From positions 186,001 through 250,000 of the forward strand of contig DF236975.1 in NCBI GenBank assembly GCA_000708835.1: a stretch of DNA of 64,000 nucleotides, in the 5' to 3' direction. Under the pieces are notes generated by a model. That model was not told where the DNA came from and searched no databases. It was given only the letters and a program-made list of their open reading frames with translations. The stretch comes from Klebsormidium nitens (lineage: Eukaryota; Plantae; Klebsormidiophyceae). Both the position numbers and the translations under genes were made by a program. Positions within the stretch are counted from its first letter, which is position 1, and each line of letters opens with the position of its first letter. Below are positions 1 to 64,000 of the stretch, in pieces.

Positions 1-1950
1 GATGGGATATCTAGCTAGGGTGATCCGAACTGAAGTGCTGTATGCAACCTGTTCACATTATGTTTGGACAGTGACATGAACTTTAACTAGGAAGTCGATA
101 GCGCCCGCGCCGAAATCATACTAGCAGGGGACGGTTCCGTCGAATGTTTTTCAGGTTTTATATGACTAGCTTGCCGTGCAATAATAGCCTCAGAAGTGCA
201 ACGCATGCGCCTTTCAAATTCTGTGGTTCAACGGTTCCGCAAGAATTCCATGAGCGGGAAAACTCAAGTTGAATGCAGCTCGCGCAGTATATGAGTCTGG
301 CCGGAGTCACCGTTTGCTCGCGGATGCTGCGCGTGCGCCGGCGGGCCCGCTGCCCGTTGAATGTAATGTGATGGTCACTATAAAAAGTCCGGTGCGCTGG
401 ATCGAAACGTGCACGGCCTGCCCGGCGGCCCTGCCCCATGGGCCACATTCCCGCGCGATCCTGTTCAACATTGGCTACACCGGGCCCACTGGACATGGCT
501 GGCGGTAAACACGTTCAACAGGTGCGGCTGTTCAATGCCGCTGGCTTGCGCCTGATTGAAAAATGGTCTATGCTAGCTCCCGGGCCTGGCATGCATGCAA
601 TCTGTACAACTCATCTCAAGCCTTCTTTACAATGTTTGCACTTAAAATTGTTGCCTGGTTTTGATCGAACTATTGCCAAACATGCAGTTAGCATGTATGA
701 CCGTCCTCTTTCACCTGCTAATCCAGTAACTCGGTGAATAAGATGTGCTTCTGTGTCCGGCACTGATCGCATATATCATATGCGGCCGTCGGAATCTTGT
801 TCGGCAAGTGACCACCGTCCGTCCAGGTATTGCAGCTATTCTTCCTATATTGAAACTCAATAGGACCGTCTAAAGCCCTTGTGTCTAGATTGGACTGCAA
901 CGCAGGTGTTGATCCTCGGCACGGGACGATCCTAGCATTCTATACTTGGACTATATATTGGTCGGCTCTTTGGGTCCTTGTATTCTCCAATCACCATGTG
1001 TGCGTTTTGTCTGAAGAGAAGGAGAGGAAGCAGTCAGTTAATTTTTCACGTCAAAGAGGTCTTTGAAAACTTGACAAAGGCAGCCCCTCTTCTGAATGGT
1101 TAGACATCGCAGGTAAAAATCACCTTCAACGGTAATCCACCCGCGACACTTCCGGATCCATCAGACGGACTCTGCTCTACGACATTATTAACTGAACAGG
1201 GTCAAAAACACGTAACGATTTAGCTGACGACTACCCCATGTGACCGCACTTCGACGCGTACGCAGAAGCTTGAGCGCCTTGCAGGGACGTTGTGTTGATT
1301 GAAGATGCGCTATGAACGCAAGAGGTCTCAGTCCCGCTTTTCATAAACCCGCCAATTTCCATGTACTGTCCTTTCCTAAGCACACTCTCATCTTGTGGAC
1401 CTCGAGTCTTCGAGTTAGAATGGGCACATCTCCTTTCAGAGAACAGTTTTGCTTAGCGAAGCCACTCGGCAAGACAAAGACACCCGGACGACACCACCGG
1501 GGAGTTGGACAACGACAGCCAAGTCTCAGTTTCTGACTGCCTTGAGAGCTTGGTGACCTAGTGACGTACTAGATTCCCGCCACCAGGACCTTAGGGGTAG
1601 CGCTTGCTGATCAATTGAGAGGTATCTCAAATGCATGTTTACTAAGGGTCATGCTGACGAAGGGAAGTGCCCGGAAGACGGGTGGGGTGCTTTGGGTGTT
1701 CAGGTTGAGGAGTCAGGACAGTTGCGGAGCATTTGATCTCTAGGTTTAGGCTTTTGATTCTACTTTCCCCCGGACCACGACACCAGTCAATGTGTCCTCA
1801 GCCAACTTGAAATCGAGAAGTATCCGATTGGATACCAGCGGCGACAGACGTCCATGCTTAGGCAATATGCATTTCCGAACCATGCTTATCGCAAGGAGCC
1901 CGCCGGCGACCCGACGCGTGGAGCTTCTGAATGCCGCCTTTGACCCTCAC

Positions 1951-4747
1951 CTGGCAAGCTTGAGTCCCGAGCGGAGGGCCCAGTCAATCAGCTTTGGGTA
2001 AAGTCGACACGGTATGTGGATCGCCAGAGGGGGCCCGCCCTTCTCCCGCAACTCCTTAGAGGCTGCCACGTGGAGCGCAGCAAACGCGGCCTCCGTTTCA
2101 AACACGCCGTGGCCCGTGACGATGGGTGACGTCCTGTAGCCCCTGTAGAAGAAGAGGAAACGTGAAGATTGAAAAGCTTTACGATTTCCCTTCTGCCACC
2201 CTTTACTGGCAAATCTCAAGTGGTTTACTTTGTAAAATCTGAACGTTTTGGTGCAATATGCCTCCAAAAGAAGAAAGTACTTCGGCTGGCAGGCACGAAT
2301 GGCCGCCCCGTTGAACGTAGTCGCTCTGTGAGCGAAAGTGTGCAGTGGCGTCAACGGATCCAGAGATAGGAGCTCCCAAAAGATCCCACGAAACGCGTTC
2401 TGATCTGTTGAGCGCAAGGCAGTTCCGTCAGCTTTAGATTGCAATTCTAGGCATAACAACATTCGCCCCGACTTCGCTTCGATTTCTTGAAAAGCCGGAG
2501 TACTGATGGCGCGTTTCACCAATGGAGAGGCTTGGGCATAAGCCCGTCTCCAGACCTCCAAGATCTGTACCAGCAAAGGGATCACGAGGGACTTTCGGCA
2601 GCCTCATGGGGATTGATCCAAGTAGCACTTACTTCCTGCAGGAGTAAGAAAAGGCCGAAGAAGCCAACTTCACGACGACTTCACTCCGTCTGGAACTCAG
2701 TCTTCAAGGCGACAATTTTAACGCCCTTGATTTCAAAGCAAACCCAAAACGGTCTTGAAGGGTAAGCTTGTGAGACTGAGCCACGAGATCAACGCGAATT
2801 CCAACCGCTGCCTCAGAAAGTTTGTGAGACTGGAGCCACGATAGCTGCTACGATCTTCAGCCGATCCACCATCTCTGATAGATTTAAAGTGGGAATACGA
2901 CATGCATCTCCTCTTTGCACATCATTGAGTGTGAGAGCTCAGATGTCTGCGCTTCCAACTAATCACTTTCACACAACCCAATTCGTGGGCTTCGAATTCG
3001 ACACCCGTTTTAAAGGCCAGCTGTCCTCACACTATTCGCTCCCCCTCAGTAACCACCCACGACGGCCACGCCGCCGAAGCCTCCCGTATGTTCTGCTCCC
3101 GATGCAAGCCGGTTGCTTCCGTGTAAAGGGCTGCGCATGCCGGCACGTCTTTCTCCTCTAGCCGCCGTACGCCGAGGTTAGCGTGTGCTGCCGTCGCTTT
3201 GGGTTTGACGAACCCGGTGAAGAAGGACCAGATGTCGGCGACGCGGTAGCCGAGCGAGTGGTACAGCCGGAAGCTGACGTTGTTCATGGTGTTCTGCGCG
3301 CAATTAGTGAATCACTGTTTAGCCTTTCAATTTTCAGAATCCTGTGCTTTTGGGGGGACATTATAAGTCGAATCTGCTGAGACAAGGTGATGGTGGCAAA
3401 TATTTCTGATTGAGAACCCTGGTCAGTAGAAGGAAACATTAAGTCTTAACAGTTGTCTTCAATCTACTTGGCTCCTTTCCACCGGACCAAGAAATATAGA
3501 AGTGGTCACTGCTGTACACCATCTCATCAAGATGCTAAGCTGCGCCTCGGAGCAAAGACCAGCTTAATGGCTTGAGAAGTTCTGATGGCCAAAAAGATAT
3601 TTAAGAGGCGTGCATGTAATCAGGCATACGCTTTCCTCCTTCCGCAGAACCCTTGTCAAGTCCCAAAGGTGCAACCTTGGACAGATTTTAACCTGACTGG
3701 CAACAGGGCGGTCATGAGAAGTCGAGGCAATTGCCGGCTAGCATCTCAGCAAAAGACAACGCATTCGTCGTTCCTCACTTGCACCAACCGCACTGATGAC
3801 CATTGGCGCTCTTGTATCTTGTTCAACAGCGCCGCATTGACCGCTTTTCCGATGCCTTGGCCCCCAGCCTCCGGGCGGACAAACACGGGCCCGACAGCGA
3901 CAACCTCCCTGCACTAGTTAAGAGGGAGATTGCCGGGTTGAGCAAACCTAGTTAGAGGCTACACATTTTCCTTGTGAACGGAGAACTTGTCAGGTCGGAC
4001 TCCTTGTAGGTTTCGAAACTGGTTGAAAGGGGGGTAAAACTACTGTTGTTATCTGCATGCATGAACCTAGAAAAGGGCTTGCAGAGTTGTGCGGGCTCAA
4101 AGGTCCCAAAACGAGACAAGATGTCATTGCTTATCAGAACGAAGATCATGCTGTGAGAGCTGCTCGTCGGACGTCCTCATCTTTCTCAACACTGTTTCAG
4201 GAGAAAGAAGGTGTGCAGATGCACTGACACCACTTTCAGAAAGATGAATACTTTCCACTGGAACAGTGCAAGTCCCCCAGACAAGACCTTGACTCACCCC
4301 TGCTTCATTACTACTTCTGTATTGAATGCACGTAGCTACAGACCTCCCATCACCTGGTGCGCACGCATTCATTGATATGAAGTGACCACCAGCAAGAAGC
4401 AATCATAGCACAGTCAATAATCTGGGCAATAGTCCACAGAACCCTTCAAGTCCATCACAGAAAGTCACTGCTGCAACTGCTCACCCCATGACTTCTCCGA
4501 AGCAGCCCCCCAGCACCTTCCCATCCGCATCCACCGCAACAATGCCGTCAACACCATCTGACAGCTTCTCAAGCTTGGACCGAATCACTCCAACTGCGAT
4601 GTTCACATTCTCAAAGTCAGCGTGCGGCGTCAGAAGCCGCGCCTGCTGTGCAAGGTGGTTGAAGGCCTCGAAGCATGCGGCGCCGGCGGACTCTAGGTCT
4701 TCTTCTCTAATGCTGCGGACCTCGTACGCAGCTTTTTCTCCCGCCAT
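1951..4747 (-). CDS. Two-domain GNAT-family N-acetyltransferase, spliced; final exon not located
   Basis: Exons 4747-4485, 3908-3779, 3293-3031 and 2142-1951 join in frame at GT-AG sites. The product has the GNAT N-terminus (YEVRSIREEDLESAGAACFEAF), the acetyl-CoA motif A (VGPVFVRPEAGGQGIGKA), the NxxSFRLYHSLGY motif, and a second degenerate GNAT domain (VRRLEEKDVPACAALY...LIDWALRSGLKLAR). A donor follows at 1950, but no convincing terminal exon was found. Confidence 0.85.
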
Positions 4748-6142
4748 CTACCAACACTTGCAATTCTGCTAGACTTGCCCAAATCTGCAAAGGCCAAACA
4801 AATGCTCACAATGTCACATGCATTGTCATGATATCAAAAGCAAAGGCCCAGGGCCACAGCGCACCTCTCCGCCAGCTAAAAGATGCTTGAATGCTACAGG
4901 CTACAGGGTCTGTTGAAAACTTGTTTTTGCAGATTGAAACCCTAATTCGCAACTTTTCCTGAGCTGTCTCCGACCCGATCCCCAAACCCTGAACCCTGCC
5001 AATGCGCATATATGATGCGCGCCGCGTTGCGGGCGGCCGGGCGGCTAGCTAGCTAGATCGAGATGCATCATTCAATCATGCGCATTGGATACTTGTGTGT
5101 GCCTACTAAATGAAGGCTGTTTTTTCGCGCGACATTCCTCGTTAAAACGTCATGAGCAAGTGTGAGCAAGCAAAGAATGGCGACCGGCGTCTAAGTACCG
5201 AGCAGGACTGTGTTCGAAGGCTCATGATGGATCGCTTGCTTTGAGGTTGCTTTGGCGAAATTTCTCCCTGCCAGCCAATGGCAGGTTATAAATTGACAGA
5301 CGCAGAATAGGAGGTCCGCAAATCTGCAAAGTATCTGTAGCCTTTTTTGCCGACTCCGCTGATCCGGGGGTCTTTGGAGTATTTCCGTTTGGCTACTAAA
5401 CGTCATCGTCCAGCAGTCCGGAAAGACTCTCATCAAGGTTGCCAATGCCGCATCGACGCGACGGCGCTGGAAGCTGTAGCAATTACTCCAGAATGGTCAG
5501 GCTTTGTCAATCGACCTTCTTTCGTCGAGACACTAAGTCAGTTGAAGCCCGCTGTAGTTCGTTTTAACTATCATTCTAGAGTTTCGAGCTTTGTGTATGT
5601 TGAGTTGCAGGATCGGGATGAATCAGAAAACGCGGCAAGATCTGTCGCGTGCGTTAAGCAGCTTTTAAGGTACAGATCATTTCTGGGGGCGTTGAAAAGG
5701 ACGCGGTCTGCATTGAAAATGATGCGTTATCAGCAATGAGAACCATCTCGTTTTTCGTGCACGATATGTTGTAGCAAAGAAGGGAGCTTGTGTATCGTTT
5801 TAAGGCTCCGCTCCATGTAATTTACAACGTGCTGAACGCCTACTTTGAAGCAGAGTCTACAATGGGGAAAACCTTCCCTCTTTTTCCTGCTTGCAGTTGT
5901 CTTCTACAGTTTAGAGCCTGCTTAGGGTGCATCATGTCGTAATTTTATACTAGGGAAAGGCTCAATTGACTTTGTGAGTCTGCATCCAACAGCCTCGTTT
6001 TCAACAACCCGTTTAATTCAGATCCACGGGACCCGCAGATCCAATTAGATACAATTTCTTTTCCATTAGATGGAACTCGTAATGAAAAAGATGAATACGC
6101 AAATAGCTTTGCATATAAAAGGTTTTTGCTATAAGAAAAAGT

Positions 6143-6233
6143 TTGCCTATGACGAGCAATATCTCCTGGCTGATTTCTAATCTCTCTATTTCCATTCACT
6201 ATCACTAATAAAGTCATCTGTCGAACAATAAGC
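6143..6233 (-). pseudogene. rpoC2: Plastid rpoC2-like fragment (nuclear plastid DNA, NUPT)
   Basis: Minus frame reads LIVRQMTLLVIVNGNREIRNQPGDIARHRQ, which resembles the RNA polymerase beta'' motif IVRQMTSKV...PGE(L/I)...RQ with matching spacing. The context is AT-rich and unlike the flanking nuclear DNA. Confidence 0.55.
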
Positions 6234-6319
6234 TTCAAAACCTCCCTTATCTCGATTAGAAATTTGGGTAATTGTTCCAGTCGAAGACGCGCTATACACA
6301 GTATTGTTGCTTTTACTAC
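6234..6319 (-). pseudogene. petA: Plastid petA (cytochrome f) fragment (NUPT)
   Basis: Minus frame reads SKSNNTVYSASSTGTITQISNRDKGGFE, matching the conserved cytochrome f segment (DG)SKSNNTVYNA...KEKGGYE. There is no start, no stop and no rest of the gene. Confidence 0.85.
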
Positions 6320-6320
6320 A

Positions 6321-6376
6321 ATTCAGCCTATTGAAGCGGTGCAACGAGCTGCCAGACAGGCAATTGCAGTGTATAT
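6321..6376 (+). pseudogene. Possible plastid rpoA fragment (NUPT, tentative)
   Basis: IQPIEAVQRAARQAIAVY resembles the rpoA segment ITPKEALYEASRNLIDLF. It begins exactly where the petA similarity ends, on the opposite strand. The match is short. Confidence 0.3.
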
Positions 6377-7172
6377 TCTTCTTACCCTTTCTGTAAGAGG
6401 CAAAAGAGAGCGCTTTAGTGAATTAGACCTTTTAAGCAAAAAAGTCTTTGAAAGAATTGGATTGACAATTGCCTATCGATAAAACCCTAAAACCTTGTTG
6501 GATGCCTTCGACCGCGACAGAGGTTTCTAGGCTCAAGTTAAAGATCCTTACCACTTCGCAACGAGTTAAAGTTACCGTCGTGAGCATGTTCGATCCTCTA
6601 CCAGGGCAACAAACGAAGCTTGTCAATCACGGGAATCCCCTGATTGCTTTCCGGTCTGAGGTAACGGCCGCCTTGGTTGATCAAACGCCCGCCAAACCAT
6701 GTGCCGTTCTCATCTAGAAAGTCCAGTTTCAGCTGATGTTATGCCCGATGCAATTGCTTCATTGGAATCAACCAAAACCTATTCTTTTAATCATGTACGA
6801 TACGAGGTTGGCTTACAGCATGGCCATCTTTGACGTTGGGTTCAAGGACAGTGACAGGCTTTGCTAGATTCAAGGACACCAATCTGTTGAGTAAATAGAA
6901 GTGAACTAGGTAGATGCATCGCTCGCAAAGAAGACCTGGTTGATAGGAGCTCTTACGACCTCATCAAAGGGCTCAGTGTAATCGGACTCACTCAATCAGG
7001 CTCGCTCAATCAGACTCATTCCATCAAGGCGAGAGAAGGTGAGATGCCATTAGAGCTTCGCTCCACTCCCCCCTCACCCGTTTAATAAGAAGTTCCCCCT
7101 GGGTGATCCCTTTGCTGAAGTTTCATTACTCCCTGCATTGCTTTCTGTACGTCGCACGGCTTCTTTTCAAGC

Positions 7173-10100
7173 ATGATGAAGTCTAGCGTGCTGCCCTCGG
7201 TTCTCTGCATAGCCGGCTCGCTCTTATTCCTCACGCGTTACGCCTCTGAGGTCGAGCACTGGAGTCCTTCGAACGCATATTCAAAGGGCCTGAGTTTCAG
7301 AAAGCGTTTCCAGCATGAGATCGTCAAAAAAACCAAGCTGCCCCAACTTGCTGCAAAGACAGAATCAGCACAAGTTGTGTTCCGAGACTGGAATGCAGAG
7401 CAGATAGACAGTCGTATAGAAGACGACAGGCCAAGACCACATATTATCATTCCGCCGACCGACAGCTCTGGAAAAGTTGCACGTGGAAACTTGGCTCTAG
7501 ATGGGCTCGGTCCGGGACGTTCGCAGGCTGCTGGAGCCAAGAACATAAGCAGGTGAGGATCCAACTTTTCCTTTGTGCTTGAGATGAGAGAATGTTTACA
7601 TGAAGTCTCTAAGGGCGGTGACTGCTTGCAAGAGATTGGAGCTCCCTGATTAAATGCGGAGATCTTATTTAAAAATAGCTCTGTGAGGGCGCTGACTGAT
7701 CAGAAGAGAAGCTGTGGTGCTTTAAGATTTGGCCCGGCCGATCATGCAAACAGGCGCAACTGTGAGGGGCAAAGATTTAAAATCTGCAAGACTGGCCCTT
7801 GCGCACATAACCTGCTGCCCAGCCAGACCAATCTTCCTGGAATAAACACTTGGACTTTAATCTACACCAGCTAAGACTTCCACTTTGTGATTCAAAAGCA
7901 GTTCATCTGATCCAGAAAATACCCACTCTCGTTCAGTTTGAAGGCTCCAAGCCCCTACATTCATAAGCAATGATGATATGCTCTTCTGCAGCCGAGGTTT
8001 TGAAGAGCTTCCGCTTTGTCCACGCTGCGTTGGTGCTGTCAAGTCAGACCAAAGCAAGACCAGCCGTTAAGAAAGTAGCGCTTTCATTGGCACTTGACGA
8101 TGAACCATTAATGGCACACGCTTATGACAAACCAGTTGCTCGAACGATTGATATCTCCCAACGCTCCAATCTCCCCTCTTTTCAAAAGCGACGAGAGATA
8201 CACTATCAGCTCATGCGGATTTCATCTTAGTTTTCCGTGACTGCTGTTCCTAACATGCAGCTGTCGCCCCGACCAGCTCGTATACATATACGATCTGTCC
8301 CCGGAGTTCAACGTGGCGACAGTCACTACCGACTGCGCGACAAACCGGTTTTGGGCGGTGCACCCCCGAAACGCGTGCCAGATCTACTCCCCCGAGCACT
8401 GGGGAATAGGACCTCCCCTTAAGGACGAGAAGTTTGCGGAACTGGGCAGTGATCCTCAGATGTGGGCTGATACTGGACAACACGCTCTTGAAGTCATGTT
8501 CCATCAGGTGACGCTTGCGAAGTCCTCTTTCGAAAGAAACACCGATATAAAGATCGATATAACGACCTTATGAACACCAGTGTTTCGATGTGAGGCCGCT
8601 CGCAGTAGGTCGTTCTGGGACCGTGATCTACCAATTTTGCTTCGCGTTCCCGTCTTTGGAAAGTTGAAGCAGATTGTAGCCTCGTTTCGTGCTCCTTAAA
8701 AAGTCCAACCAGTACTCCGTCGGAGCAGAAACCGGTCAATAGCTCCAGAAATTGAAGCAAAGATGCCCCGGAAACTCTTGTACTCTGGCTTACCCCTATA
8801 TCTACGTTTGCACACTCAAAAATCTACCGGATCTTCACTTCTATCTACATCACTTTAAACAGCACTCGTTCAACTAAAATGACGGACTAAAACGACCGCT
8901 TCGTCATTTGCAGTACATGACGAATCTCTACCCCTGTCGAACGCACGACTCGGAAGCGGCAGCCGCTTTCTACGTTCCTCTGTACACGGGCATACTGTGG
9001 CAAATCCATTCGGCGCAATGTGCGACCAACAACTGCCCACAGCCGTCACCGTTACTAGGTCTCGGAAATAGACTCGAGGAAACGCTCAAGCGTATGCCGT
9101 ACCTAGAAAGGTAGGTTGACAAAGAGATTCGAACCAGCGCGATCGCTCGAGTTCTGCTTGGCCGTGCATGAGATGTCCGCAACGAGTCGCCGTCGCTTTC
9201 TCACTGTTTGGTCCGACTCCTTCTCAAGGAGACGAATCGCCTCTGTGGGGCGCACCAAAATCTGACGACTCAGCACCGGACTCTGTCGTTCCCGCTACAG
9301 CTTTATCTGGTTCCGAGTTGGGCGTCAAAGAAAACCGCAGGCTGGGCTCTCGTGCGTCAGTATCCGGTCCAAGTTCTTGCTCCATCTCACTTCCTCACAG
9401 TGTTCACGTGGTCGATATCTGCTGCGTACCTCGTGAGGACCTACCATGCGCTTCCGTTTTGTTTGGCCGGATCCAAGACGTGTGCTTTCGATCTTGACCC
9501 ACCCGTTCTTTAAACGCGTTTGAGTGCTCTACCGCATCCAAATCAGGATATTCGAAAACGTGCTTCACGTTCTGACGAGTTCGTCGCAGCACGCACTTGC
9601 AGCTGAATCTGGCGTTACTTCTGCAGGAATGAAGGCCGAGACCACTTCACGACGATGGGTTACGTAACTGACCTTGCCGTCGAAGACTTCACCTGCTGCA
9701 AATCCAAGTTACTGAACATGGCCTACACGAGAGCCATGACGTTACTTGGCATAGAGCCTGCGTATGCACACGAAGAGCGCCAAGTGAGCCTTTCAGGTTC
9801 ACTAAATCCGTTCTTAGCCCATCTCCAGTGCTTCGCCGCTTGTAATATGTATTCGAGCTTTTAAAAGTTTCTTGTTTGCACTTCATTCCAACCATTGCTA
9901 AATAAGTTTTTTCGATGACACCGGGGCAATCGAGCGGATGCAAATGAACGGGCTTCGACTTTCTGGAGAAAAGCGAGAATGTCAAGAGGTTCAGTCGATC
10001 TTTTCTGCACGCAAACGAGTGAAAAGCTTGCGGGTTCTGCAAAGCGTGTCCTAAGTTGCTCTCAAAGTACGCGGAAGCTTTGATAGGTTGACGAAGTAGG

Positions 10101-11525
10101 TCCCTACTCCTGTTTGCGCATGAAAGTTTGATTGAGAGCCACGCTTTGATCTATCTTCGGTCTTCCACATTCCACTACCGGGCTAAAATTGTTCAACATC
10201 CAGTTGAATGCTGATGCATCCAAGATGGACGTGCTCAAAATATTATCGAATTTTTTGGGGTTCTAGGAAGGGGTGTTCTCAAGAAAGGTACGCCCGAGAC
10301 CCTCTAATAAAACCTTCCAGCGCCTTTCTTGTTATAACCTTGTCCTCAAGAAAACAGCTGCTGGCGGCGAAAGCTTTGCCCAATCAAACTCCTACTCTTC
10401 TGTATCAGGTCAGCATCCCCTACCCCACCAGCTTCCACCCCGTGTCTCTGTCCGACATAGCCGCCCACCAAACTCTCGTCGCCTCTTCCCACCGTCCGAT
10501 CTTCGTCAGCTTCGCTGGATCGTTCAAACGACCGGGCCTCCACTCCGGCCGCGCCCTGCGCGGTGCGCTCCAGGAGCATTGCGCGCGCGCGCCCGACTTC
10601 TGCCACGTGGCGGCCTGTGAGAATGTGTGCGGCGCCGCGGAGAGCTTCGAGCTATATCTACGGTCGACGTTCTGTTTGCAACCGCCGGGGGACTCGCCAA
10701 CCCGCCGAGGCGTCTTTGATGCGCTACAGGTGAGCGCGTAATGCACAGGTTTTGGCTGCTAACCAGGCTGATAATCAGATTTGAATCCTAGGTTATTGGG
10801 CAAAAAACAGGGCTTCAAATTTGTTCTAAAGCTGGGTACATTCCAAATCTATTTGTTGAACATATAACCACTTTTTAAGCAGCCGGTAAGCAGGCCTTAA
10901 CTGTCCATGGTGAAAGGCCAGAACCTCCAGTGCAATGCGCACAAATATTTATTCAACCAGGCACAAGGGGAGTCAGTCTTGACTAAGACCAATCAGGCTT
11001 GGGTGAAGGATATCGTTCAGACGCCTGTCTACTCGAGCATATTTACAACAAGCTCGGGTCGAAAGCGCAGAACCTTGTGTTTCCAGCTTGCGGTTTTAAG
11101 GATGATCAGCCACGTTTTCTCCCCTTTCAAACGTGCAGGCGGGCTGCATTCCCGTCATCTTCCAACCCAAAACCATCAACCCATACGCCCACTTTTTGCG
11201 GCCCGACTGGGGCCGATACTCAGTGTTCGTTCCAGAAGATGACGTCATCAACGGGGCAACGGACGTCATCGAGTTTCTAAGGAACGTGTCCGATGTCGAA
11301 ATCGAAGCCAAACGCAAGCGTATAGTGAAAGTGCTGCCCCGGATTGTGTATAGAAACGTTGCGCGGACCCTGCTTGGGAAAATGGACGTGGCAGGTTCTG
11401 ACTACCAGGGACCAGTTATTGGGTGGACAGGCGCGTACGAAGTTGCAATCGATGCCGCTTTGGAAAAGATCCGCGACAGAATGCAGACACGTAATGCGAG
11501 TAATGCGGCTACTGAGACTGTTTGA
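7173..11525 (+). CDS. Exostosin-family (GT47) glycosyltransferase, MUR3/KATAMARI (GT47-A)-like type II membrane protein
   Basis: Exons 7173-7552, 8261-8507, 8914-9110, 9627-9783, 10409-10729 and 11139-11525 are in frame. There is an N-terminal hydrophobic anchor, and motifs VYIYDLSPEFN, QHALEVMFH, FYVPLY, EGRDHF, SIPYPTSFHP and [28 protein letters not shown]. Confidence 0.93.
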
Positions 11526-12327
11526 TCACGGAAGAAGACCCAAACAGCGCGGCGTGGCCGCCATCTGGGTCAACTGGTTTTGGAGGAGAACCGTGCAACT
11601 CAAGAGCTTTTGCAGAATCTGCATTGGCCTGCGAGAAACCGTTTCCAGGTGATCGTGAATGAAATCTTGGAACCAGCAAGTGAAGCACTTGTCCGACGTA
11701 TCTAGCCAGCTATTCCTTTTTGCGCCTAGTCAGTCACACTGGATGGACTGGTAAATGAATGTACCTGTAATCCAGTGGTACTATAGTATGTTTGTGCATA
11801 TGACTGCAACGTACGGGAAGTGACCAGAATTTGCCACATGTAAAGAGAGCAATCAAAGTTCGTGCCACAATGAGTGCTGCACGATCCGAAACCTTTTCCC
11901 GGTTGGCCATGCATTGATCACGAAGCTTCCGGCGGCTGTCTGCCGCCCAAGTCAAATGAAGTATAGTGAATCCTACATAGCAATTGAATCGAAGAACCCC
12001 TTCCGTTGCCCGTTAAGCGCAATTGACTCCCGTTTCTAAATGCGCGCGGACCGCCGATGGCAAGAACTAGCGCCTCGTGGGCCCGCCTGCGCCAAGTTTT
12101 CAATCGTCGTACTGAAGTGGTCTAGCTGCTAGCTAGCTGCATAACGCGACTTAGCTGCTCAGCTTGCCAGGTTGCATGACGTTCCAATATGCTTATCCAG
12201 CGATCTAACTTTGTGCACGCCCTCCGCCCACAGATTTTTTGTTTCATATCCAGATTTGCTGCTGCAGCAGGCCTCAAACATATAACGCAAGTATTTAAAT
12301 TAGAATCAAAACCTTGCTTAAATCCCG

Positions 12328-12587
12328 TTTTTGTGTGAGCCACGAATGCGCGCCGGGTTCGTACTAGTAACCCACTCAGTGCCCCGTCTGTTGCATGATA
12401 TGCCATGCCGGCCATGCATTGGATGCATGTACGTTCAACTTGAGTGCCGCATCCGCTCCGTCCACATGATACATGCAAGATCGAAGATGGTCATATGAAC
12501 GCGGTGAGGCGCATACAAGCATGCCGGAGTGTAGAGCACTGAGTTGGCGGGACCATTTGCATGATCTGAGACAGGCTCACACATAAA
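12328..12587. repeat. Imperfect inverted repeat (MITE-like foldback) between two convergent 3' ends
   Basis: Nested complementary blocks: gtgtgagcc (12333) with ggctcacac (12574), actcagtgc (12374) with gcactgagt (12536), and ccggccatgc with gcatgccgg. Confidence 0.4.
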
Positions 12588-12969
12588 TGATGCGCTCATA
12601 CTCCGATTCTACAATTGCGAGGGCTCATCGAAACGTTTATTATACTGATCGAAAGTACACGAATCAAGTGCCCCGTGATGCTACGAGTTCGCAACGGAAC
12701 TGGAAGCGCACAAGTCGAAATCTGATCTTGTCGACTTGAATCTCCTTTACAACTAGTGCCGCAGGTCCTCAAGCCGATGCCTCAAACCAGCTATATAGTC
12801 CGCGCTTATCTCGACTACCTCAACCGCAAAAAGGACCACAATCTTGTGGCCTCACAGTATGTTACAAAGTCTCGATATCAGAACAATCGACCTTCCTCTA
12901 CAATCGCCCAACAGTATTTTCAGTGTACAACATTCTGGCCCGCATCCTGTGCCTCAAGGTATCAATTGC

Positions 12970-15900
12970 CTACTCCAAAGAAAGGACGGGAGGCGGAAGG
13001 AGGGCTTGTCGGAAGGTCTTCACGCACGTATCGAGAGCAGTGTTGGGCGGCCCACATATGCTCAACACGACCTGCGCGCGCGTTTTCAACGGGTGAGGAC
13101 ATCAAAAGACGAGATTGATACCAGATTCGCCTTTTCCTTTGTAAATATGGTTGCTGAGATATGCATGGTCATCAAATCTTGCTATGCGATTGAGAAAATG
13201 TTAGGCATCTGCAACAGACAGAGGACAATCTCGCAAAAAACTTAGGAATCTCGCGAAGGGCCACCTGTCGTTCCTAGATTCGGAATTGAACGATTCAGCC
13301 TCTGGTCTTACCGGAAGGAAGACGAGGCCGTGTAAGGCCCCCAGAATTACCAGACCGAAGTACATGCGGAAGTAGTAGATCTGCAAAACCGGTCACGAGC
13401 GAGGAATGCGTCAAGAGGAAACGACGTCATGCTGACAAAACAAGGCGGCGCGGCGTGCGATCGTGATCTGAATGAGGTCGCACTTTTAGAATTCAGAATC
13501 CACGAGATGTTGCCAGATTTGCATCAAGTGTCACCCTCCTACGAACCGGTTTTCGGAGATTCCCAACGGACCAGCATGCCTTCGCAGCACGAGTAGATTC
13601 CATCACAATCAACGCGCAACCTAACCATTTTATCAGAGGGGTGCCCGCTTAGCTGGCCGGCGCCTCTCTAGAACATGTTGCGACAAACTTAGCTTGATCG
13701 CATCACTCATCCTGAATGAACGGCCCGGCACAGTGAGTGGGCTCAGAATCTCTGCATCGCTTCTCCTTCGGTCCGATGCAGACAGGTTGGATGAACGGAA
13801 TTCTCACCACAAAGATCTCAGACCTCGCAAAGAGGAGGACGAGCACTCCCGCAAACTTGGTCAGCGTGATGCCGCTGCGCGCAGAGGACGACAAAGAAAG
13901 ACTGTAAATGTTGAATGCAAAGCAGTGGTCAAAAGGCCTCAGCTTTTCAAACACGCCAGCAGAGGAATCTGTCCGTATGATACCAGCAGGGAGTCTTGAA
14001 ATCCAGAAAACACAAGCGAGAGAGCGCGGAGAGATACAGGGCGCAGATGCAGTGCCGTTCGGTCGGCAAAAGAGGTGATTCTCCTGAATGTTAAGGGTTA
14101 GACTCGCAGAATTGCGAACGAGAATGGCCCCTGCCTGACGTTGTTTTGCATTGTCAAGCCAGTCTTTCGAGGCACGCGGATCATTTGCTTCGCTCAGCAC
14201 TACCAGTGCTGGGCGACTCGGCATGGTCTTTTGGGACTGGGCGACGGATCGGGGCCAGAACAACGATCCGCCTTTCTCATAGACAGATTGTCTTTATCGA
14301 ACGTCAGAGGTTTCGAAATAGAACTGCACTTTACCTGAAGACCGAAGACCCCATCGTCATAAGCGCGTGCGTCGCCCTTTCTTGCCGCGTGCCGTATGCG
14401 CCCTATACCAACAAGGAACGGGACACTTATTAGGGTTTTCCGCTTGTTAAGGTTCCAGGGTCAAAGGGGTTTAGGGTCAGATTGAGCAAGCCCAATGTAA
14501 AGTAGCTCCTTCGCTCATAACATGGTGAGCAAAATGCTTGACCAGAAGCATCCTTTCGACTCCAACTCTTGTCACGATATTGGCCGAGCAATCGACCAGG
14601 GAATACCAGTCTGCTCAACCAGCATGAAGAAGCCATTGCAGATTGCTCTGACACGTGTGACCTTGTTTCGTGCTCATATATTTGAGCGAGGGCGCAACGC
14701 TGCAAATTTTTGGAAGCGAGACCGCGCTTAGCTACAGGGCACTCTCAGGCTTAAGACTGGTGCCCTTTAATGCGTGGCAGATCTTATCCGAATCTACTCG
14801 ATCCGCAATCTTGCGAATCGCACAGGTTTTCAAATGACGCATGTACTCGCCGTGACAAGTCAATGAATTGGCACATTGCTTCAAAATACGTACAACCTCT
14901 GAAAGAGAGCACGCGGGCAGGTAACGTGTAAGACGCTTGTTGTGGTCTTGCGACGCTCGACGCGAGAGTCAGCGGTGCACTTACTGCGAATGCGTGCGTG
15001 ATATGTACACAGAACTCGACGCCGATCCCGATGGACATGACCAGGTTTACCACGGAGATGGCGTTCAGCTGGATGCCCCACAGATACATCAGCCCCTGCG
15101 CCAGGGAAAGAATTGCATCAAGCCTCGCTTCATGGTTAAAAAAAAAAGCGCTTTCAAAGGCATTCGGTATCAGCCCAGCCCTAAAAAAAGATTGTCGGGT
15201 CTTTGAAGCTGATGAACTCTTTTTTCAGGACTGGAGAGGGCAGAACAGGGTTCCGTTCGGTCTCACACGTGTTGAAATATCAACCGCCCACGTAAATGTT
15301 CCAAATCTGCGTACCCTTGACAGACAAGAGGAGATAAGAAAGATCTTGAGAATCAAAGCATTCGAGAAGATTCAAGTCGGGAGAGGCAAGCCATTCCGAC
15401 AGTACCTTGTCGTCGAGATAGACTCCTTGAACCACGTGCAACAGATTTCCAGGTGAAGCAACAGGATCTTTCCCAGACCCCAATCATGTTGGACTACGGC
15501 ACAAAAGCGAGGCAAAAAAGTGAGATGCTAGGAGGACAGCTTGACTGTCAAACTCACCATTAAGTCGACGACGATTGCGGCAAGAACGCCGATGATGACC
15601 GTTGACGTCCAAAGGCTGAGGGTGATGAGCCAGCACACCAGAAACACGGCAGCTGCACAAGCAGAAGAAAATGAAGTTCTCCTTTTGTACACAGTCAGGC
15701 TAACCACTGGTCGTTGTGTCCTGACTCTGATCCTTAAACGACTTCAACGGGCCTCTGGGCTGAAGGAGGGCCTGACTGGACGGAGCGAACCGAGGCTCAA
15801 ATAGTAGCGACCCAGCAGAAAAAGCGCGCCCTTTTGAGGAAAACGAAAGACGCTGTGTTCCCGGGCCAAGCAATGAGAAGGCTCCACGTGGGCTACTAAC

Positions 15901-18900
15901 ACAGCGAAGCAATCAGTGGCTTTCACAGCTCGCAACTTGACCAGACGTTCCTGAGCAGGCTTTCCAGTTTATCACGACGGCAAGCCTAGCAAGCAAAACC
16001 AGGATTCTCTCTCAACTGTCTGCTCAGGTCCCAATCCAATGCTACGATTTCTGACGGGTTTGTCCGCATGTGTTCGCACCTGTGGCAAGTGCGAGGCTGG
16101 TCACGGCGGTCCGCATGATGTCCAGGTACTGCTCGAAGAAGATGTAGAAGACGGAGTACGCGAAGACCTTGACCTGTGAGCGGTACAACGATCGGGTTTA
16201 GGGTTGAGGATTTTAGGGTTAGGGTCAGGGTTTTACATTTCAGTGACCAGACTAGAAAGAACGAACGAGTTGCGCCATGGAGGGGCGGCAAGCAAATATG
16301 ACAAGGGACGTAGGGTTCAAACAATGTTCGAAAAAAGAGAGAAAGCGACACCAACGTGCTGGCTGCGAGCGGAAAGGCTGAATGAGAGCATCAGAGACAG
16401 CAGCCATATAGATACAGTCTGCTGTTCAGACTCGAGACGGCATTCTTGGGCTTGTAGTCGGGCGTATCTCTTTGTACAAACTAATCGCAATAATGTAACG
16501 GCTTCAGAGACCACGCTTCTCGCCTCTCCCTCTGGCGCGCTTCTCTCGCATATAGCTCACCGTTATGCCAATGCACCAACGCCGTTGATAAGCATTGGAC
16601 AACCCTACCCTCCGCTCAAGCTCACCATCCTACACGAGTCCCCTCTTCTATCCCAATGTCCGTGCAGAAGCGTTTGTGATCAGCACCATCTTCTCCTAAC
16701 AAAGCAGAAGTGATTGGTTACATGCAAAAACGCTGCGACTTGAAAACCATTTGATACGAGAAAGGGAAAGAGGGAATCTTGTTGCCACCTTGAGCTTTTC
16801 CGACGCCCTGTCCACAAACTCGCGCGCCGCCCGCAGCGCCTCGACGAAGTCTGTCTGCGTCCGCATCGGCGTGTGGTACGTGCGGAACTCGGACGCCCGG
16901 ATGACGTCATCTTCGAGCCCCGTGACGTCAAGGCTGTGGCTGTAGGCCCCGTGGCCGCCTTTGGCGCAGTCGGCGGAGGGCACAGCCGCAAGGAACCAGG
17001 GGAGCTTCTCGCGGAAAGCGGCGTCGGTGGGGCGGCCGTCGGTGAGATCCGCCGGAATGAAGCACTGCGGACAGAAGTGGATGCTTTTGTATTTCAGGCT
17101 TCAGAATCTTAGGGACTAGCTTCGAGGTTTCGATGATTTCAGGTTCCGCAAGATAAGCCGCGTCGCTGGGGCGGCCGTCGGTTAGGTACGCTAGGTTTGA
17201 TGAGAACAGCATTTCAGCATGTCAGAATAGGATTTCACCGAGTCCTGCGTGCGATCGAAAGCCATTGTATCAACATCAAATAGGAGTTCACTGGTTCCAA
17301 GAACCTCCAACGCACTTTCAGGGCTCTGAAACCCCACAACGCAATCTCAGAGTTGTGAAATCCAAAATTCCTGAATCCTGACTCTGGATTGCCGAGTTCT
17401 GAAAATCCGCAACTTACCGTAGTGCAGTTTGCGCACACAGTGTACTGCGTGCAGTCGAACGCTCCTTCCGGACAGCACGGCGGCTGGTCGTCCGGCGGGC
17501 AGTAGTCCCCGTCCGAAAACTGGCGGCAGCAGCCGAACGCGTTCGGGGAGAGCCACGTCAGAAAGTCGTCCAGCCACGACGCTGCGGGCCGCGCAATGAA
17601 TGTGGCGGTTGGATCGAGGGACGCGCGGGTCACCTGGGATAGCAGAAGCGGGGTGATATGAGTGCGAAAACCCTTAAATGCAAAACCTTAAAACCCTAAA
17701 GACCTATGAAGAACGGCACTTCAAGGTGGAGACCAAGATTGAAGTGTATTATTGCAAAAGTAGGTCCCAGACATGTGCTGGGGGGTGAGGAAAAGTCAAA
17801 GAAGCCGCTTTTGAGACGACTTGGTTTTCAATTCAGGACCACTTGAACCCTTTGACCCAGTTTTGGGAAAAAGCTGGAGAGCAGCTACGCTATCATTCAA
17901 AAGGACGAAGACAACCTACCCTGTCGTCTGTTCCCGAAGTCTGCGTTTCTGCGCAAGTAAATGGAAAAAGCAGACCATAGAAAACGAAACCAAACGAAGT
18001 ATGGGGCCCTCAGAGATCGGGTAATTAAGAGCGCTCACTTCGTTGAGCAGCGAGTCAGCATCACAGCCGCTGACGGAACAAAGCCGGTTGGTCTGGTTGC
18101 TGGCAGTGCTGAAGTTGTAGTCCTCGACAATTAGGAACATGGGCGGGCCAACACGCAGATACTCCGTGATGTTGCTGAAGTAGCCCTGGAGAAACAGGGT
18201 TCAAGATATTCAGTGTCAGCAGTTACGAGCAATCAATCGTGGAACGTAGAATTTCCAAACGTCAGCTTCTGGGGTTTGGGTCCCGGCCAGCGAGTGCAAG
18301 CGCACCGACATAAATGCAGCGCATAATGTCGCCGAAAGATTTAATCAAGCGTTTCGTTCTTTGGAAAGAAGGCGAAGTGGGACGGATTCTGCTTTACAAA
18401 CATCCTTTGTAAACGAAGACTCCGCGAATTTGCTGCGACTTGCGCTTGAGCTTGTCACAGAAACAGGTTCGCTTTCGTTTCTATCGGTGTCTCTTCGCTC
18501 TCACTTGTGCCGGCTTCGCTATGGTTGTCTCGCTCCAAGAACCAAAACTTTCCCTTGAGGTTCCAAGAACCCGGAGATTGATCGTATCGCTCTTACCTGC
18601 AGATATGAATCTCTCGGCAGCGCCACTTGCTGCTCGAGCCCCGGGGAAATGCGCGAGGCCAGGCCGATAGAGGTGAACAGCAGCGCACCGAAAAATACTA
18701 GAACGGCGGCCTTGACGGCGGGAAGGCTCAGCACAGGGGCGTGGAAGTCCTGCAAGAATTATAAGATGGTGTGTCAGCATCCGTTGATAGTGACGTAGGG
18801 AACGTTGGTGAGTCGAGGAGGTTGTGTGGACCAGCTTGGATATTCTTTTGTGTGTGTTTGCGAGTTGGTCCAGCACTAGATGGCATCGAACAAATACGAG

Positions 18901-21900
18901 CCTCCTAGACAGATGCGCTTTGGTGTTCTGGGAAAGGGAAACCCTTTGTAGCGCTCTTTTCAGATGCCAGCGCAGCGACTGTCCAGAACCTCATCACATG
19001 TTTCAAACCAGATTCCTCTATTTACTTGATAAGAAGGACTGCTGGCAGCGAAGCAGATGCCTGCCGCGTAAGTGTCATCCTTGTAAGTCTTACTTAAACG
19101 ATCCGCTATCAGACTTCAGGATGTTCACTCTGACCGCTCCTTCTTACTGACTTGGCATCTTAGCTTGTTTTGAAAGGGAAGCTCCTTACCTCCATGTATC
19201 GCTCCAGCAGGCTCCGCGGCCGCGCCTCTTCCACCGTGGCCACTTCCCTGCCCGCCATGCGTAAGCAGGGCAGGCAGTCGACGCGGCCGCTCTCGGCTCG
19301 CCGGAAGTCGAGCGTAACCAGGGCGACAAAGGCCGTCACCTGGAGCAAAAAGTCCAGAAACACCGCCAGCGCTGCAGCGAAGGAAAGGCGGTAAAGAGTT
19401 GCTTGAGATATGTAGAAATGGCTTGTGCTTGTTTGCAGAAGAACCACGGCGAGGTCGTGCTGGTGTCGGCGAAGAAAGCGCTCGACGAGGGGTCTGTTAA
19501 AAGAGTTGAAGTGGCGAAAAGGATTGTGCTGTGGTCGACAGCATTACGAGGACTAGAAAGGGTTAGTAGGGCTTGCACAAGCGAGTGCAGGAGAGCACCC
19601 GGAAGCATTGGGCGAAAAGCTTGAGAGATTCGCAAACATGCATAACTTTGATTGTTTGGGATCCGAAGCTGACGTACGAAAGCTTGCCGTGGGTCCGCCC
19701 AAGAAAGATCGTGCGTCAAACGTCCAACTCTGGCCCAACCTCTCAACAACCACACCATCCACAGAGACTCTTGAATCCCTCTGATTCTGGGCGCCTGCTT
19801 GTTGACCAGTTGCTGCCGTTGACAAAGAACCCAAGCTACGAGTAATCAAGTAAAGCTCACCCGCAAAGAGCGAGAAGACCTGGCAGGCCGGCATGGGCGT
19901 CAGCGTCCCGACTCCGAACGCCATGACCTCCGCCAGACTGGCCAAAGTAATGGAAGGCCCCGCCTCGGCAAGCGCACCCCCGGCGCGCTTCTCTAGGGGA
20001 AGATCCAAAGGCTGGCGCTTCAGGGCGTGCACCAGAATGCACATGTTATCTACTCCGACCTGCAAATGGGATATGATTTGTGAGCTATCTTCACCGACAT
20101 AAGAATCGCTGAGATTTGGTCAAAGTGGACCAGGTAACGTGAGCAGGTGCTCTGACGGCCTCGGATCGGAGACTGACTGCCCGTGAGTATGGGCAGAAGG
20201 GCGCTGTGCTTGTTTGCAAACTTCTCATTTTGAAAGGCGGAGCTTGCGAAGCTTCGTGGCAAGGTACAGGGCGGCCTATCTCTTGTGGTGCAAAGGAGAT
20301 GATTCTTGGCAACTTGCTCGAACCAGAAAAAGGACAAACTCACTTCGCAGTGGGTGTCTGGTGAGACACGGTAGATGTGATATAGGTGGACAAGGTCTAC
20401 GATTGAAAGACGGAAGCAAATGGCCGTCAAGCTGGCCAGAGAGAGGCCGATCTCACTTTGTAAAATGGCAGATCCTGGTGGCTTTCAGTGGACCACGACG
20501 CAGTTTTTCGCAAGCACTTGCGGATGTCCCCATCACTGCCACTAAGATCAGCTAGTGTCGATTGCTACTTGCAGAATTCAGTGATCAAAGATTACATCCG
20601 CACACCCCTTAGCACAATGCGTTCAAGTTTAACAGACTCACAGCTTCATTGCTCGACACCAGATACTTTGACAAGAACCGGTACGATAGCTTGAGAAACA
20701 CGTCACAAAAGCTGCTCTCCATGACCTCGTCGGCAGGCAAGAACTGGACAAAAAAGTGCTTGTTACAAACATGATTATGTCAATAATGATGACACCTTTC
20801 TCGCCTGACGACGAGAGAAGCAATCGTCAGATGCAGCACTTGTCGCGAAACGGCTGTGCGATAATCTCTTTACCTAAAAGGAGCGGCATCAGAAAGAAAG
20901 ACCAAGATGGGGAAATGCCCATGCGAACCTTGTCCTAGCCACCCACCCGCAAAACGTCCAAATGAAAGAGCAAGCTTGGCATGTTGCGCGAGAAACAGGT
21001 TGTTCCTGACGAACTAGGGGAATAATCCCCGGCATCCCTGGAACAGTGGTCCAATTCAGGGAAACAAGTTTTGAAAGTGTTGGTGAGCTGGTAGCTTTCG
21101 GTTCAGCATTTGAACGAGGTCGAAGCGGTTGAAAGACGCATGGCGCGTTGGACAGCCACAATAGTTACGAAACAGCCGATGCTAGGGCCGTCAAATCAGC
21201 TCAGCCTTACCCAGCTTGGGTGTAAAGATGAACGTGCAGTGATGAACTCTGAAACCGCAAGCAAAGATCTGTTCTGCTTTGTCCGGTCGTCTTATAGATG
21301 GCTTCGCTGCATTTCAAACCTAGTATTTTGGACGCATTCGAGTACGACCAGAGTCCGGCCAAGCAAACCATGCAAGAGAGCTTCTGGCAACACCCACCGA
21401 GAAGAGGATTTTGCGTTCATGATTCTGTTTCTTAAAAGGCTAAGGTCTCGACAGAGCAGAGCTCTTCCCTGCGTCACGTGTAGAACGAGATGTCCATTTG
21501 AGGACACAATCTGCATCAAGGGTTCTGCTGCTTGGCTGTTTCGGCAGCGAGCACAAACTCAGGATGAATTGCAGGACATGATGTACCTTGAGAGCAGGTT
21601 CACCAGCTACAGCCGGATTGTGCCAGGATAGCACCCCAGGCATACGTCACCGAAGATATGACGAGCACATGACAATCGGAGTCCAAAAGCAGCATTCTGA
21701 GCTATTGAGATTGTGGGTAGCGAACCCTCTGGATGACTCATCCTTGCCGCAACACTCGAAGCAAACAGATAATAAATAGGTGTGCCGGCGGCAAGCACAA
21801 CCCTTCGAACGACAAGCACACATACAGATAAGAGGTGAGAGTGAGTCCGTAGCTTAGTGGAGTGGCCTGAGCAATGGTTTGCATCCTCAAGCCATGTTGA

Positions 21901-24900
21901 GCCCGGCACAGAGGAATTTAACGTAGTCGTCTAGATTGTCAAGCGCACGTTTGCGACTTTGACTTGACGGAGTTCTCAAGAAAAAAGGGACACCCAGAGT
22001 CAAACGGAGGTGGTGTCCTGTGGTACAACGCTCAACTCAGGAACACAGGTCCTTGGCCACTTCACAAAAAAACGTGCGACGCAGTTGACAATAGAATGAG
22101 GACTGCAAAGCAAATCGGAAAGGAAATTTGCAGCTCATACGCCCTTCAACGAGTGACCATCTGACGGAAGTTGGCAACGTTACATCCAGTGATTGGTTGA
22201 CAATCTGCCTATGAAACCCACGCCAGCTCCCTGGACCTGAGACTGCACGAAAAGTCAGAATCTGGTCTGGTGGCTAGTAATACACTTTGGCATCAGTCTC
22301 CATCGCGGCATACCTCTGGGCCGGCCCAGTGCAGGCGTCGTCTTGGCCATTCTTCCTGTGAGCGCCGGTTATTCGCTTCCGATGAGATACGATATCGAGA
22401 AATCGACTGCGCAACTAATGACAATGAAAGCACTTCAACCGTTTCAATCTTATTCTTGTTGAAATGGCGCAAGCTGCCCAAAGACAGCCTCGACAAAGGA
22501 GAAGGCTTCGAGAAGTGACGCTGGTACGATCAGAGAGACTCCAATGGGCTCGGCTTCCTGTAGGAGAAGCCCCCCGCAAAGGTTTGCAGAAGCGTTGACC
22601 GACATATTCGCTAGCAAGCTGTCAATAGCCCGCCCTTTGTGGGTAACCCATAGCCCCGTTATTGAGACGGTATTCCTCGAAGGGCGCAAGAAGCGAATTT
22701 CACAATGCAGCTTCAACAAGTACCTGCTATATATGGGCTCGAAGAGCCCAACGTAAACTTTCCTTGCCGCAACTTGCAATTGACAAGCTTTAACTAAGCC
22801 CGACCGGACCTTCTTCTGAGGATATGATGGGCGAGTACAGAGTGTCGTTGCAGGATACGACGATGCAGCTCGTCGCGGCATCTTTGCAAGCACACTCTCA
22901 CGTTCTGATTGCCAATCATAGGCTGCCAACGTGCACACCGGAAAACATCCATACGGTCACCCGGCTAAGAAGGATGTGAAGCATGTCAAGTACGAAAGGG
23001 GACCAAAGAAGAATGTGGCCTCGTATTGCACACAGCAGCAGGATTGGAACCACTTGGAGGACCCACCTTGCCTATAACTTCACTGCCTTCTAAGAGTATT
23101 TGCTGAATGAGGAGAGACCACGTCTGTGGATAACACGTGGCAAAAACAGCATCGTTTGCGGTCTGCCCAAGGCCGTCACAAAGGCATCTGAAAGTAACTG
23201 AAGAAATACTTGAAGGAAAACACCGGCAAAGGACCAGAGAAACAAGCCTCATGAGCATGAAAGGTTGTAGTAGGTAGGCCTTCAGGATTTTGGGGCTAGC
23301 ACACGAATGCTAGCGCCACAGCCCTGCAGATCATTGCCCACTCTTGAAAACACCCGCCACTGAAAGCAACAGTAGAGGTAGCTGGCCTCGCCTCAAAGAG
23401 ACGGGAACCACAAGCAGACTTGCATCAGCTTTTCGTATGGCAGCCAACGTGCACAGATGCAAGGACAGTAAGGAAAGTTTAAGTACTCTTGAAGGACGTG
23501 CCTGAGCCCCAGAAAAATATAAAGCTAGCAGCCTCATCTCTGCAATTGTTTCCAACCTTTCCGACCAAGACAAGCGCAGACGAAAATCTGGAGGCTGATG
23601 AGATAACGTCGGAGATAGCAATGGCGACACCCGCCTTTGAAGGGCCCAGACTGTGGTTGTTTATGCAACAGTCTGACAGCAACCTTGACGAACTCAAAGA
23701 AGCGCTCAACATGAGAACGTGCATACGACTTGACGGTGCTGCCGAAGGTGCTCGATACAATTGTGTTGCTCAAGCAAGCAGAAGAGCAACGGCAAAGCTG
23801 GTTTGAGCATGAGAATCAGTTTCAGTCTTGTTGGGCTCACACGCTTGAGCGAATTGCGAAGAGGCCTACTATCAAAGACTTGGGCGCCGCATTTTACAAA
23901 GGTTTGAAGCCAACTCCAATACCTTTATAAGCGCCACACAATTCACAATTCCTTTCATCCAAAGGAACATTGTTCCAAGCGCAGAGGCTTGGCTTTCTTC
24001 CTGACTTACGCAAATGAAGCAGGCAGTGTATACGAGAAAGAAATCAAGAAACTAACTTCGAAACGAACGAGAACAGAACAGACAGGAAACAAGCAAACAA
24101 GCAGAGTGAATGGGTCAAGGTGAGCCTTTTCTCGGCTGGACGCAAGAAGCTACATCAACTTGCAGCGTCACTAACCAGCACTAGTGAGCAAAGAAAGTCA
24201 GAGCGCAGTCCATCCTGGCCTTGGAATTGAGTAGCTCGTTTCCAAATAGAAGCCCTTCAAGTGTTGGCAGTGAAAAAGGGCTTCCAAAATCGCTTACCAT
24301 GCAGCTCCACCGTCTATGTTATACAAGCAAAGCGCGATCCATGGCTTCGAAGTTGCAATCCTGCAAAATTATCCGATGGTACGAAGACGAAACCAAGGGA
24401 ACGCTGTTCACAAAAGAAGGCTCCGTGCCTCGTCAAGCGGTCCTTCTAAGCTTGAGCAATAATTTCAATCACCTCCCTATGTCATCACCGCTAAACAAAC
24501 AGTGTCCAGTGCAGCTGCATAATGGAGGCATGAAGACAAGGATGGATATTTCATGATGAAACCACGTTGTGGGGGGCCTGTCCTGATACACTGTTTCGTG
24601 AGCTTGACAATCGCTCACAGTACAGCTCGTCATTGCTGCGCAGTGTCTCGTAACGAACAACCAATCATGAAGAACGATACAAGATGTGTAACTGGCTTGT
24701 GCAGACGACCAAAAAAACGAAACGAAAGCCACGGAAACCTGGGTACAACTCAAGTTGAAAACAGATACCTATTGGAGAAGAATCAAGCAGGTAAAGCCGG
24801 TAGGTGTCATCCCGTCGCTCACAAGGCGTCAACGTGCGCACTCGGACCCGCTTGTCGCTTGATGGGGGAATCAAAAGACTTGCATCCAACTTTGCCTTCA

Positions 24901-27900
24901 ATCGGTGTTGCTCACGGGAGGCAAGAAGCTCACAACGAAGGATCAAGGAATGAGGTAGTGCTTGCGGACTTGTGCTTGTCGAGACTTGCACCGGTAATGT
25001 GTGGATGCTTTTGTTCCGATTAGTGTTTCAGAACAAGCAATGAAAGGTGCACTGAAACATCATGACCACCATGCTTGTGAAACTAAAGAAGCTGGGGCGT
25101 GGCATCGGTTTCCAGAGGTCCAACTGGCAAGGTGCCCACTGAGAGTTCGTCTTAACCGTCCCCAAAAACTCCGAAAAGCCGAAACAAATCTGCCGTTAAA
25201 ATGCCATACCCGGCAGGGCGCAAACTCCGTGCTTGCATCAGGAACATGTCAAGCCCTGACTGCTATCATGATTCCAGCACACAATTCGGGCGCTCTTTCA
25301 GATGACGTAAGGAAAGCTAATCCATTTGAATTCCATTTGACGGGTGCGACAGGTGGCTACATGCAACGGAGGACTTTCAATGTGGCAGCAAAAGTAAAGA
25401 TTTAATGAGAAAGGGGCATGTGGCTGTTAACTCCAATGGTGGGCATAACAAGCCGCCCAATGTTGGTGTGCTATCATCGTCTTTCGCAACCTCACAATTC
25501 CGCAAGAATGACTTGCGCAAAGATTGCCACCTTCCAAGAAGTGAGCGTGATCAACCCCGAAATTGGAGAGTTTCAATAACATTGTATCTCCTCCACGACC
25601 AGCAATACGAAGAAACGCCTGCTGTCACTGCGTGACAGCAGGTAAGTTGTTGCGCTGAAACCCTCAGGAACGGAAAAATGTCGACAAAAGGTGGGATCTC
25701 ATCTAAGAGAGGGAAGGTAGCTCACCGCCAGTACGAGGAAGGGGATGACTTCGACGATGATGAGGGTGGACTTGACGCCGAGTGCGCTGCACAGGCCCAC
25801 GGCGCCCAGTACTGACGCCACCACGATGAGGACACCGCTCAAGCCCAACACGACCTGCAATCACAGCGTTTGTCAGACAGATATTTTGTTGCTTCGCATC
25901 GGTCACCTTGCTTATAGACGAATGGACGGCTCACTGAACACGAAACATCTGCTCACTCCGCACGCTTAAAGTTGGGCAAAGCAAAGCTTTCTCAAGCTTG
26001 TCATCAGACCTGGCGCTTTCTCCGCTCTTCGATCTCTGCAAGGGACGTGGGGCGAAAAACGGGGTGTTGCTTCATCGCAAGCACCAACTTTCTTACCTTG
26101 GAGGTCACGTAGAAAGGGGCGACGCCCGGGGCGCGGTCGCCCAGCGTGAAGGAGATGTACACAAACATGACGAGGTAGCTCAACTGCACCAACAAAATGC
26201 GTCTCGCATCAGAAGAACGGCAAAGCATAGCAGAGTCGTCATCGTATTTGGAGCAAGCAGCCAACCCTTCCAGAGCGCTTACATACTCCGGCCGGAGATG
26301 ACGTAGGTACGAAGCCGAAAACTCTTCGTGGCCGAGTATGTGGCCGAGTATTACTATAGGCCAAAATCAAGGGGGGCCCAAGTTGCAGCAAGAATGAACG
26401 GTCAAGATCGTGCGGCTTGGACAGTTGCGAGCTCGCTCATCAGCGAACGGGCAATTGCACGAGTAACTCATAAAGGCGTTTTATCTTCTAAAGAAACGTG
26501 ACAACTCAAAGACCATTGAGTTTTAGCACTCACCACGACGGTAACAATGTCGGCGGTGCTCTCCCGAGTCAGCTCCGCTTCGATGGAGCTTTCGGAAGAG
26601 TAGGCCAGCGTGAGGCCCGCGTCGGCCGCCAGCTTCACCAGCTTGGACTGCAAGATACAATGCTTACGTCATCCTTACGTCCTTTTTTCTAGGCGGACAT
26701 TTCACCAACGTTTTCTTCACGTAATTTTAATCACAAGCCTGCAGGAACAGACGCGTTGGATTCGGTGTGACACTGTTCGCCCTATCTGGCGCCCCCATAG
26801 GGATATCATTCCGTCCAAGTCCGCCAGCTTCAAAAGGATAAATTGCGCGTAGCCGCAGCCGCAGCCGCAAACGTGCTGTCACGCTGACGTCAGTTTGGAT
26901 AGAAGTTGCCACTGGCTAATCTGTGAAATCACAACAAAGTCGTACGAACACGTCCGGGCCTATGTAGAGCCTTTTGCTGCCCAATACAACGTCGGTACCT
27001 CCTTAGCTGGTTGCATAAATCTACATTCAGCAACGTGGGCCCAGGTAGACACTCAGCTCAATTCTATCTATCTCCAAAATCATTTTGAAACAGAACCACA
27101 ATAGTGCCAACTCAATTGGACTGCCGTCCAAACCCCGCAGACAAGCTCACCTCCGTGAGGTTGACAAAGGCAGCCTCCCAGGCCTGCGCTGCCTGAATCT
27201 GCTCGCTCGACGAGTTGACCGAGTTGACAACCGGGAAGGTGATAACGAAAGCCGTGGCATCGGAGTAGTTGTTGCCCGGGAAGCCGCCGAGGACCACGTG
27301 GGGGTCCATGGGCGCCTTGAAGGCGCTCAAGCACGGCGCTGACGAGGAGTAGTGCTGGCAGCGGGAGCGCACACTTTGAGAGGGGCCTTAAAGAGGTCGT
27401 CAAGCCGCCGCGAAGTGCAGCGACACAACCAGTGCCAGATCTGCTTTGCAGTCAGCCGCGGTACGATTTGCTGACGTATTTTGCAGCGATAGTAAGCTCG
27501 AGAGTTTCACTCTGATGTCGCTTTTTGACGTCAGGAGTTACGGGTCCACAGGACGCCTACTGTAAACTCCGATCCGCTCAGGACTCCAATTCTGAGGGAA
27601 ATCAGGCATGGTGCTGACGTCAACTAGTGTTGCGACTACCAAAAGGTCATGTCGAGCTTGGCCTGCTGTTTCAGCGTAGCCCGCATGCGGGAGAATAGCA
27701 CCCTTGCGGAAGTTTGTCCAAAAAGTTCCGATCCGCCAGGACTTTTGACCGACCCCATATGTGCAGTGGGGCTGGTTGTCACCGCATCGAACGTGTCTCA
27801 ATCACTTCAGACGACTTGAAAACGTCACACAACTTTGCGGACTAGGATGAAGCGGCCACTTTGGAAACAGAGATCCCCCTGCTTCAAGACCCCGATCAAG

Positions 27901-30900
27901 TATAACTCATGGCTGCCCCAGCTTTTCAAAGAATTTCTTCAGGACGTGCTGCTCTTGTCGTGCTTAGATGGGATGGTAAGAACTCTCCTTTTCCAGCACT
28001 CCGCCTACCTCAAAGCAGAACTCCGCGTGCTCCACGCCCCCGTACATGTCCAGGTTGTCTTGGTCCATCTTCCAGTACTGGAGCACGCTCTGCGTCGCGC
28101 ACGCCTCGCCCATCGGCTTGAAGCAAATGTCCGTCAGCCTGACGTCAGCCCCCCCGTCGTTCGCCGTCACAGCGTCAACCTGAGAAGGGAGGGAATCTGT
28201 CGGTTCCGCAAACCAGAAAAGCCTTCTCCCTGAAATATGGGGCTAAGCAACTGAAGGTGCTTGCATAGCTGCACCATAGACAACCTCTATGCGAAGATCC
28301 TGTATCTGTCCGGAAAGAAGAATAGCAGGATCGTGGAGACCAAAGTCTGGAATGCTAAAGGTAGCCTTAGATAGCGGGGGAGCCATGTTGGGAGAATTCA
28401 ATAATAGAGCGATCCGTTGGCCTCTACCAAGTAGATATAGACCTGAAGTGATTGATGCGAATCTTCCAAAAACAATACCTCTCTGGGCAGGAGGCATCCC
28501 GCATTTATGTCCAACTTGCTCACTTTCGAGCGAGAAGTCCGGCGTAGACGACACCAAAAACCCAATTAGTCTTACTTTGAAACATGCAAAACGTCGCAGG
28601 GCAGGCTCACCTCCTCATGGATGCGAAACAGGAGCGCGATGTTGTCCTCAGTCACAATACTTGGTGCGGGAGCCCCGTCTTCGGATGGAGAGGTGGCCAG
28701 TATAAGCTGCAGAGGAACTTGTGTTAGCATCTCAACATAGGCAGGGTGCAATCGACGGACCGAATTAAGAGGGACAGAAGCTCGTGCAGCGCTCTGACTT
28801 CGTTGAGACGGACGACGGCGGCCCGAGCGTGTTTGAGATTGCTTCGACGAGTGTGTCTAGAGAGTTTCTAGAATCCCCGACAGCTATGCAGCGCTTCTTA
28901 GTAAGCAACCGTGGCAGCTGCGTTTCGGCTTGGCAGCAACTCTCATCAATTAGCTAAGGCAGAGCAAACATACGGTAGAAGGATGGTACGGTACGTTGTA
29001 GCAACAGCGGTGTAAAAGGCACGAGACAGATGCCTTCAGATGATTACATTTACTGTGTCCAGTTTTCGTCTAACCTAGTGGCTCGCCCACGTGACATCGG
29101 ACGCAGACTCATAAGCATGGAAGGATAGGGCTTCAAAGCGCGGACTTCTTACTTGTTCGATCCGATAGAATGGCCCTAGATGCTCGTCGTAGAAGGCCTT
29201 CTGTTGGGCAGCGAGGCTATCAGGCCGCACCCAAAGCTGCGAGGAATAGGTGCTTTTTAGACCACGCTTTGGATCGAAGAGGAAAGGCGGGAAGGAATCT
29301 TTACATCCGTCGCGTTATGGACGCTTGGAGCGAAGGTCATGGGCTGAGATGGTGGATGGAGTGGTGCCAAAAAAGGCGCATAAAGTGTAAGGCCTCTGAA
29401 TAAGAAGTGTTGCGGAATGATGAAATGCTTCTGTCAGACCTTGAGCGAAGTGAGGAGTCCACCTGGTTCTGAGCGCCTTATGCTGATGAATGCAAACGGA
29501 AGTTGGACGACCTTTTCTTCTTCTAAAGCGCAGGTTGAAACGGGCTGTCTTTTTGACACGTCGCACCTAGACTGCAGACGCAGGACAAATGTCGAAGGCA
29601 AACCTACCTTTTCCGGCCGCGTCTCGACGGAGAATCTGAGCATGCCCGCAATGAGGGCGAGGCACACGAGCGTGGCAACGCACAGGACGAGCACTGGTCG
29701 CTCGGCGATCCACTCCCCTTGCCACCTGTCAAAAGCCGCACTTGGTCAACAGCTCGGACGGCTGACTCTTATCGCCGTCCGTTATGAACCGCTTAAGTAT
29801 TCAGCCAGGAAATTTGAGTTTGCATATTTAAAATGATTGGTCTGGACTCAGTCTGGACATGGTGTCCTTGGAAAAGGTAGAGTCTGGATTGAGACTTTCG
29901 TTCTATCAACAAAACGCACAGTCGCTGCGCATTTAGGGAACGACTGGATGAGTCTGGATCTGAGCAAGCCTTGTCCTGAAGGTGAAACTAGATTCCACAA
30001 GAAACTTTCGGACGATCAACATCGACCCGATCGAGATGTAATAATCAGAGCGCGCACATACGAGTGCTTACTAAAGAGGCTCACCTATACCACGTGTGCA
30101 TAAAGCTGGCCTCCGGCAAGTCCTCCGTTTCTTCGTCAAGCTTTCGTCGAGACGGTGGGGTCTGCAGAAGGTCAAGTTTGCTAAATTTCAGGTCAAGACA
30201 TTTTCGTGACCACCTTTCAGAGTGTCGTTCTCTGTCATAAACAGTGGCGAATACAAATTGCTGCCACTTCGAAGCGGGTTGTCTGTCGTTACATGGAGTT
30301 AGAAGAGGGTCGAGTAGGAACCCAAGAATGCGGGCCGCACAACATTGCATGCTCGGAATCTAGACGAATACTATCAGTCTCCAAAGGCAGCGTTGGCAGC
30401 ATCATCGAGAGGGCACCTTTCTCCGGCTTGTTCGTTTTGGCACGTAACAAGTGCTAAGAGCCGCAGACTTTAGAGCGGGAGGGGAAAAGCATGGAGCCAA
30501 GGTCACCTCCACTTGAGGGGGTTGAAGTCCCCTCTCTGAAGCAGTCGGGCCGTCTCCCCCGTGAGCAAGCAACGGCTCCTCAACGCTTTGTCTGGCGGGC
30601 CTCCGCAACATGGATGCCCAGATGACTGCCACGAGAACTAGGTAGGCGAGGAAAGCGACGGCAAGACCGACGTCGAGGCAGGCGAACTGCAAGAACCACC
30701 ACTTCGTTTTAGGGAATAAGTTGGGCGCAGGCAACTGAAGACATCCCGAACTGGTCAGCCAGTGACTGTGGGCTGACTGATACTTGAGAATCTCGAACGG
30801 AAAACCATCTCAGATGATTTAACCTCGAGTAAGTATTGTCAACAGCTCATTGAGAAGCGGACAATCTTTGGAGACAGCAAACGCATGTTCTTCGATCCCA

Positions 30901-33898
30901 GAGCGCGCATGCAATCTTCGATAACCACTTTCGAGCAACAGGCTGCTTTTCTTACGCCACCAAGAGCCTCACCTTCTGCCCAAGTAGCTGCACCTCGCAC
31001 CCGTGCCTAGTCTCGTTACCTCCGGACGGTTCCGGCGGAGCACATCCATCAGCGGACGGGCAGTCGCCGCACGAGCAGGCAAACGCAGGATCGGAGCAGG
31101 CAATGACGGGCATGTCGAGCGCCGTCAGACCGGAGTGAGGGGGAGGATCGTCTGGAAATGTGATGGCGAAAGGCGAGCCGGGCAGGTACAGGTCCGCCTT
31201 GTTCCCAAGAAAAGCGAACCATTCTGCAGGAGGGAAGACTGCGTTTGCCGAAAGTCTCGCAAAATGATTCACGAAGCCAAGAGCGTGCTTGTGAGATCTT
31301 CTTTCGAGGGCTTCGGGTGAGCTGACGGAAGCAACTTTTGAGAGGGAGAACGCCACGTTTTGAAAAGCCTTCGGGGATGTTCGTAATCGACGGGTCGAAA
31401 GGCACGTAAAATCAATATTGCAACCTGAAGACCCTCGACAGTGATGGGCTAGAGCCAGACACTGCTCAGTCAATTCTTCAGGGCCAGCTGAAGACGATGT
31501 TAAGGACATTCCTGCTTTGTCGTCGTTCGGACGCATCCGTGACGCCCCCTTTGCGCTAACTCTGACAGCGGAAGCTGTACCTACCATGGTAGTCCGTGGC
31601 CCCTCCACCGATAAAATCCATGGCCCGCGTGTTCATCGCTGCAAACTTGACGTCAGCACAGGAGTTGTACATACGAGTGCCGACATCGTCGGACACGAAG
31701 AAGTCGATTGCTGCAACGCTGGTCCGGTTTGTGGAGAAGGCCTGCAAAGCGTCATCAGAAGGTTACAAAGGCCCGCATTCGCCTCTTCTGCTCGAGCAGC
31801 GGGAACAGAAGCGAAAAAAGAAGATAAAAAAGAAGATAATCAAGCAAGCCGACTCTTGGAAAGAGATTAACCTCCAATTGAGCTGTGGTAATTCTGCACA
31901 ATTGTTGACGTGTACTAGCAATAAGGCGAGAATTGGCAGCTCGACAGGCGGCGGAGTGAACTATGTGACGGCCAAAAGACAAGTTGGAAAGTCGAGAGGT
32001 AGCCGTCTTCTCAAACAAACGGCAAACAGAAAAGAAGACCAGAGCAAGCGCTGTCTCGACAGGAGGATGAATTGGAAAGGCTCTAACTCACCGGCGCAGT
32101 TTCGGTGACGTTGACAAAGAGGCTCTGGTCAGGAGAGCACGCCAGCTCGCAGAAGAAGTTGAGAAAGTTGCGGAGGCAGGCAGGACAACCAGCCAGAAAG
32201 GTGACTGCCTGCACAGATAGCCAATCAACAGCTCAGTTGGCCCCTGTTATGGAACCCCTTGAGGCTCGAGAGACAATATTGAAAATTATCTCTAGGATGG
32301 CGCGATCGAGGTCCCAAAGAAGGTGGTTTAGAAGCTGCTATGTCTTCCGTAGGCAAATCCTCTAGAAAGGTGGAGCGAACTCGGTTATCCTACTAGGATG
32401 ATGGCCCGATAGTAGGTTGCGGCTGCCTTCTGACGATATGATACTAGCGAAATGATACTCTAAGTCGTCTTCTCTGATGTGCATGTTCTCAGCTCTCTAG
32501 GATCGAACGAGAGCAGTGAAGTAAGATATCAGTGCACAAGCAGACCTCTAGGTACGAATCTGATCTGAAAAAGTTGTCAATAACAAGCGATGATCAGGAG
32601 GACTTCAACAAAAGAGGAAAAAGTGCATCATTTTGAACACACCTCTCCTTGTGAAGAGGAAAGAATCTTCGCTGAGCACAGCACAGAAAGATCGCTCAAG
32701 AGTCAGGACCAATGATCTCCTACTCAGTAGAGAAATCCATGAGCAGACTTCCTCAATCCCTTGTTCCCCTTGAAACAAGTCTCATCAATGGTGCAAGTTC
32801 GTCTTACCTGCTTGATCTGGTTCAGAAGCACATTGAACTGCGCTTCAGAGCAGCAAAGGTCCCCTGTGAGGGCTGGACACAGCCCCTGGACCTTGTAGGA
32901 GAATTCTGGACTTGGCTGCAAAGACAATGGAAAGGCAATTGATGAACGTCTAGTCTGCCAACGGTCAATATGTTGATTCCACTGCCATGAAGAGGCTGGA
33001 ACGTCTTTTTAGAGGAGCCTAAATGGCTGGAGACCAAACCGTACTTGCAATGATTGACCTTCATCTCCTTACTGTGGAAGGATCTCATCTTTGTCAACGT
33101 CGAATACGAATCAATGCTTTCTTGCTTAGCACAATGTATGTCAGGCGTCGAATCAACTCTGAAGTCGAGCGGGGAGAAGGGAGAACTACCTACCTCAACC
33201 GCCGGGTGATTCTTTGGACAGTTTAGTTGCTTCCCGTCTTCTCTGGCACCACAAATATCGTACATGGCGCAAATGCCCTTCTGGTGAACCGGACTGCCAC
33301 TGCAATCACAGACGCAACCAACTTCAAATTCAATATCTCAGCAGCGGCCAGCTTGACTTGAAAGGCCTCTCTGTCACACGATCAATGTTTTGCCCATAAA
33401 GTCTTCCCAGGAGAGCAATCTGTTGTTGACTCTCCTGCAAAAGTCAGGGCTCCTGAAAATCCAGATGCGCTCAAAAGTGCGTCACCTTGATCGCAATTGG
33501 ATGCATGAAGAAGGCTTAAGCTATTTGTGACGCGCGAAGGTGCGTCAGAATGCACCACCATGCATCTTTCATCGCAGATATGGTCTAGAGAGGCTGGAGC
33601 GCCAAACCTGAACATGTGCCCATCGTCTACGATTGGAGAATCTGGCTTGCCTGCTGCAACCCCACAACCCACCAACACCTGCAGAGAAGTGTTCTAATGT
33701 TACTTATTTTCTCAGAAGTTGCACTCTATAGAGTACGCCAGCCATTGCATGGAGGGTCCGCCCAGGAATGCTTCCTACGGTGCGCCACTACACCTCAAGC
33801 ACCAAAACCTAATTGCCTACTCTCCAACACAGGCGACAACTCCAAACTTTCAACAAGTATCGTACCACCAGCAGCAAGATACAAGTACTTTTCTCCAT
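12970..33898 (-). CDS. NPC1: Niemann-Pick C1 (NPC1)-like sterol transporter, about 30 exons
   Basis: The first exons (33898-33866, 33678-33608) give a signal peptide [21 protein letters not shown]. The Cys-rich NTD follows ([48 protein letters not shown]), then the middle lumenal domain (LWVRPDS...GPFYRIEQ), the sterol-sensing domain ([31 protein letters not shown]), the C-terminal lumenal domain, and the TM region ([34 protein letters not shown]). Stop at 12970. Confidence 0.95.
16195..16232. repeat. Interstitial telomere-like (TTTAGGG/TTAGGG) degenerate array in an NPC1 intron
   Basis: Sequence gggtttagggttgaggattttagggttagggtcagggtttta. Similar motifs occur near 6480, 14455-14480, 17686-17700, 49005-49115 and 57762-57780. 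Confidence 0.6.
20450..25550 (+). mobile_element. Decayed DNA-transposon-like element (Mutator/SWIM-type candidate) in the 5.7 kb NPC1 intron
   Basis: The intron (20062-25725) is far larger than the others. A stop-riddled + frame contains a SWIM-like CxC-x11-CxH motif ([17 protein letters not shown], 22843-22893). Degenerate inverted similarity links about 20452-20525 with about 25495-25550. Confidence 0.45.
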
Positions 33899-34348
33899 CG
33901 TCTTCGCCCGCTTGCGCCAGTACTCTCCACCACAGTACTACAGGTGTTTTAAATGACTAAAGAAGTGATGAAAGGGACAACAGGTAGGCCAGCAACCAAG
34001 GAAGACAGCAGCGAATTAAACTTAAAGAAAGCCTTCCTCGGCAAGCTTGTGATTTTTCGAGTCAATGCAAAATGTTATTTTAAATGATCATTTCTCAGGT
34101 TTTGCAAACCCTCCATACCAAACCCTCGAAACCCTCGGGCTCAGTTGTCGAGCACGCGGCCGGGCTGGGGCACGGCAGCCAGGCTAGGCAAAAATTTTCA
34201 ACAGTCCTACTAGTATACAGTCGAGGCCGGAGGCGTGCTGTAGCAACCCTTTTCGCCCGGGGGCTACTGGGAGAAGTAGAGTTTGTGCGCCTCATCAAAG
34301 CCTTTGGTAGACTCAAATTGCATCTGTTTGAAGTACTACAGGGGCAAC
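33899..34348. promoter_or_regulatory. 450-bp divergent intergenic region between the NPC1 and dioxygenase start codons (putative bidirectional promoter)
   Basis: The NPC1 ATG is at 33898 (-) and the dioxygenase ATG at 34349 (+). Confidence 0.6.
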
Positions 34349-37300
34349 ATGGCTGCACACCGAGCCCAAGCGCAGGCGGCTGGAGGGGAAGGCCAAACGA
34401 AGCTTGTAGACCTGTGCTCTGGCGCGCTCTTAAAGAAAATTGGCGCCAACGCTGACAAGCTTACGGCGACCTTCTGCTATGGTGGCGCTGTGGACATCCC
34501 GTTAGATGGTCTGAAGCTGTTCTACATGCAGGTAAGACACAGTCATGTGCAGATGCTTTGTTCACTCTTGCAACTTACTTGGAGATCAGAAGGTCCTGCT
34601 ACTACGATCATTGCAGGCTTCTGATCTCAACCATAGAGCTGACAACTTTTGTATGATCAAGAGAATCATTCAGAATGCAGTATGCATTCTAGATTCTTCC
34701 AGCAAGGTTTTGGATGCTGGTGAGACGTGACGTTGTAAGTAAACGTTTGCTACTCTACATGATAAGGCACGAATAAGAGAAAAGCACGATTGCATAGTCT
34801 CTGCAGCGCTTGCAAACGGATGCTCCTTGTTATCTCTGGAAGAATCATGTCAATGAGGTATCCTGTACTTGGTGCAGACCAAGAACGACCAAAACCAGGC
34901 GAAGATTCTTGACATCCCTGTGCAAAGAGGTCGGGAGGAAGACTTCCTGGATTTGTTGAGCGCTTGTGAGGTAGCCACTTTTGGAAGGAGAAAGGAGGAT
35001 GTCCTGGACCCTTCGTATAGGTAATCCAAAACATTCTTATGTTCCTCGTTTGGAATTATTACCACTCTGATCATAAATTTCAACCTTATCTTTGACATGT
35101 GCTCTTCCTGGACGTACTTCAAAACTAGGGCAGAAGCAAAAGTAGATTCCATATCTTGCACGCGGATCTGCATCTGCCTCACAGCTTTGGGCAATTTCTG
35201 GATCAACAAGTGAAATCAAACAGCGCTTTGTTGGTCTGCATTTGTTCGGAAAGATCTTCAGACTATCTTCATGCAGAACTTGTTCTTCTGGTCCCCTGTT
35301 TCTGAAAATGAAAGCAACGCAACTTCTGCAATGCTTTTGTCAACAAACTTTGACTCACTCTGCTCATTACTGGCCATCGCAGAGCTCTTCACTGTGGTTG
35401 GAATCAGAATCCCAGTTCCGTTTCTGACTCACAGCCAGATGGTACCTGTGCAGGAAGGCCCTCAAGCTCGGCAAGGACTACTCTTGTACCTTCAACCTTT
35501 CTGAGTACAGCATCCTGTCCGAAGTTCAGCGGGTCATGGCGCCGGACGCGCTTGGCATCAGAGCGGAGCTTCACAAACTCAACGTGTACAGGCAAGACAG
35601 CAGCACAATCCTCGTCCGAAATCAAGGCTAGACAAAGGTCTTCCTTGATTATCTCAATTGCCACCTCCTGTCTAACCGATCAGTAAGATCTGATATAATA
35701 TGAGCATTCTTGGCAACGTTTTGGGTCGCTGCTTTCTGGAAGTAATAATCTGTGCCAATCTTTCTTAAAAGCATGCTGCAAAGTCCTCCAAGGTCATTGC
35801 AAGCCTTTATCAGAGATATTCTACACTCGAGTTAAGGACACGCAGCGTTTGTTTCACACCCTGAGCAGCATAACCAGCATCTATGACAGCCCTCTCTCAG
35901 ATCGAGCGCCCTTCTATCGACCGCCTGTCTTCTGCTTCTTGCAGAACCGGGGACTTCTTCAAGAGCCACGTGGACACCCCGCGCCGCGAAGACATGTTTG
36001 GCTCGCTGGTGGTGTGCCTGCCGTTTGAGCACGAAGGGGGGGAGCTGCACATCCGCCACGGCAGCGTGACGTCAGTCATTGACTGGAGCAGCAAGTCGGG
36101 AAGCGCCATCCAGTGGGTCGCGCTCTACTCCGACTGTGAACACGAAGTAAGAATTTTGTTAGTCTCGGATTCAGAGGGGTCGCTTGAGTACACGCAGATG
36201 TGCGCGCGTGAATCATACACTTCTAGGACACTTCTTCGGCTCCTCAGAGCACGTGCTTCTGATCTAAAAGACGCTACTTCCTCACTGATGGCTTCGACAT
36301 CCGTGTATCTGGCAAAGACTGAGCAGGTGGAGGTTTCATAACAATTTCTTATGACATGCTCAAGCGGCCGAGGGAAAAACGTGTCTTCACAAAGCTTTCT
36401 CAAGGTCTAGTTTGCAACTTCTCAAAGGTCCAGACTCGGATCCTAACGGAGTCTTCGGCCTTGTGTCAGGTCAAAGAGGTGACGCGCAACTATCGCGTCA
36501 CGCTGACGTACAATCTCTACGCGGACATCAATTCCCCCAAACCCGAGAGGCCGTTTGGAACATCGTCGGATGTGCGCCACGTGCCCCTGTACCAGACACT
36601 CGTAGATGCGCTCGGCCAGCAGAGCTTTATGTACGACGGTGGCCGGCTCGGCTTCATGTGCCAGGTATCTCTTTCCGTCTTGCGCGGTTCCCGTCCGCGA
36701 TCGTCCCTTGGAACGAAGGTCCTCGATTGAGTGCTATGTTGTTTCTCCTGAAGTTGGACCGGAGGGCCTCAGAGTTTACTGGAAGTTGATTAGCATTGAG
36801 GCATCGGTTCCCGCCACGTCCCGTCCCATTATGAGCCTACCACGTGAGAGCCGGTTCTCCATCTCGTCTTATGCAGTCCTTGGTCTGGATGACACCCTGT
36901 CTTCACCCCACTTTGCAGCAGTCGAAATCACGCGGCCCAACCCTCTAACAAGCAGTCACTCAGCTAAAATATTTCCTGATGCTTCTTCCAGCACCGCTAC
37001 CCGCATACGAGCCACGCCTTTGCCGAGCGCCCCGCGCCGCTCCTGAAGGGCGCGGACGCCGTCCTGTTTGCGGTCGCGAAGGCGCTCGGTTTGCACGTCC
37101 GATTCGTACACCTGTACAAGCTGGAGGCCGGGTCGAACGAAGAGGAAGACAAGATGGCACCCCTCTCAGTTTCCGGACCGGATTTTGACGATCATGACGT
37201 GCCAAGAAAGGAAGTCGTCCGAGCTGATGATCCGCACTTCCAAGCGGACGGCTTCAAACCCGTCAGCGAGATGAGCGGGGCGGTGACGCGGGAGCGGTTC

Positions 37301-37624
37301 ACCCAAGGACACGTTGGCCCGAGTTACGACGACCGTGCTCTGGTAGACGTCCTGACGCCACTGACCGGAGTCAACTACGTTGAGAGCTGGACGAATCTGT
37401 GCAAGACGAGCGAGTTCAGAAGGTGCTTTACTTCGATGGAAATGGAGCGCCAGAAGGACATCCACTGGTGTATTGGCGACACCCGATTCTGGGACGTTGG
37501 CAGATTTACGCCGGCATATGGAAACGAGTGCTGTGTCAACTACTTCTACTGCGCGGCGGCCATGCTTGTTTCCGTTCCCAAGTGGGGCCAGGATCGCCAA
37601 CAGGCCTTTGAGAGGTTCCGATGA
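34349..37624 (+). CDS. 2-oxoglutarate/Fe(II)-dependent dioxygenase (2OG-FeII_Oxy_3-like), about 497 aa
   Basis: Exons 34349-34531, 34878-35020, 35454-35591, 35945-36146, 36470-36664 and 36992-37624 are in frame. Motifs: ACEVATFG, RAELHKLNVY, FFKSHVDTP (HxD), MFGSLVVCLPFEHEGGELHIRH, ALYSDCEHEV (distal His), RVTLTYNL and C-terminal AYGNE. Confidence 0.9.
35592..35944 (+). other. Non-canonical GC-AG intron
   Basis: Keeping the frame from KLNVY to TGDFFKSHVD requires the donor CAG|GCAAGA and the acceptor ttcttgcag|A. Confidence 0.7.
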
Positions 37625-39521
37625 AGGGGTTGGGCAATTTGGATCTCAAAGGATCGTGGATGTCATCGAGAACTGGAAGTAGGTGTAGGTGCTGAGGTAT
37701 ATCTGCAGGAAAGCCAGGTTGACGGTGCGGTCGAATCCAAAGGATTGCTACGTTGGAAGGCTGTCTGCTTCGACGAATCGTCCTTATGTAGTCTACAGCA
37801 CTTTTCACATCCTGATTCTCCTTTCGTCTGGTGATCGAGGAGCGTGACGTACAAACTTCGAGGTAAAACACAAAGCAGAGTACTATTATGATAGAATGTT
37901 TGGTTTATGGTGAAGAACTTCGAACATGCGAAATGCTCGCGAAATGCCATTTCTCAGGCTACGTGCATGCTCAACAATCTGCTTGCTAGGATAAACAACC
38001 AGTGTGTGGAGTCCCGCTTGTACGGTGCAGTCGACAGTCGCAGCTGTAGACGGTTAAAATGAGATGTATGCTTTTTGGCATCGCACTCGCGTAAGGCATA
38101 TCAGATGTTCTCGGTCGTGCTTCCTGTTACTGTAGTCACTGAAAGCTCATTGAATTCGTGCTTTGAGATGGTACACTCAAAGAGCGATGCCGACCTCTGA
38201 TGACAAGGATTGGCGTGAATTGCGACACTTTATGGGCTCCAGCAAAGTGGCTAGGCAAATACTCAATATAGGCAGAGCAAATCACTGGGCAAAAATCCCT
38301 CACCTTTGTTGCAGAAAAGCTCTGTGCCATCCTCCGAAATGAATGTGGGACTGTAGGGCCAGCTCGAAGCGGCAGAGAGCCGGGTCTTGGTAGCAGAGCA
38401 GAGCAGAACCGAGAGGGGACTTGCATGACCAAAAAGCAATATACGACGCAGCTCACAGCTAATGCCAGCCAGTGGTGGTGTCGCGCCCGTGTCGCGCACC
38501 GAGAACAACGGCGTTCCTAGTGTCGATTGCCATGAGTAATCGCGAGTGCTGTCCTTATAACCTGTTCTAGAAAGCTGTGATCTGCTGCAGAAAAACCCAC
38601 AGAAGCGTGCTAATTTGCTGAAGTTGGCAAGCTTACGGGGCATTTTCGCCAATAAAGTCGATGTGCTTTGCAGACGGTGTGCATTGGGAGAAACGACATC
38701 TGTAAAATGCTGAAATGCGCCGGGTGACATCAGCCTTGATCTCAGTAGAGGACTGCAGTACCGGTAGCTACTAGTACCGTAGTATGATACTAGTACAGGT
38801 CTTCTGTTCTGTGCATTTCTTATTGTGGTGGAGCTCCCCGAGGATCCCATCGAACGTTCAATCATTGAACAGGTGGCCTCGCGGTTTAGTCAGCACCGGC
38901 CAAAAGTGGTTCTGAACCGTCCGATAGAGCCAAAATCGTAGAACACGGACGGCCGAAACCAAGTTGGATGTCAGCCAATGGATCCGTAACTGAAATCTGA
39001 TTGATCGACTTCGAATGAAGCACGATCAACAAATTTGAACTGTAGGCTAATAAGAGGATAGCCTAGACTCAGGGTCAGAGGCTCGAACGGGTCAGACTCG
39101 AGGGTTGAGTCACGACTCGCCATGCAGCGCCGCGCGCGCCGTTCTGCGGACCCTCGCGATTAGCTGCTGTAGCTGCCAGCTCGTTCCAAGATGCAATGGA
39201 AAGAGCAATTCGAAGATGCACGTTCAGTTTGAAGTACCTGGCGGCGTCGGATCACCCAGCTCAGCATACTCTATCCCTGAGTCCCTGACTAGTCGAAGGT
39301 TCTTTTCCTGGAATGAAAGTCAGCTTTGATTAGCATCAAAGTTGCAACTTGGTAATTCCTGGTGAAGCGGATAAGCGCAGGACCTTTTTGGCACTATGCT
39401 CTTGTAGAATCCGCTTACAAGGACTGCAAGGAAGGCTTTTACCACAAGTTCTCAGGTTCCAGACATACCCGCAGTATTTGTAAACTGCTACACAGTCAGA
39501 AGCAGCTGCAAAGGGGTGACA

Positions 39522-41302
39522 ATGGTGAGCCATCTTCTGTAAATGATGCATGCCATGCCAGCTTTCTCCAACCCAACTTTGCAGCTTCTGGTCATTGACA
39601 TAGTTTGAGAAATTGTTCAGCTTGAGCTCAACAGCAGGTTGAAAGAAGCAGCAAGAAAGTGTTGACCCGTAACTCATGCTCTGAAGTTCAGGCAAAATAG
39701 GGCGTCCTTGCATGCTTCCTATCGCTAGCTGTGGTGTAAGGCTGGATCAAACCGGCTGGTCATGCGTCAATGTCGATAAAGTGCCCGGGTTGTAAACGAA
39801 GTTCCTTTGTTGATCCTGCAGTCTGAAGTTGAGGCCACACTACAAAGGATAAACGGCCACAAGGTGACATGACAGTGCCTGGTCTCTCTTTCATTTTAAG
39901 CAATAGATGAAAGGATACCACCATTCAGGATCATGACATAAATCAGAATTTGGCAAGATGCTATTGGCAGCAGAGACCTGTGCAATTCTGGCAGCAAAAA
40001 GTGCTAGTTGCAACTCCCATTCCAAACTGGAAATGCGTACTGAAATACTTGAGTTGGCACATTGGGCCATCTTCCTCAACCTTGGCCCGTAGCTTGGCAC
40101 CAATTATACGTCTTCTCAGCCATTGTAGAGCTCACCTTCTTTGCGCAAAGCACCGATACTGCATATGTCACTTCCAATTTATCAAGACGAGTGGTGCTGC
40201 TAAATCAAGCTTGGAACCACCTGGTGCTGTGGATGCAGGGAGTCCTGGGCACCATAATCGTTGATGCTGAGGGGACGGTCCTGCGGTCCACAGTCCTTCA
40301 GGTACGCATTTGTGGCCGTGCTGCAGACCCAACCCTTTTCCTGACTTCAAAGGCAAACATTTGAGAGATTTTTCTCCTTTCTGACGATTGTTCCGCAATC
40401 AGATGAGCCGTGCCGGCTGATTCTTGACAAGCTGCCTCGAAAATTGGATAAAATGCCAGTACAATTCTACTCTCCTGACAAAGCCGGACTGCCTCAGCCG
40501 CCCTCTTTCTTTGCCATCCTCGTTTCGTTCCTTCAACATAAAACAGGGATAGATCTAGAACGGCCTCCCCGTACCTGCAACAAGGTTCAACAGGTTCAAC
40601 CACAGCTGTAAAGCAACCTGCTCTAAGGTCACACGTACGCTGCCCGCAGCTGTAAAGTTAACTATTGTCAGTGCCAACTTGCGGCGTTCTTCGCGCTCCA
40701 CCTTACGATCAGAAACCTCTGTAAAGACTGTATGAGCCACGTTCCAAGCAACCGTTTGCAAGGGTTAGACGGAAATATCAATGAGGCGATTCGGCAGAAC
40801 TTCGAGTCCGGTGCTAGTGCGGGTCAGTCCTGGCATGATGAGGACGAGTTTAGAACGCTACTGTCCATACAATTCCCTTTGTTTACCATATCAGGAGAAG
40901 CGACGCAGTCATCCTTTTAACAGCAGCCCTTCGCAGAGAAGGAAGCCGTCGAGCTTTTCGGGGTTTGCTGTCCGCTGCACCCGGATCCGAGACGGCCGCC
41001 TGTCACCTGCTATCTTTAAGCGATTAGCTTTGAACGTTTGTTCTCCGGTCTGGTGTTCTCGCTTGATCTCGTCTGAAACCTCTTCCTTTTTCTTACTACA
41101 GCCTGATATGGCGGCCAAGTGTGCATCACTGATCCCCAGCTTATCCGCTATGGCGCGATCATGCGTCCGCGACTTGGACCCCCAGAACGACCTGCAGTTT
41201 CTGCGGATCCGATCAAAGCAGCACGAGATTCTGGTAGCACCGGACAAAGACTTCACACTCATAGTCATCCAGGACCCCACAACTTTGAAAGAAGGGGCTT
41301 GA
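39522..41302 (+). CDS. DYNLRB: Dynein light chain Roadblock/LC7 type, about 102 aa
   Basis: Exons are ATG only (39522-39524, donor GTGAGC), 39822-39863, 40239-40301 and 41102-41302. Product: [27 protein letters not shown]...[38 protein letters not shown], close to the Roadblock consensus. Confidence 0.93.
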
Positions 41303-42243
41303 GTCCTGCTTGAGTCGTCGGATAAACCTCGAGAATATCTCGATTGTCACATTTGCCTTGGTTGATCGTCCGGAATGTCTGTCTGCAGTCGTCCGATGGG
41401 AATGTGGCACTCGATCAATCCGCAAATATGAAACCTACAACAAACTCTATCTTGTACGATCACGCACGGTGCATTTTGAAGGTATGACTCACCCATGCAG
41501 CCTAAATCACTTAGCATGTGATATGATGGGACAACTACTTTGGTTAGTATCTACAATTAACCTTCTCAAGTTGCTTTAATTGAAAGGCCGACGGTCCGAA
41601 TGGAAGCCACGGCGGACGTTGCTCGTCCGGCCCCAACATCATATCCCTGGTTGTTAAGCATGATCACTTCCGGCCGCGGCACATGCAGAAATACAAATTC
41701 TCGATCGATTCTGTGTGCTAAGTGCAGAGGAGTACCGTACAGCTCGTTGTCCACGTATTTGTCCGGCATCATTGACGCCATAATTCGTCTGACGCGGTAC
41801 TAATACCTTGCTCTTATATTAGTAACATGCAGACTGTCAATGGTCGCCTTACGATGACAGTACAGATCATGCAAGAAAGCAAAACCACTGCTCACAGTAT
41901 TTCAAAACAGGATTTCCTGAGCGAGACAGACACGTAAGTAAAGACAACCCGAATGCATCCATGTCTGCGTGTTGTTGACCGAGTTCACGAGTATCCTTGC
42001 TGCGTGAGCACAATCGCTGCTGCTCGATTAGTGAGCAACGTCTGATAGAAATAGTCAAGTGGACTTATTTCCTCTCCTTGTTTGGACCGGAGATGTACCA
42101 TTTGGGTGGTTCGCTGCATACAGAACTGCTTGCTTTCCACCACAAAACTCGCTCACCGCAAGGGAACACGCTACAGATGGACACCTCTCTAAAACACTCT
42201 AGCTAAACTCAAGGACCGACCAACAAGTACGGAACTCCTGATT

Positions 42244-45200
42244 CTACTTGCCCATCTCACGCATAAACTTCTCATACTCCGACTCCACTTTCGAAGCATC
42301 TGGGGGGGGCGGGGTCGCTGCCCCCGCCCACGGCGTCGCACCCCCCCCGGAAGGAGGAGGCGGGGGTGCCCCCCCACTGCTAGGCGGCAGCGGAGGCTGC
42401 CCGGGGGGTGGTGCACCATAGTACCCCGGGTAAGGTTGGGGGTAGCTGCCAGGAGGAGCAGCCGCAGAACCAGAGGGCGGCGCACCAGGGGGGTATGAGT
42501 AAGGGTACTGGTAGGGGGGGTACTGACCCCCCGGAGGGGGCGCCCCATAGTACGGAGGGGGTGGGTAGTAGGGCGCGGGAGCACCCGGAGGTGGGGCGCC
42601 TGCGAGCAATAGAAATGAGGGTGTCATTCTGCGGCAATGAAAGCTGCTGATCTACTTGAGCACTCCAAAGACATCAAGTTACTGTAAGAGAGCCGGCGAA
42701 TTTGTGAAGTGCACGGATCCACCAAACACACACACGTTCTGCAGGTGTTCTCATTTTATCATCTGACGGTTCCGACCCCGGTACACAGGCATCCAACGGA
42801 TAGCATGGCAGCGATTACGTATGGGGACTCTCGAATAGAGTCAGTATTTCAAAACAGGCAAAGGCAAAAGGGGCCAACTCTTTGCTTCATCACAGTGCGA
42901 GATACTAAAGGGGGCGTCACCGTAACACTTTTATTGTGTGCCTTCCACAATCAGAACGCACGGCAGATGTAAGAAGGCAGTAGAGCTCTCACCTGGCGCT
43001 GGCGGTGCGGCACCCCAAGGGGGGGCCGGGGCGCCTGCTGGAGGGCCCCCCTGCGAAGAAGGTGGCTGGCCCCAGGGCGTTGAAGGGGGACCTGCAAGAT
43101 AATGAGGAGGTTCAAAAGATCATCTTTCCAAGACTCGAGAGCGGAGGTGGCCACATCAGAAACTCAAGGCAACGTCTACGAGGCCGGAGTACGACAATAA
43201 AAGGAACAGCAGACTCCTCTGGACGAAGTCTACCAATGAAATACCGGTGCAATTGAAGCTATACTGGCAGCATAAAACTGGCAGTAATGGTGGCCTCGAT
43301 TTGGCCTTCATCAGTGAACCCGCTTAAAAAAATCCCAGTATCCTCTCACTTGAAATCTGCTCTTCGTCGATCGATCAAGCAGGGTATCCCTTTTTCGGCA
43401 GACATCGCAAATGCAATTCCCAACTGAATACCAAGTGTAACGGTTCACATGAACCACACAGTCGTGAAAACAACCGTCCCTGTCTCAAACAACACGAAAC
43501 AGTTTCAACTTTCCAACCCTCACCTCTCCCTGTGCCGGGAGGGGGCGGCCCTTGCGCCGCCGGAGGGCCGCTGAATCCCGTCTGGCCGGGGGGTCCGCTA
43601 AACCCTGATACCCTGGGTGGGCCAGGGGGACCGGAGAAGCCGGACGGGGGTCCGCTGAAACCGGTGGGGCGTCCGAGAGGGGGACGGTCGGACGGTCCGC
43701 CGGTGTTCGAGCCGGCAATGCGGACAGCGAGACTCTTGCCCTCGACGCGGAAGCCGTTCATTCCGGTGATAGCCTGCGGAAGGAGAAAGACAAGCTTTAC
43801 TTGCCGAGCTACTAGAGAGGCGGGAGAGCGATTGGTAGATCGGCGGTCAAGTCAGCGACTGCCCCACCGCTTTGTCTCAAGCTCGTCGAAGCTCAAAGGC
43901 AGCTTTCTGGGTTCTCACGGGTGGCAAAATCAGTGCCAACTCTGTGACGGGTGTTCCTGACCCTCACTTCGCCGGCGTTAACAACCTGCTCTGAGTCCAA
44001 GAGGTGGTGTTGCGGCGTGTGCCGCGGCTGTCAATCCAGCGATCCCCTAAGGAGAGAATAACCGGGTTCTGAAACAGGAAGTGGTGAACGTCCTTTCTGA
44101 TACACGACGGACTCATCAAACGAAGGTGCCGCTTCAGAAATCCCCCCCCGCCCCCCTCGCAGTTCTGCAGTCAAGCTCACCTCGTGGGCTTCCCTTGCGC
44201 TCGAGAACTTCACAAACCCAAAGCCCTTGCTAATCCCCGTCGCGCGGTCCTTAATGACCTTCACTTCTTCGATTCTGCCGTAGGGGTCGAAGAGGCGGCG
44301 CAGCTCGTCCTCGGTGATGTTGGCGGGCAGGTAGCCGATGTAAAGGTTCGAGTCGTCGTTCTCATCGCGGCTGGGGGGTCTGCCGCCACTGGAAAACGGG
44401 GGGGCCCTGCAGAGAGGGCGGGCATTACAACAAGAAGGATGGTCGGAGGAAACTCAGAATTGACCACAAACTAGCATTTGACCGATTTAAACAGCGAACA
44501 GAAGGCAGGGACAAGCGAAACTGGGTTCCACAGATGCTGAGCCCTGGATGAAGCTCGCTGTCATTTGACACAAACGTGTTTGGCTTGATGAGGCAGCAGG
44601 TGAGTGCGGAGATGCTTAGAGAAAAGGCAACGAGAGGACAAAGCGAATGAGTGGGCGTCGCCTCTTAACCGTTTTGCAAGACCTCCGTTGCCATATTGGT
44701 TTGATCTGCCTTCCTCTAAGAGCAGAAGCTTGCACGTCAAGAAGTGACAAGCAACAGCTGGCGTGCGAACCCCAACCCGCCCCACGTCTGCAACACCTAA
44801 CTTTATGCTGCACAATTATCAATCACGAAGTCCGAGAGAAACCACTAGCTATTATGCATTCTGACGCACCTGCTATCTCTCGGCGGCCCCGAGAAGCCCA
44901 GCCCCTCTCTCGGCGGGCCGTTGCTGAAGCCCGTGACCCTTGGGCCGCGATCGCCGAATGGCGGAGCGCCACCTGGCATCGCGGGGCGCCCGTCGCGGCC
45001 GGCGGCGTCAGCGGGGTTGCCGCCGAGCTCCGCCAGGAAGCTCTGGTACTCGTTGTCCATTTGGTGGCCGACCTTAGTGTCCTGTAAAGAAGAGTAGAAT
45101 GTTTCGAGATCGCACTGAAAGTACGCTAAAAAAAACATGCATTATGTTAAAAGGGGTGACTGTAAGGGGGACGGGTGGAGTAGCTTTGGGGATCGAGGGT

Positions 45201-47965
45201 AGGTACAAGCGCAGAGAGGTTTGACTCTGGGTTCGTGTTCATCAAAAGAACGAGAGCCCCTGATCCCTGATGGTAGAGTTGCAAGCAACGTTTGGCCTCC
45301 ACTCGAGGGACCTCTGACGAGCAGAACAATTTCTCAGTGTGTCATGCCGCCAACTCGAAGCTCAAGCGGGATGTGACATACAACGGACTTGCTGTCCCGC
45401 AGCACCAGCTGACCCAGGACACAGGACTCACAGACCCTAACTCACAGAAGAAGTGTTTTGAGTTGAGCGTGCAACGAGCGAAATGTTGACGGTAGCTTAC
45501 CTTCATCGGACAATCGATGGTGGGATGGCCTCCATCTCCGCAAATGCGGCAGGTCACTCCCTCGGCCTTGTACGTCGAGTTGCGGGTCGGGCAGTCATAC
45601 TGCCGGTGACCTGGCTCGCCACACAGCCGGCAGTACTCGTCATCGCGCAGCGTTCCTGTATAGAAAGTCGGAAGGCGTCAGCTTTCGGGTGAAAGCTTAC
45701 ATAAACAGGTCCGCAACAGAATTAATAAAAGTCACGCAGTGCGAAATCGAAATGCTGGAAGATGCTCTTGTGGGCCTGGGAATCTAAGGACAATTGCGGG
45801 AAACCATGCGTCCGAGCCTGGGCAGTCTACATACTAGGTGAAAGGGCAAATGACGACAAATCTGCTCGATTGGGCGAGCCAGCAGTGGGAGTGAACCAGG
45901 GGGACAAGCTGAGCAAGGTACGACATCGAGTTACTGCTGCCGCCGCTGCGACCAAGCTGGGCCCGAGCAACAGTCACATACGCCCTGGCCCACAGCATTG
46001 AAATGAGTTCCGAAAATACCCATGGGAAGAGTTACAAGAGGGATTGCCCTCTGCAGGGATTAAAAACAAGAGCCACGAGACGGCAACTGAAGAGCCTATT
46101 CGCACAAGCTCATGCACCCGTTCCTCAATCGAGCACTCCCACGCTTCCCCTTAATCAGAATTCCTTTGATACCCCAATATCAAACCCCTCAAAGCAAAAC
46201 CAGACTTTCTGCTCAGATATGGACAATTAAGTGGACATGGCAAACAAAACCTGCAATGTCGTCTCTTACCATTGAGCGCCGCCAGCTCGAGCAGCTGTGT
46301 GCGCTTGTGCTCGTTGGCGCCCTCCTCGACAGGTGTCAGCAGCTTTTGCACCATATTAGCCGCTCTTTCAAGGGAGTCGTCATCATCCGCCTGGATGAAC
46401 ACGTGCAGATCCTCGTTCTCCGACGGATCCGGCTTGGCATCCTTGCGCAGGTTCTGCAAGGGTTTCAAAATCGAAAGGGTTAGGAGGGAACCCGCACAGG
46501 GTTAAAATAGGAATCGCAGTGCTCATCTGAACTGTACCATGAAAAAGGACAAGAATGATGTGTAGTAGAATTCCCTCTAGACTGCACAATCATCACAATT
46601 TGGCAAGCCGTTTCACACGAACGGGAACAGATCGACTAGAAAGCACCAGAAGGTTGCAACCGAACGCAGATGGAAGCCGCACAGACAAAGCCCGTACCTG
46701 CGAGCGTCCTTCCTTCACCGACCCCTTTCCTCGGATCGCAATCTTGCATCCGGTCTCCTTCTCCATGCGCTTCTGCGTATTCCCGCGGGGACCGATGATG
46801 AGGCCAATGAAGTTGTACCCAGGGTATTCCTTCAGAGGAATGAACAGCTTGCGCGTCTTCTTCTCGGGCTTGTAATCGGCCGGGGGCTTGTAGGTTGGGC
46901 TCTTGCGTATGAGCTCAGCAATGACGTCCTGTAACAAGGAAAGCAAGCAGATTGCTACGATCCACGAAAGCACCCTTTGTGGACTTGGTGCAGAGCAGCA
47001 ACTGTGATTGTTATTGCTCAGAGCCATCGTCCTATGCGCAAATCAGGGGCTAAGGACAACGCAAGGTCAAAAATCACAAAAAACAAATCAACTCCAATGT
47101 GCAAGCGAACAACCACCTTCAACAGGAAGTTGACAGTTACTGCAGAAAGAATACAGAAAGTGGACAAGGTACTGCAGAAAGAAGGGCTGGCAGAACCGCT
47201 CTCATGGTGGCACACTATCTTTGTTGATGACCAGCAACCGATTCCCAGTGCTTATGCCATCCTTGCGACAACAAGAGCACCACGAGCGCCTGCGCAAACC
47301 CAACTCACCGATCGGCGCTTCATGAGCTTCTCGCGCATTCGGACCTCCCGCGTATTGACCCTGTGCCCCAGGTTGTCGTACATCGGCTCCGGCGACGGCG
47401 ATCGCTGCTCGGGCGGCACATACACATCGACCACCTCCCCCGTTTGCAGCTTGCGGTTGATTTCATTCAGTTCCGCATTCAGCGCCTGCACCTCCGGATT
47501 CAAATCCTCTCCCCCCATAAGCTCCTTCACAAACGCCGGCAACTGGATCGGAGGCAGCCCAGGGATCGTGATCTTGGGCTCGTCCGCTGGCTCCCACCGG
47601 CTCTTCCTCTTCTTCGTACCCCCGTCTGATTGGTTTGCCGCCTCGGCCGGGTCCGGGCCCCACCGGCTGCGCCGCTTCCTGCCTCCCCCGTCGCTCGACG
47701 GCGTCTCCGGATTACTCCCCCCGTTGCTCTGGCCGTTTGCATGCTGCTCAGACGGCTCTGGAGGAGGTGGCTGCTGCCAGGCTTGGTTGCCCTGCTCGGG
47801 GGGGTACTGAGGAGGAGGAGGGGGGTACATCGGTGGCGGTGGAGGCGGCAATTGGTGCTCCGGTTGGTACGGCTGCTGCTCCTGACCCCCCCAGCCAGTG
47901 CCGTTTCCCCCCGTCTGGTTTTGCAGCTGCTCCAGGAAGGCGGCCGCTTGGGCGCCTGGATCCAT
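42244..47965 (-). CDS. SF1: Splicing factor 1 / branchpoint-binding protein, plant type (KH-QUA2, two zinc knuckles, RRM, Pro-rich tail)
   Basis: About 9 exons. Motifs: RKRRSRW ULM, RSPSPEP, KH domain ([36 protein letters not shown]), [14 protein letters not shown] and [14 protein letters not shown] knuckles, RRM (SNLYIGYLP...SKGFGFVKF), and C-terminal [11 protein letters not shown]. Confidence 0.95.
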
Positions 47966-49956
47966 TTACTACTTTTCTACAAGCTACCAAACTTTGCTGT
48001 ACTTGCTTGCTTGTTTGCTAAACCTGGCTGCTCTGTTTTCCCTTAATCTTAAAAGCAACCTCCACGACTTTGATAGACCGACACTGTTGACGGACACTCT
48101 GTTGATCGAATCTAATAAAGTCGAGCACGATGTGTCCTGCACTTACCGCACAACACTTCCCTACCAGACGTGCCCCCGGTAAATTTGTCACATGTAGCAC
48201 TAACTAGCAGTGGGGTTAGAAATGAGGGGAGAGAAAAGGGGGTAATGGTACCTGTTACAGATGAGGACAACAGAGAGACAAAGAGGGGTTGAGGGGTCAG
48301 CTGGCAGTCCGCCCTTTCAGTAGGCTTGTTGCTATGAATACACACAATAATCTAGACGAATAAGCTAGCAGCCACCACCTGCAAAAGCTTTCACGAAGAT
48401 GCAAGCAGAGGAAGGTCAGTGTTCAAGCTATCCGTTCAAGTAAGCAACCATTAATTGCAGTGAATTCCTGCAGGCAAGAACAACAGAGCTGAAAACATAT
48501 ACATGGAGAACAGTCAACTGTTCCTGAATGCTGAGCAATGAGCAAGTGAGAGTGGTCACACGAGAAAAGAGAGCAATGGTCAGTATCAATACCGTGAGAT
48601 AACGTCCAGAACACGGAGCAGCTTTTGAAAGCGGGAGTCGACGCTGCTGCCCCAAAACATTCCCCAGATGGATGCAAATGAACAGACTTGCGCTGACTGA
48701 GGCGCCAATGCCAAACCCCTTGAAGCTGCCCGTGCATTGAAAATGGATAGCGCCCTTCAGGTCGCTGCTTTCCTGTGAGATTCGAGTAGGTAGCCCGAGA
48801 CCTGCGAGGTCTGCCAACAGTGACATCCTCAATCAGCAGACTAGGTAACTTTGCTAGTCTAGAAAATACGTCATCGATGACATCAGCGATACCGGTGGTA
48901 CGGTACGGTACTTTTAGGATGTGGTCGGTACCGTCTGGTTCAACCGGGTGCGGTAGGTGCTCGGGGCAATTGCGGGTTACAAACAGGGATAACACTGATC
49001 TTGGTGGGGTTAGCTGGGGGGTTAGGGTGGGTACGGGTGGGCTCTGGCGGAACGCCTTAGGGTTTGCTCAATGCTTACCCTTATGGTCTTAGTGTGTGTT
49101 AGGGCGTTAACCCTGTGTGACATCATCAGTGACGCAAATAGTAAGACTAGCAAACTTACGTACCCACGTCTCCTCAAGAGTCAATAGCCAACTTCATACT
49201 TCAATTGTCCGTCGACAATGAGAGAATCCATGTTGCTCGATCAGATGTCCCGAGGCCGCTGGAACTTAGTTGAGCTTACAGGTTAAATAAGTGGTTAAAC
49301 CACCACCCGCGGTATAAATACTCCTGGGTGTCAGGATTGCCAAAGTCAAGTTTCGGAACTTGAAATTTCGCGATGGCGCATGTATACGAGAAATGCCAAG
49401 ACCACCCTCAAAATGAGTCATTTTGCATCGTTTCGAACGGCGGTTTCGATCTGACCTTGCTTGGATGACTGCACCTGAGCTATGCGAAGTGAAACCGCCG
49501 AAAAAGTCGAAGAAATGCGTCTGTTTTGCCCTTGAATACGGTCAATTTTGATGGGATTCAGATCGTGCGCCCTCGACCGAAATTCGTATTCCGGTGACCG
49601 TTGGCGAGACTCCCGACCACTTCGGCCGATTAAATACCGCGGGTGGTGGAACCTGATTGAAAGTTTCCACTCTTCACTTCGATATACAAATTTGCCGTTC
49701 CACAGATCCAATTGGGGCCTTGACGAGGGGGTTTGCTTGGGGCCCCGAGGAGACTAAATGATAAATCTGCATTCTGGGGTGCTTTCTAAAACAAGCCATG
49801 ATGGTCGCAGAACGTGGACCCAATTCTGTCTGTGTTCACTGTTGAATGCCAAAGTGCTTGAAATTGCAGGCCCTTGCCAAGGTGGTGTCTTCAGGAGATT
49901 GTTTTCAGATGAGCAACTTTCTGGCTGGATCAGGCGCCAAGAATTCAAGGTGTTGA

Positions 49957-50256
49957 ATGGATGTGGCGTTTAGATCAGCAGAGACGCTCTCTAGACAGTT
50001 TCCAAAGTGTGCAAGACTGATCAGAGCGCTCGACGATTGCAACCGGAAACACCGCAACCACGTCGAGCAGGGGATCGTCTGCAGGCAGCTGAACCACAGC
50101 GTTGCAGAGTGCCTGCTGAAGATTGTCTGTGGGCCGGAGCTTGAGCGTGTGACAGATCTTTGCGGTTCGCAAGGAACCAAGGCCAAAAAGAGGCAGTGTG
50201 CGGATGCGAAATGTGAGCTAGAGGAGTGCATTCGCCGCAATCAAGAGGCTGGGTAG
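49957..50256 (+). CDS. Small intronless CX9C-type (CHCH-like) cysteine protein, 99 aa
   Basis: Four regularly spaced Cys pairs: CARLIRALDDC (CX9C), CRQLNHSVAEC (CX9C), CGPELERVTDLC (CX10C) and CADAKCELEEC (CX9C). There is an ATG start and TAG stop. The pattern resembles helical-hairpin disulfide proteins. Confidence 0.75.
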   Translation: MDVAFRSAETLSRQFPKCARLIRALDDCNRKHRNHVEQGIVCRQLNHSVAECLLKIVCGPELERVTDLCGSQGTKAKKRQCADAKCELEECIRRNQEAG

Positions 50257-50409
50257 TCCATTATGCAGTTAAAGACGACCAAGCATAGTGCCCTTTGATT
50301 AGTCCTCAACATGAAATTTCAGTCAATGAGGAACCAGCATTAGTGGCGGGATCGCATGATTGTCTGATCTAAGGATGGTATGCCATTCCATTGACAGCCC
50401 TCCCCAACA

Positions 50410-53400
50410 ATGACTTCACCTCTACTGCAACGAGCAGGTAGCTCGTTGAGTTCTGGTGGTTACAACTCCCCAAAAAGCCTCCAGCGCTATGGCAGCACTG
50501 CCCTTGGCCGGAGGGCCTCCATCTCAGAGTCTCCCAGGGCAGGATCGTCGGGTTCGCTTGTGGAGAAACCCGCACAGGCACAGGTGAGAAATACAATGCC
50601 TGAATTCCACTTTGAGACTGACCTTGAAACTTTGACATTTGCAGATTTCCACCACCCTTGACTACGTTGTGCACAAACATTCTGGAGGTTGGTTGACAAT
50701 ATGCGCGTTTGAAATTGCATGCCCAGACCTGTTTGCATTGGTGACACCCTTTATCCACGCTGACTCCACTCAGATGCGCAAAAGTCCAATCATGAGGCAT
50801 CTGACGAGTAGGCTGCTACACAATTGCTGAAGTTCCTTCCTCTGACGCATCGATGTGCCCCAACAATTGTCAATCCTCTCATGGTCCTCAAATCTCTGCA
50901 AACCACTCTTTCTGTCCCTTAGGGGAGATCTCGCTCCTCATCTGTGGCCCCTGCTTCACCACTTTGTATGCCCCTTTGCGCAGACCTCACTTGAGGACAT
51001 CAAGAAGGACGAGACGTTTGCCAAGTTCCTGGAGGATGAGTTCAACGCCACCGACTTTGCGAGCCAGGCGCTGCACAGCGGGAGCGCCGCCAGCAGTTCC
51101 CGTAAGCTGCAGGAGGGGATCCTGCTGCTGGAGAAGCAGCTGCGGACCGAGGTGGTGAACCGGCACGATGAGTTGCTGGCGCAGGTAAGGGAAATCGTGG
51201 GAGACAGTTTAGGGCGAGGAGGGGGGCAAACAGTCTGCACGTCTGATTAAGCTGTACAGTTCTGATCAAGATTGTACAGGCCTGATTAACACACAGACGT
51301 GGGGCTTGAAGAGGACCACTGCTATTGCAGCTGAGGGCTTCATTGCTCTGTTCCTGCATATGGAGCAACGGTGAACAACTTCTTGTACAGAAAGAGATGA
51401 TCGATCATCATCGCTGGATGATGGTATCGCCATGGAAAATTTGACCATATCAGCTGTCCCATCTGAATGGTCAGTGAAAGTTCACATACCTTTGGACACT
51501 TGATGATAGCGTCAATGAAATTAATCAACCACCATCACTACCTGCTGCCGCAGGACGAAAGAGCTCGTTTAACACAAGGTTGTAGTATTACTGAAATTTG
51601 TGCTTGCATAACGCTCTTGACGTGACAAGCCGCCGTGCAATATTGCGTGCCCAACGCATCACCGTTTTTTAAGCATTACATGCCCCAAAATCCTGGCCCA
51701 TCTGAAAAGACCATCTAGCGGGTGTCTGTCCTATGTGATAGTTGCAATTTTTGACTGTCCTTTGCCTTCGTAGGTTCTTTTCGCTCTTCCTCCTGGTCAT
51801 GAGCTCGGCTGGGATTTTGATGAAGACCTTGAGGCCCATCAGAAACGATAGACAAGGAATCCGTTGGTGCCATGCAGAAACGCTTTACCTGATCCTTGAA
51901 CACTCCTCATCCTTGTCTATCTCCAGGTATCTAGTCTCAAGGACACTGAGAACGTCCTAGCCGTCGTCCGCGCCGAGGTGGAGTCCCTACGCTCCAGCGT
52001 CCAACGCGTCCGAAACGAGATCGCGGACCCGTACAAGCAGATCAAGCTGAAGACGCGCCAGCTGGCAGCCTTACACGGCACCGTCGAGCTTCTCCGGTAC
52101 GTGATCCGGGTGCTGAAACTGACGGGGAAACTGCGGGAGCAAGTCGAGAGCAAGAGCGGGAGGCTCGACTTGGCGAAGGCTGCGCAGCTGTACAGTGAGA
52201 TTGACGGGATAAGGAAAGAGGCGGATCTGGGGGGATTGGAGGCAGTGGAAGCCGAGATGGGGTGGCTGTCGGAAGTGAGCCAGAGGATCCGGACGGAGGC
52301 GATGAAGAGCCTGGAGGCGGGGATGGAGTCACTGAACCAGGTACGGAGAGTCGCAACTCAAAAATGTCCCTAGAACTTCTGCGTTTGGTCGATGCAAGAC
52401 TTTGGGTTGCTCTTTTCGGGAGTTGTTGGTTGAATGCTGTTTCGTTTTCCATCTTAGATTGTTGAGGCCGACTTTGACCACTTATAACGATTGAAGTTAG
52501 TTCGTCCTTGAGCAACCCGCTCCTGATCGATCGTAATGCTTCCGATTAAAGAAAATTTGCACGTAAGCGCAGACAAGTCTGTTGACTCCTCCGTAATGGT
52601 CAGAAACACCTTTTACGCTCTCTCATTTTGTCGTTTTGGAGCAACCTCTAACCCCCAAACCCCTGGACCCCTCGCATCTTCGAATCCTTGTAACTCCGGA
52701 GCCGCTTAAGCACTGCTCCTTGCCTCAACTCTACCGCTCTTGAAAGCCGAATTCTATTGGAGTACGTATCTTGGACGGTTCGATCAATAAATGGGCCGAT
52801 TCAGTGGTCTAAGATCAGGCACCGAAGGTTGAGACTCAAGGGGGCTGGTGGCCCGTCTTGAGACCGGAGAGCTGATACATGTCCCTTACCCCGGCGCAGG
52901 CGGAGGTGGGCAGCGTCCTCCAGGTCTACTACAACATGGGCGAGCTGCGCCAAACGGTGGAACAGCTGATGGGCAAATACCGGGTCCAGCTAACCAAGGC
53001 CATCTCCGCCGCGCTCGACATGAAGGCCATCTCCGCGGACCAGAGAGCGGCCCCCGGCCCAGGGGGGGTGGCCCGTGCAGGGACGCCGGGCCTAGGGACG
53101 GCCCCCAAGGCCAGGGAGGCGCTCTGGCAGAGGATGACGTCATGCTTCGAGGCGGTGCACGGGGTCATGGTGGCCGTATGGCACTTGCAGGTGGGGATTC
53201 AATGCAGTGACTATCGTGCGAAGTGTCGTGTCGGTCCCGTTGATGGAGTCTGGTGGGCCTTCTATCATGGTCAGCTTTGCGTTCTTGCTTTGAGTCCCTG
53301 CTTGATCACGTTGTTTTGCAGTCGCGTCGAAAATACTGCCGAAAAGCAGTTCCCGGTAGAACATATACCACAAATTGCGTTGCAATCATCGAATCCCCTG

Positions 53401-56400
53401 TCAGCAGACTCTTTCCGTCCTCCTCTTTCTCTTCTACGCTCGTCCAGATCCACAGGCTGATGCCTCACACAAAAACAGTGATTGATACGCAACGATCAGA
53501 CCAAATCCCATGCGACTCTCCTCTGCAGCGCGTTTTGGCCAAGAAACGCGACCCCATCACCCACGTGTGCTTCCTCACGGAGGCCGTCCCCGAGGGGGAT
53601 CCCCGGCCGACCGAGCGCATGTGGGAGTCGTTCACGAAAGTCCTGGCCAACCAGATGAAGAGCGCGTTCTCCGCGTCTAGTTTCTGCAAGGAGACCTTCG
53701 TCAACGGGTACCCCAAGCTGGCCGGCATGCTCGACGCGCTCCTCGAGCGGCTCGCAAGGGACACTGACGTCAAGGTGACGTCACTACGATTGCCCTTCTT
53801 GAATTTGTGCTTAATGATTCTCTTGCCCGTCATGGAGTATATCTTCCAGCGGTTGTTCATGTGGAAACTTCTGTTCCCTCGCTCGATTAATCCTTCCTCC
53901 AGTCTGCTTCGGTGCAGCAATTCCATTGTGGAGCTTCAATGGATTTGCCACTTTGCGTTGCTACGACATCTGGTAAAGATTCGGTCCCGTTCTAATTAAC
54001 ATTCGCTTCTACCATTGAAAACCACAATCAAACCATGCTTGGATGCAGGGCGTTTCGTCAGTCCGCAAATCTAACAATATGTTCAGTTTGCTGCTCATTG
54101 TGTGCCTCAAAACTAAAACCTTGAGGATTATGCTCACGTTGAACCTGCGAGCTCGCACCAAACGGCAGAGCGTTGCGCTGCTATGAAGCTCAACCACAAG
54201 ACACGCCACCTCTTGGCGGTAATCGAGCTAGGAACGACACACTCTTTGGGGCAAGCAATCTGCTTTTCGAACCTTCGATTCCCTTTTCAAAGCATCACTC
54301 TGCTTTCTCGGCTTTCCAACCTGATTGTCGATGCTCGATTCGGTGCAGGGCGTTGCGCCGGCTGTGAAGCCCGAGGACAAGGCGAGTTTGTCATTGGCAG
54401 TGGAGCCGTTCCAGAACGCGTACCTGGCGCAGTCGCTTAAGCGAATGCAAGAGGCGGTTAACACCCTGTTTCCGCAGGGGATGCGCGCCAGCATACCCAA
54501 CTCCGACCAGGTCGGTTAACTTGCGAGTCAGAGGGCGGGTCATAGTGCGGGGTTGATCACTTTGACTCGGCGCAGAATGGTTGACGCGTGTAGAGGCCAT
54601 GTAGCCGACTATGACCGTCACAGCCGACGTTGCATGGATTCAATCTGCCAAATCTAGCGCTAGAGGTGCCAGCAGATAATTGGGAACGCACGACTCGCTG
54701 TGCTAATGTTTCTATCTCTTCCACTGCACGTTGTACTCAGGGTTTGCGTCTAAGTCGGCCTCCTTCAGTGTTGCTGCCCGAAAGCTTCATCGTTTTGGAG
54801 TAGTCTCTCGGTCGGTGTTTCTGATGAATCGATGCTCACAGCTGTTCACTTAATCCTGCCGGGCTTTACTGATTTTCGAAGAACGTTATCCTCTCTCCTG
54901 TAATGCTTTCACTTCGTGCTTCAACGTCATCGCTTATAGCTGCATCTTGACAGTCACAATTTTCAAGAAGGCGAAGCAGTCCCGCTGGATGACTTCCAAA
55001 GCCGACTGCATAGGAGACACAATCACCAGCAAAACGTAGCTCGTGAGCATTCGAAGGTTTCAGAACAAAGCGAACCGTTAATCAACCATCTCTTCTTTCT
55101 TCAGATGTCTCGCCTCGCCTCTGGGCTGTTGGAGGAGCTGGGGGCCGTGCAGCCAGACCCCACTTTGACGGGCCTTGTCATGCGGGGCGTCGGAACTGCG
55201 CTGCAGCTTTTGGCTGAGCGGGCCGAGTACCAGGTCGCGACAGGGCCCGACGCGCGCCAGGTCACGGGGCCCGCGACTGCAGCCCAGCTGCGCAACTTTG
55301 CCATCTGTCATCATCTACAGGTAAGAATGGCGTAGCCTTCTGCGGGCGCCCTCAAACCATTCAAGGAGAGCTTGATGTGAGCAGACTCTCATGAGAGTTT
55401 GAACCTTCAATACATTTCCGTAAGTCCAGTTCGCGAGCGCTTCTTGATTCGTTCCGGGTTTGTTCGGGTCTTCTGGTGAGGAGAGTGTGAGGTACTCGTT
55501 TCACAAATGACATCTTTTGAAGTGGTTGGAAAGACGCTTTCGAACTGCTTTGCAAATACAGGAGGTTCTGGGACGCACACGATGCTGAACGTCGCTGGCT
55601 CTCACCCCCTTTGTAGGTCTGCATGCCAAGCTGGCGGCTTTGCTCACAGTATATGCTCGAACCCCTCCCTTCGTGCCCCGGGGCCTGTGTCTGTGCTGAC
55701 GTCACATTCCCCCAATCCGTTCACTGGAGCTGCACGCCGAGCTGGCGGCGGACACATTCGCACTCTTCTCCGTGTTCCTTGGTTTCAAATCTGTCCTGAC
55801 GTCATATGCTGACGTCTGACGTCAGCTCCCCCTCCCCGGCTGCAGGAGCTGCACGCCAAGCTGGCGGCGGCGATCCCCGCGCTCCCCTCCCTATGTCTTC
55901 ACCTTCTTCTGCCCTGACGCCATATGCTGAAGTCTGACGTCACCACCGCCCCCGACTGCAGGAGCTGCACGCCAAGGTGGCGGCGTCGATTTCCGCTCTC
56001 CCATCCGTAATCCTTGATCATCAATCTGTCTTGACGTCATATGCTGACGGCTGACGTCACCAATTCCCCCGTCTGCAGGAGCTGCACGCCAAGCTGGCGG
56101 CGGCGATCCCCGCGCTCCCGTCCGCGGCCACCCAGGCCGCGCTGGGCGCCGCCCTGGGGGCCATTCACACCGTGGCCTCGGAGGCGGTAACACCGCTCTT
56201 CCGGGCGATGGTTGAGCGCATCGAGGCGCTTTTGCTGCAAATCCACGACCAGGCGTGGGGCGCCGATGTGCTGGCGGATGACGTCGGCGGCGCGCCGGCG
56301 AACTGCAGCAGGTACATGGAGGAGGTCGAGCGCGCGGTGCTGCACTTCCGACAAGAGTTCCTGTCCAAACTGCTGGTAAGGATCAGCAATGATGGACTTC

Positions 56401-59400
56401 GATTTGGAGTCTAGGGTTTTAAAGTCTTGAAGATGTCAACGCGACTGTAGCAAATGAGTGGAAGAGGTGGAGGGCGCGGTGGTCCATTTTCCATTTTTGG
56501 AGTTCCTGTCCAAGCTGCTGGTGAGGATGCAATGTTGAAAACTACATTGGACTGCAGGAAGGCAGCGTCTCGAGGGTTTTGATGACTTCAGTTGCGGGCC
56601 GGCAAGCTGAAGCAGATATATGGAGGAGGTGGAGCGTGTTCACGAATTCATCTGGACTCTAGAGTTTCAGCTTTTCTAGGGGTTGATGACGTCCGCGGAG
56701 GGCTAGCGAATGTAGGGTTGAGCGTGGAGCGTGCGGTGCTAAAATTTCCCTCAAGAATTCCTTTCCAAGGTGCTGATTCCAGGAATTCAGGAGTCTGATT
56801 TCCGCTTTCCTGCCGTTGGCCATTTCCTGGCTTTCGGTGGACGTCAACGGGGCGTCAGCGAGCTGCGGCCTCGTCCTGCTTATGAGGCTGGACAATCAAC
56901 ATTCCGACGCTTTACGGGACGTCAGAATCAAAAGGTCTCTGCGTGATTTAGAATGGATCCCCAGGGCGCTGAGTTTTGCCTGGCTTATAGTGCTTGTGCC
57001 TGCTCCGAAGCACGTGCCCCTGAACTTATTCCCCCCGTCCACAGGTGGGCATGGGGCCCGCTAAGGCGGGTGGTGTGAATACGCTCGGCGCCGAGGAGAA
57101 CATCGTATTGGGGCTGACCAAGCGAATGGCCAGCCGCATCCTCCTCGTGTTTGTGCGGCATGCAGCGCTGGTAAGCCGGAAACCCCTCTTTTCTTGCAAG
57201 CGTGAATAGGGAAAAGTTGGAGAATGCCTTGAAAAGACGGAGGGTCTGGAACGACTTTTCTTTCATCAGGCTTTGAACCCGATGACGCCCTCTCATCGGT
57301 TTGAGGCACTCAGAGCACACGCAATGACCGTTGACCCCTTAGGAACCTACCGCTCAGAGCGAGACGGGTAATCTGGAGTCTGCTTCTGTCGAGACGAGGG
57401 AATAAGGGCGGGCATGCTGAACGGCACACGTGTTGATGTTGCCTACGAAACCCGAGACGTCACGCTCCCTTCCAAGAGAAAAGTGAGGAAGCTGGTTGTT
57501 GTATTTTCGGCCAGTCTAGGTGCCACGAAAGTCCGGGCCGTCCTTCCACGAGAAGAACCACTCGGAGAAGTTCGCAAAGGATTTTGGCGAAGTTGCAGAG
57601 CATTCTTTTGGAACAGCTTCGAGCGCCCATCTCACGAGATCGAGGCCTCAATACGGCCCTTCAATCTCAACCCACACCATTCATTGGATATTCGACCCAC
57701 TATCTGCCCAGATCTTGGACCCACGTTCAGGAAATTTCGAAAGTCGATCCTGAGCGCGAACTAAACCCAACCCTAACCCGCTTGACACCGCCGCTCAAGT
57801 CCGCCCCCTGATCGAGGCCGGCAAGCTGCGCCTGGTTGGATTCCTAACCCAATCGTCACCACGTACTTAACCCAGTCCCTAACCCACTTGACACCACCAC
57901 CCAGGGGCGCCCCCTGATCGAGTTCAGCAAGCTCGCCTGGTGCGATCCCTAATCCAATACATTCCGCGTACTTAACCTAGTCCCTAACCCGCTTGACACC
58001 ACCATTTAGGTGCGACCCCTGAGTGAGGCCGGCAAGCTGCGCCTGGTGCGCGACATCTCGGTGCTCGAGTTTGCGGTCGGCGAGAAGCTGTACCCGGTGG
58101 AACAGCTCGGGGCGCCATATCGGGCGGTCCGCGCCTTTCGGCCGCTGCTGTTTTTGGAAACGGATCAGTTCCCCACCAGCCCCCTGTTACATGTGAGTCA
58201 GGATTTCGGATTGCGTCACTGGCTAACCAATAAAAGCTGAAAAGTCTGGGCGTGACGAAGCGGAAATTTGGTATCTCGAGGATTGGAATGATTGGTCGAT
58301 GAAAGCTGAACCAATTGGGTGGCGTTCCGTAATGCGTGATCTGATTGGTCGATGAACGCCGAAACGTACAGGCGCTTCGAGGCGTGCGTCGGCATCTCAA
58401 GACTTGTGACTGGTTGGTCGATGGAAGCCGGAAATTTTGGCCGGGATTCCGAGATTCTTGATTGATTGGTCGGTGAAACTTGAACAATATGGGCACTACG
58501 GAACCTGAGTTGGCACCAACTCCAAACTCGTGACCGTTTGGTCGATGAGAAGTTGAGTCGAACTACGGTGTCATCTGCATCGGCCACTGACAGACAGTGT
58601 TCGCATGCATGCCATTGACAAGCAAAGTGCACCCCCTCAAATGCCCGCTGTTCGTTGAGCGCTCTTTCCTCGTGCCCAGTTTCTTTTCGTACACATTTCT
58701 AATCACGGAATTCATCGTTTCCAGGAGTTGCTCCCGAGCACCGTGCTCCATCACCTCTTCTCCCGAGCGCCGGAGGAGCTGCGATCCCCCCACGCACGGG
58801 CCAACGCCACCCCTGCTTCGGTACGTTCTCTTCAGCAGCGCCCTGGTCCGCTACTGACTTGGAAGTCTATAGGTATAATGTCACCAAATGTTCCTTGCAG
58901 CATTGAGTTCGTCGATGCACGTATGAAGTCTCCAAACACTGATGCATTCTGTTAAAAAGCAATGTGCCTCCTCTCACTTCTCCCCATAGATGCCGCTAGC
59001 AAACCGAGTATCTCAAAAAGGACCCACCCAGGATTTGAATGACACTTTCTTCCCGAGGGGCTGCGATTCTGATTCGCTGCCATCATGTACTTGATCGACC
59101 CTGCTGATTCTCCAGCTCCTTGTGTCTTGAAAAGGTAAAAGTAGACTCGATTATGTGCGTGGGCGGCCAGCCCTTCGCCGGTCTGCTTTCAATTTCGTGC
59201 TTGTAGCGTCGCTTTTGACTGCAAATCCAAGGCTTGGTTTGAGCCCCAAAGGTGCTACGAGACGACTGAGCTGCACAAATCTTGGCCTTGCAGTATTCGT
59301 CGTACATGGACGACCGCAGCGAAGAGGACATCTGGAAGCGGATCAAGGCGTCCCTCGACGCCTATGCGCAACTGGTCAAGGCGAGAGGGGACAAGGAGTT

Positions 59401-59473
59401 CTCGCCGATCTACCCGCTAATGATGTCATTGGGTCAGTCCCTCCTAGAGGATTATGCGAGCGGATCGAAATGA
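50410..59473 (+). CDS. COG5: Conserved oligomeric Golgi complex subunit 5
   Basis: About 12 exons (50410-50582, 50984-51184, 51929-52340, 52900-53190, 53528-53774, 54350-54510, 55105-55320, 56079-56375, 57045-57170, 58010-58194, 58725-58820, 59293-59473). Motifs: KLQEGILLLEKQLRTEVVNRHDELL, RVLAKKRDPITHVCF, ETFVNGYPKL, VRPLSEAGKLR, YPVEQLGAPYRAVRAFRPLLFLET and RGDKEFSPIYPLM, as in land-plant COG5. Confidence 0.95.
55570..56125 (+). repeat. Five ~115-bp tandem copies of the COG5 intron-end/exon-8-start junction
   Basis: (G)AGCTGCACGCCAAGCTGGCGGC-like units start at about 55616, 55727, 55846, 55962 and 56079 (the real exon). Each is preceded by a gctgacgtc...pyrimidine tract. Confidence 0.9.
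56315..56780 (+). repeat. Decayed tandem copies of the COG5 exon-8 3' end and donor
   Basis: The exon end GAGTTCCTGTCCAAACTGCTG|gtaagg (to 56375) recurs as GAGTTCCTGTCCAAGCTGCTG|gtgagg (56500-56526). More diverged copies lie at about 56615-56640 and 56722-56780. Confidence 0.8.
57765..58055 (+). repeat. Three ~105-bp tandem copies of the COG5 branchpoint/acceptor/exon-10 start
   Basis: ctaacccgcttgacacc...|gt(g/c)cg(a/c)cccctga...gaggccggcaagctgcgcctgg units, with exon-like starts at about 57799, 57905 and 58010 (the real exon). Confidence 0.9.
58217..58560. repeat. Degenerate minisatellite with core GATTGGTCGATG in a COG5 intron
   Basis: Core copies at 58290, 58343, 58412, 58464 and 58536 (spacing 53, 69, 52, 72). 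Confidence 0.75.
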
Positions 59474-59929
59474 CACCCATGAAATGGGTCTAAGGTCCAT
59501 AAGCCCATTTGAATTCAAGCAATATCACATACATCGCTCCACTGAGCAAGCCAAGTCCAGCCTGCGGGCCTCCTGCATGATAGCAATACGCGCAAGGATT
59601 GCAATCCTGACAGCATCGGTCTAAGTCGCAACCGGCGACATGCCACAGGCTTACTTGCGGAAGTTTTGAATGCAGTGTGAGTTGGAACGATGATGCATCC
59701 GTTGCTTGGGTATGCAATCGAATGTGCTCAATGTCCAAATGCACGATGCTCGGCCTAGGTTTTGTCAGTGACTTCTACGCGACTGAGCCTGGCCAGGCCG
59801 GCTTCCAACATAGCATGGAGCCCTTCTGCAACTAATGAGGGTACATGTAGAGAATAGTTCCAAACAAGAGCTTATACTATGGCCTTTGATGCGCGGCAGA
59901 AGCTAGTGAAGAGCATCTAGACTCAGAAT

Positions 59930-60150
59930 CTCGCGCATAAATATGCATAGCCCCACGCCGGCCATGTAGTAAGCCATCTAGCTGCGCGATTGTAAATATA
60001 CATGTGGCAATTAGCTAGTATATAGGGCGGCGGTGACGCTCATTTGGGGGCCGGATCTCGTGCATAAATGCAGGGCCGCCGTGTGAATAAGCCATCTAGC
60101 AGCGCTGATGTAGATATTAGCTATAATACTGATAATAGTGTATAGGCGGT
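59930..60150. repeat. ~118-bp degenerate direct repeat in the COG5-TZF convergent intergenic region
   Basis: taagccatctagctgcgcgattgtaaatata (about 59970) versus taagccatctagcagcgctgatgtagatatt (about 60088), with similar gcataaat(at)gca upstream of each. Confidence 0.5.
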
Positions 60151-61534
60151 GCATCCTAATAGCTCCTGTTGATGGCTTCGTATGAGTCGTTTGCAAACGG
60201 ATACATGAAGAAGATGCAATGCCATGAAAATGATGCCGGTCGGGAAGCTGAGCGTAAGTTGAAATGCTCAGCAACTAAGCTGTCATGTACAGTGCCTCCA
60301 TGGCCAATGAATCAGATCTGACAGAATTTGTGTGTGTTTTGTTGAACTCATTACGGATATACATCATGCATCACCACGCTCAATGAAAGGTCATGCAAGC
60401 ATCACAAATACAATGACAATACATAGACTGTACTCACTCCGAAAAGTGCTTATGAACTTTAGTTTCACGAATCCAACCCTAGAGAGACACTTGTTGCTAT
60501 GGTAATTACACAGCTGAATTGCCTTGGCCACACACATGTCTTTCAAGGGGGCCAGCAGCAGGTTGTTGTTCAATCGACGAGGGCTAGTTATGCTAGCACC
60601 GTGCTTATTATACAAAGAGTACCTAGCCTAGCCTGTCACAACCTGCATCCACTCCAATGCGCGGTATTTGGCAATGCCTGTTCAGTTCCAAGAATCGATT
60701 TGCGACCCTCTTGTTAGTCCTCAATATGCCCAAACGAGTCTACAAAGCTCTGTAGCACCTATTATCCTTTTTGTCTTTGCTGGCCTAGACGTTTCAGCGA
60801 GATGAATGCGATACTCAAAGAATGAGAGAAGCCGCCCTCGGCCCCCCCGGTGTCTTGGCAGATCAAGTATTCCTATACAAACCATGGGGACTCCTGGCGC
60901 GCCTCTACCTGCCCTTCCCGCTTTTGAGAACCCTATACCTCTGTCTCCAAAAACAAGAAGCGCCACGTGGCAAAACCCTTAGACAATGTGCCACCCAAAA
61001 CCACCTTGGGCTACCTACAAAAACCCGACACCTATCAGAACCTCGCCGACAGATTTGTTCACGGCAAAAAGAGGTCCCTTTGTCTCCTCCCTGCTGCCTC
61101 CGTTTATTCTTTGCTGGCTTGGATCAATCTGCCATTTGGCAATGCGTCTGCACCAGAGGTGACACATCGAGTCAGAATTATCATTCACTGCTGGACAACG
61201 CTAAGCTGAAGGGCGAGCATTCGAGAGACCCTGAAAATAAACTACAGCCTTGGCATAAACGAGACACCTGAATGGATTGCACCTACTCAGCAGCATTCAC
61301 TAATGCAGGGTCTGCACAGAACCTCCCCAAACAGACCATAGCAAGGCACCGTCATCTGTTGTGGCTAGCTAAACCAGTGCACTGCCAATTGCAACACTTC
61401 TCCCCCGCTTGTCGAATGTGCTGTATCCCCAGAGATTGACCACTGCAACCATTCCTCTCCATTCAACAGATTCCCGATGCTTATACCTTGAACAAACCCA
61501 AACCCCTCACCTGTGAATCTGCCCTTCACTGCAT

Positions 61535-64000
61535 TCATCTCCTCCACGGCCCATCCCCCCCTTCCTGCACCAAGTCGTTCACCCACTGCAAATCCGGCTG
61601 TTCCCCCCCTCCGATCTGCCCTGCCCGTTGGCCCCCAGCCTGCCGTAAATCGCGGCCCTCAAATCCTTCCCCGACTCCACTCTCTGGGGGAGCTGAAACT
61701 CCGCCTCGTTTGCTGCTTCCCAAGGATTGCTCTGGCGGGTTGCGGGGGAGGCCGGCACGCTGATCGTCCTCCTGACAGCTGGCGAGTTCATTTGGAAGTT
61801 TGCATAGTCGAACGAGGAGCGGCGCGAGCCGTAGTCCATCGACTCCCGGTGCGAGGACCTCAGATCAATCGAGCCCCCGCGGTTATCCGAGTAACCCAAG
61901 TCGAATGACGAGCGCTGCGAAAAGCCGCCCATGTCGAACGAAGAGCGCTGCGAGGGGGGGAGGTCCATGGACGAGCGCTGGCTCTGCGGCGAGGGGGGGG
62001 GGTACTGGGGCCAATTCGCGCCGGGGGTCGACGCCCCCCGGATCTCCAGCTGGCACAAATGCGCGGCCAGAATCTCAGCCATCCGCTGCTGCGACTCGTC
62101 GTAGTGCCTGCCGGACCCCCCTGAAATGGGGATGGGAGACGAGGCGGGACTCTGGGATGCTGCGACCAGAGCAGCCGCCAGCTGAGCCTGCTGAATCTGC
62201 TCCTCGATGCTGGGCAGTTGCAAACGGGGGGGGAGGGATGAGGGACGTTCCAAACGGGGGGTTCCCGTCGGGGCCTGGCTGCGGGGGGGCATCTGATTGT
62301 TGGGGTAGTTTGAGGCTCTGTATGATTGGCGCGGGCTGAACGGTGCCGTGTGTCCCAGGGGGGACATGGGAGGGACCTGCTGACCCCCCCCCAGAGAAGG
62401 ATTCGAGTTGTAGTACGGCTGTGCGGAAGCGGGGGACCCCGGCTGGATTGGCGAGTACGCATTGTCAGGGCTGCAGGGGGGGGATGAGGGGGGGGTAACG
62501 GGGGCGGGGAAATTGCGTTGTGGCCGATGAGAATGGACGTGGGGGACGTCATTTGGCGCTTGGTGGGAGAGCCCTGCTTTTGGTGGGGTTTGTCGGCGTG
62601 GTTTGCGGCGGCGGCGGCGGCGGGGAGGAGGCGCAATTGCTCGGGGGTGTGCGCAAAGAAGCAGACCCTGCGGCGGCACTTGAGGCCGTCTTTGCAGGGC
62701 TGGGTGTGGTAGCGGGCGGGGTGGAGCCAACACTCAAAGACGCCGTGCTGGAAACAGATGTAGGAGTGTCAGTATGGCTTGTAACTTGGTTTGTCAACAT
62801 AAACCCATGCTGTTTGCTCCCTTGGACTTGAATCAGACGGAACCAGAAAACATTTCTGGATCCTGTCGGAAGTCAGGAGCAGCTTGCATAAATCACACTA
62901 GAGGAAACCCAACTCAAGAAGCAGATGTCAACCCCGATGGCATTCATGCCAAAATGTATAAAGAATGCTCTGAAGCATCTTACTTGAACCAGGAAATTCA
63001 ATGGAAGGCAATTCAAAGTGAGGGTTATGTAATACAAGCCCAACACTGAGGAACTGGGCCTGGCTTCCGTGTCTTCTTGCACATAATAGACAAGAAGCAG
63101 ATTGAGCTTACAGCAAATTCGCAGGCATCTCCCCTTCTGCAGGTCCCTTTCCGGAAGTCTGGGCAGGCGGTTCCACTGTAATGATACTTCCGGGGGTCCC
63201 TTCTGCAAACCGAGACAAATAACTTTGTTTAGAGCTGTTTTGTCCAATAATGGCCAGGACAACTGAATTGCAAGCTTACTGTGCCATGAGAGGTGGCAGG
63301 CAGTTTGAGCTAGGAAAGCATCCGGAGCAGCTGAGAACATCTACTGGGAGCTTGATAAGGGTCTGCAAAAGACCCAGCATGCAGTAGTCACCAAAATGAT
63401 GGCTACTTCAAATACCAGGCTTTCTTGTTGGAGTGTCCAATGAAGAGTAACTCTGAACAGCTCAACCTCCGACAGTGAAAGCTAGACTCAATCTGGAACA
63501 AAGAACTTCTCCCCATTTCCTTTGCTGGCAATCCAAGTTGCATCAAGAGGCCTATCACCAGATAAACCTGCTGACAGGCGGAAGCAGAATGTGCCGCCTT
63601 CTGGACAAGCCAGGTAAGGGGGGTGACATTCGAGCTGAGATGTTCCAGAAACCTTCAATATGCTCATCATTGCACGCATAAAGGTTGGAATCTGGCTCAA
63701 GGTAAAATCATGAGCTGGCACAGTAGACTGCTTGATGCTGGCTCCAGCTTCTAAACCGAGCTGAACTGAGCTAACCTCACCTTCTTGCCTTCTCCCCAGG
63801 GTGCGCAAAGGGACACTCGGTCCAGTCATGGCTGCGTCCCCTCATGCAGCGCCGCACCTTAAACTCGTACATCCGAAACTGATCACATGAGTAGATGTCG
63901 AGACCGCCCTCGCCCTTCTCATGCCCCCACTGCTCATCGTCAGTGTCCTTCCTCGGACCAAAAGCAGACATGGCCCTCTCTACTTCTGCATCCAGGTACT
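61535..64000 (-). CDS. RR-type tandem CCCH zinc-finger (TZF) protein, 5' end outside the window; two apparent 1-nt frameshifts
   Basis: Exons >64000-63781, 63202-63112 and 62747-61535. Motifs: [123 protein letters not shown] and [10 protein letters not shown]. These lie in three different frames in the last exon. Confidence 0.92.

Follow-up and report, generated by a model that had tools for sequence, protein, structure and literature searches.

A small open reading frame (ORF) coding for a cysteine-rich protein lies just upstream of the gene for COG5, in the same orientation, within the nuclear genome of the streptophyte alga Klebsormidium nitens. Are the two genes expressed from one mRNA, as the original prediction proposed, or are they merely close neighbors? 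Nuclear loci that are exclusively bicistronic are known from chlorophyte algae (Gallaher et al. 2021, PMC7896298; Duenas et al. 2025, PMC11892635). We analyzed the locus within a window of 64,000 nucleotides (contig DF236975.1 of assembly GCA_000708835.1, positions 186,001 to 250,000), and all coordinates below refer to that window unless another contig is named.

The small ORF, hereafter ORF1, was recovered as originally described, with four CX9C/CX10C cysteine pairs, its end at 50256, and the COG5 ATG at 50410 on the same strand.

49957 to 50256, + strand: ORF1, coding for a 99-amino-acid Cmc1-like double-CHCH protein; intronless, eight conserved cysteines, start context tgaATGg (T at -3)

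ORF1 is 300 nt long, with an in-frame TGA immediately 5′ of its ATG, and it is intronless, as the RNA contigs follow the genome without interruption across 49719-50583. Its cysteine pairs are C18-x9-C28, C42-x9-C52, C58-x10-C69, and C81-x9-C91. All eight paired cysteines are retained in two relatives, L002 and L001, and they are mostly retained over 26 family members; a ninth cysteine, C86, shows no conservation. Comparison with L002 yielded a dN of 0.045 and a dS of 0.59 (dN/dS, 0.075), indicative of purifying selection. In that comparison, ORF1 is 88% identical to its counterpart in L002, versus 43% for the leader, 67% for the spacer, and 52% for the intron; in the comparison of gene order in the two relatives, ORF1 identity is 91% for L002 and 73% for L001, where synonymous sites are saturated. 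A homologue search returned 43 cluster representatives, and the ORF1 sequence is of the streptophyte type. At the sequence level, ORF1 is a genuine protein-coding gene, well beyond chance.

The assignment of ORF1 to the CX9C/CHCH type also held. Pfam Cmc1 (PF08583) matched residues 13-55, i.e., the first CHCH, above threshold (25.5 bits for a cutoff of 22; E value, 1.4e-5), and it is matched by 15 of the 26 family members. This family is found throughout the Viridiplantae under the name "COX assembly mitochondrial protein," with many angiosperm annotations, and it has a stand-alone gene in Marchantia, Chara, and Myrmecia bisecta. The AF2 model of ORF1 (pLDDT, 89.6) consists of two helical hairpins, residues 15-57 and 58-99, and the four conserved pairs lie on these predicted hairpins, as defines a CHCH protein. 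A profile search of the PDB gave a weak match of the second CHCH to CHCHD5 (2lql; E value, 0.064), and the second CHCH of family members is weakly similar to Pfam CX9C/Pet191_N. A direct search of the PDB with the ORF1 sequence returned only chance opsin matches, and Foldseek found no PDB match to the model at an E value of ≤0.001. The best rows of a wide VIA-align comparison included CHCH subunits of complex I and of mitoribosomes at Z scores of 5.5 to 6.2, which are non-discriminating because these subunits sit among generic helical hairpins.

Among the twin-CX9C COX assembly factors, ORF1 resembles Cmc1/CMC1 and Cmc2/CMC2 in its Cmc1-type first CHCH and predicted helical hairpins; its second CHCH weakly recalls the double-CHCH protein CHCHD5/Mic14. 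However, Cmc1 and Cmc2 have two cysteine pairs, whereas ORF1 has four within 99 residues, the third being CX10C. By analogy with its family, the intermembrane space of mitochondria is the most likely site of the protein's oxidative folding, and the family names suggest MIA40-dependent import and participation in the assembly of complex IV. Our literature search found no characterized member of this plant subfamily. Arabidopsis CMC1 is AT5G16060 (PMC5877523); no Arabidopsis entry occurred among the matches listed in a word-limited family search, and we do not equate the ORF1 family with that gene. Two metagenome scans for further ORF1 relatives with their flanks yielded none, and a look-up of the exact protein in the assembly index returned no record.

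The downstream gene is organized as follows.

50410 to 50583, + strand: COG5 exon 1, 58 codons, start context acaATGa (A at -3), with the ATG kept in L002 and L001
50584 to 50983, + strand: COG5 intron 1, GT..AG, 400 nt, absent from the RNA contigs
50984 to 51184, + strand: COG5 exon 2, COG5_N (Pfam E value, 3.2e-9)
51927 to 52340, + strand: COG5 exon 3, end of COG5_N (1.6e-12) and start of COG5_C (5.6e-5, just below the cutoff on this fragment)
52900 to 53190, + strand: COG5 exon 4, from an RNA contig that resumes at 53529 and further 3′

Pfam searches were run exon by exon, with the exons kept separate. Both COG5_N and COG5_C are present on the COG5 exons of L002 and L001. The domain content confirmed that the gene downstream of ORF1 is COG5 (conserved oligomeric Golgi complex subunit 5), a Golgi-tethering subunit, as had been predicted. 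Like ORF1, COG5 is under purifying selection, which gives indirect support to the translation of both ORFs.

In each of four runs from four studies (X1, X14, X2, and X15), one contig of 3384 to 3447 nt extended unbroken from 49719/49724 to 50583 and was spliced at GT..AG introns at 50584-50983, 51185-51926, 52341-52899, and 53191-53528. The 5′ ends of these contigs, at 49719, 49719, 49723, and 49724, agreed within 5 nt. The summed RNA depth over 49883-50443 equaled that of the ORF1-COG5 contig, and thus there is no second contig in that region; no branch or loose poly(A) end was found there either in the four runs. Since the introns and the intergenic segment 49135-49695 had no depth, the runs behave as RNA. 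The latter segment falls within the upstream intergenic region, divergent from SF1, that had been placed, about rightly, at 49100-49750; contigs of the divergent SF1 5′ UTR stop at about 48806 and reach out weakly to 49079. Altogether, 19 runs from seven studies contain 92 to 95% of the words of 49750-50600, and the ORF1-COG5 contig had a similar form in every run examined, with a mean word depth of 41 to 151. These are contigs and not reads, and as the assembler joins transcripts that overlap by 31 nt, a two-gene contig does not demonstrate a single transcript. The proposal of one mRNA for both ORFs is partly supported: a single spliced contig recurs in four studies, but contigs cannot prove one molecule or exclusivity.

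Upstream of the contig 5′ ends, and between them and COG5, we noted the following elements.

49683 to 49690, + strand: TATA-like box TATACAAA, about 30 to 36 nt upstream of the contig 5′ ends, a putative promoter element
49719 to 49956, + strand: 5′ leader as defined by the contigs, 238 nt, five AUGs
50257 to 50409, + strand: inter-ORF spacer, 153 nt, six AUGs
50375 to 50413, + strand: 12-codon upstream ORF (uORF) in a strong context (aggATGg), whose TGA overlaps the COG5 ATG (ATGA)

Both relatives have their COG5 ATG at the position corresponding to 50410, and thus the gap between the two ORFs in the window measures 153 nt. Two leader uORFs, 49798-49845 and 49846-49956, are in the frame of ORF1 and are split from it solely by TGA-ATG junctions; the sequence TGTTGAATG occurs twice, at 49840 and 49951. 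Neither ORF1 nor the spacer contains a TATA-like box or a canonical poly(A) hexamer. AATAAA, ATTAAA, and TGTAA are all missing from the spacer, which is weak evidence because this alga's own poly(A) signal may differ. RNA structure prediction revealed nothing unusual in the spacer, IRES-like or other (fold z-score, -0.54), and an Rfam scan of it gave only a sub-threshold chance match.

How might COG5 be translated from such an mRNA? Green-algal bicistrons typically combine a weak ORF 1 start context with an under-representation of AUGs before ORF 2 and short 5′ UTRs (medians of 54 to 83 nt; PMC7896298, PMC11892635). Judged by the base at -3, the first trait is present, in that the window, L002, and L001 all have T at -3 of ORF1 and A at -3 of COG5. 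The other two are not. Fifteen AUGs precede the COG5 ATG (observed/expected ratio [O/E], 1.24), of which the leader holds five (O/E, 1.12) and the spacer six where 2.4 were expected (O/E, 2.5; P about 0.02), and the AUG depletion that marks published bicistrons is not present at this locus. The O/E ahead of COG5 is 1.01 in L002 and low in L001 (0.46; P about 0.05), and the neighboring SF1 5′ UTR contains 3 AUGs versus 8.3 expected. The contig-defined leader of 238 nt exceeds the published medians, but the main transcription start site could be nearer ORF1. The weak ORF1 and strong COG5 contexts match those of published bicistrons, but leaky scanning or reinitiation, as originally proposed, would be no simple route past 15 AUGs, and pure leaky scanning is doubtful because there is no AUG depletion. 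The 50375-50413 uORF, which has an 11- to 12-codon equivalent with an identical ending in both relatives (893-931 in L002 and 8478-8513 in L001), may play a role in reinitiation.

L002 and L001 likewise have ORF1 followed by COG5 on one strand, the gaps being 158 and 209 nt, respectively. Spacer length therefore stays within 153 to 209 nt in three genomes, even though the spacer sequence is unalignable between the window and L001. We rejected the idea that the pairing is deeply conserved. No COG5 occurs within 10 kb of the Marchantia or Chara orthologue of ORF1; the shorter contig L006 carries none, and none lies beside the orthologue in Myrmecia, L008, or L009. The adjacency thus holds in the two relatives and not in the other streptophytes tested, namely Marchantia, Chara, and one further land plant. 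Judging by gene order, it is restricted to a Klebsormidium-like clade among the genomes tested.

Could these observations be explained by two monocistronic genes, whose overlapping transcripts were merged by de Bruijn assembly? The poly(A) site of ORF1 would then lie in or just past the spacer and the COG5 promoter inside ORF1 or the spacer, an arrangement that we consider rather unlikely. The evidence does consist of contigs, and the family member stands alone in other plants. The AUG-rich spacer resembles a 3′ UTR or a promoter more than a scanned leader, and it is somewhat more similar to that of L002 than are the intron and leader, a pattern that would suit a core promoter or a poly(A) region. 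Nevertheless, its 153 nt would have to fit a 3′ UTR and cleavage site plus a core promoter and 5′ UTR, and neither a TATA-like box nor a canonical poly(A) hexamer occurs in ORF1 or the spacer. The four runs show no further contig, no branch, and no loose poly(A) end over 49883-50443, which also argues against separate genes, as do the conserved pair of weak and strong start contexts and the short spacer, whose length is maintained in three genomes although its sequence cannot be aligned with that of L001.

Two other explanations accept the long RNA but give it a different meaning. ORF1 might be mainly a long regulatory uORF that throttles COG5 in the manner of a CPuORF, its protein being incidental. 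It does sit within the contig-defined COG5 leader, where the many surrounding upstream AUGs would together repress COG5. However, the dN/dS of 0.075, the retention of all eight cysteines, the above-threshold Cmc1 match, and the confident two-hairpin fold are what a working trans-acting protein would show, and family genes standing alone in Marchantia, Chara, and Myrmecia bisecta, along with wide angiosperm annotation, depart from the pattern of CPuORFs, whose peptides act in cis and are conserved solely as uORFs of one main ORF. This makes a mainly regulatory role highly improbable. Alternatively, the long RNA might be a minor read-through by-product cleared by nonsense-mediated decay (NMD), with separate functional mRNAs. 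In Arabidopsis, read-through polycistronic RNAs are reportedly suppressed by NMD (PMC9768141), and the ORF1 stop codon, far 5′ of many exon junctions, should draw NMD. We regard such a by-product as an extremely remote prospect, given that the contig is alike in form and depth in all runs examined, from four studies, has no competitors, and shows no intergenic splicing.

The best reading, which we hold to be reasonably probable, is that ORF1 and COG5 lie on a bicistronic transcript; from the contigs we infer a single RNA molecule. Transcription would start at about 49715-49720, 3′ of the TATA-like box, and splicing would yield an mRNA of ~3.4 kb comprising the 238-nt leader, the intronless 99-codon Cmc1-like ORF, and, beyond a spacer of 153 nt, the COG5 ORF with its several exons; ORF1 itself would have no poly(A) site. 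Some scanning ribosomes would pass the weak ORF1 start, with T at -3 in three species, and may reach the COG5 AUG, with A at -3, after skipping a string of very short uORFs or reinitiating behind them, the last of these uORFs overlapping the COG5 start through AUGA. An internal start site may also give rise to a shorter isoform with COG5 alone and thereby add COG5 protein. This translation route is putative, as is the localization of the ORF1 product, and the two proteins have no evident functional link. A stricter version appears decidedly unlikely: expression would be exclusively bicistronic, and ribosomes that had leaked past the weak ORF1 AUG, or had completed ORF1, would pass through a cascade of very short uORFs and reinitiate for COG5 at the conserved AUGA overlap, unlike the leaky scanning of chlorophytes.

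The original description of the locus as the best candidate for an undescribed system in the window was overstated, as chlorophyte bicistrons whose ORF 1 codes for a small mitochondrial protein have been published (PMC7896298, PMC11892635); CHCH proteins are among these ORF 1 products, one of them the Cmc1-like product of CMC2/COAC1. Like those of chlorophytes, whose median ORF1 and spacer lengths are 291 to 357 nt and 40 to 183 nt (PMC11892635), this locus has two ORFs that are complete, share one strand, and do not overlap, and its ORF1 of 300 nt and spacer of 153 nt agree with these medians. Also shared are a weaker ORF 1 and a better ORF 2 start context, colinearity in relatives, products of unrelated function and compartment (as in most published loci), and a small ORF 1 of the mitochondrial assembly type. 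ORF1-COG5 differs in belonging to a streptophyte alga, in its long AUG-rich leader, and in that AUGs are not depleted before ORF 2; moreover, the chlorophyte bicistrons rest on Iso-Seq, proteomics, and reporter tests, whereas ORF1-COG5 is known from RNA contigs and sequence.

CMC2/COAC1, found in Auxenochlorella protothecoides and colinear in several trebouxiophytes and Chlamydomonas (PMC11892635, Dataset S2/S5), likewise starts with a Cmc1-family CX9C ORF 1 of about 90 amino acids, followed by an unrelated enzyme of the cytosol or another compartment. However, its partner is phosphopantothenoylcysteine decarboxylase and not COG5, its spacer is 2 nt without AUGs before ORF 2, and ORF1 here has an additional CHCH pair and falls in another subfamily. 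Identity of the ORF1 subfamily with the CMC2/COAC1 ORF 1 was rejected in the one trebouxiophyte checked (Myrmecia bisecta, L007), where the gene stands alone with no flavoprotein neighbor. The land-plant bicistronic transcript CDC26-TTM3 (cited in PMC11892635) is deeply conserved over plants and chlorophytes. It too is a streptophyte nuclear mRNA with a small conserved ORF 5′ of a larger unrelated one, but ORF1-COG5 is limited to a Klebsormidium-like clade.

As the production of two proteins from one mRNA is already known in green algae, ORF1-COG5 is supportive rather than surprising. Our literature search turned up no published account of polycistronic nuclear mRNAs in streptophyte algae. If long reads confirm it, the Cmc1-like/COG5 pair would join the bicistrons known from green-lineage nuclear genomes, in a streptophyte alga close to land plants. 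ORF1 itself is a conserved, probably unannotated protein of the respiratory-chain assembly type within the leader of another gene, which is relevant to the annotation of this and related genomes. Without AUG depletion, the locus represents a useful test of the chlorophyte leaky-scanning model in streptophytes. Should reinitiation through a uORF cascade prove true, COG5 output would be tunable in a GCN4-like manner, and streptophyte algae would run bicistrons without AUG depletion.

The original prediction placed an ORF with four CX9C/CX10C pairs 153 nt before the ATG of COG5, and both its coordinates and its cysteine spacing (C18-x9-C28, C42-x9-C52, C58-x10-C69 and C81-x9-C91) were reproduced. 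An additional cysteine of this ORF (ORF1), C86, is absent from both close relatives. The locus is composed of the following features.

Features of the ORF1-COG5 locus
49683-49690: TATACAAA, ~30 nt 5' of the shared start of the RNA contigs
49957-50256, + strand: ORF1, 99 codons; an in-frame TGA immediately precedes its ATG
50257-50409: spacer, 153 nt; the next ATG, at 50410, opens a conserved coding exon
50375-50413, + strand: last spacer uORF, start aggATGg; its TGA overlaps the COG5 ATG (ATGA)
50984-51184, + strand: COG5 exon 2, Pfam COG5_N, 3.2e-9
51927-52340, + strand: COG5 exon 3, COG5_N 1.6e-12 and the beginning of COG5_C

These Pfam matches were obtained by searching the exons one at a time. 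GT..AG ends bound each of the four COG5 introns that the RNA contigs span, and the phase is 0 for exons 1-4. Judged by its sequence, the downstream gene is COG5.

ORF1 scored 25.5 bits against Pfam Cmc1 (PF08583; curated cut-off, 22). A word search retrieved two relatives, each of 99 aa, with 91% and 73% identity. Identity to the closer one is 88% over the ORF, 52% in COG5 intron 1 and 43% in the leader; synonymous sites are saturated relative to the farther one, yet the protein is still 73% identical. The original prediction had allowed for a small ORF without homologs, but among 1.84 billion cluster representatives a profile search retrieved 43 homologues spanning all four Cys pairs, and comparison with the closer relative gave a dN/dS ratio of 0.075 (dN 0.045, dS 0.59). 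By these sequence measures, ORF1 is a real gene. Named streptophyte members of the family include Chara braunii GBG62057.1, Marchantia polymorpha Mp1g13400, Ceratopteris and many angiosperms, and the trebouxiophyte members include Myrmecia bisecta, Stichococcus and Botryococcus. The nearest named relatives are streptophytes, whose motif ORF1 shares, without the chlorophyte insertion, which fits Klebsormidium nitens as the source.

Database names for the family are "COX assembly mitochondrial protein" (UniRef) and, for some members, "Cmc1-like" (NCBI). Among 26 aligned members, four cysteines (C28, C52, C58 and C81) never vary and three more (C18, C42 and C91) hardly do; Pfam matches were to Cmc1 (15/26), Pet191_N (9/26) and the CHCHD5-type CX9C family (8/26). 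AlphaFold2 run on this alignment predicted helical hairpins at residues 15-57 and 58-99 (pLDDT 89.6). Structural searches with the model were non-discriminating, their top rows including CHCH subunits of complex I and mitoribosomes. We take the product to be a double-CHCH protein, Cmc1/Cmc2-like in its first half. Going by the family name only, it may reside in the intermembrane space and act in complex IV assembly; no characterised member was found in the literature.

Between 92 and 95% of sampled words of 49750-50600 were present in 19 runs from seven studies, and four runs from four studies were aligned to 48200-53800. Each yielded one contig of 3384-3447 nt, with 5' ends at 49719, 49719, 49723 and 49724, colinear with the genome to 50583 and thus extending from the leader through ORF1 and the spacer to the end of COG5 exon 1. 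Four intervals, all bounded by GT..AG, are then missing from it: 50584-50983, 51185-51926, 52341-52899 and 53191-53528. Depth was zero in the introns and in intergenic 49135-49695 in all four runs, indicating that they behave as RNA, though the run records are silent on this point.

A bicistronic mRNA would give this contig pattern. The evidence consists of assembled contigs, which reveal neither ends nor molecules, and since the assembler joins any transcripts that have 31-mers in common, the main rival is that two overlapping transcripts were fused. Over 49883-50443, however, summed depth equalled that of the single spanning contig in every run, and none of the four contained an alternative contig, a branch or a loose poly(A) end, making such a fusion rather unlikely. 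The locus is probably one transcription unit that gives rise to a spliced bicistronic mRNA, the sole mRNA for the Cmc1-like protein. The one-mRNA reading of the original prediction was thus partly supported, by a spliced contig through both ORFs in four of four runs, at the level of contigs rather than single molecules.

The pairing is kept, on the same strand and adjoining, in the two close relatives L002 (ORF1 470-769, COG5 ATG 928, spacer 158 nt) and L001 (ORF1 8001-8300, COG5 ATG 8510, spacer 209 nt); the L001 spacer cannot be aligned with that of the window, yet is still short. COG5 was absent within 10 kb of the ORF1 orthologue in Marchantia and Chara, from the land-plant contig L006 that carries the orthologue, and beside the orthologue in Myrmecia bisecta and on contigs L008 and L009. 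The adjacency that had been proposed for checking in other streptophytes therefore extends to L001 and L002 but not to Marchantia, Chara or L006, indicating a lineage-specific rather than ancient arrangement.

The orthologues have other surroundings. In L008 (4972-6118), from a low-GC (38%) organism, an 89-aa Cmc1-like ORF ends 57 nt before a same-strand ORF that continues into a gene for NAD(P)H-hydrate epimerase (YjeF_N; the following exon matches this Pfam family at 6.8e-9); seen on a DNA contig only, it is possibly another tight pairing, with a different partner. In L006 (7206-8450), a contig with a PPR E-motif gene, the ORF lies 3' of, and on the same strand as, a Rieske-domain ORF, at a distance of 157 nt as called and ~310 nt if the start is the family-aligned Met. 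The Chara model GBG62057.1 spans 13 kb (L005 10001-23227, from Chara braunii BFEA01000025.1), and all its ORF1-homologous sequence (residues 12-97) falls in one block, L005 10154-10417; the great length of the model may reflect an annotation artefact.

In published green-algal bicistrons, ORF 1 is small and has a weak Kozak-like context, spacer and 5' UTR are short, and AUGs are depleted before ORF 2 (PMC11892635). The locus resembles them in its small ORF1 (300 nt), short spacer (153 nt) and start contexts, with T at -3 of ORF1 and A at -3 of COG5 in the window, L002 and L001. It differs in its contig-defined leader of 238 nt with five AUGs, and in the 15 AUGs before the COG5 ATG (O/E 1.24). 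The spacer has 6 AUGs for 2.4 expected (P about 0.02); depletion before COG5 is also lacking in L002 (O/E 1.01), and only L001 is low (0.46). The contig-defined 5' UTR of the neighbouring gene SF1 is, in contrast, AUG-poor (3 for 8.3 expected), so ordinary leaders here seem depleted.

Every spacer uORF is very short (3-12 codons). An 11-12-codon uORF with the same ATGA ending is present in L002 and L001, but by a rough estimate chance alone would produce this in about one in four independent lineages, so that it is only suggestive. The spacer had no unusual RNA structure (fold z -0.54) and no significant Rfam match. COG5 is likely translated either by leaky scanning past ORF1 and then reinitiation after short uORFs, or from an additional COG5-only isoform with an internal start site, between which the data do not discriminate. 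Leaky scanning, originally suggested beside reinitiation, agrees with the -3 contexts, but the undepleted upstream AUGs make it doubtful in pure form. Within 49798-50256, two in-frame copies of TGTTGAATG, at 49840 and 49951, lie 111 nt apart, so that uORF 49798-49845, uORF 49846-49956 and ORF1 are consecutive in-frame ORFs with TGA-ATG junctions only. The tgaATG before ORF1 is kept in L001; L002 has tggATG.

On the other side of the locus, the SF1 (splicing factor 1) 5' UTR (47966-48806, - strand) contains a 337-nt intron, 48253-48589, with GT..AG on the minus strand. Low-depth contigs over 48941-49079 reach 49079 in run X15 alone, and one of them differs at four bases (T>C, G>A, A>C, T>C); they may reflect strain variation or SF1 transcripts that, rarely, begin farther upstream. 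Between the divergent SF1 and ORF1, the intergenic DNA is RNA-silent and contains a perfect 16-nt inverted repeat whose arms, 49300-49315 (CCACCACCCGCGGTAT) and 49634-49649 (ATACCGCGGGTGGTGG), are separated by 318 nt; by sequence the arms resemble terminal inverted repeats, as of a small MITE-like insertion.

Nuclear polycistronic mRNAs are well documented in chlorophytes, with small mitochondrial assembly-type proteins as frequent partners (PMC7896298, PMC11892635). The Auxenochlorella set includes COA4-like, COA6 and two "cysteine alpha-hairpin" proteins (PMC11892635), and CDC26-TTM3 is, as cited there, a known conserved streptophyte case. The locus can thus no longer be called an undescribed system, given that such mRNAs, including one with a Cmc1-like ORF 1, are already published for chlorophytes. 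In that one, Auxenochlorella CMC2/COAC1, the partner is phosphopantothenoylcysteine decarboxylase (PMC11892635), whereas here it is COG5. COG5 was not found in the text of PMC7896298 or PMC11892635 or in the supplements of the latter that were examined, and no description of nuclear polycistronic mRNAs in Klebsormidium was found in the literature. The locus is a streptophyte example of moderate interest, with a new gene pair, ORF1-COG5, and its AUG-rich leader and spacer make it depart from the AUG-depletion rule.
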